64,000 nt of DNA from Podarcis pityusensis (taxonomy: Eukaryota), in assembly GCA_964106645.2 (NCBI GenBank), contig OZ067043.1. One strand, written 5' to 3'. The translations under genes were made by a program, and so were the position numbers. The notes beneath the pieces are model-generated. The model was given only the letters and a program-made list of their open reading frames with translations. It was not told the DNA's origin and did not search any database. Of this stretch, positions 1 through 64,000 are shown piece after piece (positions within the stretch are counted from its first letter, which is position 1; each line of letters begins with the position of its first letter).

Positions 1-108
1 TTCTTCATAATGCTTGGAAGGTGTCCAGTTCTCATCCCAGATTTCGTCGCACATATATACTGGCTCGAGGAGCGGCATCTCAGAGCCTGAGCGTGAGCCT
101 GCTGTACC
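1..108 (-). CDS. TDRD5: TDRD5 exon B' (duplicate copy 2, truncated by window edge)
   Basis: ttttctag/[36 protein letters not shown]; in-frame 12-nt insertion versus copy 1. Confidence 0.75.
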
Positions 109-3100
109 CTAGAAAACGATTCAGGGCCAAGTTACAGTACCGTCAACTTTTTAAAGGAATGTTTTTACGTAATTCAATGCACTTTGTTTTAAACAATTCA
201 CTTGCTGATACAACAAAACTGTCTGCTAGAAGGAAAAGAGAGGGGTAGCAAGGTGGCCAGCCAGTCCTTTTAAAGGAACCCACCCCAAACTTTTCACAAG
301 AATCTCACCGGGCCACATGAGATGCTGTAGGACTCCCAAGAGCTACTCTCCTCCTCGCCGGCAATATTGGCCACCTCACTACCCCACAAAACAGCTGCCG
401 GCTTCAAGAGGCTTGTTTAACACCTCCACCACACACCCCTTTAAACTGCAGTGCAGTTTAAGTTACATGTTAGTGGGATTAGATTGTCCCAATAAAATCT
501 TTGTTTAAACAAATAAACAAATGGAAGGTATTTGTTGAGGTCTCCAAATGAAACTAGTATGGTATCTTAGATCAAAGTGATTCCATTACCCATATTATGT
601 TCTAATGGGTCTTGGAGAAGCTCTCCCTGTTAACTTTGCTCATGTATTTATTTTAACTGCTTGGATATACTTCACTAGATGCAACATCAATGCTTATTTA
701 AACAGAAAAACTCAAAAATCTCCACCTGGGAAAGCACTTCATTGTAGCAAGACCCTGAATCTGGTACTTCTGGAAGGTCACAAAGAGATTCCTGCGTAAG
801 CAAGGGCGTTTCTGCTTTTGTCAAACCAGACTGCTGCTCCGGTCCGGGTTTCAGATACAATGTGGAAAAGAATGGCTCTCTGAAATTCTGTTAAAGGCAG
901 GAGAATGAAGAATATTATTTATTTAATAAATTTGTATACAGTTTAAAGAAAAACTCTTACCAAAGTAGTTTACAAGTCATTTGCCAATGCAACGTTAAGA
1001 TAATATGAAACCAAAAACTCATACGCAGTACAGTATTTCAAAACATTACTAAAAGTCCAGAGGATCAACACTACTACCAGCTCGATACTGAAACCTAGAA
1101 CAAGCAAACCAGGGTTTACAGGTGCTTGTTTGCTCTCATTTTCTATCTTCTTACAACTTTGGCTGCTAGAATCAATGGTAACTGAGTCCTTGTTTTTTCT
1201 ACGTAGCATGCCTCTCCCAACAATCTAGATCTACTGTGTATTTTCTCCCCCTGAAAAGCACTTCCTGAGAAACAGGTTATATTACAAAAATAAAAGTTTG
1301 TTGCAGATGGATTATGCATTATCTCACAGTGTTTCCTTTTGAAAAAAGATGTAGGCAACCCTATTATGTACCCACACTTGCCCAATAACTGTGTGGGTTA
1401 TACCAAAATCACAATTGCCACTTCTTTATTTCTTTATCTGGGGCATGTGCAGGAAGGAAAAGGCATGGCTGGGTTCAAATGCCTATCAAGTAATCACACC
1501 TAACCTTGTGGATGGCAGGATCTAGAATCAATCTAGACTGAAAGCAGCATACTGAAGACACACACGAGCAATTTGGGGTCCAGAAGAACTTTCTCTGGTA
1601 AGTACAATGGGAGTGGCAAGGAAGGGCTTTATCCTCCCTAAAACTGGCATCTAACTATAGCCATTCAATCAACCTACATCAGTGATGGGACTGCATCAAC
1701 TCACCTAAGGCCAGCAACTTTTAAATTCTTTCCATTCCAGCTGGTCTTTGTAAGCAGTCTAGGAATAGCTGGTGTCTGAATTTTCTTTTTTCCCTCCTCC
1801 CCACCAAATCCATTCCGTTTTCTGTTGTGTCTTTTATATTATAAACCCAACGGCAGGGCCACTTTGAAAGTCATTTAATCTGAAGGGAAAGGGGTTACAA
1901 CTCTCTAAATTTTGCCTGTCCAACTGGGTTGATCGTGGGCTGTCCCAGCTCACGTGATGGTCCAAAAAAACCCCCTCAACAACTCTTGATCTCTGCCCCT
2001 AAATCTTTTTATTATCTTTTTAATAAATAAATCTATTGTGCTGGAGAGCATTGCCTCTGGTCTCAGACTTTGGGATAATAAAAGGGCTAGAAAGACATAG
2101 CTAAGGGATACGAAAAGGCTTTGCAACTTCACCAACAACCCATCTGACCATTTCCCTCCCATCAACACTGAACAACCACCACCTGTTGTGTCAATTCCTG
2201 GTTGTGCTGAGTCTCCTCCTTATACCCTTCATCACTCGAAGAATGGCGAGGAAACACAGCGTTGTCAGGGGACAAAGTATCACCATTTTTCTCTTCTTCA
2301 AAATGCTTGGAAGATGTCCAGTTCTCATCCCAGATTTCGTCGCACATATATACTGGCTCGAGGAGTGGCATCTCAGGGTCTGCTGTACTCTAGAAAACAA
2401 TTCGGGGCCAAGTTACAGTACCATCAACTTTTAAAAGGAAAATTTTTAATTCAACGTCCTTTGTTTTAAACAATTCACTCGCTGATAAAACAAAACTGTC
2501 TGCTAGAAGGAAAAGAGAGGGGTAGCAAGGTGGCCAGCCAGTCCTTTTAAAGGTACCCACCCCCATCTTTTCACAAGAATCTCACCGGGCCACATGAGAT
2601 GCTGTAGGACTCCCAAGAGGTACTCACCTCCTCAACGGCAATATTGGCCACCTCACTACCCCACAAAACAGCTGCCGGCTTCAAGAGGCTTGTTTAACAC
2701 CTCCACCACACACCCCTTTAAACTGCAGTGCAGTTTAAGTTACATGTTAGTGGGATTAGATTGTCCCAATAAAATCTTTGTTTAAACAAATAAACAAATG
2801 GAAGGTATTTGTTGAGGTCTCCAAATGAAACTAGTATGGTATCTTAGATCAAAGTGATTCCATTACCCATATTATGTTCTAATGGGTCTTGGAGAAGCTC
2901 TCCCTGTTAACTTTGCTCATGTATTTATTTTAACTGCTTGGATATACTTCACTAGATGCAACATCAATGCTTATTTAAACAGAAAAACTCAAAAATCTCC
3001 ACCTGGGAAAGCACTTCATTGTAGCAAGACCCTGAATCTGGTACTTCTGGAAGGTCACAAAGAGATTCCTGCGTAAGCAAGGGCGTTTCTGCTTTTGTCA

Positions 3101-6100
3101 AACCAGACTGCTGCTCCGGTCCGGGTTTCAGATACAATGTGGAAAAGAATGGCTCTCTGAAATTCTGTTAAAGGCAGGAGAATGAAGAATATTATTTATT
3201 TAATAAATTTGTATACAGTTTAAAGAAAAACTCTTACCAAAGTAGTTTACAAGTCATTTGCCAATGCAACGTTAAGATAATATGAAACCAAAAATGCAGG
3301 AATAGGAGATGAATTTTTAAAATCATCAGAAGGGATTGATGGAAGTCATAGGCTAACTATAGCCACAAATGTATAAGATGGGGTGGGATGGTTGTTTTGT
3401 CTGGAAAGTATGTTAAAACCAATAAAAAAATATTTTAAAAAGAAAAGAAGGAATAGTTCCAACCAAGGAGGACTGGTAGATAAAACTGATGGAATATGCA
3501 GAGACAGCCAAACTTACAGGAAGAAATCAGGAAGAGAAAAAAAACTAATAAAGATTGGGGTGCATTTACTGACTATTTAAAAAGTTATTGTAAACAACTT
3601 AAAGCTTTAGCAGGGTTAACTTAAAACGAACAGTAAAGAATATGTGAAGAAAGTTTACAGGAAACAAACAATTGAGGCATTTTGTAGATATGCAGAAGAA
3701 AAGATAAACCGAAGGAACCATGAATGGGGTGGGGGGAAAGTTGATTTGTTCTTATTTTGGGGTTTGTTGATTTTTATGCATTGTTGCAAAATGAAAAATG
3801 ATAAATAAAATTCATTTTTTAAAAAGATTTAACAACCTGGAAATTAACTAAAAATAACTAGGGTTTTTTTTAAAAAATATATAATAATGCAACTGAATTA
3901 AATATAATAATAATCATGTGGGCTTTTTCTGGGTCACTGATTTTTAACATACTTATAATCATCAAACTATGTTTCCACATGCTTTCACATGGTGCTCTCT
4001 TAGAAAAAAAGCATGCCATGTCATTCTTTTTATCATCCTTCCACAGACTTAACATTTTTTGGTTTGGTTTAGTTAGCACTAAGAACACTTGGGACATCCC
4101 CATCCCCCCTCAGTTTTCAATGGGTCATCACCACAAATCAGTTTAAGAACCTCATGGCCTTAAGAGATACTTATCCATTTTAACCTTCCCTTAGTGCCTC
4201 CGGCAAATATTTGCCCTCACCTTGGAAGGAAGGTTTTCTCTGCAGATGAATGCATGGCCCTTTAATCTCAGTGCATTGTGCAAGTAGACATCCTCGTCAG
4301 AGCTGGTGTCACAGAGGAAGAGGTAAAGGATTCCATCTATGTATTCATCCACGACTCCCACAAGCAGCTTCAGCTCACACAACCTTTGGAATTCATGTAT
4401 GTCACTGGCAGTCCAATTGTCCTTGATAAAGAAAGGATAAGGTACAAAGTCAAGCAGAGTTGAAAAAATAATTTCATTGGCTCTGCACATCAGATTCTAT
4501 CTAATTAGTCTTAATACATTCCAGCTGCTTTTTGTGTTCTCCTTTTGTATCTCGATTCCCCCCCCCCTAAAATAGCGCTTCAAATCTTATTTATCTTTAC
4601 TTTCCAAAACACATTTTTCTTATTCACTTATTCTTTGAGCTATTCCACCTTCTGAACTTTAAAATTCTGATGTTATCATTGCTCTTAATCCTTCATGACT
4701 CTTCTTCCGCCCTAACATCTTGTGATATACAGATATAACTGACAAGTATACCCTTGGTTGCTCCTTTCACTCCAAATAATATGCAACAAGATAGTTCAGT
4801 TGATTAGAGCATGCTGATAATGCAAAGGTTGCAGGTTCGATTCCCATGTGGGAAAGCTGCATATTCCTGCATTGCAGGGGGTTGTACTAGAATCCTGAGG
4901 GTCCCTTCAAACTCTATGATTCACTCATCCACTAGATGTAGGGCATGAAGAGAAGCAGTCTCAGCAAATACCTAACCGTTATGAGATTTCCTTAAGTATT
5001 TGCCAAAGCTTGTGCACTTTTTGGATGCAACATAAAAATGCTACAACATTGGTAAAAAATGTGCAGTAAACAAATGAACACATACGTTAAAGTTTAAAAC
5101 AAGAACAGAAAACAAAAGCCAGCTTATTTTTAAGTTGTTCCCAAACATCTAGGGTAAGGTTAGTTGAAAAAATAATACATATATACATACCTCTGTAGGT
5201 CTCACCCAAGCTAAGGAACAAGGGATTGCTTGAGCAGGAAGCTTTGCATAACAAGACCTGCAACAAGAACAAGGTAATTCAAAGGGCCACTTTTGACTTG
5301 CTGCCCCAAGCCAAGTAGTCTTGCATCAAACTGGATAATGAACAAAGCGTTGACATTTGGCATTTCCCACGAAAGAAAGTAAGCAAGACTGAGTCCACAC
5401 AAAGGTGGATTTGATTTAAATCACGATTTAAATCACTAGTCAGTAAGACTTGATTTAACTCACTTTCTTTACAGAAAGACTCATTCTTGCTGGTATCATC
5501 TTAATATTTACAACTAGAGGAAGGTTTCATTTTTTGTGTGATAAATTTTCAGAGTAGTTTTTACAGTTATATCAAAAATTACTGATTTGGTTATACTATT
5601 AGAAGTACATAGATAATTATGAAATTATTGTGTGGGTTAATAAGTTAACTGTTTATATTTGGACTTTTTAAACAATTTAGTTAACTAAAACAATAACATT
5701 ATAGCATATGTATCTATGTTTGTAAACTGATGTGGTTAAACAATTTTTTAAAAACTTAAAACTTAAAACAAATCCTTATTTCCTGATGAATAGCCTTTGG
5801 ACTATACAGGGGTCAGCAAACTTTTTCAGCAGGGGACCGGTCCACTGTCCCTCAGACCTTGTGGGGGGCAGGACTATATTTTGGAAGGAAAAAAAATGAA
5901 CGAATTTCTATGCCCACAAATAGCCCCGAGATGCATTTTAAATAAAAGCACACATTCCACTCATGTAAAAACACACTGATTCCCGGAACATCCACGGGCT
6001 GGATTTAGTAGGCAATTGGGCCGGATTCGGCCCCCGGGCCTTAGTTTGCCTATTTAGCAGAAGTGGATTTTCACCCACTTATGCTAAATAGCAAGAGTCA

Positions 6101-9100
6101 TTTTGCACTGTACTGTCTGTGTTCCCAAACGTTATTTTACTGCCTATGACAGAGGGCAAGTCAGTTTTGAAAGAACTTTGGATTTTAGGTGTGAGATGAC
6201 AAGATGTGGGAACTGATACGTAAGTGCTACCTTTGAAATCAGCCTTGGATGGTGTGGGTATGTGAGGTGGGGGCAGGCAGACAGGGAGACAGAGAAAGTG
6301 AAAAGAATGTTGAGTGAATGGACTTGTGTGTGAGAGGAAGGAAGGGTGCGTGGGATTTGCGTATGAGAGCATAAGAGTCATCTCTGCTGAATGAGGTCAA
6401 TGACCCATCTAATGAGCATCCTGTTCTTGCAGTGGCCACCTAGAAGCTTTTGGGAAGTCTGCAAGCAGGACCGGAGTGCAGCAACTCATATCCAGGAACA
6501 GACTGCCTCTGAAAGTGGAGGTAGAACATAATCTTATCCTCCATTAATTTTTCTGAGAGCAAGAGTAGAAAAGAAAGAGGTCTCACCATTCACCAGTTCT
6601 CAGCCGATAAGCATTCCCTGCCTAGCACACGATTTACTTACTTCAGAAACCTCAGCGAGGATTTCTGGGCAGTCCTCGTACTTCCGAAGTCCGGGTAAAA
6701 CACTTCCACTTCCTGGTCATTGAGCACTCGATGAATGATAACTCTGTACCACCATTTGTCTTCCGAATTTTTTATACAACAAAGCTGACCAGGACTGATT
6801 GAGGCTTCGGGCATGATGTATCGGTCAGCTACATGTTTACTAGAATAGCATCGTCTGAAATACAGGATCCAAGTGGGTCACTAACAGTACAATCCTATGG
6901 CTAAGTAGCAGACATTTGAAGTCTTAAAAAACTTTTGAGTCTCAGATATCCCTATACCATTATTAATCTGCATTGAGATCTGCAAGAGAAGTCATCCCTG
7001 TGGTCCTGTTGATGGGACAAGTACACCATGCAGTGACCACAGATAGGGTCTTATCTGTGGTGGCTATAGAACTACAACTGGCATAGAAGCAGATCCAGGA
7101 GCAGATGACAGGGTGGGGACATTTGTGCTTTGCAGGGGTTGGACTAAATTATTATTATTTCTTATTTATACCCCCTCATCTGGCTGGGTTTCCCCAGCCA
7201 CTCTGGGCGGCTCCCAACCGAATGTTAAAAACACAATACAGCATTAAACATTAAAAACTTCCCTAAACAGGGCTGCCTTCAGGTGTCTTTTAAAAGTAAG
7301 ATAGTTGCTTATTTCCTTGACATCTGATGGGAGGGTGTTCCACAGGGCAGGCGCCACTACCAAGAAGGCCCTTTGCCTGGTTCCCTGTAACTTCACTTCT
7401 TGCAAAGAGGGAACCACCAGAAGGCCCTCGGCGTTGGACCTCAGTGTCCGGGCTGAATGATGGTAGGTGGAAATGCTCCTTCAGGTATACAGGACCGAGG
7501 CCATTTAGGTCAGCACCTCCTTCTTCTTCCTCTACAATTTCATGATTCTATGATTCATCTGATGTTCAGTTGCTTGTGTCACTGTTGACTCTGGTGGATA
7601 GGTAAAGGGGCAAGGAGGCTGTAGTGAAAACACTAGTGTGTTTGCACTGCACTGACTTTGTCCCTCCTCTTCCCTGCCTGAGTGTGCAGAGCAATGAGGA
7701 CAACTGGAGGACAGGTGAACACTGCTGACTCTCCCTCTGATTACATAGACTGCTTGGGTGGCAGCTGAAAAATGCAGCTGTTCACCCAGGCTTTTGTAGG
7801 AGATTGACAAGATGGCACCAACCCAAAGAGATATGGGAAGTTTCATTGGTTGGATGCATTAAACATCTACTAAAACCCCATTTGTTTGTTCAGACCTATT
7901 TTGATGTTTAGAAGGGTTTTCTGCTCGGTTGATTATCGTGCTGCTTCAATAAAATAAAATACGAGAACCATGCACACTGAAATGTATACATCAAAGAATA
8001 CCCTTCCCAAGAAACAGGGTAAAGTTTTTGCACATGAGTTTCGACAGACCACAAGAACACCCAATACCAAACTGGGTTCTCTTTTCTCCCTGCAATCCTA
8101 GCTCATATACAACGAAAAGCCCAGACCGAAATGGGTAAGTTCCCCCTCACCTCATTTCCAACATCATGTTTTCTAACTTCACTGACGTTTCTGCACTGTA
8201 GATTCGGACATAGAATTGCGAAGGAGAGACAATGTATTCCACAAATAGTCCCACTAAAGCACTGGTGTCCAGCTGGGGAAGGCTGTAAAGGCTTCTGTCC
8301 TGGACGGCATCTGGCGGGATTTCATTTTCCATGATCTCTTGAATAATGTGAGTATCCTCTATACCCAGGTGCTGCAAACATAAGGAAAGTAAAAGAAAGT
8401 CATTCTGATCCAAGCAGTACAACAGATTCATCCGGGACACTCAAGAGATTTCCAGGGCTGGAAAATCCCAAGTACTTGACTACACGGGAATCCAAAACGC
8501 TTTCCTAGTCTTCCAAGTCTCCATCCCAACAGCAATGAGTCTGGATGCCCTAACATGCAACATAAAGTGCCACACAGACAGCCCTAACTCCATTACATCC
8601 CTTCCTGATTTTCCATACCCTCAGTGAATAATTCCTCTATGACATGGTTCTGCTGAAACATCAAAGCCTCTCTCGCTCACATTTTCCTCACTTACTTATG
8701 TGTTTACATACTTATATTCCATTTCCCCAGGCAAAAACACTGCGCAGCTTGGGATATCACTGAACTAATATAAACACAATGTAAATAAACATTCTTAATA
8801 CAATTTTAAAATGCAAACCAGAGAGATTTTTGAAAAACAAAGGTAGGAGAGACAGAGGTAGGGAAAAATCCTAATTGTGGGGGTGGGGCTATGGCTGAAT
8901 ACAGCCTGGAAACTTCTGTTACTTCAGAATTTGGTTGAGAGAAAGCTAACTGAGATTTTATGAAATTAGTGTATCACACCAATGCTTTGTCGTCTTCACT
9001 GGCTCCCAGACTATTCCCAGACCCAATTTGAGGTGTTGAACCTTTAAGGACCAGTTTGGACCAGGGTACCTGAACCACATGCCTACCAACCTACATCTAG

Positions 9101-12100
9101 AGATCTTCTCAGAAGTCCTACTCCAAATGAGATGTGGCAGTTGGCTACATCTCAGTGGCAGCGCTCACTGTAGAATTATCTTCCCAAGGAACTTCACCTG
9201 AAACCTACTGACAAAATGTGCATTCTTAAACTATATTATACTTTTGGTTTTTAATTTTAATTTTTTGTTCTTGTTGTGAGTTGCCTTGAGCACTTAAATT
9301 GCAGGTTGGCTTGCAAAACTCTGTTAGCAAGTAATAATTAAATAAACAAAGCTAATATATTAAACAATAAGGCACATTTTAATATCACTGGTTAAAGGAA
9401 AGCCTTAAATCTAATTTTGGTAACAAGTTAATAAATATTTTGACAGAATATGTACAACTTGCAGACTTATATAGAATAAGAGAATAAGAAGAGCACACGT
9501 TTAAAGAAGATGGAAAAAGTTTATTGAATATATGGGAAATAATTGTGTACAGCTGAAAATGCTGGCAGCATTAAGATAAATTAAACAATGTAAATGTTGA
9601 TGGATGCAATAATGGAATACTGAAAGGTATAGCTTTTGTAAAATATGCAGGGATTTATGATGTGTAAAATGAACCAGGGAAAGGGAAGAAGTCACGTCAC
9701 TGATATCTTAAGGATGTAAAATGAGTATGTTAAACTGTAAAACAGAAAAATTAATAAAAATTATACACAAAAACAACTGATTTTAAAAAAAAAATACAAT
9801 CCACTGTTAGTCGTCTCTTGATATCTATCCAACTGTTGTAAAACATGACGCTACATGTTAACCATGATACCACGGCAATGTCAGCCTACCGGTGTCGTCA
9901 TCTTCGTTACTACACTAAGTTTCACATCTGGAGCCTTAGATTCCTCCAGAGGAAAATTCCAGCTGAGCAGCTCATGCACATCTGGCGTCTCTTCATGTGC
10001 TAAAGAGTCAGGCTGGGCAATCTTATCACTTGCATGCTCATCTATAGGAACAACAGATACTTATGTTTAGAAGGCAAACACACAACCTTCATTTTAAAAA
10101 GTCTGAATTGGCAGTTCCCAAAGTTCAAGCCCAAAGGAGGAAGTTTGCATTCAAGAATCATACATCACAGAGGCAAGGCCAAAGCCGTTTCCAAGCTTGG
10201 GAGGAGAGGGGGTTGCGGGCTAACCCCTGCCACACACGCGGGGGCTGGCTTATTGCCCCCGTGAGATCCAGGGAATCCCCGGGCGTGTCGTCGACCCGGA
10301 CCTGCCAATCGGTGGGCTGGGGAGGCATGGCCTAGCCTACTTAAGGCCAGGCACGCCCGGGGACCGCCCTCTTTCCCCTTTCCAGCTGAGCGGTTTATGT
10401 TTAGTTTATGTATAGTTTATGTATAGTTATATGTTTTAAGGAAACATAGTTCATCTGCCATTTTCACACCTGGGAAAAACCAACCAGTGTCCAGTTGGAA
10501 TAGGCTCCCATTCTGAATCAGGGCAGGGTCCTGACCTGCTTTTCTGCTCAAAATTTCCCCTACTTGGCTGCTATTCCCCCCCCCCCAAAAAAGGTGTTGT
10601 TAAATTCAAAAATAAAAGTAGTCTATTAAGCATGCATGCTTAATGCATCTTCACACATCACAGAAAATTAGGAAGGACCTAAGACAGGCATAGACAAATT
10701 TGGCCCTCCAAATGTTTTGAGACTACCATCCCTGAGCACTGGTCCTGTTAGCTAGGGATGATGGGAGTTGTAGTCCCAAAACATCTGGAGGGGCTAGTTT
10801 GCGTATGCCTGATCTAAGAATAAGAATAATAATAATAATAATAAATTTTATTTATATCCCGCCCTCCCCAGCCGAAGCCGGGCTCAGGGCGGCTAACAAC
10901 AATCAAATAATCAAAAAATCAAATAATCACACAATCTAAAAATATTTCATTATAAAAATTAATTAAATCAAATTGATGGCAACCAATTAAGCAAAGTTCT
11001 GTGCAGGTTGCCAGAGGAGGGAGTCAGGCTGCGCCCTGATCAAAGGCCTGGCGGAACAACTCTGTCTTGCAGGCCCTGCGGAAAGATGTCAAGTCCCGCA
11101 GGGCCCTAGTCTCTTGTGACAGAAGAGGGAGGGAGGCATCTGAAGACCATCTCAGAGCCTGTTCAGCTGGACATTCCCTCGACCTGTGAAAAGAGCCTTG
11201 ATACAAACATAGGAAGCTGCCATATACTGAGTCCATCTACTTGGTCCATCTTGCTCAGTACTGCAACTGACTGTGGTTCTCTAGGATTTGGGGGGGGGGG
11301 GGGGCTTTCCCAACCCTACCTGGAGATGCCAGAGACTGATCCTGGGACCTTCTACTTGCAAGACAGATGCTCTACCACTGAGCTATAGCCCTTCTCTGCT
11401 TTGATAAATTTGATATGTTGATATTGTTTAGCGCAATTTGTAAAAATATAGTTTAATGTTTCTTCGGATCCACCTTGGAAGGATCTGTAAGCTGGAAAGT
11501 GAAACAAGGTGCAATCTGCCAGCCTTTCTGAGGGCTAAAATTACAAGCTGCAAGCATGGTTCACCTTTGTTTCACCCCTGCCAAATATTCTGGAGCAGAC
11601 CATCCCACTTATAAGGACGCTATTATCCTGCGCACACTCAGCCAAGGCGGACAAACGGCTGGTGGTTTAATTCCTTTTTGACAAAAGCATGCACTTACAG
11701 CAGCTCCTAGGGGGGCACAGAATGCACACACACCACAACTTCTGCCCTCTACATAGCTGGCATCAACTTTTTCAGGCTTGTGCCCCAGTTGAACAACTGG
11801 CACATTAGTGGGACACCCCCCCCCCAGCTTAAGCACCCTCATCAGACAAGAGTGCACACAAGCAACTGGCGACTTCCTGGTGAGGCGATAGCCTGGGTAA
11901 TGAGCCATTAAGGGAAGCAAAGGAAGGGGCTCTGTACCATACAGCAAATGGGTGGAGGCCTCTTCCTCAACTCGTGGGTAGTTGGAAGGACAAAGGCAGA
12001 GTGGAGAGTGTTAAGTGATGTGAGATAGAAGCTAGAAGGTGAAAAGCAACAGGCTAGGAAGCCAGAGTCAGAGCGATGTTTGATTTCTGTTCGAATCTAA

Positions 12101-12205
12101 GGCTGCAGCTTTGGAAGAAGCAAAAGCTCATTGGGGTGTTAATGCTGTGAATCCTGCCATCCTAGACTCATTTTGTATATATGTGTAAATAAATCACATA
12201 TTATA

Positions 12206-12244
<39 letters not shown>

Positions 12245-15200
12245 TTATTATTTGTACCCCGCCCATCTGGCTGGGTTTCCCCAGCCACGCTGGGCGGCTT
12301 CCATAGAAACAAAAAATACAGTAAAATATCACCGATTAAAAGCTTCCCTATTATAAAGACACCACAATCTCCACGGTGCCTCATTCCAAGGAAACTGAAC
12401 CTTGGTAAACACCTGGAACGCCTGGAATCTCACACTACAGTGGTACCTCGGGTTAAAACGCTTCAGGTTACAGACTCCGCTAACCCAGAAATAGTACCTC
12501 AGATTAAGAACTTTGCTTCAGGATGAGAACAGAAATTGCGCGGCAGCAGCAGGAGGCCCCATTAGCTAAAGTGGTACCTCAGATTAAGAACAGTTTCAGG
12601 TTAAGAACAGACCTCCAGAATGAATTAAGTTCTTAACCTGTGGTACCACTGTACTTGGAAATTGAGACGGCATGTGATAATATATTGTGTGCCAAGGGGA
12701 AAACAATAGGAGCCTATCAACACACCTTTGGTATGAAATATAGTCTATTGCAACCCAAATGCAAACTTGCTTTATCAAATGGCATGGGTTAAGAAGTTTG
12801 TTTTTTTGTGCCCAATCCAACCTGCCACCTTGGAAGTATCAGCAAGTGCAGTGTTCCCCACTTACCATCTCTTAAGCACTGTGACTCAATGTCAAAGATG
12901 CGCCAGTCTTGCTCCCCTTCTTTGCATTCAATATGGAGAACATCACTAAGGGCACCAACCAGTTCCATCAGGTTTAAGAAACCTAGTTTCTTTACTGCCA
13001 GTATTTCTTTAAAATGTCGCTAGATATAAAGAAAATCTGATTAATCAATGCAAAAAGGACGTCCTGCAATATTCTTCCTTTGGACTTGCAATAGCCATAC
13101 TAACAAGCAATAAAAAATAGGTACTTTTTGGAAGCTAAAATGCTCTCCAAAACATTTAGTTCAAGTGCTGGTCAAGAAGGAAATGAGCAGCGAGTGGGGT
13201 GGACAAAAGGGAAAATATTGAATTTGAACTTTTCATAGGAAATCTCTTTGAATCTGGTCCATAAAAACTGGAAAGTATCTCCATTTTCACCCAGAGAATA
13301 TAACCCAGTAAAATTTCTTGTCTGTTTTGTTCACTTTTGGTCTACGCTGAACAATATTTCCCACCAAATAAGGGACGGTTGACAGCTATGCCCACCCCCC
13401 GCTTCCCTTCTTCCTAAAGACCAAAGGCTATATAATATTAAGTCAAGGGGTGTAGATTGTGCACTAATGTGCTGAACCATGGTTTAGAAGAGTGTGCATG
13501 AGCTGGAACGAGCCCAAGCAAACTGTGGTCTAGAATGCTGAGCTATTGGCTGTCTCTCTGACTCAGGCGCCAATATTTGTTTCAGTAGAAACATACACAG
13601 AAAAGGACAAAAGCAAAAGCCACTTCCGAAAGGAGGAAACTTACCTCAAATTCACCAGGTAACTTAGAAACAAGCAATCCTTCGGGGTGCTGCGCTACAA
13701 TCTAAATTACAAACAACATAAAGTCAACAATTAGTTGTCATGCAGTCTAAACAGCCGATAAGAATGTTGCGCATGAAACAAAGATTTACAACAATACCCC
13801 CCAACTAGCCACTTGTCTTGCATCTAAGAAAACATTTGCAAAATAAAAATATACAGGCACAAAAGTTTATTTTCTATACACAGCTACATGCAATACAATT
13901 TCCCAATTTTTTTCTTTAAAGCACCCAGGACTCAGCTAGACTGGTTAAAAAAATGTGATTTATGTGTTGTATGTGTGATATAACATTGTGCCATCAGATG
14001 GCAATGCGGAGTCCTATTTTTCTCCACCTGTTTTCCGTTTAAATTTACAATGCTTTACACTGAAACGCTTCTTTGATGTGTCTAGATCCAGCCCAGGTTT
14101 TCTGGAATATAAGAGGTCAAGGAGAGGGGCACACAGGCTGGGTTTTAAGATTATTAATTCAGACATTCTTCCTCAGTTTTCAATCCTGATTTGCAGAGTA
14201 AGCACAAGATAGTCTGCCAGCTCAGACAAATGGTCAAATCATCATATGCCTCACACCAGGAAAGAAGGTGGGAAGCATGGCAGGGAATGTTTGCCTAAGG
14301 CTCCGGAAAGGCTCCTTTGCATAGTTTTAATTAATGACATGCCTTTAAAAAAAACAATCAACCTAAGTTCCTTAAATTATGAACACTTACAGTTTTTATT
14401 TTTTCCTTAAGTTCGGAGCCAATTGTCCCTCCAGGTCCTTTCTGGGAAAGTGCTATCTGCATCTCCTTCTCTAGCTTTGAGAAACAGATTCCACAGATAT
14501 GAAGAAAGTGAGAGGAAAAGCCAGTGAATACAAATTGGCATCCATTCATATAAATGTGGCATTTACATTGGAAACTTCACACTGAAAGTTTTGAACACCA
14601 CGCAACAATCACTTCAGATATATTAATGGTAGATTACATATCAAGATCACATGATAGGATTGGTACAAATATTGTAAATAAGTTCCATTTTTTTAAAGCA
14701 GCGGGTTGAGTCTTTACATTTCCCCGCCTTTGGTGCCCTCTTCTTCCTGCTCACTCTCACACAGCCTGACCTCCCACCTACATCTAAAATATGCATAATA
14801 TTGTATAATTATATAGCAGGAATGACATCATTGGACAAAATAGTTTCCAATACCCGAAAGTTAGAGGAACCTGCTTTTAACAACAGCTTCTGTTTAGTGA
14901 TAACCCTGTCCTCCTCTGCAGGAGCCAAAGGGGGGAAAAAAGGTATGCGCCCAATTCAAGGTGCTCACATTAGTGTTTAAAGCCCTAAACAATTCAGTCC
15001 CGATACCTGAAAGACCACCTCCTTCCCTACAGAATCTCAGGTACTAAGATTGGCAGAGGGGTCACTCTTAGTTGCTCCATCGCCCTCAGAAGCGAGCGAG
15101 GGAGAAGGTGGTTCAGCAGAGGGCATTCTCCATGGCAGCCAGAGCTGTGAAATTTCCTCCCCACAGATGTGCATCTAGCACCATCATTATACGGCTTCTA

Positions 15201-18200
15201 GGGAACGCTGAAGATGCACCGCTTTACCCTGGGCTTTCCAAAGTTGAGATGTAGATTTTTAGGATCCACATTATTTCTGTGGTTTTAAGTTCTTTTTACC
15301 TGTTTGTAAAATTGTGTTGCAATGATGCAACCAGGCTTGGGACCTTAGGGTAAAGGGCAGGTAATAAGGTGCCCTCAACCACCAAACCACTGCATCTTGC
15401 CCAGTGTAAGTGTAGTCCATGCTGCTGCTGCTACTTTTTTAATTCACTGGACACAAGCTTACATTTTTAGTGGTACAGTGGTACCTTGGGTTACAGACGC
15501 TTCAGGTTACAGACTCCGCTAACCCAGAAATAGTACCTCGGGTTAAGAACTTTGCTTCAGGATAAGAACAGAAATCGTGCTCCGGCGGCGCGGCAGCAGC
15601 GGGAGGCCCCATTAGCTAAAGTGGTGCTTCAGGTTAAGAACAGTTTCAGGTTAAGAACGGACTTCTGGAACGAATTAAGTACTTAACCCGAGGTACTACT
15701 GTATAGGGTAAGGTGGACAGGACTGCAGCAATAACTGCCGACTGAACTCCCATCCATTGACTGAGTCAGGCAAGAAGTCTTCTGCCTTGTTTTTTCAAAG
15801 ACCTCTGCAGTTTGCAGTACTTTTTCACTGATAGAAATGCAAGATAACAATTCCAAGCCTGCTTCCATAAGGCAGCTGCTAGAGCTAATAACTGCAGTGA
15901 GCTAAATATGGAAGAGCAATCAACTCTCCACACTATCAGGGGCACTGTGTGTTTCTAGTGTCTACATCCTTATCTGTTCTGCCCACACAGAGCATGTAGC
16001 ACAGCAGCTGTGGTTTGGGAGTGTCTAATTTGTCTGAGCAGCAAAAAGAAATAAAAATAAAAGTCTAAGTGATCCTTCAAAAAAAAAAATATTAATTAAC
16101 ACTAAGAGCATTCACTGAGACTTGATTGGCCATTGTACTCTTCAGTAAATGCCAAAATGACAAGCAATTTAACATTTGTGTGGAAACGTAAGTGTTTAAA
16201 TTGAAGGTGGGGGACAAAAGCATTGTTACAATAGTGGTGACAAGAAAGGCAGCAGGGTTCATTTTTAAAAATTGTATAGCTACAGCTTTAGAACATTTGT
16301 TCATTAAAAAGATCTATTTTAGTAATATTAATATTTTAATATAAATGCCTACACAAAGCTCTTCAGTGCTAATTAAAAGCTGGTTAACAAAAAAAGGTCT
16401 GGATGAAAAGCGAAGGGATTTTGAATGGCACTACTGTAATCTTACGAAAGTCACTACATGCATCAAAAACCCTTTTTAAAAAATAAGCTGAACAGAAGCA
16501 TCAAGGCTGTCTACACCTACAAAAACTGCACTGTTTTTCTGATCTTCCTCTGCAGTCTGAAAAATAAGGAAAAACCACAGGACCGCGTAACAAGTGTGCC
16601 CAGTAAAGAGTGAGTGAAAAAGGCACGGCATTCCCACACCAAGTGTCTAGTGTGGAAGCACCCAGATCAACAAATTTTCTATGCACTCAGTGAGCGTTCC
16701 TTGGGAAAACTCCTCTTTTCTCCTATTTACATTTTCCTTGCTGTGACAGTCATTTTGATTAACTGTTTGCATTTGCTGCAGAAGCATATTATGCTGTTAT
16801 GCTGGGAGGTAACCGTGAGAAAAGGAGCTGAGCTTCTCTATTTCAGCAAGTACAGTAGCAATTCCAACTGATGGCGGGGGGGAGGCATGCCTGCACTATT
16901 CTGTGGTCTTCATTTTTTCTCTTTTAGATATGGCAGCTATTTTGTGTCATGACACACCCCACAGATGCCTAGTGATGTGAGGTGATGCTAGAAAATTCTC
17001 TGGAGAATATTCTCCACAAACTGTAAATTCTGTGTCATCTACACAGCTGCTTTAAATGTACACACCTCATTAATCGAGATTATTCTCGAGAATTTAACAT
17101 CACTAATTATGTCAAGTGCCCATGGCAGCCATTTTATGACTGGCAGATTCCAAATATGCCCACTGGCCCAACCAAGAAGGCTGGCGACCTCTGTCCTCAC
17201 CCAGCTTAAAGAAGATCTTTTCTCATCTTTAAGAACTTAGGTTTAAAATCCTTCTACATGGACGATGTGTACTAATTAAGACACCAAACAATATGAAATG
17301 TGTCCATACGGATTCTCATTTTCTCATAATAACTAATTAAATATTCCCTTAGTTTAGTCACCTTTGGAGTGCAATGTTTCTATTACTTACTTGTTTCATC
17401 CTCTCATCAGTTCTCACTAATGGGGTTTCCACTGGTTTCAACTCTACTACTAAAGCATCAGATTCTTGGCTTGGAGATGGATTTTGATTATCCATAGGTA
17501 GGGCAGGGGTTGAAGATTTCTTCACTGCAGGTGCTGGCAGAGTAGTAGGCAAAGTCTGCTTTGTCTTATGTGATGGAATCACAGCTTTGCCTTAATAAAG
17601 CCAAGAAAGGGTTTACAGACATGATTTCAGGTGACAGTATTCTGTTTCCCTAGGTAGGCAATGCTGGAAGGCTCACACTCATTTCCAAGAACACCTCCAA
17701 GAGCAGTGGAATCTCAATATAAGCCAACAGCACAGCACAAAACCCTTTACTGTATTGTTTTATTTATCACTTGCATGTTTGAGCAGATACAAGATGACTC
17801 ACTCATCAGCTCAAGTGCACAAGGCTTAGGATCACCATTTTGCTTAACTGACAAAGCAGAAAGGAAGAATGAGCTTAATGCAGAGCCTTCATGAATACTT
17901 ACAGTCATGGGGGGAGGGGAGAAAGTACACCCTCTTTGAATTCTGTGGTTGTACATGAGGACATAATAACAGTCATCTGTTCCTTAGCAGGTCTTAAAAT
18001 GAGGTAAATACAACCTCAGGTGAACAACCTCAGATGTCATATTACAACATGCCGTGATTTATGTAACAAAAATAAAGCCAAAATGGGGAAGCTATTTGTG
18101 AAAAACTTACTGCTTCCATAGGAATTAAGGGGCTAAGTAGAAGACAGTTGCTGCTAATCAAATGTGCTTGCTTAATTGATCATCAGCAAGTGTACTCACC

Positions 18201-21200
18201 TCTACAAAAGCCGAAGTTTTATCAGTTTGCTGCTCTAGATAACACAATGCCGAGGAGGAAAGACATCAGCAATGCTCCTAGAGAAGCAATAATTGCTGCC
18301 CATGAAACTGGGAAGGGTTATAAAGCCATATCCAACCAATTTTAATTCCATCATTCCACAGTGAGAAAGATTATTCAAAAGTGGAAAACATTCAAGATTG
18401 CAAGTAACTCAAGAGTTACATCTCAGAGTCTACAGGCCTTGGCATGTTAAATGTTAAAGTTCATAACAGTACAATCAGAAAAAGAACAAGTATGCTTTGT
18501 TTGGAAGGGTTGCCAGGGGAAAGCCTCTTCTCTATAAAAAGAATATGGCAGGACGGCTTAGGTTTGCAAAGTTGCACCTGAACAAAGCACAAAGCTCTGG
18601 AACAATGTCCCTTGGGCAGACGGTACCAAAGTGGAGATTTCTGGCCATAATGCACAGCGCCACATTTGGCGAAAACCAAACACAGCATATTAGCACAAAC
18701 ACCTCATATCAGTTGTCAAGCACAGAGGTGGAGGGTTGATGATTTTAGCTTGTTTGCAACCACAGGACCTGGGAACCCTGCAATCATTGAGTCACCATGA
18801 ACTTCTCTGTATATCAAAGTATTCTAGAGTCAAATGTGAGGCCATCTGCCTGACAGCTGAAGCTTGGCTGAAACTGGGTCATGCAACAGGACAAAGATCC
18901 CAAGCACACCCACAAATCTACAACAGAATGGCTGAAAAAGAATCAAGGTGTTGCAATGGCCTAGTCAAAGTCCAGACCTCAACCCAACTGAAATGCTTTA
19001 GTAAGCTGTGCATAAAGAGATGCCAGCAAACCTTAATGAACTGAAGCAATGTTGTAAAAAAGAGTGGGTCAAAATTCCTCCACAACGATGTGGGAAACTG
19101 ATAAAGTCATACAGAAAACAATTACTTCAAGTTATTGCTGCTAAAAGTTGTTCTACAAGCTACTGAATCATAAGGCTTCTCCATTTTGGATTCATTTCTG
19201 TTAAATAAATCATGACACGTTGTGATATGTCATTTGTTGTTCATGTAAGGTTGTATTTACCTAATTTTAAGATCTGCTAAGGAACAGATGATTGTTACTA
19301 GGTCCTCATATGTAAAACCACAGAATTCAAATAGGGTGTACTCCCCCCCCCGGCGGTATTTCACCATGGTTTTCAGTTTCAAATGCTACTGAAAAATATT
19401 TGGCAATTTGGTCATAATTTTTCAGTAACAAAGCCAAGCTCTCTGAACCTCAGACCACAACCTTTTCCCAAGTTTACTCTATTTACTGGCACCTGTGACA
19501 AAAACAAATCAATTGTCTACCTATAGAAGTGAGCACATAATTTATTTGTAGATTCTTGTCCACAGCTGTGTGCAATCTGCAGTTGGGTGCAAAATTCTAC
19601 ATGAATAGTACACACTAAGATGAATTATTTTAATAGAAGTGCACCAACGTCTTTGCTTCACCCCACTACTCCCACTCTCATGCTTGGCTGCTGTCTGAGA
19701 AAGAGCAAGACAGAGCACATGCTCTCAGAAGGGAATTAACTCTACCCAGTACTACTCATTTTCCAGTAACAGATAGGTTTCTCAAAGTTCCTATATTTGT
19801 GATCCCACCTCTTCCAGCCATACCTCTTGAGAGGGGTGCTTATCTACACGTTGGGGCAGAAGGAGTTTGTATGTTTAATGTGGAGAGGAACCATAAGGCT
19901 GCAAGGTAGTATTGGGTAAAGCAAACACAAGTTGTAGAGTCATCTAGGGTCAGCTAGTTCAACCCCTTGCAATGCAGGAATCTCAACTAAATGAAGGTGC
20001 CAAATAAGAGCAGTTTTCCCCTAGAGCTGAATTTAAGCAAACATAAACTTACACTCTGGCAGCTTTTCTGGATTTTTCTTAATGGAGGGCTTTAGAGTCA
20101 ACAAGGAGCCTGCCCTTGTCTGCACAACCGTGACGATATCTGAAGCTGCATTCAGCACTTCTAACATAGAGAAGAACCCAAAACGCATAAATTCAAACTT
20201 CCGTCCAAAGTGCCGACTAAAGGCTTTGTCAAAATCTGAAAGCAGGACAGGTGAAGATCTCAGCAGTTCCTTCAGTTCACTTTTTACCACAGCTGGCAGA
20301 GTAGGAGAAACCCGACCCCGCCGGGGCAGAGAAATTCGGGGGGGCTGAGGCAGGCCAGAGCAAGATCTGGCATTAAAAGAGAAATTTGGCTTTCCCCTGG
20401 AAAAATATGGCTTCGGTTTGCTTTTCTGTCTGGCAACCAAGCTTGCAATCAACTCAGTGGACTCATCTGGAATAGCTAAAAGACAGAAGCCCATATGGTT
20501 AAAGTTGCATGTTGACACAGAAAATTTCTCCTCTCCTCCCCCCCTCCCCTTTCTTCTTGCCATCCTCTTACAACAAAATGGTACTGCCAAAGAAATACAG
20601 CTAGTTATCATAATACACAATATTTGTAGATTTGCAAGCATAGGTGTTTTCCCAGCTGTTCAGACCAGAAGATCCTTCTTTCCCTAAGTTATTAGAGCTC
20701 CCTTACCTCTCTATTTAATCTCATGTACAACCCTCCATTTCTATATTTACTTCCCTGCTTACCACCATCAAGGCAACCCAACCACCCACCCACCCCAGCC
20801 TACAGTATTTGTGATTCATGTATGTGAAGGGAAACACCCACAACCATGAAATCTGTTGAAGATGTCGCATGGTGTGCTCTCTCCTGGAGTGCTGGCTCTT
20901 GTTAGGTAGACATTACACATCAAACATGACCAAAAAAATATGCTATATACATAGAATTGAAAGTACTTTGGATGTCTTGGGCTACGTTATGTCCAAATCT
21001 GTACCTTCTATTTGTTGTGGGAATAGCTTAATTCTGTTAACCCTGTGAGTGAAGTCTAAGTGCATTATACCCTGCAACATAAACACATTAAAAAAATACT
21101 CTTACACGCAGATTTCATCTTCTTAGGTTTAAAAACTGGTTCATATTTAAACCATGTTTGGGGAATGTGTCACCATGACACAATACTGCAGAAGAATTGC

Positions 21201-21664
21201 CTTTATTGTAAAACAAACCGCACTCTGCGGGAAAATGCAAGGTAATGCCCTTGACTGCTTTATGTTCAGAGGGACCTCAAAATCAAACTACAGGACATAT
21301 TTACAATAGGCAGCTCTTTGGCCAAGTTCCATTCTTTCTTGAACCACCCAGCCTAAACTCCCTGTATGCCTGCCAAACATTATTCCCCATTTATTGGCAT
21401 TCCCTGCTCTTGCCGACTAATCCAAAACCCACCTCTGAGGACAGTATTGCCATTTCCACTAGGGCAGATGCTAACAACATCTGGCATATCCATCACCAGC
21501 TCCATGACAGAACGGTAACCCAGGGCACGAAACGGAAGTGGTTCTCCTATCATAGACTTGTATTCTTTGTTTAACTCCATAGGGGTGAGGCCTTCCTTGA
21601 CTGGTGTCAGCAGGGACCTCACTACTTTCTTCATCGAGTTCATCAGGCGTTCTTGATCGGACAT
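1..21664 (-). CDS. TDRD5: Tudor domain-containing protein 5, multi-exon CDS, 3' end beyond left edge of window
   Basis: Chain of GT-AG exons with consistent phases encoding LOTUS1 (MSDQERL...[14 protein letters not shown]), LOTUS2, LOTUS3 and Tudor ([11 protein letters not shown]...VFYPDFG); synteny with NPHS2/AXDND1. Confidence 0.96.
726..887 (-). CDS. TDRD5: TDRD5 exon A' (duplicate copy 2)
   Basis: Identical to 3003-3164 including splice sites. Confidence 0.7.
1155..1250 (-). CDS. TDRD5: Possible TDRD5 exon C
   Basis: tgcttttcag acceptor, 96-nt open frame to GTAAGA donor; alternative donor at 1119. Confidence 0.35.
2183..2389 (-). CDS. TDRD5: TDRD5 exon B (copy 1)
   Basis: 207 nt, phase 0-0, [24 protein letters not shown]...; resembles mammalian MPCLESV..DDIWDENW. 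Confidence 0.88.
3003..3164 (-). CDS. TDRD5: TDRD5 exon A (copy 1)
   Basis: 162 nt, phase 0-0, [15 protein letters not shown]...EVLSQ. Confidence 0.85.
3295..3830 (+). mobile_element. Degenerate L1-clade LINE 3' fragment
   Basis: Similar to ORF2 C-terminus of the 24982-25726 element ([10 protein letters not shown]...DW..F.DYLK); AATAAA and A-rich end; abuts the duplication breakpoint. Confidence 0.6.
4221..4421 (-). CDS. TDRD5: TDRD5 exon
   Basis: [46 protein letters not shown]... Confidence 0.95.
4788..4925 (+). mobile_element. tRNA-derived SINE with CR1-like tail
   Basis: A box (tagttcagttg), B box (ggttcgattcc), tail gggtcccttc..actctatgattc. Confidence 0.7.
5191..5257 (-). CDS. TDRD5: TDRD5 exon
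   Basis: [22 protein letters not shown]. Confidence 0.95.
5807..6052 (+). mobile_element. hAT-type MITE
   Basis: CAGGGGTCAGCAAA end; same family inverted at 25887-26450. Confidence 0.7.
6642..6854 (-). CDS. TDRD5: TDRD5 exon (Tudor core)
   Basis: [16 protein letters not shown]...[25 protein letters not shown]...LRFL. Confidence 0.96.
7150..7510 (-). mobile_element. L2 LINE 3' fragment
   Basis: Shared 3' end (cccatctggctgggtttccccagccactctgggcggc) also at ~12250, ~48540-48670, ~63240. Confidence 0.65.
8151..8371 (-). CDS. TDRD5: TDRD5 exon (extended Tudor N-part)
   Basis: EIPPDAV...[18 protein letters not shown]...MMLEMR. Confidence 0.95.
9440..9790 (+). mobile_element. Degenerate L1-clade 3' fragment
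   Basis: Similar to L1 ORF2 C-terminus; AATAAA and A-rich tail. Confidence 0.55.
9890..10041 (-). CDS. TDRD5: TDRD5 exon (linker)
   Basis: 152 nt, phase 1-0, open frame DEHASDK...SWNFPLEE...KMTTP. Confidence 0.82.
10685..10811. mobile_element. hAT MITE (~130 bp)
   Basis: TIRs CAGGC...GCCTG; 8-bp TSD acctaaga/atctaaga; related copy at 44792-44922. Confidence 0.75.
10826..11123 (-). mobile_element. L2 LINE 3' end
   Basis: Reverse complement of ~23315-23590 with (AAT)n tail. Confidence 0.8.
11205..11392 (-). mobile_element. tRNA-derived squamate SINE
   Basis: Reverse-complement A/B boxes (gctctaccactgagctatagccc); related copies at ~32715-32846, ~39660-39770. Confidence 0.6.
12438..12651. 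mobile_element. pogo/Tigger-like MITE
   Basis: TA-CAGTGGTACC...GGTACCACTG-TA. Confidence 0.85.
12866..13019 (-). CDS. TDRD5: TDRD5 exon (LOTUS 3 part)
   Basis: [31 protein letters not shown]... Confidence 0.94.
13645..13701 (-). CDS. TDRD5: TDRD5 exon (LOTUS 3 part)
   Basis: [19 protein letters not shown], tttag/gtaag. Confidence 0.92.
14391..14474 (-). CDS. TDRD5: TDRD5 exon
   Basis: [28 protein letters not shown], resembles mammalian GPGGTISSELK. Confidence 0.93.
15476..15701. mobile_element. pogo/Tigger-like MITE
   Basis: Same family as 12438-12651, TA TSD. Confidence 0.85.
17391..17590 (-). CDS. TDRD5: TDRD5 exon (linker)
   Basis: AG/GT bounded 200 nt, phase 1-0, open frame KAVIPSHK...ERMKQ. 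Confidence 0.85.
17902..19350 (+). mobile_element. Defective Tc1-like DNA transposon
   Basis: ~200-bp imperfect TIRs (agtacaccctctttgaattctgtggtt.../...aaccacagaattcaaatagggtgtact); decayed transposase MPRRKDIS...[21 protein letters not shown]. Confidence 0.88.
20053..20475 (-). CDS. TDRD5: TDRD5 exon (eLOTUS extension + LOTUS 2)
   Basis: ttttag/[18 protein letters not shown]...[19 protein letters not shown].../gtaagt, phase 1-1. Confidence 0.95.
21433..21664 (-). CDS. TDRD5: TDRD5 first coding exon (LOTUS 1)
   Basis: ATG at 21664, acceptor just above 21671, donor GTGGG at 21432; [19 protein letters not shown]... Confidence 0.95.
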
Positions 21665-22699
21665 GTTGACACTGGGGGAGGTGAGAAGGAAGTGTTAAAG
21701 GACAAAGAAATACTGCTCTTGGCGATAACCGGCTTAATAATCACCAGATAACGTTACTGTGAGATGGACAAGGGAGAACACAGTACAGGTACACAAACTG
21801 AAAAAGAGATACCTTGGAAACCCAGAGGGATCTGAAAAAACAGGTGCTCAGAAAGAGCTGCTGCTTTGTTTTTACAACGGTAACCTTTGCATGGTTTTTA
21901 GGAGGGAGTGGGGAATATCCTGATCAGTTCTTTTTTTAATGACAGTGTTGGGATTAGTACCCCACCACAGAGCCTCAGAAGCACACAACTATAACAAACC
22001 CTTACAGTTAAAGTCTGAGCAAACTGGGTACAAGGTTTATCTTTCATCTCATCTCTCTTTAACAGCACTGATAAACCCCATCATCCAAGCTCCCCCAAAA
22101 GCAATACTTGCAAGCATCAAGAGCACAGTTCAGTCAGTCATAAACACTTTAGAGCTCCTTCATGGACAACTGATAAATGTAATACCCACTACAACCTGCT
22201 GAATTTAGTAAGTGCTGAGATTCTGCTAGATTGCACCCATAAATGGATATAACAACTTTGAAGGTTCTGATCTAGGGGCATCAAGATTTAGGGACTATAA
22301 AAAGGACCAGCCCTACCACTAGGTAAAGTCAACCGCCTAAGGCAGCAGCCTCCTGGCTACTCCTCTTATGTCTCTTGGCCATTTCCCTTTGTGGGAGGAC
22401 AGAGCTGTGCAACTACACAACCTGTTCTAGCTACCCTCAACTATTATGTTGCCTTTGGTGCAGTGGAGGATGCTATCCTGCTGCCAGTGTTGAAGTCAAG
22501 TGCCACCCATTTAGTTTCTGTAGATAGAATGAGGCAGGGGTTGCCATCTGGCCCTAGCAAAACATCTTGGATCAGCCTTGGCTTGGTGCAATTTTAAGTT
22601 TTCACTATCCCATGGGGGAGTTTGGGAGCAGAGGGAAACAACGATTGAATATAAACCTGGAAAGTTATCTTCTGTTAACTTTCATAAGCCCAATAAACC

Positions 22700-23600
22700 C
22701 TTTCCTGGGACGGGACGATATGGGATTGAGGGGGCAAGTCCCATCTCTTGCGGGGGTGCAATTAGTGCCAGCACCGTCCATTAAGAGTTTGGGTGTAATC
22801 TTCGATACCTCCCTCTCCATGGAGGCGCAGATTGCAGCTATAACAAAGGCAGCATTTTTTCATCTCCGCGAAGCTAAGCAGTTGGCTCCTTACCTCTCTC
22901 GCCCTGACCTAGCCACTGTGATCCACGCGACGGTCACCTCCAGACTGGATTATTGTAACTCGCTCTACGTGGGGCTGCCTTGAGACTGACCCAGAAACTC
23001 CAGCGGGTGCAGAATGCCGCAGCGAGACTCCTTACGGGGTCTTTGCTGCGAGATCACATTCACCCGGTGCTCTACCAGCTGCACTGGCTCCCGGTGGAGT
23101 ACAGGATCAGGTTTAAGGCGCTGGTTTTAACCTTTAAAGCCCTATATGGCCTAGGACCCTCGTACCTACGGGACCGCCTCTCCTGGTATGCCCCACAGAG
23201 GAACTTACGGTCTTCAAATAAAAACATCTTGAAGGTTCCAGGCCACAGAGAAGTTAGGCTGGCCTCAACTAGAGTCAGGGCTTTTTCGGCTGCGGCTCCA
23301 ACCTGGTGGAACGCTCTGTCACAAGAGACTAGGGCCCTGCAGGACTTGACATCTTTCCGCAGGGCCGGCAAGACAGAGCTGTTCCACCAGGCCTTTGGCC
23401 AGGGCACAGCCTGACTCCCTCCTTTGGCAATCTTTACAAAACTTTAGTTTATGGTTGCCATCAATTTTGATTTTAATTAATTTTTATAATGTTTTTATAA
23501 TGTTGCACTATTTTAGTGTTGTTAGCCGCCCTGAGCCCGGCTTCGGCTGGGGAGGGCGGGATATAAATAAAATTTATTATTATTATTATTATATTATTAT
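22700..23600 (+). mobile_element. L2-clade LINE, 5'-truncated
   Basis: ORF2 C-terminus LGVIFD..LSME..SRLDYCNSLY..QNAAARL..LHWLP, frameshift near 22980; (TAT)n tail. Confidence 0.9.
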
Positions 23601-24079
23601 TATTTCCCCCTTTTTTTACAGGAAGGGGATGAGCCATACACAAGAGTCCATCCCCAAAGTCGGTGCCACTGCTCCCACAAGCCACACCTGCCCTCTAACA
23701 AAAACATTGCAACCAAGCCTGTCACCTCAAATTAGACATACATGATTCTTGTAAGCTGTTTTATTTTATTTATTTATTTATTTTTAAAAGGTAAGAAGGT
23801 ATGTTTGTTTACTTAGCAAGCAGGTATGAATACGCCATCTTAAAATCAAACCAGAAAAATCCTTTGCACAAAAGCACTTCTAATGCAACGACTCTAGACA
23901 CCAAGGACAACACACCATAAAAAACCCGCATTATTCTATGCTATCCATGCAACCCTGTACCTTCCACGTGTTATTTGAGGGAGGGACATTCGTGTAAGAA
24001 ATCTAGGCCGCCCAACCAAGCTTCCATCCCACCCTTTCCCAAGGGCTAAAACAAGTCAGAAACAAGAAATAGCCAAATC

Positions 24080-24776
24080 ACGACCTTCCCTCCACCCCTG
24101 GGCTGGCCCTCTTTGGACCTGCACGCCCGCGACCCCCTCCTCACCACTTCCCTTCACGTGTAGGAGGAGGAGGAGGAAGCCCCTCGCCCGGACAGCAGGC
24201 TCGCGCCCTCGACCGACTGACACGAGACTGGGCGCGTTCAGACGCACGCGCCCCGCCCGAAGCCAAACTGCTCCGCCGCCCTCCGGCCCTCCCTCATTTT
24301 GAATCCCCTCCCTCTTAACGGCCGCCCGAATTTATATACGGGCCGTGTTTGTACCTCCACACGCGCAAACACGCAAGAATAGGCCCGCCCTCTCGCAGGC
24401 GCCGCTCTTTTGAAAGGCTTCTCAAGGAGCCAGACCTCAAGGCGGCGGCGGCGGCGGCGGCGGCCTTTTCTTCTTCCCTCCCTCTTTCCAACGTCTCCTC
24501 GCGCCTTTTTCAAATAATAATTAGAATAAAACGAGCAGACAAGCACAGCCCACCCCCCTAACAAACCACCGACACCAGAGCCGAGAGAGGAGGGCGGGAA
24601 AGGAGGGCCGCTCCCACCCCTGGGTGGCGGGCTCCGAGCGGGAATCGCCTCACGGGCGGCCGCTCCACGCGACGCCCTGGCCGGCCTGAGGAGAAAAGGG
24701 GGGGACTGGCCGGGGGGGGGATACCGGTCAGTGTGTTTGTGAACTGGGCTGGGGTCTTGAGTGAGGGGCATGACGC

Positions 24777-24780
<4 letters not shown>
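24080..24780 (-). promoter_or_regulatory. TDRD5: CpG island / TDRD5 promoter and probable non-coding exon 1 (candidate donor at 24144)
   Basis: GC/CpG-rich; TATATAAA on minus strand at 24331-24338; GC boxes; GTGAGG donor; first coding exon has an upstream acceptor. Confidence 0.75.
24441..24463. repeat. (GGC)n microsatellite
   Basis: Seen directly. Confidence 0.9.

Positions 24781-24816
<36 letters not shown>
24777..24816. repeat. (AAT)n microsatellite
   Basis: Seen directly. Confidence 0.95.
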
Positions 24817-24981
24817 TGGGAAAGTTTGAAGCGGGTGAAGCACAGCAACTTTTGACAACGTGAGAACTGCAGCTATGCTGCAAAAGTAAACGAGTTCTCA
24901 GTATTCCATCGCGCCTGTGAAGCATTCTTTCCCTCAGATAATTCTGGACAATGTAGTTTGTTAAGGGTTGCTGGGAATTGT

Positions 24982-25726
24982 GTTGTTGTTTTTTTTAATG
25001 ATATTTATTAAAGTTTCAAAGAATACAAAAACAAAAAATAAAAATACAAGAAAATACAAAATACAGAAAAAAGAATAAAGTTTTTAAGATGTAACAAAAA
25101 AGAAAAATAAAGAAAAACATACAAGATAAAAACAGTTAAAAAAACACGTTAACTTTCCATAGCATATCTTCCTTACACTTATTTCCCCGGACCTCCTCGT
25201 ACCTCCCTTTTTTGTATTCCTGTTCAGTTTGTTAGTTCAGCAAATCCTTACCATTAAGCTTTTACCCATTTGTAAACCTTTTTTCGTATCTCTTAAAGCA
25301 TTACAGCTGGAAACCACTTAGTTTCTTTCCAACATCCTTCTGAGATTCATTAATTTTGCAATATTTCTGTAAATAGTCTTTAAATTTCTTCCAATCTTCT
25401 TCCATCGACTCTTCTCCCTGGTCTCGGATTCTGCCAGTCATTTCTGCCAATTCCATGTAGTCCATCACCTTCATCTGCCATTCTTCCAAGGTGGGTAGAT
25501 CTTGTGTCTTCCAATACTTTGCAATTAGTATTCTTGCTGCTGTTGTAGCATACATAAAAAAAGTTCTGTCCTTCTTTGGCACCAATTGGCCGACAATGTC
25601 CAGAAGAAAGGCCTCTGGTTTCTTCAGGAAGGTATATTTAAATACCTTTTTCAATTCATTATATATCATTTCCCAGAAAGCCTTAATCTTTGGGCACGTC
25701 CACCAAAGGTGAAAGAATGTACCTTC
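24982..25726 (-). mobile_element. L1-clade LINE 3' fragment with 18-bp TSD
   Basis: GTFFHLWWTCP...AARILIAKYWK ORF2 C-terminus; TSD agggttgctgggaattgt at 24964-24981 and 25727-25744. Confidence 0.88.
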
Positions 25727-25886
25727 AGGGTTGCTGGGAATTGTAACTCTGTGAGGTGTAAACTACACGGCCCAGAATTCTTCAAGGGATGCTTTGCATG
25801 TGCTTCAAAGGCAGGATGAGGCTTTGCAGACCAAGAGGCAGAGCTACAGAGAGACACCAGCTCTATTCTCTGGTAATCCCTACCTC

Positions 25887-26450
25887 CATGGGTAGGCAAC
25901 CTAAGGCCCGAGGGCCGGATCCAGCCCAATCGCCTTCTAAATCCGGCCTGCGGACGATCCAGGAATCAGTGTTTTTATATGAGTAAAATGTGTCCTTTTA
26001 CAGTGGTACCTCGGGTTACATACGCTTCAGGTTACATATGCTTCAGGTTACAGACTCCACTAACCCAGAAATAGTCCTCCAGGTTAAGAACTTTGCTTCA
26101 GGATGAGAACAGAAATCGTGCTCCGGCGGCGCAGCAGCAGCAGGAGGCCCCATTAGCTAAAGTGGTGCTTTAGGTTAAGAACAGTTTCAGGTTGAGAACG
26201 GACCTCCAGAACGAATTAAGTATGTAACCAGAGGTACCACTGTATTTAAAATGCATCTCTGGGTTATTTGTGGGGCCTGCCTAGTGTTTTTACATGAGTA
26301 GAATGTGTTCTTTTCTTTAAAATGCATCTGGGTTATTTGTGGGGCATAGGAATTCGTTCATTTATTTATTTTTTCAAAATATAGTCTGGCCCCCCACAAG
26401 GTCTGAGGGACGGTGGACCGGCCCCCTGCTGAAAAAGTTTGCTGACCCTG
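25887..26450 (-). mobile_element. hAT MITE with nested Tigger-like MITE (26001-26242)
   Basis: Inverted copy of the 5807 family interrupted by a TA-flanked CAGTGGTACC element. Confidence 0.8.
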
Positions 26451-26507
26451 CTTGCCCGCAAGTGTACCAATTCATCTGTCTGACATAGCAACAGACCCGT
26501 TAATGTG

Positions 26508-26686
26508 CATAGCTGTCAACCTTCCCTTTTTTTTGCGGGAAATTCCCTTATTCCAGCACCGTTTCCCGCTGCTATCCCGGATTGTTAGCTATCCCATAGA
26601 CTGTCCCCGGGACAGGTGAGGCTGCTGATCCCTTATTTTCGAGGCTGGTGATCCCTTATTTTCAAATCTGAAAGTTGACAGCTATG
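26508..26686. mobile_element. MITE with 13-bp TIRs and 9-bp TSD
   Basis: CATAGCTGTCAAC...GTTGACAGCTATG flanked by GTTAATGTG on both sides. Confidence 0.85.
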
Positions 26687-27348
26687 GTTAATGTGTGTGC
26701 TGTTACGCTTTGTGTCCTGCGGTGTGGAAGCTTGTGTGGCAGGCATTGCATTGTGCGGCTCACAGGTGGGACCTTTGTATTTTGTCAAAACATTCATTTT
26801 GACTAGGTGCAATATTTGTGGCCATGCCTTCACTTCAGCATTGCGCTCTGCACAGTGCTCAGTGCCAACTGCTTCGCTGTTTAAATTGCTTAGTCACCAC
26901 CACCTGTAAGAGTAGAACTCTTTACTTTTTCTAAACTGCTTACACAAGGGGGTTTTAAAAAGCCGAGTCACTTGTGCTTACTTAGCAGAGTGGCACACAT
27001 TTCTAATTACAAAGGAATTCAAGGAGGGGGCAAAAATAACAGAAGGTTACCTCCTGCAGTCCCATTCATTTTCTTCTGCACGCACCATGATGATTATTAC
27101 TAAGCCAGTGCTAATTTCAAAAGCTTGAAGAGTAAACAAATACAGCAGGAAGACGTAAAATGGGAGGTGGGGAGGCTCAGGCGGTGATCCTTATAATAAT
27201 GACTGGGGTCTTAGCCAGGTGCCCAGTCTCATCAGTGAAATATTTTTATTTATTTAAATTATTTATAACTCTTTTTTCACACAATCCGAGAGCAAGAAGC
27301 ATTAAAATACAAAAGAGAGCACTATTTCATGTAAATACAACATAATTA

Positions 27349-27608
27349 CCGTATTTTTTGCTCTATAAGATTCACATTTTTCCTCCTAAAAAGTAAGGGG
27401 AAATGTGTGTGCGTCTTATGGAGCGAATGCAGGCTGCACAGCTATCCCAGAAGCCAGAACAGCAAGAGAGATTGCTGCTTTCACTGCGTAGCGATCCCTC
27501 TTGCTGTTCTGGCTTCTGAGATTCAGAATATTTTTTTTCCTTGTTTTCCTCCTCCAAAAACTAGGTGCGTCTTGTGGTCTGGTGCGTCTTATAGAGCGAA
27601 AAATACTG
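27349..27608. mobile_element. pogo/Tigger-like MITE
   Basis: TA-CCGTATTTTT..CTCTATAAGA / TCTTATAGAG..AAAATACTG-TA. Confidence 0.8.
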
Positions 27609-27859
27609 TACATCACCCAAGTCAAAGGCCACATATCATGGTTTTATGTTTTTATGTTGTTGTAAACTGCTGTGATATATTTTTATGGTTTGTTTATTTA
27701 TTTCATAAAATCTGCATGACGATTGGTTGTAGGAAGCCTCAAGGAGGTTTTCAAAAATATAAAACAAGAAAATCAAGAAAAAAATTTGACCCTATTTCAA
27801 AACATACAAAAGTTAAAATACTAACACAGATTAAAATTTCCTCACTTTCCTAAGCATCT

Positions 27860-28440
27860 GGGTAAGCATGTCTAGGCAAGAATGTTTTTAGCAGGCATCA
27901 GAAAGACTGCAGTGAAGGCATCTGCTTGATCTCAATAGGCAGGAAGTTCCACAGTGCCAGTGCTGCCACTAAATGATCGAATGCAGAATGGGCACCTGTA
28001 TAGTGCCGCTTCTGCCAATCAAAACAGTTGAGTGGGCACATGTGGGGGGTAAGGCAATCTCGTAGGTAAACTGGTCCCAAGTTGTTAAGGACTTTTCATG
28101 CTAATAGTAACACCTTGAACCTGGCCTGGTAGCATATCAGCAACCCGTGCAGGTCTCTGAGCCCAGGTGTATGGGCTGACGAGGCCTCACTCCTGTCCGC
28201 AATCGTGTTGCAGCATTCTGCATTAACTGCAGTTTCCGGATCCAGCACGAGAGAAGCCCCACACAGAGCACATTGCTGTAATCCAGTCTTGAAGCAATCA
28301 GCAAATGAACTATTGTGGCACAGCATTCCCAGTCCAGGAATAGCCATAGCTGTTGAACCAGCCACAGTTGGTAAAAGGCAGCTCTAGCCACTTCTAGCTA
28401 CCTGAGCCTCCAGTGACAGAGCAGGATGCAGAAGCAGCCC
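27860..28440 (-). mobile_element. Old L2 LINE fragment
   Basis: SRLDYSNVL...LQLMQNAA, RFKVLLL. Confidence 0.75.
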
Positions 28441-28464
28441 TAATCTGCAAACCTCCTTTTTATA

Positions 28465-28846
28465 CAGTGGTGCCCCGCAAGACGAATGCCTCGCAAGACG
28501 GAAAACCCGCTAGACGAAAGGGTTTTCCGTTTTTGAGTTGCTTCGCAGGACGAATTTCCGTATGGGCTTGCTTCGCAAGACGAAAATGTCTTGCGAGTCT
28601 TGAGATTTTTTTTTCGCTCCCCCCCCCCTTTATCTAAGCCGCTAAGCCTTTAATAGCCTTTTAGCAGCTAATCCGCTAAGCCTTTAATAGCCTTTTAGCA
28701 GCTAATCCGCTAAGCCTTTAATAGCCGCTAAACCGCTAACAGCGCTAATCCTTTAAGCCGCTAATAGGGTTGCTTTGCAAGACGAAAAAACCGCTAGACA
28801 AAGACACTCGCGGAACGGATTAATTTCGTCTTGCGAGGCACCACTG
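28465..28846. mobile_element. Tigger-like MITE with internal minisatellite
   Basis: TA-CAGTGGTGCCCCGCAAGACGAA TIRs; internal gccgctaagcctttaata repeats at ~28636-28765. Confidence 0.82.
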
Positions 28847-29639
28847 TAATATTTTTTATTTGGCATCGGAAGACCATCAATGCTGGTGCTACTTGTATCT
28901 GAGAGGAGAGGGCATTCTAGAGTTGAGGTATCACAGCTAAGGAACATTGGACACTATTTCTTCTCCACGTGGTTTACTATTAGTTCCTCAAGGAACTATA
29001 TTCCTGACATGAGATCTGGGACCTGTAATTTGTATCAGCAACAATGACTACGCTGCTCTTGTGATTGTTCTTCAGCAACCCTTTCCACCCTGGCTTTCTC
29101 TGGCTGTTTTAGACTATAACTTCCATCAGCCCCTGTTAGCAGGTGCTGGCTAACCAGAGTGGTAGTCCAAAAAAAAAAACCCTGGAGGACACATGGGTTA
29201 GTGGTCCCCTATTCATCCTGTTCTAACACTGCTTCATGTCCCATAAAATCTGAAAAATTGATATATTTTTCCTAATGGTAATTTGCTTGCACCTCCAGTT
29301 CACCCCACCTGCTCTGTGGGTTCTGCCTTTCCAACACCACATTGATTGTACTGAAGGAGAATTAAACACATATATAAAACAAATGATTTCATAATGGATC
29401 AGATTCAAGGCTGTGGAAGCATATTTGGCAGTTTAGGTCTTGTTTTGAGAGACCCACCTCTTTTGTTTACACTGTTGTGTTTTGAACTGTTTTACTAATT
29501 TTTTTTTAATGTAATGATTCTGTTGTCATAACTCACCCTGGGACCTTATGGTGAAGAGCAGGTAAAAAAAGTCCACAATGCATTGATATTAATGTGCAGC
29601 AGGATCCTCTCATTTTAGTCACAGCATATGATGCTCAAT

Positions 29640-30045
29640 TTTAAAAAAACTTTTATTGATAAATGCAATACTTACAAACACAAACCAGAAAACTAAACAC
29701 ACTTATTATACATAGATACATACACCTCTCAACTTAAATTACAAAAAAAGAAAACATACAAACTAAACATACAGACATATATTTTGACTTCCCTCCACCT
29801 ATATGTGACTTCCTTTGTTTCTTCTTTTTCACTATCTCATCTTATACCCATTTCTTCTTAATTTTTTACTCTATAAGTTTCATTCATTGCATATTGATAT
29901 GTTAACACCTGAACAATGTTTTTTGATGTATTCCTTCACGCTAGTCCACTCCTCTATCAGTTTTTTGTCTGATTCGCCTCTTACCACTGCTGTAAGTTTT
30001 GCTGATTCTATGATGCTCATAATTTTGACTGATTTCATTGTCCAA
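29640..30045 (-). mobile_element. Degenerate L1-clade 3' fragment upstream of NPHS2
   Basis: ESAKLTAVVRGESDKKLIEEWTSVKEYIKKHC resembles the ORF2 end at 25301-25669. Confidence 0.65.
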
Positions 30046-30193
30046 TAGCTCCAATGGTGCAAATAAACATCCTCCTCCTGGGTAATGGCTTTCCCCTCTC
30101 TGGCCCTCCCTTTTGGACAGGATAAATGGCCAGGCAGCACAGACTCCCACATCCTCAGCAAAGAGTTGCTTTTCCTTAGCACAGGCTCCCTAA

Positions 30194-30482
30194 ATGAAGG
30201 CAGAAAAGAAGCCGCAGAGCTCTTCTACGGAGCACCGCGGGAGAAGCAGAGAGCAGGCCATTCAAGATGGCAGGAAGAAGGACAAAGTGGAACACAGCCG
30301 GAAGACTAGCAAAGAGAGGCAGCAGGAGTTCGGGAGAAGGAAGAGGGAAAAGGAGACCCAGAGCAGCCTTCTGGCAGACAACCAAGTCCACCCTTCCACA
30401 GTAGTGGATGTGGATGATGTCGTGTCGTTTGAGGAGGAAATGGAGGTGATGGCCTTGCTTGAAAGCGAGAAGCAGGAGGAAG
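30194..30482 (+). CDS. NPHS2: NPHS2 exon 1
   Basis: MKAEKK...STVVDVDDV...[11 protein letters not shown]/gtaagg. Confidence 0.95.
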
Positions 30483-33400
30483 GTAAGGGGGGAAGTAGTT
30501 AAGGGGCATGCAAGAGCACGGGGAGCTCAGAAGGGCTCCAGGATGACCCCACTGAGCTTTTCTTACTATGCCAGAGTTTGAATCTACTGTGCCCTGCTAA
30601 AAATGTAAGGGAGCCCTGACTTAAAAGGTAAAGGGACCCCTGACCATTAGGTCCAGTCACGGACAACTCTGGGGTTGCGGTGCTCATCTCGCTTTACTGG
30701 CCAAGGGAGCCGGCAGACAGCTTCTGGGTCATGTGGCCAGCATGACTAAGCCGCTTCTGGCGAACCAGAGCAGCGCACGGAAACACCGTTTACCTTCCCT
30801 CTGGAGCGGTACCTATTTATCTACTTGCACTTGATGTGCTTTCGAACTGCTACGTTGGCAGGAGCTGGGACCAAACAACGGGAGCTCACCCCATCGCGGG
30901 GATTCAAACTGCTGACCTTCCGATCGGCAAGCCCTAGGCTCTGTGGTTTAGACCACAGCGCCAAATAATAGTGTGAATAAGACTGTGACTGCATAAGGTG
31001 GCCACTTACATTTCGCCAAAAAAAGGTAGGAAATGCATCACCAAAAAGGGGGCACAAATAATCACAGAGTGTGAATATAACATTGGCATATAGATGTGCA
31101 TTTAGAAATAACTGCCGTAATTTAAATTTGGTACATCTCTCCATAGTGGGGAAGACTAGATCAGGTAACAATTGTTGGTGGGGAACTTCAGGGCTTGCTC
31201 ATCTTTCTAATGGTGCTTTAACTTCAAAACCAGTCCTGGAGCTGGGACCCTTGAACCTTCAAATAGAGGGCTATCCTCTCACAAGCCTTCCAACAGAGGA
31301 TTGTCTTCTGTAAAGTAGGATACGTGACCATAGTACCAACAACAGTGGCCTCCATCATCTTACTGTGTTTCCCCAGTAAGATTAAAGGTAACACAATGTC
31401 ATCACATTCCATTTATGTAGTAGCTAATTAAGTGGAATGTGAGTGTATAAAAGAGACATGCACTCACCAGGGAGACTGGAGAAGCTGTGGTCCTCAGACT
31501 TCTTGCTTCCTGACCATCTTTATATTTTTTTACTCTCAAGGCACCTTGACTTGAGGCCAGCAAAGCCAGAGTGTTTTTTTTTAATTGAAGACAAACAGAC
31601 ACAGAAGCAAGCAACTTGCAGGAGGTGGAAATGTTGTTGTTGTTTCGTCATGTCCGACTCTTTGTGACCCCATGGACCAGAGCACGCCAGGCACTTCTGT
31701 CTTCCACTGCCTCCCACAGTTTGGTCAGACTCATGTTTGCAGCTTCGAGAACACTGTCCAACCATCGCGTCCTCTGTCGTCCCCTTCTCCTTGTGCCCTC
31801 CATCTTTCCCAACATCAGGGTCTTTTCCAGGGAGTCTTGTCTTCTCATGAGGTGGCAAAAGTCTTGGAGCCTCAGCTTCAGAATCTGTCCTTCCTGTGAG
31901 CACTCAGGGCTAATTTCCCTAAGAATGGATGCGTTTGATCTTCTTGCAGTCCATGGGACTCTCAAGAGTCTCCTCCAGCACCACAATTCAAAAGCATCAA
32001 TTCTTTGGCGATCAGCCTTCTTTATGGTCCAGCTTTCACTTCCATACATCACTACTGGGAAAACCATGGCTTTCACTATACGGACCTTTGTTGGCAAGGT
32101 GATGTCTCTGCTTTGGAAATGCAACACAAAAACTATCCAAGTACACTTCATATTGTTCACAGCCTCTCCTGTGAGTGCAAATTAGAGCCATTTTTTAATG
32201 GTAGGTCAGATGTCAAATCTCCCAATGGAGTTGCCCAGGTGTGAAAATAGGAAGGGGGGGGGTCATGTATGGATTCTACCATGACATTTGAACTTGAATG
32301 CAGGACTGTTGGATCCATCTTCTGGGGCTTGCTCCAGGTATGAGTTGGCCCCATGCAAAGCACCCCCTGGCAAGATCCCTTTCCATTGCTTCTGAGTCTA
32401 ACTGCCTTTTTAAGTTCCTGCCGATGTAGTGAGGCATTGTGGGAAAACTATATGGCAGCAAGACATAACTGCCCAGGCCTGATCAGAACACTGGATAACA
32501 TTTACTGCAGGGCTTAGATCAGGCATTTGTGGTAGCAGTTGCCCAAGGATGCCAGGTGCTGACAACAGCCCTCCCCGCCATCTGGCTGCCTGTGATTAAT
32601 TAAGCTTAGCAAAACACGTAAGGAAAGGCTATTCTAGCAAGCAAGATTGGCAGAAAGCCCACCCAAGTCCCAGACTACACGATCAGGCCTCACGGCGCTA
32701 GGCTTCAGAAAGGAATAGGAAGCTGCTAGCTACCTGGCTCAGTAGTCCACACTGGCTGGCAGCATCTATCTGAGGTTTCGACGTTGGGATCTCTCCCAGC
32801 CTCACGATCTCGAACCATCTGCATTCAAAGCAGATGCTCTACCACCTAATTCTGGCCTTCCTCAGATAAGGGATGCTGCTGTGCTAATGGCTTCCATAGA
32901 CATCTGGCTGTCCACCATGATAAACAGAATGCTATTATTATTTCTGTTGCTCTGTGTTTGTCCTGGTTTCTCTTTCGAAGCTCCCAAACCCAGCATGCTC
33001 CAGTTCTGGTCTCTTGGGAAGTGCAAGCAGGAACTCCAATCCTGATTTTTAAAAGAACACTAGCAGATCCCCCCAAATCCAGGGATAATTCATACGGTCC
33101 CCCTCAAATGTTAATGTTCAGTCTCACTGGGATGCTCAGAATTTCTGTCAGGTAGGGTTGCCTGGTCTCAGGAGAGGTCTAGCCAGAATCTAAGGGATTC
33201 TATATTGTTTTCTCACTGGGTTTGGATGTTTTGGCACTGACTCTGCCACACTGTACCCATTGGCTCTACCTGGTGGCACCACTAGGCTCTTCCCTAGACC
33301 AGGTAGGTGCCATCCTCCACGTAATCTTTTACCCTGCCAATCTGCCAGTCACCACTTCCTTCATCTCCAAGTCTGGCTTCAAGAGACCAGACAGTCCTAG

Positions 33401-36400
33401 GTCATCTGGACTTCCTTTGTTGAATTACCGGTACTTTCCTAAAAGAACTACAAAGGACTGGGTCCTGACAGTCACAGTCTTGTATTAATATTATATTTAT
33501 ATCCTGGTATTCGTCTAGGTGCTGAAATGTATTGGGCAGGTGTGACACCCCCCCCCCCCCAAAGACTGAGATGAAGCTAGCATGTAGCACTTTCCAGATT
33601 AGCCTGCAGGTTCTGGAGCTCTGCTATCATAAAGCTTTTGAGACGTCTATACAGTTCAAGTTGCCTAAGCAGCATCTGGTGTTTGGGTTATATATCAGGT
33701 TCCCACCAGAGTAAGTCACAGCCGGTGGTTTGGGTAACACATCAACTTCCCACAAGAGCAAAAGACTGACAAAAAATTTGGCAACCAAGTCAACAAAGAT
33801 AATTTCCAAGGCTAGCCAGACTCCTTATTCAAGGTGTCAGCATGAGATCGGCCAAAGCTTACAGAGAAGGTAACCATTCTCACACAGCGATGTTTTGGCA
33901 TAAGTAGGCATGAGAAGCTATCATTTTATAGACTAAATATAATTAAAGGCCTAGGCCAACAGGATTTTTCTGGGCTTTATCTGGGCGTTTGAGGGGCAAT
34001 TGCTGGCCACTATCTTAATTCTTTTGACATGACATCTTCCACTGCTTGGCAGTGGCTCCCTTTGTATGCTGTGGAATCAGCAACACACCCACCCATTTAA
34101 AATTTGCAGCACCCATCGCTAAGAGGTGTGGTGAGTGGGCATAATTTAGCACACATGTTTAAGAATCCAGTACAGGTTTGGCTATTAGGATAAATAAATA
34201 CTGCACAGAGGTGGCAAAGAAGAGCCTCCCAACTTTACACAAGGGTTAATAAATAATTCTTAGTGTGAGAATAGAGCTGTTACCATACATAAGGTGTTTC
34301 CCGTGGAAGCTGGGCATTTTATCTCAATTCTTTCTCCACTTTTCTACCCTATTTCCAAAATAGCCCGAGCCAGTCAGGCTACATTCAACCTCAATATTTA
34401 TTGAGCATCTGATTTGTCCAATGATACAAGCAGGTTTCCATCTATGGGAAAGACCCTGTTCCATCACCTACTCTTTATTTGTTCCACTGTAGGTACAAAG
34501 TCTCCAGGCCTGGGCATTTGTGAGTGGCTTCTTGTCATCCTTTCTCTCCTCCTCCTCATAGTCACGTTCCCCATTTCCATCTGGTTCTGCATGAAGGTAA
34601 GTCATTGGGGCTGTTGCACGTGCAGGAACTATAATTTATCAATTTCCAGAGTTCGCGTACAGGCCCAAACAGAAGACCAAGCATCTCTCATTCACACACA
34701 CTGCTATGTGTACGACTCAATGCGAACGAGGTTTTACAAAGGTTCTGTGTAAGTAAACAAGTAGTTCCGAATTGATGTGAGTCAAGCATCCATATATAGA
34801 CCTCAGATAACACTAAACACTAATTCTTCCAGAAATTACAATCTGAATACCAAAGTCTTCACAAAGCCAAGAGGTCTCCTTCCTGCTCACAGCAGTCTCC
34901 CTCATCTATTTTATCATGTTCTTAATTACCTATATTGTGAATAAAAGTACTACTGCCCACTTGTCTTCTTTCACCTCAAGGTGCATTTGAAGTGGAGTAA
35001 TTACTGCTACTCGGAGACAAAGATAATGATAATTAATTTTGCTTCCGTTTCATTTATATGCCCAAGATCTACTAGAATTGTTCTCATTTGTAATCGTTTC
35101 TCCTTTCAGATGTAGTAGCTATTCTACACCACCTTACATAAACAGGGTACTTTGGAATAATCTAGGTAGGCTGAAAGAGCTTACCTTAGAAATAATGCCG
35201 CTTACGTTTTATTCAGCTTTCTTCTACATTTCCCTTCTGAGTTTTAAAAAAGAGCCCTGTTTTCTTTTGCAGTTGGTCATGCAACTTACAAACATTCCAT
35301 GTGGTGGCTTGAATTGCAGGGAAGAAGTTAGCATGTAGGTGTAGACTGTAGCAAACACTGTGCAAACACTCCCACAGTCAGACATGAGGCATGACAATGT
35401 TTGGTTCCTTCCATTGCTGGCCCCTTCAGACAGCCAACTCCTCACACGGGCCAGAGCCTCTGCACATGCTGTTTTTAAGAAACTGAAGCCAGAAACAGCA
35501 AGTGAATCTCTCTTAATCCTCAGTCACAAACGCTTGTGGCCAGCTGGAGGCCCCTTTAGCCTCACATGCTACACTGATCCATATCCTACATTGAAAACAT
35601 GCGCCTTCCCCCCCAAAATCCTAGGGAAAGTAGTTTGTTATGGATGCTAGGAATTGCATTCCACTTCCCAGGATTCTTGGGGGAAAATCATGCGCTTGAA
35701 ATGTATGGTGGCTGTGAAACAAGATGATTCTTCCCACTCAACAAAGGCCCGTCATCATTTTACATTTGCTGCAGCAGGAGGCACCAGGCATTTCCGTTCT
35801 CCTGGGCTTTTAGAGCAGAGGTTTCCACACTGTACGTAGTTCCACTTTATCTTACAGATTCCCACCATCCATTTTTCCATGACAGATTGTACGGGAGTAT
35901 GAAAGAGCCATTTTGTTTCGATTTGGACGCCTTCTTCGCGGAAGGCCCAGAGGGCCTGGTAAGTATAGAACTATCAGCCTTTCGGGAAGCCTCAGGTTAT
36001 GTACCAGCTGGGGAAGTTCTGGGGAGCCAAATAAAGGTAAAGGGACCCCTGACAGTTAAGTCCAGTCGCAAACGATTCTGGGGTTGTGGCGCTCATCTCG
36101 CTCTACAGGCTGAGGGAGCCGGCGTTTATGACCGATTTGCCCAAGTCCTGGGGGAAGACAGCAGTCATGGTAGTAGTCGATCTATTGACAAAGATGTGCC
36201 ATTTCATAGCTTGTTCACATGCGGTGACCGCAGAGGAGACAGCCAAGTTGTTTGTGGATCACATCTTCACGCTGCATGGGACTCCCTCGAGGGTAATTTC
36301 GGATCGCGGGAAACAATTTACTTCCCGGTTCTGGAGGAAGCTCATGAGCTTGATGCAGGTAGAGGTGAGCTTATCGACGGTGAGACATCCGGAAACCAAC

Positions 36401-39400
36401 GGGCAAGCAGAAAGAGCAAACAGTGTACTCCAGCAATACCTACGCTGCTACGTCAGCGAGAGGCAGAACGATTGGGTAGAGAAACGAGCGCTGACTGAAT
36501 TTGCGTACAATAACGCTGAACATGTGTCCACGGGAATGAGCCCGTTCATGGGCAATTATGGGTGTCATCCCAGGGCCTTCCCGGGGAGTGGGAAGGAAGG
36601 GTGGAGCGTACCTGCGGCAGAGCAGTTTGTGGAAGAAATGGAGGCCCTGCACCAGCAACTTAAGATGAACTTAGAACGGGCCAAGGAAATTTACAAGAGG
36701 CAGGCAGACAAGCACCGTAGGGAAGGGGAGACCATACGGGTGGGGGACCGGGTGTGGTTGTCAACCCAAGGGTTACCCCTTAAGGGGGGGTGCAAGAAGT
36801 TGCAGCCAAGGCGGCTGGGGCCGTTTGAGGTAACACAGCAGGTGAACCCCGTGGCATTCAAGCTCAAGTTGCCTGACAGCATGAAGATACACCCGGTGTT
36901 CCATAGGTCCCTACTCTCACCGTACAGGGAGGGGCGGGGAGTCCCGGGGCAGGAAGGCGAAGTCACCACACACCCGCAGATAGAGGAGAGGGAACACCAC
37001 AACCGGGCCACGGAAATACTCGATTCAAGGTAGCGAGGGCGCCAGGTGGAGTACCTGGAGAACCCCGGTCAGAAAACACGTGGGTTCCCACGGAGGCAAT
37101 CAATGACGGGTATCTTGTGGAGGAATTCCACAGCCTGTTTCTGGACAAACCCAAACCAATAGTGAGATTCTGGGAGGAGCAATTTGGAACCACAGACGAT
37201 GAGGATTTTGTGGGTTTTTCTGCCTCCGAAGAGGAGGGAGGAGAGGCTTTGGAGGAAGAAGAATCAGACTGAGGCCCACCCCGCGGGGAGAGATCGGAGC
37301 GGGTGGGAAGCGGGTTTTGAATCCTCAGAGGATGGCGACAGCTCCTTCCGGGGATTCCCCGCATCGTTGGCCAAGGAAAGGGACGAAGTTGGATCAAAAG
37401 GTCGGGCCGGGGGTGAAGGGGGTCCGGGGGGGAGGTGGATGTCAGGGAACTGACATCAGAGCCAGAGGCGGAGGCTAGGCTCTCAAGCGATGCTGGAGAA
37501 GGGCCCAGCAGGGGGATAGGTGGCTCACCAGCTGGGGAAGGAAATCAGCGTAACACCAGGGATAAAGGGGGGCAGATGGGGGAATCGGCGAGGGGGCTCG
37601 TCGATGGGGTGAGCTTCCGTTGCTCAGTCCCTGCTCCTGCCAACCTAGCAGTTCGAAAGCACATCAAGTGCAAGTAGATAAATAGGTACTACTCCGGCGG
37701 GAGGGTAAACAGCATTTCTGTGCGCTGCTCTGGTTCGCCAGAAGCAGCTTAGTCATGCTGGCCACATGACCAGGAAGCTGTACACCGGCTCCCTTGGCCA
37801 ATAAAGCGAGATGAGTGCTGCAACCCCAGAGTCGGTCACAACTGGACCTAATGGTCAGGGGTCCCTTTACCTTAAGCTGAAGCGCACATCAGTTAGTAAA
37901 GCTTTATGATTATGGCTACTTCAAATGTTCATTACCTTTGGTCCGCATTTGTGGAGGGATGAGAGAAGAGGTGCCCCATGTATATGTGTAGACTCAGGCA
38001 GGGGAAATGCAACAAGCTGGTGATGCCAGGCTGCTGTAGGAAGGCACAGGTGAGGAGGGCACGGTTTAGGGAGAGTGCTTGGATGAAGAGACCAGGCAGG
38101 AGAGACGATGCCCAGGCACTAATGTGAGCCCATTATGGGGCCCATGAAACCACCAGTTTCTTCAGGGCAAATAACACTCATTATAAGTCTAAGAAATAGG
38201 ACAATCATGACTCAGGATTGTTAGACAGATGAATGAGAAAGAGAATTTTGCTGAATGAGCCAGCACCGTTGGGTCAATTAAACTCAATTAAAGACACAAT
38301 TGCAAGGAGATCAAAGTTATCAGTATTTACCCCACGGGCTGGAAAAATAAACAGCTTTAGGTTCCTTTGAATAAGTCTGAAACTGGAGGCCAGAAAGTTT
38401 GTCAGAATATCTCCCCATTGTTCCTGTTCAGATTTGTAGCACTTCAGAAACCTGTTTGAACAGAAACAGCACCAAAACTAAAAATTTTGTGTCTGTGTCT
38501 GTTTATACATGCATGATCAATCTCTCTCTCACACACACACTGATGTAAAAATTGGGGATTGGCTTTTGCTGCCCAAGTTCCCTAAGTCCATGATCGGTCA
38601 GAGAAGAATGGATGGAGGCAGGATCCAGTGGAAAGCAAGACAGATACCGTATATATTTTTCTGTTGCAACAAAGTTCCCTCCCTACCAAGGAGGAAGAGA
38701 CCCTGAACAAAAATGTGCAAGAACCTGTAAGTACTTTTGATATTGCCCAACCCCCTTAGCCAAAGACCACCCCAAAATCATCATACATACATCATAGGAG
38801 GTGGTCTGCAGCAGAAATCCTGTCTGCCAGGATACCTGATAATGGTCACTGATTGCACTACCTGGGCACTCTGGCCATTCTTTTGTGATGGTTAATACTT
38901 TAGTTCCTGAATCCAGGTCACTGGCTCACCCTATTCAGACACAAATACGCCCTTAAGACAGGATGCATAAGCAAAAAGACAATGGGAAGGCTTTCCCCAT
39001 TTGCCTCCCTTACAGCAGAGGAATATTTGAGGTCATTGGGAGAGTCAAAATGGCTTCAGGATTGCTCTCCATGCTATTTCAGATACATGGTTTATATATA
39101 TTTAGATATGTGTGCATTTATGAATATTTTCTATCTGAGACCTTAGAATTCTTATAACCACACACACCTCTGTTCTACATCTTCAGCTTCCAAAAGAGTA
39201 CTGCTGCCAAACTAAAAAGGCTGGATTCTCTACCTGTTCAGTCCAGGCCTATTACCTTTTGCATTAAGAAATGTGAGTTTTCTTTATTTACACCATCCAG
39301 CTTGCAAGTGCTGCTGTTCTCTTTCTCCAAACAGGATTATTCCTTTTCCTGCCATGTTTGGACACCTACCACAAAATAGACCTTCGCCTCAAAACCTTAG

Positions 39401-42400
39401 AGATCCCTTTCTATGAGGTAAGAGAGACACAGTCTGCCCCTTCTGCTCTTTGAGCTTGTTTGCAGGAGGCAAAGTCAGTAGAAGTTTACTTAGGTTCACC
39501 ATTCCAATTAATTAGGAAGCCCCGGGTTAAAATCTCACCTTGGCTATGAACTAACTACATTGCTTTTCGGCATGCCATTTTGACTCAGCCTCACCCCCAG
39601 CCCCACAATAATTATACTGATCTACCTAACGGGACAGTTGTAGGGTTACTTAACGTAAAGGAAGGCTGTAGATCAGTGACAGAACATCTGCTTTGCATGT
39701 GGAACATCCCAGGTTCATTCCCTGACATCTCCAGCGAAGGTTAGGAATCTACACAGTCTGATGTTTATTTGGTAATACAGTGGTACCTCGGTTTATGAAC
39801 TTAATCCGTTCCAGGAGTCCATTCTTAAACCAAAACCGTTCTTAAACCAAGGCGCGCTTCCACCGTTCGGATTCCGTTCTTAGACCGAGGTAAAGTTCTC
39901 AAACCAAGACACTATTTCCGGTTTTGCGGCGTTTGTAAGCCAAATCGTTCTTAAACCGGACTGTTCTTAAACCAAGGTACCACTGTACCGTATTGGCCCG
40001 AATATAAGTCACACCCGAATATAAGCCGCACCTTTAAATTCAGGGGAGGGGGGGAGAAAAAAAAGACAATACCCGAATATAAGCCACTCCCTTAAAATTC
40101 TGCAGGCGCTCACAGCCATTCTGCAGTATCGTAAAAGCCCATTTTTGTAAGGTCACAAATTTAAGCCGCACTTTCAACTTTTCACGGTTGGAATTTGGGG
40201 GGAAAAGTGAGGCTTATATTTAGGCCAATACGGTACGTAGAAACAACTCAGTCCAGCCCAGGGCTGGAATCAGATTTCCTGTTATTTTTCCATTGACAAA
40301 ACTGTACTTTATTGTTACGGATTTGGGGGGACCCTCCAAAAAACAACCACCCTAGGAATGAATAAATGCTAGGATTTTGATTAATTGGGATATGGATTAA
40401 AGTACAAGCTGCAGAGCTGTGCCAGACAGGGAATTCCTGGGCTGGCTTCTACAAAGCAGCCTGGCTGGCTTAGTGAAGAACAAAAGGTGTTGTTGGGCCA
40501 CTGGAGAATGAGATGTTACCAAAGTGATGGGGTGTGTGTTTGAGGCGACAGGAAAAGGGATTTTTGAGCAGGGGTTGCTGGGAAGAAAAAGCAGGAAGAA
40601 GAGCTGAGATCCATCTTTGGAGGAGGCTGGCTGCAGAGATGCCTTGGGCTATAGGGCCACACTTCTGTGGGGTACAAACCCCTCTTGAAATGACTGTGCA
40701 GTAAGACCTGGACTCCCTCCAGGCAGACTGAAGGTGTGAATAGGTGAATAAACCATATTTCTTAAAGCCACAACAGTCTCTGCTGCGTCTTCAATTCTCC
40801 AAAGGAACGCAGACCCTGGGTGAGTGCCTGGGACCCCATGGGCTCTTGCCACCACTTGGCAGACGGGGGGGCAGGCACCCAACTTTCATAACATTCTATT
40901 GCAGGGGTCAGCAAGGTTTACCTCACCTGGGCTGGTTCACTCCAGCAGAGATCCCTCTGTGGGCTAGACTGCGCACGCAAGTACGCATGCCTGCGATTTC
41001 TGGCGTCTGCACAGACGCGATTTCCGGCGCATGCGCAGATGTGATTTCTGGTGCCCTCCCCGCGCCACACTGCACCCATTTAGTGCAGCACACCAGGACT
41101 CGTCGGTTAAACGACCCCCGTGGGCTGCTTGTGGCCCATGGGCCTTAGGTTGCCGACCCCTGTTCTACTGGATGGTCACACAATGCCTTCTGCTTGCCCT
41201 AGACCATAACCAAGGACATGGCAAGTGTAGAAATAGATACCATCTGTTACTATCGAATGGAGAATGCCATACTCGTCACGACCACCCTCGCCAACCACTC
41301 AAAGGCAATCCAGCTGCTAGTGCCGACCATCGCAAAGCGCTTTCTGGCACAGCGGTCGCTCACAGACATCCTGATGGAGAGGAAGAGCATCAGCCAGGAG
41401 ATAAAGGTGGGTTGGCTATAGCGCTGTACAGAGGACATGGTGGGGAAGTCCATCACTCAGGGTGGGAGGCTTGCCTAGTGGCTGCTACAAGCAGAACTGG
41501 GGAAATGGTATGGTAGCCAATGAAAGGACACGAGGGAAATGCTTCTGCCTTGCTATTGGGCACCTTCTCCTTCCTGAAAGTGGCTTTACAGTACGTAAAC
41601 TCAAAACTGCCTTGCAAGATCCACCCAGGGCAGCATTTCCTTTCAAACAACAACAACAGGCAACCAGACACTATACTGCCTCCAAACAGGGTTGCCAACT
41701 GACCAGGTGAACCAGCTTACTGTGGTCTCCTGCACCTTTAAGAACAGCTTGCAGAAACTAGAAAGTGATGCTTTGAATAGCTTGGTGATAAATGTACTAT
41801 TTTGTGAACTGGACATTGTCTTAGTCTATTCTGGTTGATAGGGAGAGACAATTTTATAAATATAAGATTAACTGCATGCCCTTTTAGTGAAGTGAGTGGC
41901 TAGAGAGGTCTTTTTCTCCCTCTCATAGTAGACCTTTAAGTGGCCCAGTAAATGATTGGCAGTTAGGTTTGGGGCAGACAAAAGGTACTAGACTTTGCTC
42001 CAGTTTAGGTAACTTTAGATAGGAATCTGACAAATTAATTAAGGATTGACCTATAATCAGCTAGTAGGCAAGACGGAGAAAAGGGAACCTTTTTGAAAAA
42101 GCTGTAATCCTTTATTGAACAGCTCTGTGCTCACCTAACTCAGGGTAGCTTTACTCCTTGGTTTGCATCAAGGAGACAGCCATCCCTACTAGAGCACTTC
42201 TCACTGGCAATGTTAGGACACTGCTGTTTTTGCATTTTTAAGTTGCTCATCCATCATATAAAGCTGCTGCCAATAAGAAGACACTTTTTTTGCAGGTGGC
42301 TGTGGACGCCATCACCTGTCAGTGGGGGATCAAGGTGGAAAGGACAGAAATGTAGGTATGAAATGTGAGATCTGCAGAAATAATTAGGTGACAAAATATC

Positions 42401-45400
42401 AGGAGAGGGGCCTCCGAGACCTTTCACTATTGTTAATGCCGCCCCTACGAGTGTAATCAGTTTTTGTTATTTCTCCCCTTGAACAATCCCTGGACATAGG
42501 GGTCACCCTGGTAGAAGCCACCATTTTGTGGGCCTCCTCCTTGATCCTTCTGCTGCTGTCTCTCGCAGGGGCACAGCTAGCTCCTCGCCCATCTGTTTTG
42601 ACATGGCTGGGGTTGAAAAGGGTTGATTTCAATGACCAGAAATGTAAGAGGAGCTGCTTAAAAACTGGCAGCTCAGAGCACCAAAAGTTACCCCGTTCCT
42701 GCACAGATAGGTAGCCGTGTTGGTCTGCCATAGTCAAAATAAAAAAAATCCTTCCAGTAGCACCTTTAAGACCAACTAAGTTAGTTCTTGGTATGAGCTT
42801 TCGTGTGCAAGCACACTTCTTCAGATACATACCCGTTCAGATACATACCCATTCTTCAGATACCCGTTCCTGCAGTTTTATGGATCTACATATGGCCAGA
42901 AAGGCTACAGCTGACCAGCTCTCCATTTGTTTAGTCACCTTGGACAAACATTTGAGTGGCTCCCATTTTGCTATGATATCCTGAAGGCAAGGGTGCCAGG
43001 TGGCAATTGGCTCCACAGCCCCACCAAGAGCGGGGAAGGGAGGGCTCTGGCCAATTACTCCCATCCCTTCTGGCAGCAAGGCAGCCTTGGGTGTCTTCTC
43101 ACTGATCACAGTGGGGGCAGAATAAGAATTGCCTCCTGTCCTGATCCCAGCACTGAATCAGTTTAGCGCCATCCAGAAAAGGCAGCTGTGAACCAGATGT
43201 ATTGCTCAGCCTTCCTGGGCTGTCAGTTTTCTGCTGCTTCTGCAATCCTGCTGGGGAAGTGGAACAGGATGAAAAAAGCTGAGGTTTTATTGGGTTGGTG
43301 GGAGCCAGAGTCCAGCAACAGTGGGAGGGCAACAGGTTCTTGATTCCAGAGCTACGGGAAGTATTTGTGCATATATGCAGCCATGAAGGACATCCTAGGG
43401 CCATTTAAAACTTCTTCAGGACATTCCTACAGCATTTGTTCTGTTCCTAACAGAACAAATGAGAACGAATCCGACACAGGGATACATCCCACTGCCAATG
43501 TAAATGTCGCTAGAGTTGCTAACAAATGAGTAGGCCCACTCAGGAGTGGCAATGAGGGATATTCAGCCAGTGACTGGCTTTTCACAAAACAAATGAAATA
43601 CCATGAAAATCCCTGAAACAAGAAGTAATTGACTAGAAATATTATCTTATAGAAATAAACTAAATAATAAAAATCAAAAAGTTTTAAGGCTTTGTTCAAT
43701 TCTAGTTTTTTCTAATTTTTACCTTAAACTTTTTTAAACCATTATTTCATTTGTTTTGTGTAATTTCTCTGTTCCGTGACTGTCTTTTTTTCTACTTGTG
43801 ACTGGCTTTTCAGCTGGCACCCAAGACAAAGGTCCCATTTAACCTGGTAACTAGCTGGCCAGTTGGCCAGCCAACCATGTAGGCATGCTGATAGCTAGCA
43901 CTCATTTCCCCCTGATGTAGTACAAAGTTTCCTTCCTGAGCTAAATGGTTGTCTTAACCACAGTGGCTATGTTCCCCCTCCACCCTCTGCATACCAGCTG
44001 CTGGCAGTCACAGGTGGGCAGAGTGCTGCCATGCTCAGGCCCTGCTTGCAGTCTTCCCACAGGCATCTGGTTGGCCCTGTGAGAACAGGGTGCTGGACTA
44101 GATAGGCCATTGGTCTGATCCAGCAGCCAGGCTCTTCTTGTGCTCTTAAACAGAAAATCATTTACAGTGGTACCTCTGGTTGCGAACGGAAAATCATTTA
44201 CAGTGGTACCTCTGGTTCCGTTCCAGAAGCCCGTTCGCAACATGAAAAGCCTGCAACCTGAAGCACCGTATCTGCGCAGGTGCGCAGCGCGATTTGGTGT
44301 TTGTGCACATGTGCAAAGTGCAATTTAGCACTTCTGTGCATGCGCGAGTGGTGAAACCCGGAAGTAACCCCTTCTGGGTCGCCGCAGAACACACCCTGAA
44401 AAAACGTATCATGAAGCAAACGTAACATGAGGTATGACTGTACGCTGTTTCCAGTTTGGGTCTGCAGTCCCAGATTTCATTAATTTCATTCATTTCAGTA
44501 AAGATGTGCGGTTGCCAACGGAGCTTCAGGAGTCCCTGGCTGCACAAGCCGAAGCCCAGAGACAGGCCAAAGTGAGGGTAAGGCAATACACTGACACGGT
44601 ATGTTTTTATTACTGGAAGCTATGGGCAGGAGGGAGCTATGGGAGAGAGATGCTGTCCTCCCAAGCTTGCTTCTCTTCAGGTCTAATCAGACAAGCGTTG
44701 GCCATGGTTCTGCCTGCATCTCACAGCACACGGGAGTGGGTCACTGGTCAAAACTAATTCTGTTGGTTATCCAGCTCTTGTTAATCTAAAGCAGGCAATC
44801 TCAAACTCAGCCCTCCAGATGTTTTGGGACTACATCTCCCATCATCCCTAACAGGGCCAGTGGTCGGGATGATGGGAATTGTAGTCCCAAAACATCTGGA
44901 GGGCCGAGTTTGGGGACGCCTGATCTAAAGCAATGAGCCCTTCTCGTTTGCACTAGTTAATTTATAGGTACTTAATGTAAATCCATTTCCTTTGGCTGGA
45001 AACCTAAGAGATGGAGGAGGTACAACACGAAGGCTGTTTGGGAGCTGCACTGGAAAATGGAAGCTCCAGACTGTTTCAATTCTACGCAGCACAAGAATGA
45101 AATAAATTTCTTCCACGCTAACCCTGCATGCTTTCCTTTGAGCTGTCGGAAACAAAATGGAAATTGAAGTGATGTGGCACCCAGGAAAATATCACCACAT
45201 GTAACACACTTCAAAACATCCAATATAAAGTCAGGTAATAAGTGACTTTATATTGACTTTTCTTCCTTTAATGGATTATCCAGAGATTGGGAAAATCCAA
45301 ATCCATTGACAGGGGATTATGGGCCGCCACTTGAATAAGATATTGTCTGGATGCTGTCCCTTATAAGCCAGTTGTTCCCCTGTGGTAGGAATTAATTACA

Positions 45401-46222
45401 AGTTTCTTTTCATTATCCCCACCACCACCATTTTATTACTTTTTGTAGGAAAACAGTGCTTTTTTTACTAAAAAAGAAAAAAAATGCAAGGAAATAAATC
45501 ACTTATCCCTGCCCTTCTCCGAATAGGAACAAATGCTGACTAATAAGAGGAAATTACCTCAGGAAGAAACAAACACCCAGAACCTGCACATAAGTAGTAT
45601 CTAATTAACACTGGAGGGCTTTTACTCAGTTGAACTTGCTTCTGAGGAAACATTAGAGGTGGTTTTTGGCCTTGAGGGTGAGCATTCAACGTAGCACTAT
45701 TTTAAGTGCTGTGCAGAACCTGTTTTTGTTTTACTTCCAGCTGACGAATAGCGTTGCTTCTACAACACTGAAGGGCACCATTATGGAAGGAACCACGGGC
45801 GGTACTCAACAAAGTTTTACTCAGGGTAGACCTATTGAGATTATTGAACCCATCAAAGTTAGTCCCATTGATATCAAGGGGTCTACTCTGAGCAAAACTT
45901 CGTTGCCTCCTGCCCCAAAGGAAGATCTTCTAAATACCTTGTGTTCTAGGTCATAGCTGCTGAAGGAGAAAAGGCTGCTTCCGAATCGCTGAAGGTGGCA
46001 GCAGAGGTGCTTTCCCACACACCAGCCGCCCTCCAGCTCCGCTACCTTCACATGCTGCAAAGCCTGTCTGCAGAGAAGCCGTCCACCTTTATTCTTCCTT
46101 TCCCCCTTGACCTCATGAATCCTTCATCAGGAGACAACATGAAATCCACAGGCTGCAACCGCTCTTCAGATGTCGCCAGCAACCCAGAGGCTCCAAAGGC
46201 AAAGGATTCCCCAATGTTGTAG
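30194..46222 (+). CDS. NPHS2: Podocin (stomatin/SPFH family), 8 coding exons, 386 aa
   Basis: Exon sizes 289/104/73/83/204/56/79/273 fit the known NPHS2 structure; TFPIS hairpin proline, PHB domain, C-terminal KDSPML. Confidence 0.98.
30623..30963 (+). mobile_element. Sauria SINE
   Basis: aaaggtaaagggacccctgacc...gaccacagcgcc. Confidence 0.9.
31632..32115 (-). mobile_element. BovB (RTE) LINE 3' fragment
   Basis: [29 protein letters not shown]...; (CAA)n tail. Confidence 0.93.
34493..34596 (+). CDS. NPHS2: NPHS2 exon 2 (membrane hairpin)
   Basis: [30 protein letters not shown]. Confidence 0.97.
35886..35958 (+). CDS. NPHS2: NPHS2 exon 3
   Basis: [24 protein letters not shown]. Confidence 0.97.
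36032..36127 (+). mobile_element. Partial Sauria SINE (aaaggtaaag end)
   Basis: Matches the first ~95 nt of the 54214 copy. Confidence 0.85.
36128..37595 (+). mobile_element. Ty3/Gypsy chromovirus fragment: integrase, GPY/F, chromodomain, PPT, partial 3' LTR from 37440
   Basis: [55 protein letters not shown]; EILDSR; purine tract followed by TG. Confidence 0.93.
37597..37873 (-). mobile_element. Sauria SINE (inverted, partial)
   Basis: Reverse complement of the 30623 family. Confidence 0.9.
39335..39417 (+). CDS. NPHS2: NPHS2 exon 4
   Basis: [28 protein letters not shown]. Confidence 0.97.
39778..39985. mobile_element. Tigger-like MITE
   Basis: CAGTGGTACCT TIRs, TA TSD. Confidence 0.82.
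39988..40233. mobile_element. pogo/Tigger-like MITE
   Basis: CCGTATTGGCC..AATATAAG TIRs; shares TA with the preceding MITE. Confidence 0.82.
40313..40893 (+). mobile_element. Putative solo LTR
   Basis: TGTTA...TAACA termini, internal AATAAA, ~580 bp; TSD imperfect. Confidence 0.6.
40902..41162. mobile_element. hAT MITE
   Basis: CAGGGGTC(A/G)GCAA TIRs; 8-bp TSD ttctattg/ttctactg. Confidence 0.85.
41203..41406 (+). CDS. NPHS2: NPHS2 exon 5
   Basis: [22 protein letters not shown]...RKSISQEIK. Confidence 0.97.
42296..42351 (+). CDS. NPHS2: NPHS2 exon 6
   Basis: [18 protein letters not shown]. Confidence 0.97.
42704..42862. mobile_element. Short Penelope-like element end
   Basis: gtagccgtgttggtctg...gtagcacc...tgagctttcgtg...cacttcttcagatac; flanking direct repeat cccgttcctgca. 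Confidence 0.65.
44165..44440. mobile_element. Tigger-like MITE
   Basis: CAGTGGTACCTC...GAGGTATGACTG, TA TSD; related copy at 50371-50610. Confidence 0.8.
44499..44577 (+). CDS. NPHS2: NPHS2 exon 7
   Basis: [26 protein letters not shown]. Confidence 0.97.
44792..44922. mobile_element. hAT MITE
   Basis: Perfect 8-bp TSD atctaaag. Confidence 0.85.
45950..46222 (+). CDS. NPHS2: NPHS2 exon 8 (coding part)
   Basis: [34 protein letters not shown]...KDSPML*. Confidence 0.97.
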
Positions 46223-46953
46223 GACTAAGCCAGGGGCAGCATCTAGGCCTCTCTGTCTAGCTCCTTGGGCCGTAACCCATTGCCTAGTCCATAATTTGTA
46301 CCCACCTGCTTTGCACCCTCCTGAAGTGTTTTTGCCTGGCTGAAATGTGCCCTTGAACTCACCTGGATGGAGGGTGAGAGAGGGGATGTTAGTCTGTGTA
46401 GGGGGTGTTTGCCTACTGGATGAAGGCAAAATTCGCAGCTGTTGCTCTGCCCGCATTTGCCCTGGGCCCCATTCACTACTGGAATGCGGCCCCTTGGAGG
46501 CTGCTTATGAGTCAATGTGGCCCTTGGTCTGAAAACATTTTGCCACTCCACTACAGGAATTCAGCAGAAGAATCTGCATTTCAAACTGTAGCTGATATAG
46601 TCATGGTTGATCCTCTATTGGGCCCCCTGTAATTAAAACTGCTTAAACTTTTAAACTCCTGAACTGAGAGGTCAGCAGCTGGGCTACATATGATGAGGGC
46701 GGCTGCTTTGCCACCAAGTGTATAAAACAGGGAACTGCAGCCAGTCCTAGCTGCGTGTGGGGAGTGCATCCCAGCCCCGTTTTTTCAAATGTGTATTTGT
46801 TTCTTTCCACATTATATTTTTAGATGCACAGTCAAAGCTTGCTAGGAACCACCCCCATGTGATATTATTCCCAGTTAAAATCCAATACCGAGTTCAAATT
46901 ATTATTCTGCTGTAAAGCTCACTGGGTGACCCTGAACCAGTCACAATTGCTCA

Positions 46954-47437
46954 GTAGAGACATCACCTTGCCAACAAAGGTCCGTATAGTAAAAGCTATG
47001 GTTTTCCCAGTAGTGATGTATGGAAGTGAGAGCTGGACCATAAAGAAGGCTGATTGCCGAAGAATTGATGCTTTTGAATTCTGGTGCTGGAGGAGACTCT
47101 TGAGAGTCCCATGGACTGCAAGAAGATCAAACCTCTCCATTCTTAAGGAAATCAGCCCTGAGTGCTCACTGGAAGGACAGATCGTGAAGCTGAGGCTCCA
47201 ACACTTTGGCCACCTTATGAGAAGAGAAGACTCCCTGGAAAAGACCCTGATGCTGGGAAAGATGGAGGGCGCAAGGAGAAGGGGACGACAGGACGAGATG
47301 GTGGGACAGTGTTCTTGAAGCTACCAGCATGAGTTTGACCAAACTGCGGGAGGCAGTGGAAGACAGGAGTGCCTGGTGTGCTCTGGTCCATGGGGTCACA
47401 AAGAGTCGGACACAAATAAACAACTAAACAACAACAA
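46954..47437 (+). mobile_element. BovB (RTE) LINE 3' fragment
   Basis: [29 protein letters not shown]...; (CAA)n tail. Confidence 0.93.
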
Positions 47438-48674
47438 TAGGGACGGAGAAAGTTAATGCATGCTTCCTTTTAACATCTTGGATGAAGAACTGGATAATAA
47501 GCTCATCCGTTGGGCATTCTTGTTCTCTAGTCATTCTGCTCCTTGTCCCTATTTCGAAAGGCAGGTACCATTGTAAGATACGAAGATAAGAAGTGTTGCT
47601 GGTGGAGCGTGAGAAGCTTAAGGCCAGTCCTCCCACCTCCTTGAGCCTGAAAATGGTGTGTCCTGCCTGAGGCAGTTCACAGAGTGAAAGTGAGCAGCAC
47701 AGCACAAAAGAAGTTTGGGAACTTGCTGCGAAAGCTCTTTGCTGTCTGTTTGCTTTAATTGTTAATTGGCTCAGGGAGTAACCCTCCCTTCCCGTCTATC
47801 ATTAAAGCCAACAGAGGCGGGACACCATCTGTGTCTCTTTCAGCAGAGGGACAAGGATTGGGCTGGGCCTGGACAAAGCAGGCTGGCAGTTCCATCAGCA
47901 GCCCAAGAGTCTCAGACTCAGTAGAGACGATTTAGTGGAAGGAGCAAAAAAACAAATGGGTGGTTTCTACTGAGCGGAAGGAAAACACAGGAGGGGCTTC
48001 CTGACAGACACAACTTGAGCTTAGCCCTTGTTCTGTTCTGTTGTTCCCATCAAAACAAAAGAAAACCTTTGAACACAAAATGGCAAATTCTACAAAAGAA
48101 TAAACTCAAGCTAGTCAACAAATTCACCTAACGTGTGCTAAATCCGAGGTATATTCAGCGTCAGGTGGAACCTTCTTACTTGATCAGCTCTTGCTAAGAG
48201 CTTTTAGAATGGTAAATTTTGTCTGCTGTTCTTACTGTCAGCCTCACTGCTACTTGTTTTAGTATTTTTGTGGTTTCTACGTGCTCTGATATTATGTGAA
48301 TTTTGTTAACATCACCCTTGGAGACTCTGGGCTGAAAAGCAGCCTATTATATTTTTTAAAGTAATAATAATAATAAATATAATCTTCTGACTGTGCAAAT
48401 TTCCTTTCTTCCTTTAACAATTGTAGTGGGTAAAGTGTCCTTCCTTTCTCTGGCACTGGCCTCTGGTATTAAAAAATATTTCTAAAATAAGCAAACAGGC
48501 ATTATTTCCTATAATTTCCTATATATTTCCTTTTAGAAGACATCTGAAGGCAGCCCTATTTAGGGAAGCTTTTAATGTTTGATGCACTATTGTATTTTAA
48601 TATTTTGTTGGAAGCCAACCAGAGTGGCTGGGGAAACCCAGCCAGATGGGTGGGGTATAAATAATAAATTTTAA

Positions 48675-48676
<2 letters not shown>

Positions 48677-48722
<46 letters not shown>

Positions 48723-48738
48723 TTATTTTTATTATTAT
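48677..48738. repeat. (TAT)n microsatellite (L2 tail)
   Basis: Seen directly, follows an L2 3' end. Confidence 0.9.
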
Positions 48739-50370
48739 TGCAAGGCTCCTTCCTCCCTGACTACCACCATGGTCCCTCGCTTGTCTTCATTACAGGTGCC
48801 CAGCTTTTGGGGCAGGATTAAAGCTACAGCAACCAAAGCAGTTTGGGAGGAAAAGCACTCTGAGAATCTTAAACCTATCTCCAGCCTGAGTGATGTTGCA
48901 TTTCCTCCAGCATCTATGTTAATCTCATTTTAAATGAAGTCTCCAACTGAGCAGCACATGGAGCACCTATAGCTCAGTGGTGCAGCCATTTCATGCATTT
49001 CCAATTAAAAGGCTCTTGGGGAACAGGGAACAGAAGACACTTCTGCCTGTGATTCTAGAGAGCTGTTGCCACTGAAAAGAGAGAATGCTGTGTCAGATCA
49101 GGGGCAGACTTTGGTAGTATGATGTCCTGAGCAAAAGCAAAATTTAGTGCCTCCTCCAGTATTTCTCTCCCCTCCCTCGCCTTCTGTTCTGCGCATGCTC
49201 TCAAGTGCACTATGTCATAGTTGTGGCAACTCAATTGCCTGTCTGACCAGGGCTTAACTGTGAGTAGGCAACCAAATAAATACAGGTATTAGTAACACTG
49301 CTATTTTGCAACCATTCAGCTCAACGCCCTGTGTCGGGAAACTGCCTGCACCGATCTAGATCTGGCACTGATTAGATGAACCAATTATACAAATCAGCTT
49401 CCTATGTTCTCTGCAGAAAGGAAAGTAGAACGTGCTTAAATAAATCAAGCTGCATTTCTGCTAGATGGCGTCTTTTGGCCATGATTTTACAATGCCATGA
49501 ACAGGTGTACGCAGCCAAACTTTGGCTTACTCTGCTTTCCTGTTCAAAATACCATGCTAGCTCTTATTTCCCCCTGAAGGAAGAATGGGATGGCAGTGAG
49601 GCAGAAGACAAAGGGGCAAAATATGTTCCCCTTTGAAGACACATTTCTTCAGGAAAGGCTGTAGAACGGATGCAGTGTTGGGACAGAAAAAGTACTGATA
49701 CCAGATCAGTCTAAAATATTTGATAAGTCACCTTCCATTCACAAAGGATCAGGGTTTCACAAGTGCCATTAGCAACCACCAATCTCTTCCTGATGACTTG
49801 TGAAAAAGGACAGCAGCCATGACCCTCCCTCCCACAGAGAACTTGGAAGTTGTGAGGGAGTCTCTCGCTTCATAATAGGGACTACAAGTCCCATCATCCC
49901 TGACCATTGGTCCTGCTAGCTGATGGGAGATGTAGTCCAACAACAGCTGGGAACCCAAGTTTGAGGAAAAACTGTAGGGCCTTCCCCTTCCCCGAGTCCT
50001 CCAGCACAGGTACAGGATCTGAGTGAAGTAATCAATCAGGATCGCATCTTGTGACAAGGTAAGATCTTCTCAGAAGCAGTTAGATTCCATCTGGCTAGTT
50101 CTAAGTGTCTCCAAAGCATGGTGTGATGTGAGTGAATAGCCTGCCCTTTGCAGAAGATTCCACAGCTGTTTACGTCAGGCTTTATGAGTAGCCAGGAGCA
50201 GTGGAAGTCTCTCACTGCTTCTGTCAACTCCAATACCTGCATGAGATTAGGGAACTATCCCTCCCTGCTCTTTGGAAGGCTGGGCTTGTTCATCCACCTT
50301 GTGCTATGCTTGGGAGACATTTGGAAGTGCTGCTTCTAAGTCTCCTACCTTACATAAACAAAGAGAACTA

Positions 50371-50610
50371 CAGTGGTACCTCTGGATGCGAACGGGACCC
50401 GGTCCGGAGCCCCGTTCGCATCCTGAAGCGAACGCAACCCGCATGTGCTCAGGTCGCGTTTCGTTGCTTCCGCGTGTGACGTCATTTTGAGCGTCTGCGC
50501 ATGCGCGAGTGGTGAAACCCGGAAGTAACACGCTCCATTACTTCTGGGTCGCCGTGGAGCGCAACCCAAAAATATTCATCCCAAAGCATATTTAACCCAA
50601 GGTATGACTG
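50371..50610. mobile_element. Tigger-like MITE
   Basis: Same family as 44165-44440. Confidence 0.8.
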
Positions 50611-50649
50611 TACGAGAGAACTTGAGGGAAGGGAATCATGCCAAGTTAG

Positions 50650-51008
50650 TAAAGGTAAAGGTAAAGGGACCCCTGACCGTTAGGTCCAGTCGTGGCCAAC
50701 TCTGGGGTTGCGGCGCTCATCTCGCTTTATTGGCCGAGGGAGCCGGCGTACAGCTTCCGGGTCATGTGGCCGGCATGACTAAGCCACTTCTGGTGAACCA
50801 AAGCAGCACACGGAAACGCCGTTTACCTTCACGCTGGAGCGGTACCTATTTATCTACTTGCACTTTGACGTGCTTTCGAACTGCTAGGTTGGCAGGAGCT
50901 GGGACCGAGCAACAGGAGCTCACCCCGTCGCAGGGATTCAAACCGCCGACCTTCTGATCGGCAAGCCCTAGGCTCTGTGGTTCAACCCACAGCGCCACCC
51001 GCGTCCCA
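50650..51008 (+). mobile_element. Sauria SINE
   Basis: Full-length copy; flanking direct repeat catgccaagt. Confidence 0.9.
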
Positions 51009-51412
51009 TGCCAAGTAATTACCGGATACTAAACCCTCTGGTCCAAGATACTCCCAATGCATCTACTGGTGAAAAACTCCTAAGACGGATCGAGTGTTCT
51101 TTTTTTTGGGGGGGGGGAGTTCAAACAAAACCCCCAAATATTTCCTATTGAGTTATTCTTAAATTCAACCTGTATAGGTAAACACAGTGAAATTTCAGGG
51201 CAACTCCGACCTAGACCTTGAATATGTTCTATATAAATAACAGAAACTGGGAATCAATCCCACTTGGTTGAGTTAACTCCTTTCCATGTACTGAACCAAT
51301 AGTTTAACAGAGCTGGGAGAATTCCAAGTAGCCACTAATGCACAACCCTCCATCTGTGTCCAGTGCCAACTACAAGCAGGAGCCAAAGGCCTTCTGGAGG
51401 TCACCCTCTTCT

Positions 51413-51501
51413 TCAGCGTTTGGGCTTGGGGAATTTCTTCGTTCGTGGCTTAGGAGTGCTGGGCTGTGAAGGTGATTCAGTTTGCTCCTTAACGACAACT
51501 T
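51413..51501 (-). CDS. AXDND1: AXDND1 last coding exon
   Basis: ttgcag/EVVVKEQTESPSQPSTPKPRTKKFPKPKR*, phase 1. Confidence 0.75.
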
Positions 51502-54500
51502 CTGCAACGACAGATGAACAGCAAGAAGCACTTAAACACTGACATTGTCAACACCTAGACAATATGAGAACCAGTAGCTCAGAGAAACCTCATACTCTAC
51601 TCTGCGACCAGTCCAGGTTTCAGCCCAAGCATAGCCTTGAGGGAATCAAGACCAAACCCAGCTGCCCAGAGAATGGTTATGAACAGCATATGCATCCACA
51701 AACCCATGTTTGTCATGTCCATACTTCATAAGTATACCTGTTCTCAGTGAGAACCTCATCCATAATGGGAATATTCCAACAGAGCATTATGTGCTCAACC
51801 CCACTTATTTCAATGATCTAAGACACACCGATCTCTGACATGTACACAGTACTTTGTTCAAAGTAAATCAACAATCCTGATACGATCAGTATCACGCTGC
51901 AGATGAGCAGCTTAGGCTGATAAACGCTTGCTCGGACCACCAACTGGGTTAGGTAAGAGTTCAACTAGGGACTTCCCTGCTCACATTCTTAGCCAGTGCA
52001 ATGCAGTTTGCTTCTTCAGCTCCCTGGGTTGGTTCATAACATGCATCTTCATTACTTCATGACTGCAGCATCAAGTGAATTATGACATGTGAATTATGAC
52101 ATTATTAAGCAATGAAGAACTTTCCTTTCACCCCACAACACACTGCTTTTCAACAGAAACATCACCTATTCAGGCCAGAGCTACACATGTAGCAGATTGA
52201 GGATGCATAATGGGTTGTGCCACTTCAGCAATGCAGATGGAAGAATGGTCTTCTTCTTTGGCGATCACTCGTAGCTGAGTAAGATTGTCTTCCATGAACA
52301 CGGTCTCAACAGTGAGTCCGTAAATGACTGTGGAGGCCAATTCTGGACCCACATGTCCTTCCACAGTGGGGACATTGGTTTCCAGGCGGGAGTTGATCAC
52401 AGTGGATTTGCCAAGCGTGCCTTCCTTTTAGCACGTTTCTCCCTTGTGTCCTGAGTTCGAGTGTCTTCAAAGCCCAGGACACCTTTGGTAAAGGCTGTTC
52501 TCCAATTGGAGCGCTCACAGGCAAGTGTTTCCCATTTGTTAGTGTTTATAATACATTTTTAAAGCTTTGCTTTGAGACAGTCTTTAAACCTCTTTTGTTG
52601 ACCACCAGCATTACGCTTCCTATTTTTAAGTTTGGAATAGGTTTCTGAAAGTGGAAACCTAACACACCAGGGAGAAAAGTTCTAGATTAGTCCATTCCCT
52701 GCTGTGCTAACATTCTACTTACTTTATAATAAAGAACAACCAAAAAGGTGATTTTCCTGGCTGCTGTCTGTAGTGGCACAGTCCAGTCTACTACCTCACC
52801 CTCCTGGGCAGACCAGGTGACAGCTGCCAGTCATCAAGAACAGATAAATCAAGAACAGATAAATCAAGCAACTGATACACAGGTGTGAACTAGGCCTCTG
52901 TTTGTTGCCCGTGTGGAAAGGATTCCCCTATCAGACTCAGGAGGTGGACTGGGCAAGTCAGCTAATTCTCACGTTACCATTTTTAAATGGAGAAATAAAC
53001 AGCCTGCTGTTATTGAGGGGGCGGGAATGAAAAGACCTTCAATCAGCAAACCATCTCTCTCCCCAGCCTGCCTTAGGTACAGCCTATCATTTTGATTCTT
53101 GCAACCTTCAGGGAGTAGTAATGATGGGGAAGTGGCTACACATATTTACTTACTAAGAGCAGAAACAAAGGAACAGAAAGGCATCTGGTACAACTTTTGC
53201 AGTAACATTCCATTTCTGACTACGGGTGGAGAGGGGGGAAGATGGTGGGTTGTATCCAAAGTAGTGCCAAGCCAAGCATTCTGCCAGAGCCTGCCCTCTA
53301 GTTCCCCCCAACCTTCCAGAGCAGATGTGGGGATGTCAAGGGGAGGAGGAACCCCATTGCGCTAGCACAACGTATTTAGCACAACCTGTATCTGGGAATG
53401 CTCTCCGCTCTCCTCCAAAAGCACACTTCCTGTACATTTTTTCCCATTGTGTGGTAGGCAGCATGGAAATACAATACACGTAGTCTGAAATGGCACAGCT
53501 CAGCAAGACGTGCAACATGTGACTTCCCTATGCCTGTTTTGTCTATTTTGAGCCATTTCGCAGCAGCAGCAGCAGCATACTCAATCATACCACCCAAATG
53601 TATGCTTGAAAGTGCAGCCAATCCTGGTTCTCCGACACATTTGTACTTTGAACACACGTGAGCCTGCAAACCAGTTTATCACATTCACATTTTATGTTTT
53701 CAAACGTACGCCTAAACGTGTGGTGCATGAAATTGCCCTTAAAATTCAAGAGCATTTTTTTAGAGCCTACAATTCCACCTTTCAAGTCTTTAGCCATACC
53801 TGCTTTGAGTTTTGTTTCTTTTTGTTCAGAATCCTTCAGCTTTGGTTGCTCACCCTCCATGTTCTGGATTTTTGCCAGAGCTTCTTCCAAGCCCTCATGA
53901 AGGACTTCAGATTTTTCCTCAGCTTGCTGTGCTCGCTTTTCAGCCTCTCTGAAAGAGTAGGTGTCAGAAAGAACTCATAGCCCTGACCAGGCAAGAAACC
54001 AATTAAACTAATTTGATTTACTCTAGCTGGTCGCTTCCTACTGTGAAAAATACATTTTCTCTTGCTTCTTCATTCCCCAAAAATGTTCCTAACGGCCAAT
54101 ATTACTGCAACCTATGTAAGAATCCACACCTGATTACTACATTGCAAGTCTATAAAACCTACAGGAGAATCTATTCCTAGCACTGCAAAACCACATGAGA
54201 ACTCACATATCACTAAAGGTAAAGGTAAAGGACCCCTGATAGTTAAGTCCAGTCACGAATGACTCTGGGGTTGTGGCGCTCATCTCGCTTTACTGGCCAA
54301 GGGAGCCGACGTTTGTCTGCTGACAGTTTTTCTGGGTAATGTGGCCAGCATGACTAAGCCGCTTCTGGCGAAACCAGAGCAGCGCATGGAAACACTGTCT
54401 ACCTTCCCGCCGAAGCGGTACCTATTTATCTACTTGCACTTTGATGTGCTTTCGAACTGCTAGGTTGGCAGGAGCTGGGACAGAAACAGGAGCTCACTCC

Positions 54501-57500
54501 ATTGAGGGGATTCGAACCGCCGACCTCCCGATCGGCAAGCCCAAGAGGCTCAGTGGTTTAGACCACAGCGCCACCTGCGTCCTATTTTTGTTTAAAAATG
54601 GAATGTGTTGTGGCAGAATAGACACCTGCAATCACATAGGCCACCTGTTCAAGATACCCTCTAGTCTCTAGTCTGCACAAGAATGCACACATCCATCCAT
54701 CTCTTCCCTGTGGTTCTATACTCACACGAGTCGCTCTTCCAGAATTTCCAGTGACGCCAGCAACTCAAATTCCTTCTTTGAGGCCTTTGTGGTCCACTGG
54801 CTGGCATGCAGCTCCCTCTGGAATAAGAAGAGTGAGTAACTTATAGGAAATGAAAGGAAATAAATCAACAGGCTACTTTCTGTCTCAGAACTGGCATACA
54901 GAAGTCCCTGGCTCAAATCTTGCCTCAGCTATGAGCACACTAGGTAGCCTTAGACAAGTGATGCTCACTCATCCCTTACATCTTCAGGGGATAAAAATTC
55001 TGGCCTACTTTACAGGGTCATTGCACTGTTTTATTTACAGAGGCACAGAGTTGGAAGCTGCCATTACTCTGCCTCTGAGAGGAAAAGGTTTATCAGGGCA
55101 CAATTGCCTGAGAATATCTCCTGTAAAAACCCCATAACGGTGTTCATGCACCACTGCCGTTCTTTTCAATGGGGCCATTGCAGGAGAACTTCCCAGATCT
55201 ATTTTCCTGCTGTAATAGTGTGTTGTAGTGGCCATAGAGTTGGGCCAGTCACTGCCTCTCTCAGCCTAATATGCCTCATAGGGGTTTTGTGGGGATTAAA
55301 TGAGGAGGGGGAGAACCATCTATGCCACCTTGAGCTCCTTGGAGAAAAATGGTGGGATATACTGGTCTACTACCATTAGGATCGCAATATTGTCATGAGA
55401 GCGCTTGGACTAAAATTGTCAACCGAAAGCTCTACTTTTCTGGTTTATCACCACAACAGTTATTAACATTTGGCTTCAGTAAAGCAAATAATTTAATTAG
55501 ACAGTGCCTATATGACACTGAGCAACAGAATAATCTGGCCAAAATAAGGAACTTTTGTCCATGGTATGATTATTTTCCACCTAGTCACTTTGGCACCCTA
55601 TTTGCAAAATGTAACAATTTCAAAATACAGGCACGCTTTCACTTTCGCAAGATTGAATATACTGCCTTCGGCTGTACTCGAGGGTCAATTTCAAAAAAAT
55701 CCACTGGAAAAATGGTTATGTCCCTGTGGAGATGGCAGTATTGAGTCAGTGGTTCATGTGCTTCTGGCTTGCAAACTTTATAAAGATTTGAGGAGTGAGG
55801 CTATTACCCCTCTATTACTGTCCATGCCAGGTCACTCAACCATTGCTAGTGTGTCCTTTCTTTTAGCAGATCAAGATGATCAGGTGACAGCAAAAACTGC
55901 AGGGTTTTTAGAGGGGACAATTAGAATAAGATCTATTATTTGATTATTGATGTAAACCCCCAAATGTATTTTCTACAGTTAAGTTTTTACCTCTATCTTC
56001 AGTGCATTTTATTTGATTTTATTGCTATGGCTCGTGGCTGATGCAAATAACGATTCTTCTGCTGCAAGGTGGGATATAAATAACTAACACTGAGAACCTG
56101 TCCTCTAAAGCAGCTGCCACACCTTCTTCCAAATAGACACACCTCTTCGGAGAAGAGCTATCTATTTATATGTACATACATACCCGTGACACTGTGATTT
56201 CTTGCACTTGCATGGTTTTGACATACACATTAGAATCATCTCCAATGTATCTGACTGGGTAAGTGACCGCAAGACTCTCGGCCTGCTCACCAGTGCTGGT
56301 GCTGGGCACGGGCAGCTGTTCCTGCAAGGACAAAGAGAAGGAGCAAGGGGAAAGGGAAGGACCACACAATGCAATGGTTGTTTCCTCATCATCAAGGAAA
56401 CTGCGCACAGAAGAGACTCAGATAGTGTATGGAAGGATCATGATGATCAACGCCAGTCCTTTTTCCCCCTGGGGGTACTCGACAGTATGCAGTACCGGCG
56501 CCTTTTTAATGGATATGTTAAAAGTGTGGCACTTAACTGTAACAACTTCGCGGTGAGTGCCGGCACCATTTTTTCTAGAAAAAAAGCTCTGATCAACACA
56601 ATCTTCAATTATTTTCATATTCTACATAAGGCTACGCTGTCAATTGTGGTTCAGGAGCTCCTGGAGTCAGTGTTCACAGCCGTGGCGGAGGAACCCTCTC
56701 TGGCACCAGGGGCAGGGCAGCCCGTACGAAGTGCGCATGTGCGGCATCCTGTACGGACTGCGCATGTGCGGTATCCCACACGTGCGCACTCCGTACAGGC
56801 TGCCGCTTACACGGTGACCGTATGGGTTGCCGCACAAGTGGCATCCCAGAGTGTGCATGTGTGGTAGCGCGTACGGACACCATGCAAGCAGCATCCTGTA
56901 CAGACTGCACATGTGCGGTGACCATACGGGATGCCGCACATGCGCAGTCTGTACGGGCTGCCACTTGCACGCGGCGTCCATATTGGCTGCTGCTTGCACG
57001 GCGACCGTACAGGCTGCTGCACAAGCAGCATTCCGTACAGAGTGCGCACGTGCGGCAGCCCATACGGACACCCGTACAGATGGCACGTGAGAGTGGCAGC
57101 CCATACAGATGCTGTGCAAGCAGCGCCCATATGGACTGCGCGCGCCCTTGGCCACTCTACAGCCGGGGGGAGGCAGGGGCCATCTTGTCACCCGCCCCTC
57201 CCGCCCCCCCTTCCTATGTCCCTGGTTCACAGACCATGCATGAATTCTGGGGCTGATTCTCTGCTGCTGGAGAATCGGAAGCGTATACACTCTTGGCTTA
57301 TCCACTTTCCATATTTAAACATGGTCAACCACCCTTGAAAAGAGAATCCTCAGCACTTCATCAAACTACAATTCCCAGGATGCTTTGCAAGAAAGCTAAG
57401 AAGGATAAAGTGGTATACAACTTTGTAGCATAAAGTTTCTGACTCAAGCAGACACTTTATGACCAACAGCTGGAGAAAGGGGGTGCCTTTCCTTTGTGAA

Positions 57501-60500
57501 GTTTGCTTTTGCTGCATTGCCCACAGTCCTGCCTATGTTCTGCACCAGAAGAAACCAGAATCCAGAATCTGTAGCAAGGAATTCTCAGTTCAGTGACCAG
57601 TATTTACTGGCATCAAATTCCAATTCCTCAGATTTTTCAAAGCTTCTGCAATTTTTCAGGAAGTGATCAAAGAGGGAGGTGTTGGATGTATGATCAGAAC
57701 AGCAAGACATTTAAGTCACAGAAGGGGAGAACGCAAAGCATTAAATGGGCAGTTCATACATATCCATCAATGTGATGCAGCCAACGAATACCCCATTGCT
57801 CCTGATAATATGTAAAGGAAGCTTATCACACGGGACGTAGTTGTAAGAAAAACAGCCACGTTGAAAGCCCCATCCATGCAATCTGCTCCCTTCACACTAC
57901 CAACCCAGGGGCCCAGCAGTGATGCCACTCCTGACACCATTAACAACTTCTCTGTGGCCTACTGGAAGTAGCTTTTCCAGGTAGCATCCACCATATGTTT
58001 CCAATCTCTTCTCCATAGTCATGAGGGATAGATATATATTTCTTCTGTTTGTAAACTGCAGGCTTCCCTTTTCATGATGTCAAAACTTCCACCAGATAGG
58101 AATAAACACACAGCCAGGAGCCCCAGCGAAAAAGAAAGAAGCCCTGAAAGAAGAGGGACAGCTTTCTGCATTTCCTAATGGAGATGCTCACCTCTGCTTC
58201 TAACACTTGCTTCTGTTCTGGTGCTTCCTGATCTTTTAGAACATCCACAGCTTCTTTGTCTTTTTTCTCTTCCTCCACAGGTACATCTGTGGTGGAGGAG
58301 CTCTCCACTCTCTGCTCCGGACGAGGAGGAAGCTGTCGTTTCAGCTGAAGCACCTGCAAAATGGTTGCAAGTGAAATTCTCCTTCTGAGATATCGCCCTG
58401 CGCCAGAAGAGAGGTGGAGGGCAGGGGAGCAGAGGGAGAAAAAGTCCCCACCACCACCAGTCACACCAAAGGTTATTTCTGCCAGTACCTCTAATCCAAA
58501 CAGGCCAACCAGGTCTTCGTGGCTGATTAAAGTGGTGGGAGTGGTCTTCATCCCAGACAGGAGGAGGTTGCAGGTTTCAATCCAATCCAAGCACTCTGTC
58601 TGGAAAAAGAGAGAGCGAAAGAAGCAACCAATCACCAAAAGGGAAATACAGTGGTACCTCGGGTTACAGACGCTTCAGGTTACAGATGCTTCAGGTTACA
58701 GACTCCGCTAACCCAGAAATAGTACCTCGGGTTAAGAACTTTGCTTCAGGATGAGAACAGAAATTGTGCAGCAGCGGCAGCGGGAGGCCCCATTAGCTAA
58801 AGTGGTGCTTCAGGTTAAGAACAGTTTCAGCTTAAGAACGGATCTCCAGAACGAATTAAGTTCCTAACCCGAGGTACCACTGTAAAAACAATTGCCCTGT
58901 GGTGCTCTTCCAGAGGGCTCAAACAGAGTTGCTTATGCTGAACTATGCTTAGAGGAATCACTTCTAAACTTCTGAAGTTGTACAGTGTTTTGCTTAGCAT
59001 ATGGCTCTCCATTTCAGTTCCCAACCCAAATGGGCAGCAGGTGGAGCTGGACTTAGTAGGGGGCCAAGGATTTTTGAGAGGTCCACCATTAATCCCAGCC
59101 ATTATCTTCCCTGCAAATGCATACCGTGACCTGTCATTCACACCTGTACTTGGACTCTTCGTCATCATCGATAGGTCCATGTATTTGCTGCCTAGGGAGT
59201 AACAGCCTTTGGGTTGGAAAACCCTTGCCCTAATTGCAGGTGTGCTGTGGTTGCTTGTGTTTGTGTAACACCCACCAGTGAAAAACACTATTTCTTACAT
59301 TCTCAGTGGTACTGTTGTCATAAATGGAGATTATGAGGGATGACTATTAAAGGCCCGCTAAAACCTGAAGTCCCATTGGGCCAATGCCCTGCCCCTACCG
59401 CTATCACTATGCAACATCTCCTCCAGAGAGCCCCAGCATTCCAAAATCCCAATATCTCACCCAGGAATTCAGTCTTTGTGAATTCTGACATGAAATGCAC
59501 ATCTATCAGACTGATTTGATTACTAGAACCTATTTATTTGTTATATTTGTTTCCTGCCTTTCCACCAAATGAGGTTGGCTTTCACACAATATAGTTCAAT
59601 GCGACTTACCTCTGAGTAGACATAGTTAGGAGTTTAGCCTGTGCTCCTAAGACTCATTCCAACTTCCTTTTTGTTTGGAACCAGCTATTTCTCATATCAC
59701 AGGGCTTATGAATTTGCTGCCCTGAACTCCTTTGGGAGGAAGGGCAGGGTATAAATTCAATAAATAAATAATCCCATCTAGAACCCCCTTGCCTGAGAGC
59801 AAGCCTCACTGAACTCAATAGGACTTACTTCTGATAAGACAGGATTAGGCCTGCTCTGTTAGGCTTCTAATGCCAATGTGGGCACACTTCAATTCCCAGC
59901 ATGCAGTAGTAGCAGCAGATTGTATAAACACACAATATTGCACAAAAAAAGTTTGCACACTGCAGAAGACATGACTGGCAGGGATTAAAAGGCTTGGAGA
60001 AACTCCAGGTTATGGGAACTGTTTCATTAAGAAACAGTAGGTGCCTTGCGGAAGTGAAGTTGCAATTGCCTCACAGAGATTTACAGGGTAATCTCATGCA
60101 TGTTTATACAAAAGCAAATTCCACTGGGTTCAAAGGAGCTTGCACACGAGGAACGCAATCAAGTTTCTGTAATGTTATTACGTAACGTTCACAGCTTTGG
60201 AAAAAACAAACAGTGGTGTCAGTCAATGCTGCTTTCATTCACATGAAGTGAACCTGGTCCTGAAAATGAGAGAAGATGTGAAGAGCAGCAATTTTTGCAC
60301 CTGTTTCCGTTTCCATCGGAATCCTCCAACATCCCTAGTGATGTCACAAAAGCGACATGGGCCAAAGAGAGACACGATTGTCCCAACCCTACTTGAGACT
60401 TTCCGAACAACCCAGCCTCAGCCTACCTTCCCACTCAGCCTGAAGCGGCCCAGACCTTACTGCATGCCTTCAAACAGCCCACACTTCTCTTTTCCAATCT

Positions 60501-63500
60501 ATTTCACAAAAATGCTTCACAGAAACATGAGACTCCTATCCTCCCTTGCTGATGGCCACAATAATTGACACTACCACAAATTTTCAGCCTTTTCTTCCTC
60601 CTGCCTAGGGAGGAACATGAAATATTGGGGGTACCTTCCATGCGCCGTCATGATTTCTGTGACACTACTGGGCTCAACTGCAGACTTTTTCTCCTAGGCA
60701 CCCCCTTAACTAGGCACCCCCTTAACAGCACCGGCCCAGGCTGGATCCTGGAACTTCCTGAACAAGGGTCACCGCAGCCCGGATCAGCAGCGTTAACAGA
60801 GTTCAAATTTCACAATGCGTAAGAAAAACCACTTAACTGAAAACTGGCTGGGCTTTAAAAAGTACGCACGGCATTGCCCGTGGGCAACTGTGAGCAAGCC
60901 ATCTTTAAAAGTAGGCAAGTGGTACACAATATACCAAGATTTACGGAAATTTTGATGGCAGCTTGTTAACCACAAATGTAGAACCCTCTGGCTTTTGTGT
61001 GGCTGGAATGATGCCTACTCTGCAAAAGCTAAGAGTCACAAGAATCCCACTTGCCCACTTTCGCCTGCGGCCCCATCCACCCCTGGCATGCGGACCCTGG
61101 AAAGCTGCCCACAAGAGAATGTGAAAAATGTTTCCCATTGCTTACATGCAGACATGGGGACCGCAGAACTATGCGTGCAGGGAGCCAGGCCCAGAAGCAG
61201 CACTTGGCACAGTGGGGCCATGGGCTTGAGAAGACCCGTCAAAGCGGCTGATCCTCTCCTTTCTGTTTGCTTAGTGTTTCCTTTTTGGTCCAGTGCTCAG
61301 CAAAGAAGTGACAGGCTGAAGCTGCTGAGAGAGACAATGACATCTTTATCACCCCAGAATGCCTCGGGGTTCTGATGTCGTGCCCAGGGGTATTCTGGGA
61401 GAATAAAAATGGTGGCGGCTGAAGCCACATTACACAGCAACTCTCTTGTTATCGCTGGACTGACTGCCATCCGACATCCCCATCTGACCTAGAAAGCTCA
61501 CCAGAGGATGCGAATGAAGGACAGCCTTAAGCCCCACACCGAGAAGTGCCCAGCAGCTGAAGTCATCTCCATTGCTCCAGGGAGCCTTTGCGCACTGTGC
61601 TGAGGCTTGAAGGCATTCCAGGGTAATAAATAAGGCAGTGTCGTGGAAAAAATACTTAATTTTGAACAGCAGCTGATAAATTCACTTCATCACCATAATC
61701 AATACAGCAGCGGCAGGAACAGCAACAAAGACCATCTCAGGGTTTGAAATATTGTGAAGGCTTTAGAACAAGTAGAGTGACCCAATCGAGGAACTATTTC
61801 ACTTATGCAATGACCAACTTCAAAACCAAAAACAGTAGGATGGATTTGGAGAGTGAGGCACAAAAGGCAAGAGACCACATTTGGTCTTGCTTACCTTGAT
61901 CCTCTCTAACTGTTGCAATTCATGTTCTGCATCTGGTTGAAGAGTTACCATCTTCTGGCGTGTTATCGTTGCTACCATCTCCTTGCAACAGCTGAGGAAA
62001 TACATGATGTCAGCAATAGGTTACGGCACAGCAATGCCACTTTAATATGAGAAAGCCAGTTTCGTCACGTTCCTTCTGTCATGAGGACCATTTACATTTG
62101 AAGTTTACAAATGAGAAAAGTGGGGCAACTAACTGTAGGCAAGGGTGGGGGGAAACTACTATTTGAAAGCCAGGAATTACTTGTTTCAAATCTTATCTCA
62201 GTGAATTCTCTAGGAAGCCTTGAAAAATGTCAACCCATTATCTCAGCCTCCGTCCCCATTCTGCCTTCTGAAATATGAGATTGATAACACTAATCCTAAC
62301 TAACAGCATTGATCAGGATTACTGAGAGAATGTATGCATTGAGTATTCTGTCTGAAGTGCTCAGTGCCATTCTTATTGACATCATTATATGCTCAGTATA
62401 ATTATTAGTAATAATTATCATTTGATCTAGGACACAAAATCTTTCATTTTCTAAGCAAGCTTTTCTGATGAGCATTATTCTGGCAAATTAGACCTGAAGA
62501 CATGCCAGGAACAACTTTACCTGCTTCCCTCTCTGCTATATCTATATCTAGAGAGATGGAATGGTGTCTGTTTGCTGCCAGCAATCCTGGTTTTGGCTTT
62601 GTTGCCTAGATTTATGGGAGAGTCCCCAGGAGGCTTGCTTAATAACCCAGGTGAATTTTAGTATTTATAGAATATTTTCAGAGTGTATGAAAAGCTTCAC
62701 ATACATTATCTTATGGCAATCCTTCCAGCAACTAGATAGGTCAATATTATTGTGCCTAATCTTGCAAGGGAGGGCTGAGCTTGCCTAAGGATACCCCATT
62801 TATCACAACTGCAAGAGTCAAAACATGTCCTAGGCAACACCAGCACAATAATAATAATGATAATAATAATAATAATAGGTAAAGGTAAAGGGACCCTTGA
62901 CCATTAGGTCCAGTCGCGGACGACTCTGGGGTTGCGGCGCTTATCTCACTTTATTGGCCGAGGGAGCCGGCGTGCAGCTTCCGGGTCATGTGGCCAGCAT
63001 GACTAAGCTGCTTCTGGCGAACCAGAGCAGTGCACGGAAACGCCGTTTATCTTCCCACCAGAGTGGTACCTACTTATCTACTTGCACTTGATGTGCTTTT
63101 GAACTGCTAGGTTGGCAGGAGCAGGAACCGAGCAACGGGAGCTCACCTCATCACGGGGATTCGAACCGCCGACCTTCTGATCGGCAAGTCCTAGGCTCTG
63201 TGGTTTAACCCACAGCGCCACCCAAATAATTGATTATTTGTACCCCACCCATCTGGCTGCGTCTCCTCAGCCACTCTGGGCGGCTTCCAACAAAGATTAA
63301 AAATACATTAAAATGTCACACATTAATAACTTCCCTGAACAGGTGTCTTCGAAATGTCAGGTAGTCGTTTATCTCTTTGACATCTGAAGGGAGGGCGTTC
63401 CACAGGGCGGGTGCCACTAGCAAGAAGGCCCTCTGCCTGGTTCCCTGTAGAACCAGGTGGAACAGGTGGGGCTGAGGCACTAAAACAAACCGGGCCACAA

Positions 63501-63988
63501 AAACCTCCTTCAGTATTTGGCCATGTCATGATCTACATCTATACCACATATAAATAAAAATGTGCGTTCATCCTCCAGCAACCTTGTGAGGGAAACATTA
63601 CTGTTCACTTACTGTGTGGGTAGTTGAGACAGAGATATCACTAGATGTGCCCTATCATGGTGCTCTCTGTGATTACTGGAGGTCATTGCCACACAGCTTT
63701 TCCGTCATGGCATGGGCTTCCTTCCTGCCTGGTGGGGTGACTTTATGAAGCGGATGAGATTCAGTGGGATCAGCAATACCTGACTATGTAGCAGGAGAAT
63801 GTGCTCAGCTTTGCAGCCAGGCCTGTGGCTTCTCCTTCCAGCTTGAAAATGTTCAGCAGCTTCCTTTCCGCCTGCCTTGCCACTTCTGCATCAGTCAAGG
63901 GGAGGGTATCACGAGAGATGTGGTCTGGAGCCATGTGGATGAGCAGGTTGACCATCCACTTGCTCAGAGCATTGTGGAAGTCGTTCAG
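51413..63988 (-). CDS. AXDND1: Axonemal dynein light chain domain-containing 1, 3' coding exons (5' part beyond right edge)
   Basis: 8 phase-consistent exons; motifs SCCKEMV, ECLDWIETC, RYIGDDSNV, EKRAQQAEEK resemble mammalian AXDND1; convergent with NPHS2 as in mammals. Confidence 0.88.
52248..52640 (-). mobile_element. RTE-clade LINE 3' fragment
   Basis: GGQQKRFKD..., CPHCGRTCGSRIGLHSHLRTH zinc finger; (GAA) tail. Confidence 0.8.
53800..53948 (-). CDS. AXDND1: AXDND1 exon
   Basis: EAEKRAQQAEEKSEVLHEGLEEALAKI..., phase 2-1. Confidence 0.87.
54214..54582 (+). mobile_element. Sauria SINE
   Basis: Family consensus match. Confidence 0.9.
54726..54817 (-). CDS. AXDND1: AXDND1 exon
   Basis: RELHASQWTTKASKKEFELLASLEILEERL, phase 0-2. 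Confidence 0.85.
55350..56060 (+). mobile_element. Non-LTR retrotransposon ORF2 C-terminal fragment (clade uncertain, RTE-X-like)
   Basis: LCPCGDGSIESVVHVLLACKLYKDLR CCHC knuckle. Confidence 0.65.
56184..56321 (-). CDS. AXDND1: AXDND1 exon
   Basis: EQLPVPSTSTG...RYIGDDSNVYVK...VSR/gtatgt. Confidence 0.87.
56677..57224. mobile_element. GC/CpG-rich non-autonomous DNA element with internal mixed-orientation ~27-bp repeats (Harbinger-like ends)
   Basis: Termini gtggcggaggaa / ttcctatgtccctg; repeated ccgtac.gactgcgcatgtgcgg. Confidence 0.45.
58192..58353 (-). CDS. AXDND1: AXDND1 exon
   Basis: ttttgcag/VLQLKRQLPP...VLEAE/gtgagc. Confidence 0.8.
58489..58599 (-). CDS. AXDND1: AXDND1 exon
   Basis: TECLDWIETCNLLLSGMK...LFGLE. 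Confidence 0.85.
58649..58882. mobile_element. pogo/Tigger-like MITE
   Basis: Same family as 12438-12651. Confidence 0.85.
61895..61991 (-). CDS. AXDND1: AXDND1 exon
   Basis: SCCKEMVATITRQK...LERIK/gtaagc. Confidence 0.88.
62878..63223 (+). mobile_element. Sauria SINE
   Basis: Family consensus match. Confidence 0.9.
63780..63988 (-). CDS. AXDND1: AXDND1 exon
   Basis: LNDFHNALSKWMVNLLIHMAP...LSTFSCYIV, phase 0-2. Confidence 0.88.
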
Positions 63989-64000
63989 CTGTAGGAAGTT

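Follow-up and report, generated by a model that had tools for sequence, protein, structure and literature searches.

Male fertility and the biogenesis of piRNAs require TDRD5, a LOTUS–Tudor scaffold of the intermitochondrial cement and the chromatoid body in vertebrates. In the mouse, phase separation and normal male fertility both depend on the aromatic residues of one of its disordered regions, IDR4. This region has seven of them, and it is their collective number that counts for phase separation; in M4 mutant mice, piRNAs and male fertility are reduced, and the human variant p.E765* is described as removing the four critical residues (PMC13601554, EMBO Rep 2026). According to work cited there, the disordered region of Tejas, the Drosophila homologue of TDRD5, affects nuage assembly (cited in PMC13601554). 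Tejas is likewise a LOTUS–Tudor protein with a disordered region that contributes to granule assembly.

Genes can in general gain new or alternative exons when existing ones are duplicated in tandem, a process reportedly described by Kondrashov and Koonin in 2001 and by Letunic et al. in 2002. Here we describe such a duplication in a window of 64,000 nucleotides from the lizard Podarcis pityusensis (contig OZ067043.1 of assembly GCA_964106645.2). As in tandem exon duplications generally, the copies are adjacent, on the same strand, phase-compatible and alternatively included; they differ in that two exons, A and B, were copied jointly and that both units can be included, so that the product is lengthened and not swapped. 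The gene follows the vertebrate TDRD5 plan, in which three LOTUS domains are combined with a Tudor domain and with a disordered tail that holds a conserved element, and the segment encoded by A and B is doubled in the Podarcis long isoform. No repeat of the whole two-exon cassette was found in the remaining TDRD5 proteins that were collected, and the literature searched yielded no paper that treats TDRD5 together with Podarcis.

Anatomy of the locus

By its domain content and exon matches, the gene is TDRD5, as an earlier note on this DNA, made from the letters alone, had named it. Translations of three minus-strand exons match the LOTUS domain (PF12872, OST-HTH), two of them at 48.4 and 37.7 bits against a cut-off of 23.8 and the third, on a 51-aa piece, at 22.4 bits, just below the Pfam cut-off; a Tudor domain (PF00567, 42.2 bits) follows at 6641–6868 on the same strand. 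Window exons were searched singly, and full-length comparisons relied on database proteins. With tblastn, all exons of P. lilfordi TDRD5 are recovered in order in the window at 90–100% identity, and at the DNA level the window and the P. lilfordi locus share 98.3% identity across 5.8 kb. The exon directly upstream of the cassette, at the end of the Tudor region (4221–4420, minus strand), matches residues 601–668 of P. lilfordi TDRD5 by tblastn, and RNA contigs (X15, X17 and X19) contain the joints 4420 to 5190 and 887 to 4221, with CT..AC ends.

Beyond this exon, blastn finds a single direct repeat, positions 1–1017 against 2294–3294, which are 96.3% identical (E = 0) with a period of 2,277–2,293 bp. 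On the minus strand lie exon A (3003–3164; 162 nt, 54 aa, phase 0-0, covered by RNA contigs) and exon B (2183–2389; 207 nt, 69 aa), followed by exon A' (726–887; 162 nt, a perfect match to A in this genome) and the first 108 nt of exon B' (1–108), which is cut by the window edge so that its donor lies off the window. All four have AG acceptors, GT donors wherever these are visible, phase 0 and a length that is a multiple of three. RNA contigs X15 and X17 contain the joint 107 to 725, and a contig of X17 covers 1–107 with zero mismatches. Both copies encode DEIWDENW, at 2318–2341 in the translation of exon B and at 25–48 as read directly from the sequence of B', again on the minus strand, and an 18-residue stretch is the same in both. 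The earlier note had described the repeat, the exon lengths, phases and intact splice sites, and the exact keeping of this stretch, and on each of these points the searches, splice sites and translations agree with it.

The identity of the repeat is bimodal: 359–1017 and 2636–3294 are 100% identical over 659 bp, and 1–358 differs from 2294–2635 by 24 substitutions and two indels, a divergence of ~7%. A perfectly identical stretch of this kind resembles the pattern left by a mis-join, in which two haplotypes or a collapsed repeat are placed in tandem. However, the layout is the same in the assemblies of three other species, the divergence of the remaining 358 bp is too high for alleles, and the two edges of the repeat, 1017/1018 and 3294/3295, are spanned by DNA contigs of an independent individual (963–1467 and 3240–3361, respectively). 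Furthermore, a contig inside the identical tract has a depth of 54 compared with 28–31 for single-copy sequence, about twofold. These observations contradict an assembly artefact, to which we give practically no credence.

Origin and age of the duplication

The A-B-A'-B' layout recurs in P. lilfordi, P. muralis and P. raffonei, which gives four Podarcis genomes with the window, and in 8/8 copies the AG/GT sites are intact and the exons measure 162, 207 or 219 nt. The loci of Lacerta agilis and Zootoca vivipara have, at the DNA level, one A region and one B region each, which places the duplication on the Podarcis stem. These comparisons of genome sequence support a genomic, lineage-specific duplication, as had been suspected from the window.

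In Lacerta and Zootoca, the ancestral order is upstream exon, X, x', Y, A, B, Z and exon C, and in Podarcis it is upstream exon, X, a 146-nt filler, A, B and Z, directly followed by Y, A', B', Z' and exon C. Unit 1 (1586–3294, minus strand) comprises exon A, the intron, exon B and the downstream flank Z, and is collinear with the single outgroup unit except for the absent Y flank. Unit 2 (1–1590, minus strand) comprises the ancestral upstream flank Y, exon A', the intron and exon B'; it continues past the window edge, and in P. muralis and P. raffonei a second Z flank and exon C follow in turn. The end of Z meets the start of Y at 1586–1590, where ~5 nt fit either side: 1764–1586 matches L. 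agilis 28088–28266, upstream of exon C, and 1590–1380 matches L. agilis 21518–21728, upstream of exon A. This is the true duplication junction, and 1017/1018, previously taken for it, instead reflects the missing upstream flank of copy 1. In place of the ancestral upstream flank (x' and Y), unit 1 is preceded by the filler (3295–3440), which is shared with P. lilfordi, P. muralis and P. raffonei at 97–100% identity and is absent from the loci of L. agilis and Zootoca.

The two B exons of the window differ by 12 nt, which the earlier note had read as an insertion in B'. Its peptides stand, with STADPE in B and a ten-residue, ancestral-type start in B', but the direction is reversed. The 219-nt form of exon B is found in both outgroups and in 6/8 Podarcis copies, and the 12 nt absent from the window B are present in the outgroups, in both copies of P. 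muralis and P. raffonei, and in B' of P. lilfordi and of the window, so that the difference is a deletion in B, the derived form.

In P. muralis and P. raffonei, the units are 93–94% identical along most of their length, Z and Z' flanks included, the exceptions being ~90% over exon A and 96% over the converted B side in P. raffonei. Divergence between units is greater than that between Podarcis species and smaller than that from the outgroups. In a tree with short flanks, the A' exons of P. muralis and P. raffonei group together (support 0.999), which makes the split of A and A' older than that of those species. Trees with long intron flanks gave distances inflated by lineage-specific insertions (0.29) and were dropped in favour of short flanks.

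Gene conversion and constraint

Judged by the states that it carries, the fully identical 659-bp stretch arose by gene conversion, with the A region (2636–3294) as donor side and A' (359–1017) as acceptor side: the A' of the window differs from those of P. muralis and P. raffonei in having copy-1 states and intron structure. Between the units of other species, the same interval is ~93% identical in P. muralis, 90–93% in P. raffonei and 97.2% in P. lilfordi, where A' has been overwritten as well. Further, B and B' have species-specific changes in common in P. raffonei and P. muralis. As a general point, gene conversion alone could preserve a useless copy.

Between copies, pN/pS is 0.4–0.6, similar to the values for orthologue comparisons, each estimate coming from 5–18 substitutions, and a 20-residue motif is identical across 8/8 Podarcis copies. 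The second unit could still be a neutral passenger, real and sometimes spliced in but free of functional effect, in a tail that tolerates ~125 extra residues while conversion keeps unit 2 looking intact. The concerted evolution just described, the small substitution counts, the existence of single-unit isoforms and the dispensability of the second motif tryptophan in other squamates (see below) all fit such a history. It accounts less readily for a frame and splice sites kept in four species since before their split, for the uniformity of the motif, and for the A' exons of P. muralis and P. raffonei, which escaped conversion and at ~7–10% divergence still show the same pN/pS. We regard neutrality as a real possibility, although on the improbable side.

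Transcript and protein isoforms

The RNA evidence consists of contigs from two species related to P. pityusensis, and junctions from B to A' are present in runs of both. In X15 (record 2), the end of B is joined to an A-type exon with 14 mismatches, the exact count of the P. muralis-type A', and the A exon behind the upstream exon shows 1 mismatch; in X19, the same kind of joint is seen and the copy is not distinguishable. A single A+B unit whose B was back-spliced onto A would give an equal exon order in a circular RNA, and the X19 joint is compatible with this. The A' pattern of the X15 exon, however, indicates that B is joined to A', the order of a linear transcript, and a circular origin appears very improbable.

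Splice sites and phase 0 are kept in all four exons, so that ordinary splicing can take one unit or both. Inclusion of both adds 123–127 residues with a second MPxLExV...(D/E)IWDENW element, and two-unit proteins of 1,067–1,090 aa are already public, as RefSeq isoform X1 in P. raffonei (four transcript accessions) and as ENA models of P. lilfordi; the single-unit isoform has 963 aa. The earlier proposal of in-frame splicing of both units is therefore backed by RNA contigs and annotated proteins alike, and the B-to-A' joint in the RNA contigs of related species shows that transcripts are not confined to one A/B pair. The long protein would presumably be made in testis.

Single-unit models are annotated in all three species and are of three kinds, A+B' (P0130, P0133 and P0134), A'+B' (P0137 and P0124) and A+B (P0126). 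The double-motif protein is thus one among several products, and the long form may be minor. Most mRNAs might then carry a single unit, with the duplication providing isoform diversity and not a higher motif number, in line with the general knowledge that alternative exons can stem from tandem exon duplication. Yet the units are not a mutually exclusive pair, given the B-to-A' contigs in two RNA runs and the annotation of the two-unit protein as isoform X1, and the motif itself differs little between units; we consider a purely alternative cassette unlikely.

The duplicated motif

A phmmer search of exon B against 1.84 billion representatives returned three matches only, each with a single motif stretch, and because the tail diverges too strongly for such a search, full-length TDRD5 proteins were gathered using one of these matches as query. 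Over 65 amniote sequences, the proline, glutamate and first tryptophan (W20) of the element MPxLExV...DIWDENW are invariant, and L10, V13, D21 and E22 are conserved in at least 90%. The AlphaFold2 model of exon B is without secondary structure, with pLDDT ~80 over the motif and ~50 elsewhere. Conservation and model together support the view of the motif as a linear element, conserved within a disordered tail, in agreement with the short linear motif claimed earlier, and the mammalian DDIWDENW named at that time is present in placental TDRD5 proteins. The lacertid sequence does not appear to match the kinesin light chain W-acidic motif, the clathrin W-box or the LC3-interacting region, which are known tryptophan motifs.

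Several squamates, among them skinks, cordylids, Anolis and a gecko, no longer have the second tryptophan of the motif, and this speaks for weak constraint within the clade. In Anolis carolinensis, the predicted TDRD5 isoform X3 (P0020) has an independent tandem repeat of an exon-B-like segment in the same tail; it is of B type only, and both copies are without the second tryptophan (EVWDERS and EIWDNTL).

Placental and turtle TDRD5 proteins have two (D/E)xWD(D/E)xW elements ~50 residues apart, and the Podarcis long isoform likewise has two. The second element of Podarcis stems from the recent whole-cassette duplication and lies 127 residues away, whereas that of placentals and turtles is an old downstream motif. 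In lacertids, the site of this old motif is the present intron start (GTG GTG GTT GTT CAG). Searches of lacertid introns for a remnant of the turtle or mammalian second motif gave weak matches only (E > 0.1), with one exception, a read-through similarity, ELTQQ|VVVVQ, to a gecko model (E 0.002–0.005).

IDR4 of mouse and human is most likely the post-Tudor region, the one that contains the duplicated segment in Podarcis. Going by p.E765*, the four critical residues would be W783, F785, W792 and W796 in the numbering of the 981-aa chimpanzee orthologue, an assignment that is indirect and depends on isoform numbering. They would then belong to a second motif, DTWDDSW, which squamates lack, and not to DDIWDENW at 737–744. 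By position, the tryptophans of DDIWDENW are more likely among the three residues whose mutation has only a mild effect.

Discussion

The locus holds a real, old, in-frame tandem duplication of exons A and B within the post-Tudor disordered region, made on the Podarcis stem, and related species have mRNA that joins B to A'. Gene conversion acts between the units, with A overwriting A' over 659 bp in this genome. We consider this account likely as a whole, including the proposed step in which the additional aromatic-acidic element would raise the count of 'stickers' that drive TDRD5 condensation. By residue counting, the disordered region grows from 173 aa in the single-unit form to ~300 aa in the long isoform, its tryptophans from 2 to 4 and its aromatic residues from 11 to ~21. 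Together with the mouse study of aromatic residues (PMC13601554), these counts make an effect of the extra motif copy on the valency of condensates plausible.

The locus offers a clean case of two-exon tandem duplication, in which the breakpoints are mapped, the outgroup state is known and gene conversion is ongoing. Further, the doubled region and the shorter isoforms come from one gene and provide matched long and short proteins for tests of sticker number against condensate behaviour. More speculatively, squamates would have lost the second tryptophan-acidic element and Podarcis would have regained a two-element, four-tryptophan tail by cassette duplication, with splicing switching between one and two elements and the arrangement kept by selection and not by conversion alone, a scenario that we think has a small chance of being right. 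If it is true, Podarcis would be a natural experiment in tuning the sticker number, and hence the condensate behaviour, of a scaffold of the piRNA pathway.

Duplicated exons in TDRD5 of Podarcis

Translations of the minus-strand exons of the window matched the Pfam family OST-HTH/LOTUS three times and Tudor once, and with P. lilfordi TDRD5 as a tblastn query all exons were found in order, from a start codon near 21664 to the window edge. Within this gene, 1-1017 is a direct repeat of 2294-3294 (96.3% identity over 1017 bp, five gaps), with no further match to it elsewhere in the 64-kb window. The first unit contains, on the minus strand, exon A (3003-3164, 162 nt) and exon B (2183-2389, 207 nt), and the second exon A' (726-887, 162 nt) and exon B' (1-108, truncated by the window edge), also on the minus strand. 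All acceptors are AG, all visible donors are GT and the lengths are divisible by three. The alignment, splice sites and exon lengths confirm the tandem repeat with two exon pairs described in the earlier note, and translation of exons B and B' bears out that the stretch containing the motif DEIWDENW is common to both; a 12-nt indel and a small number of substitutions distinguish these two exons, and A and A' show no difference. Identity along the repeat is bimodal, with 359-1017 and 2636-3294 at 100% (659 bp), and 24 substitutions and two indels between 1-358 and 2294-2635.

We compared this locus with the TDRD5 loci of P. lilfordi, P. muralis, P. raffonei, Lacerta agilis and Zootoca vivipara. 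Over 5.8 kb the window matches P. lilfordi at 98.3% identity; its identity to P. muralis and P. raffonei is lower, at about 95%. Exons A, B, A' and B' have intact AG/GT sites in all four Podarcis genomes, with exon A at 162 nt and exon B at 219 nt, except that copy 1 of B measures 207 nt in the window and in P. lilfordi, whereas the L. agilis and Zootoca loci have a single A region and a single B region. The duplication is genuine, and its age and its spread across species go beyond what the window by itself reveals. The first reading is supported in its structural and evolutionary aspects and plausible in its functional one. An assembly artefact is excluded by the same layout in the other Podarcis genomes and by contigs from an independent DNA run: the repeat edge 1017/1018 is bridged by a contig at 963-1467, and the edge 3294/3295 by one at 3240-3361. 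A contig within the identical tract had a k-mer depth of 54, about twice the 28-31 of single-copy sequence, depth being a poor measure of copy number.

Compared with the window, the P. lilfordi locus has about 720 bp inserted between A' and B' (23957-24676 of that locus), within the intron. Its second Z flank (the flank downstream of B') is mostly missing (24961-25246), which places exon C, the next exon, only about 285 bp past B'.

Breakpoints of the event

The order in the outgroups is upstream exon, X, x', Y, A, B, Z and exon C, where X, x' and Y are the flanks upstream of A and Z is the flank downstream of B. In Podarcis it is upstream exon, X, a 146-nt filler, A, B, Z, Y, A', B', Z' and exon C; the filler has no counterpart in the L. 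agilis or Zootoca loci. The duplication created a new join, of Z to Y, at 1586-1590, where about 5 nt are compatible with both sides. The junction had been placed at 1017/1018; this position and 3294/3295 are instead the edges at which Y is missing from copy 1. Either copy 1 lost Y and x' at a later time, or the event was complex from the outset.

Very high k-mer depth was seen in all runs at 1401-1600, 3401-3600, 4801-5000 and 5401-6000, with many loose ends and a peak of up to about 1.6 million at 5801-6000. These intervals are interspersed repeats within TDRD5 introns, one of which, at about 1468-1520, adjoins the duplication junction.

Age and gene conversion

In P. muralis and P. raffonei the two units are 93-94% identical over most of their length, Z and Z' included, the exceptions in P. 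raffonei being exon A (about 90%) and the converted B side (96%). This divergence exceeds that between the Podarcis species compared (3-5%) and is smaller than that to the outgroups (9-10%). Furthermore, the A' exons of P. muralis and P. raffonei form one cluster (support 0.999) and retain ancestral states, YNKVLSQ among them. The divergence of the units and this clustering show that the duplication predates the split of these Podarcis lineages.

The A' of the window and of P. lilfordi falls inside the copy-1 clade, and just downstream it has the copy-1 intron structure, which differs from that of the P. muralis and P. raffonei A' and of the outgroups. As judged from these sequences, A' was overwritten by A through gene conversion in the window and P. 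lilfordi, with a tract identity of 100% and 97.2%, respectively. Species-specific substitutions common to B and B' within P. raffonei, and likewise within P. muralis, indicate that conversion has been active there too. In the independent individual, one contig lying on copy 1 (X2 record 24) carries copy-2 letters at 2423, 2620, 2626, 2634 and 2635, reflecting either a polymorphic conversion-tract boundary near 2620-2635 or a graph chimera.

The 12-nt difference had been read as an insertion in B'. Since the 219-nt form, GTA(G/S/D)SRS..., occurs in the outgroups and the other Podarcis copies, it is instead a deletion in B, whose STADPE form is the derived one.

Transcripts and proteins

Contigs were aligned from the independent DNA run and from three presumed RNA runs, the latter from two related species. 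In the RNA runs exons are covered and introns uncovered, and joints with CT..AC ends occur at 4420->5190, 887->4221 and 107->725 or 107->3002. In one RNA contig (X15 record 2) the end of exon B (2183) runs directly into the start of an A-type exon with 14 mismatches to the window, exactly matching the count for an A' of the P. muralis type; in the same run, the A exon that follows the upstream exon has 1. The joint is therefore a linear B-to-A' splice, and the same mismatch pattern rules out a back-splice origin. Another RNA run, X19, has a joint of the same kind (3166->2186). The proposal that both units can be spliced in frame thus finds support in RNA contigs of related species and in annotated two-unit proteins.

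The independent DNA run also yielded an intronless contig in which an A-type exon end (3003-3048) is joined directly to a B'-type exon (15-107), at a single-copy depth of 27.5 and with 6 mismatches, some of them within the motif region; a processed retrocopy of TDRD5 at another genomic site may be its source.

Two-unit proteins are already present in public annotation for P. lilfordi (1067 and 1086 aa), P. raffonei (isoform X1, 1090 aa, four accessions) and P. muralis (1090 aa). These species have 963-aa single-unit proteins as well, of three kinds (A+B', A'+B' and A+B), and the proteins of L. agilis (960 aa) and Z. vivipara (963 aa) have one unit. Within the collection of papers searched, none mentions TDRD5 together with Podarcis.

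No Pfam family matched exons A and B, and a phmmer search of exon B by itself against 1.84 billion representatives returned three proteins only, with one motif stretch each; comparisons at full length were made with database proteins. Relatives were collected by a word search with one of these matches, a 981-aa TDRD5, and among the best 120 of 548 proteins one cluster representative, P0015 from P. lilfordi, has two copies of DEIWDENW. A 685-aa partial TDRD5 (P0001) has a small internal repeat in the same tail, the start of an exon-A-like segment being repeated as FRELNPSTSYLKPNPKEQR and then FGELNPSTLYLQPSPEEQ.

Motif and constraint

The 20-residue motif-bearing stretch is unchanged in all eight Podarcis copies, W(D/E)(D/E)xW is present in 126 of 138 proteins (nearly all TDRD5), and a 65-sequence alignment shows no variation at Pro8, Glu11 and Trp20 of exon B. 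Between copies, pN/pS is 0.39-0.58 for A versus A' and 0.37-0.44 for B versus B' where any nonsynonymous change exists, similar to L. agilis versus Zootoca (0.45-0.47), on small counts (5-18 changes) and in a comparison blurred by gene conversion. AlphaFold2 predicts no secondary structure for exon B, with a pLDDT near 80 in the motif and near 50 past it, a model consistent with a linear element within a disordered region.

In placentals and turtles a second element of related sequence follows some 50 residues further on, for example DTWDDSW and ETWDDVW (P0117 residues 783-796; P0040). This tryptophan-acidic element is absent in crocodilian and squamate TDRD5 proteins, with only a remnant in gecko (NHWPL), and the second tryptophan of the first element is also lost in several squamates. 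In lacertids, the intron that follows exon B opens with GTG GTG GTT GTT CAG, a stretch that lines up with coding sequence of the gecko model. In P. muralis, just past B and B' (27372-27458 and 30485-30571 of that locus), another frame of the intron start weakly matches the gecko exon encoding GSAADGLSQALEEFYVSIVHS (E 0.002), which may be chance.

Independently of Podarcis, the predicted Anolis carolinensis TDRD5 isoform X3 (P0020, residues about 730-880) has a tandem repeat of the B-type segment alone, in which both motif copies are degenerate (EVWDERS and EIWDNTL).

Possible relation to TDRD5 condensation

According to PMC13601554, mouse TDRD5 condenses through its LOTUS domains and a disordered region, IDR4, with seven aromatic residues. 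The last four are reported there as collectively essential, their mutation leading to fewer piRNAs and lower male fertility, and a human variant, p.E765*, deletes them (PMC13601554). Since the aromatic residues beyond 765 in the 981-aa chimpanzee orthologue are Y772, W783, F785, W792 and W796, the four critical residues probably correspond to the second motif, and the tryptophans of DDIWDENW probably belong to the three residues that had mild effects when mutated. This mapping is inferred from p.E765* and depends on isoform numbering.

In the two-unit Podarcis isoform the disordered region after the Tudor domain grows from 173 to about 300 residues, with 4 tryptophans instead of 2 and about 21 aromatic residues instead of 11. 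On the basis of these gains, it is a reasonable reading that the two-unit isoform would raise the sticker number of TDRD5.
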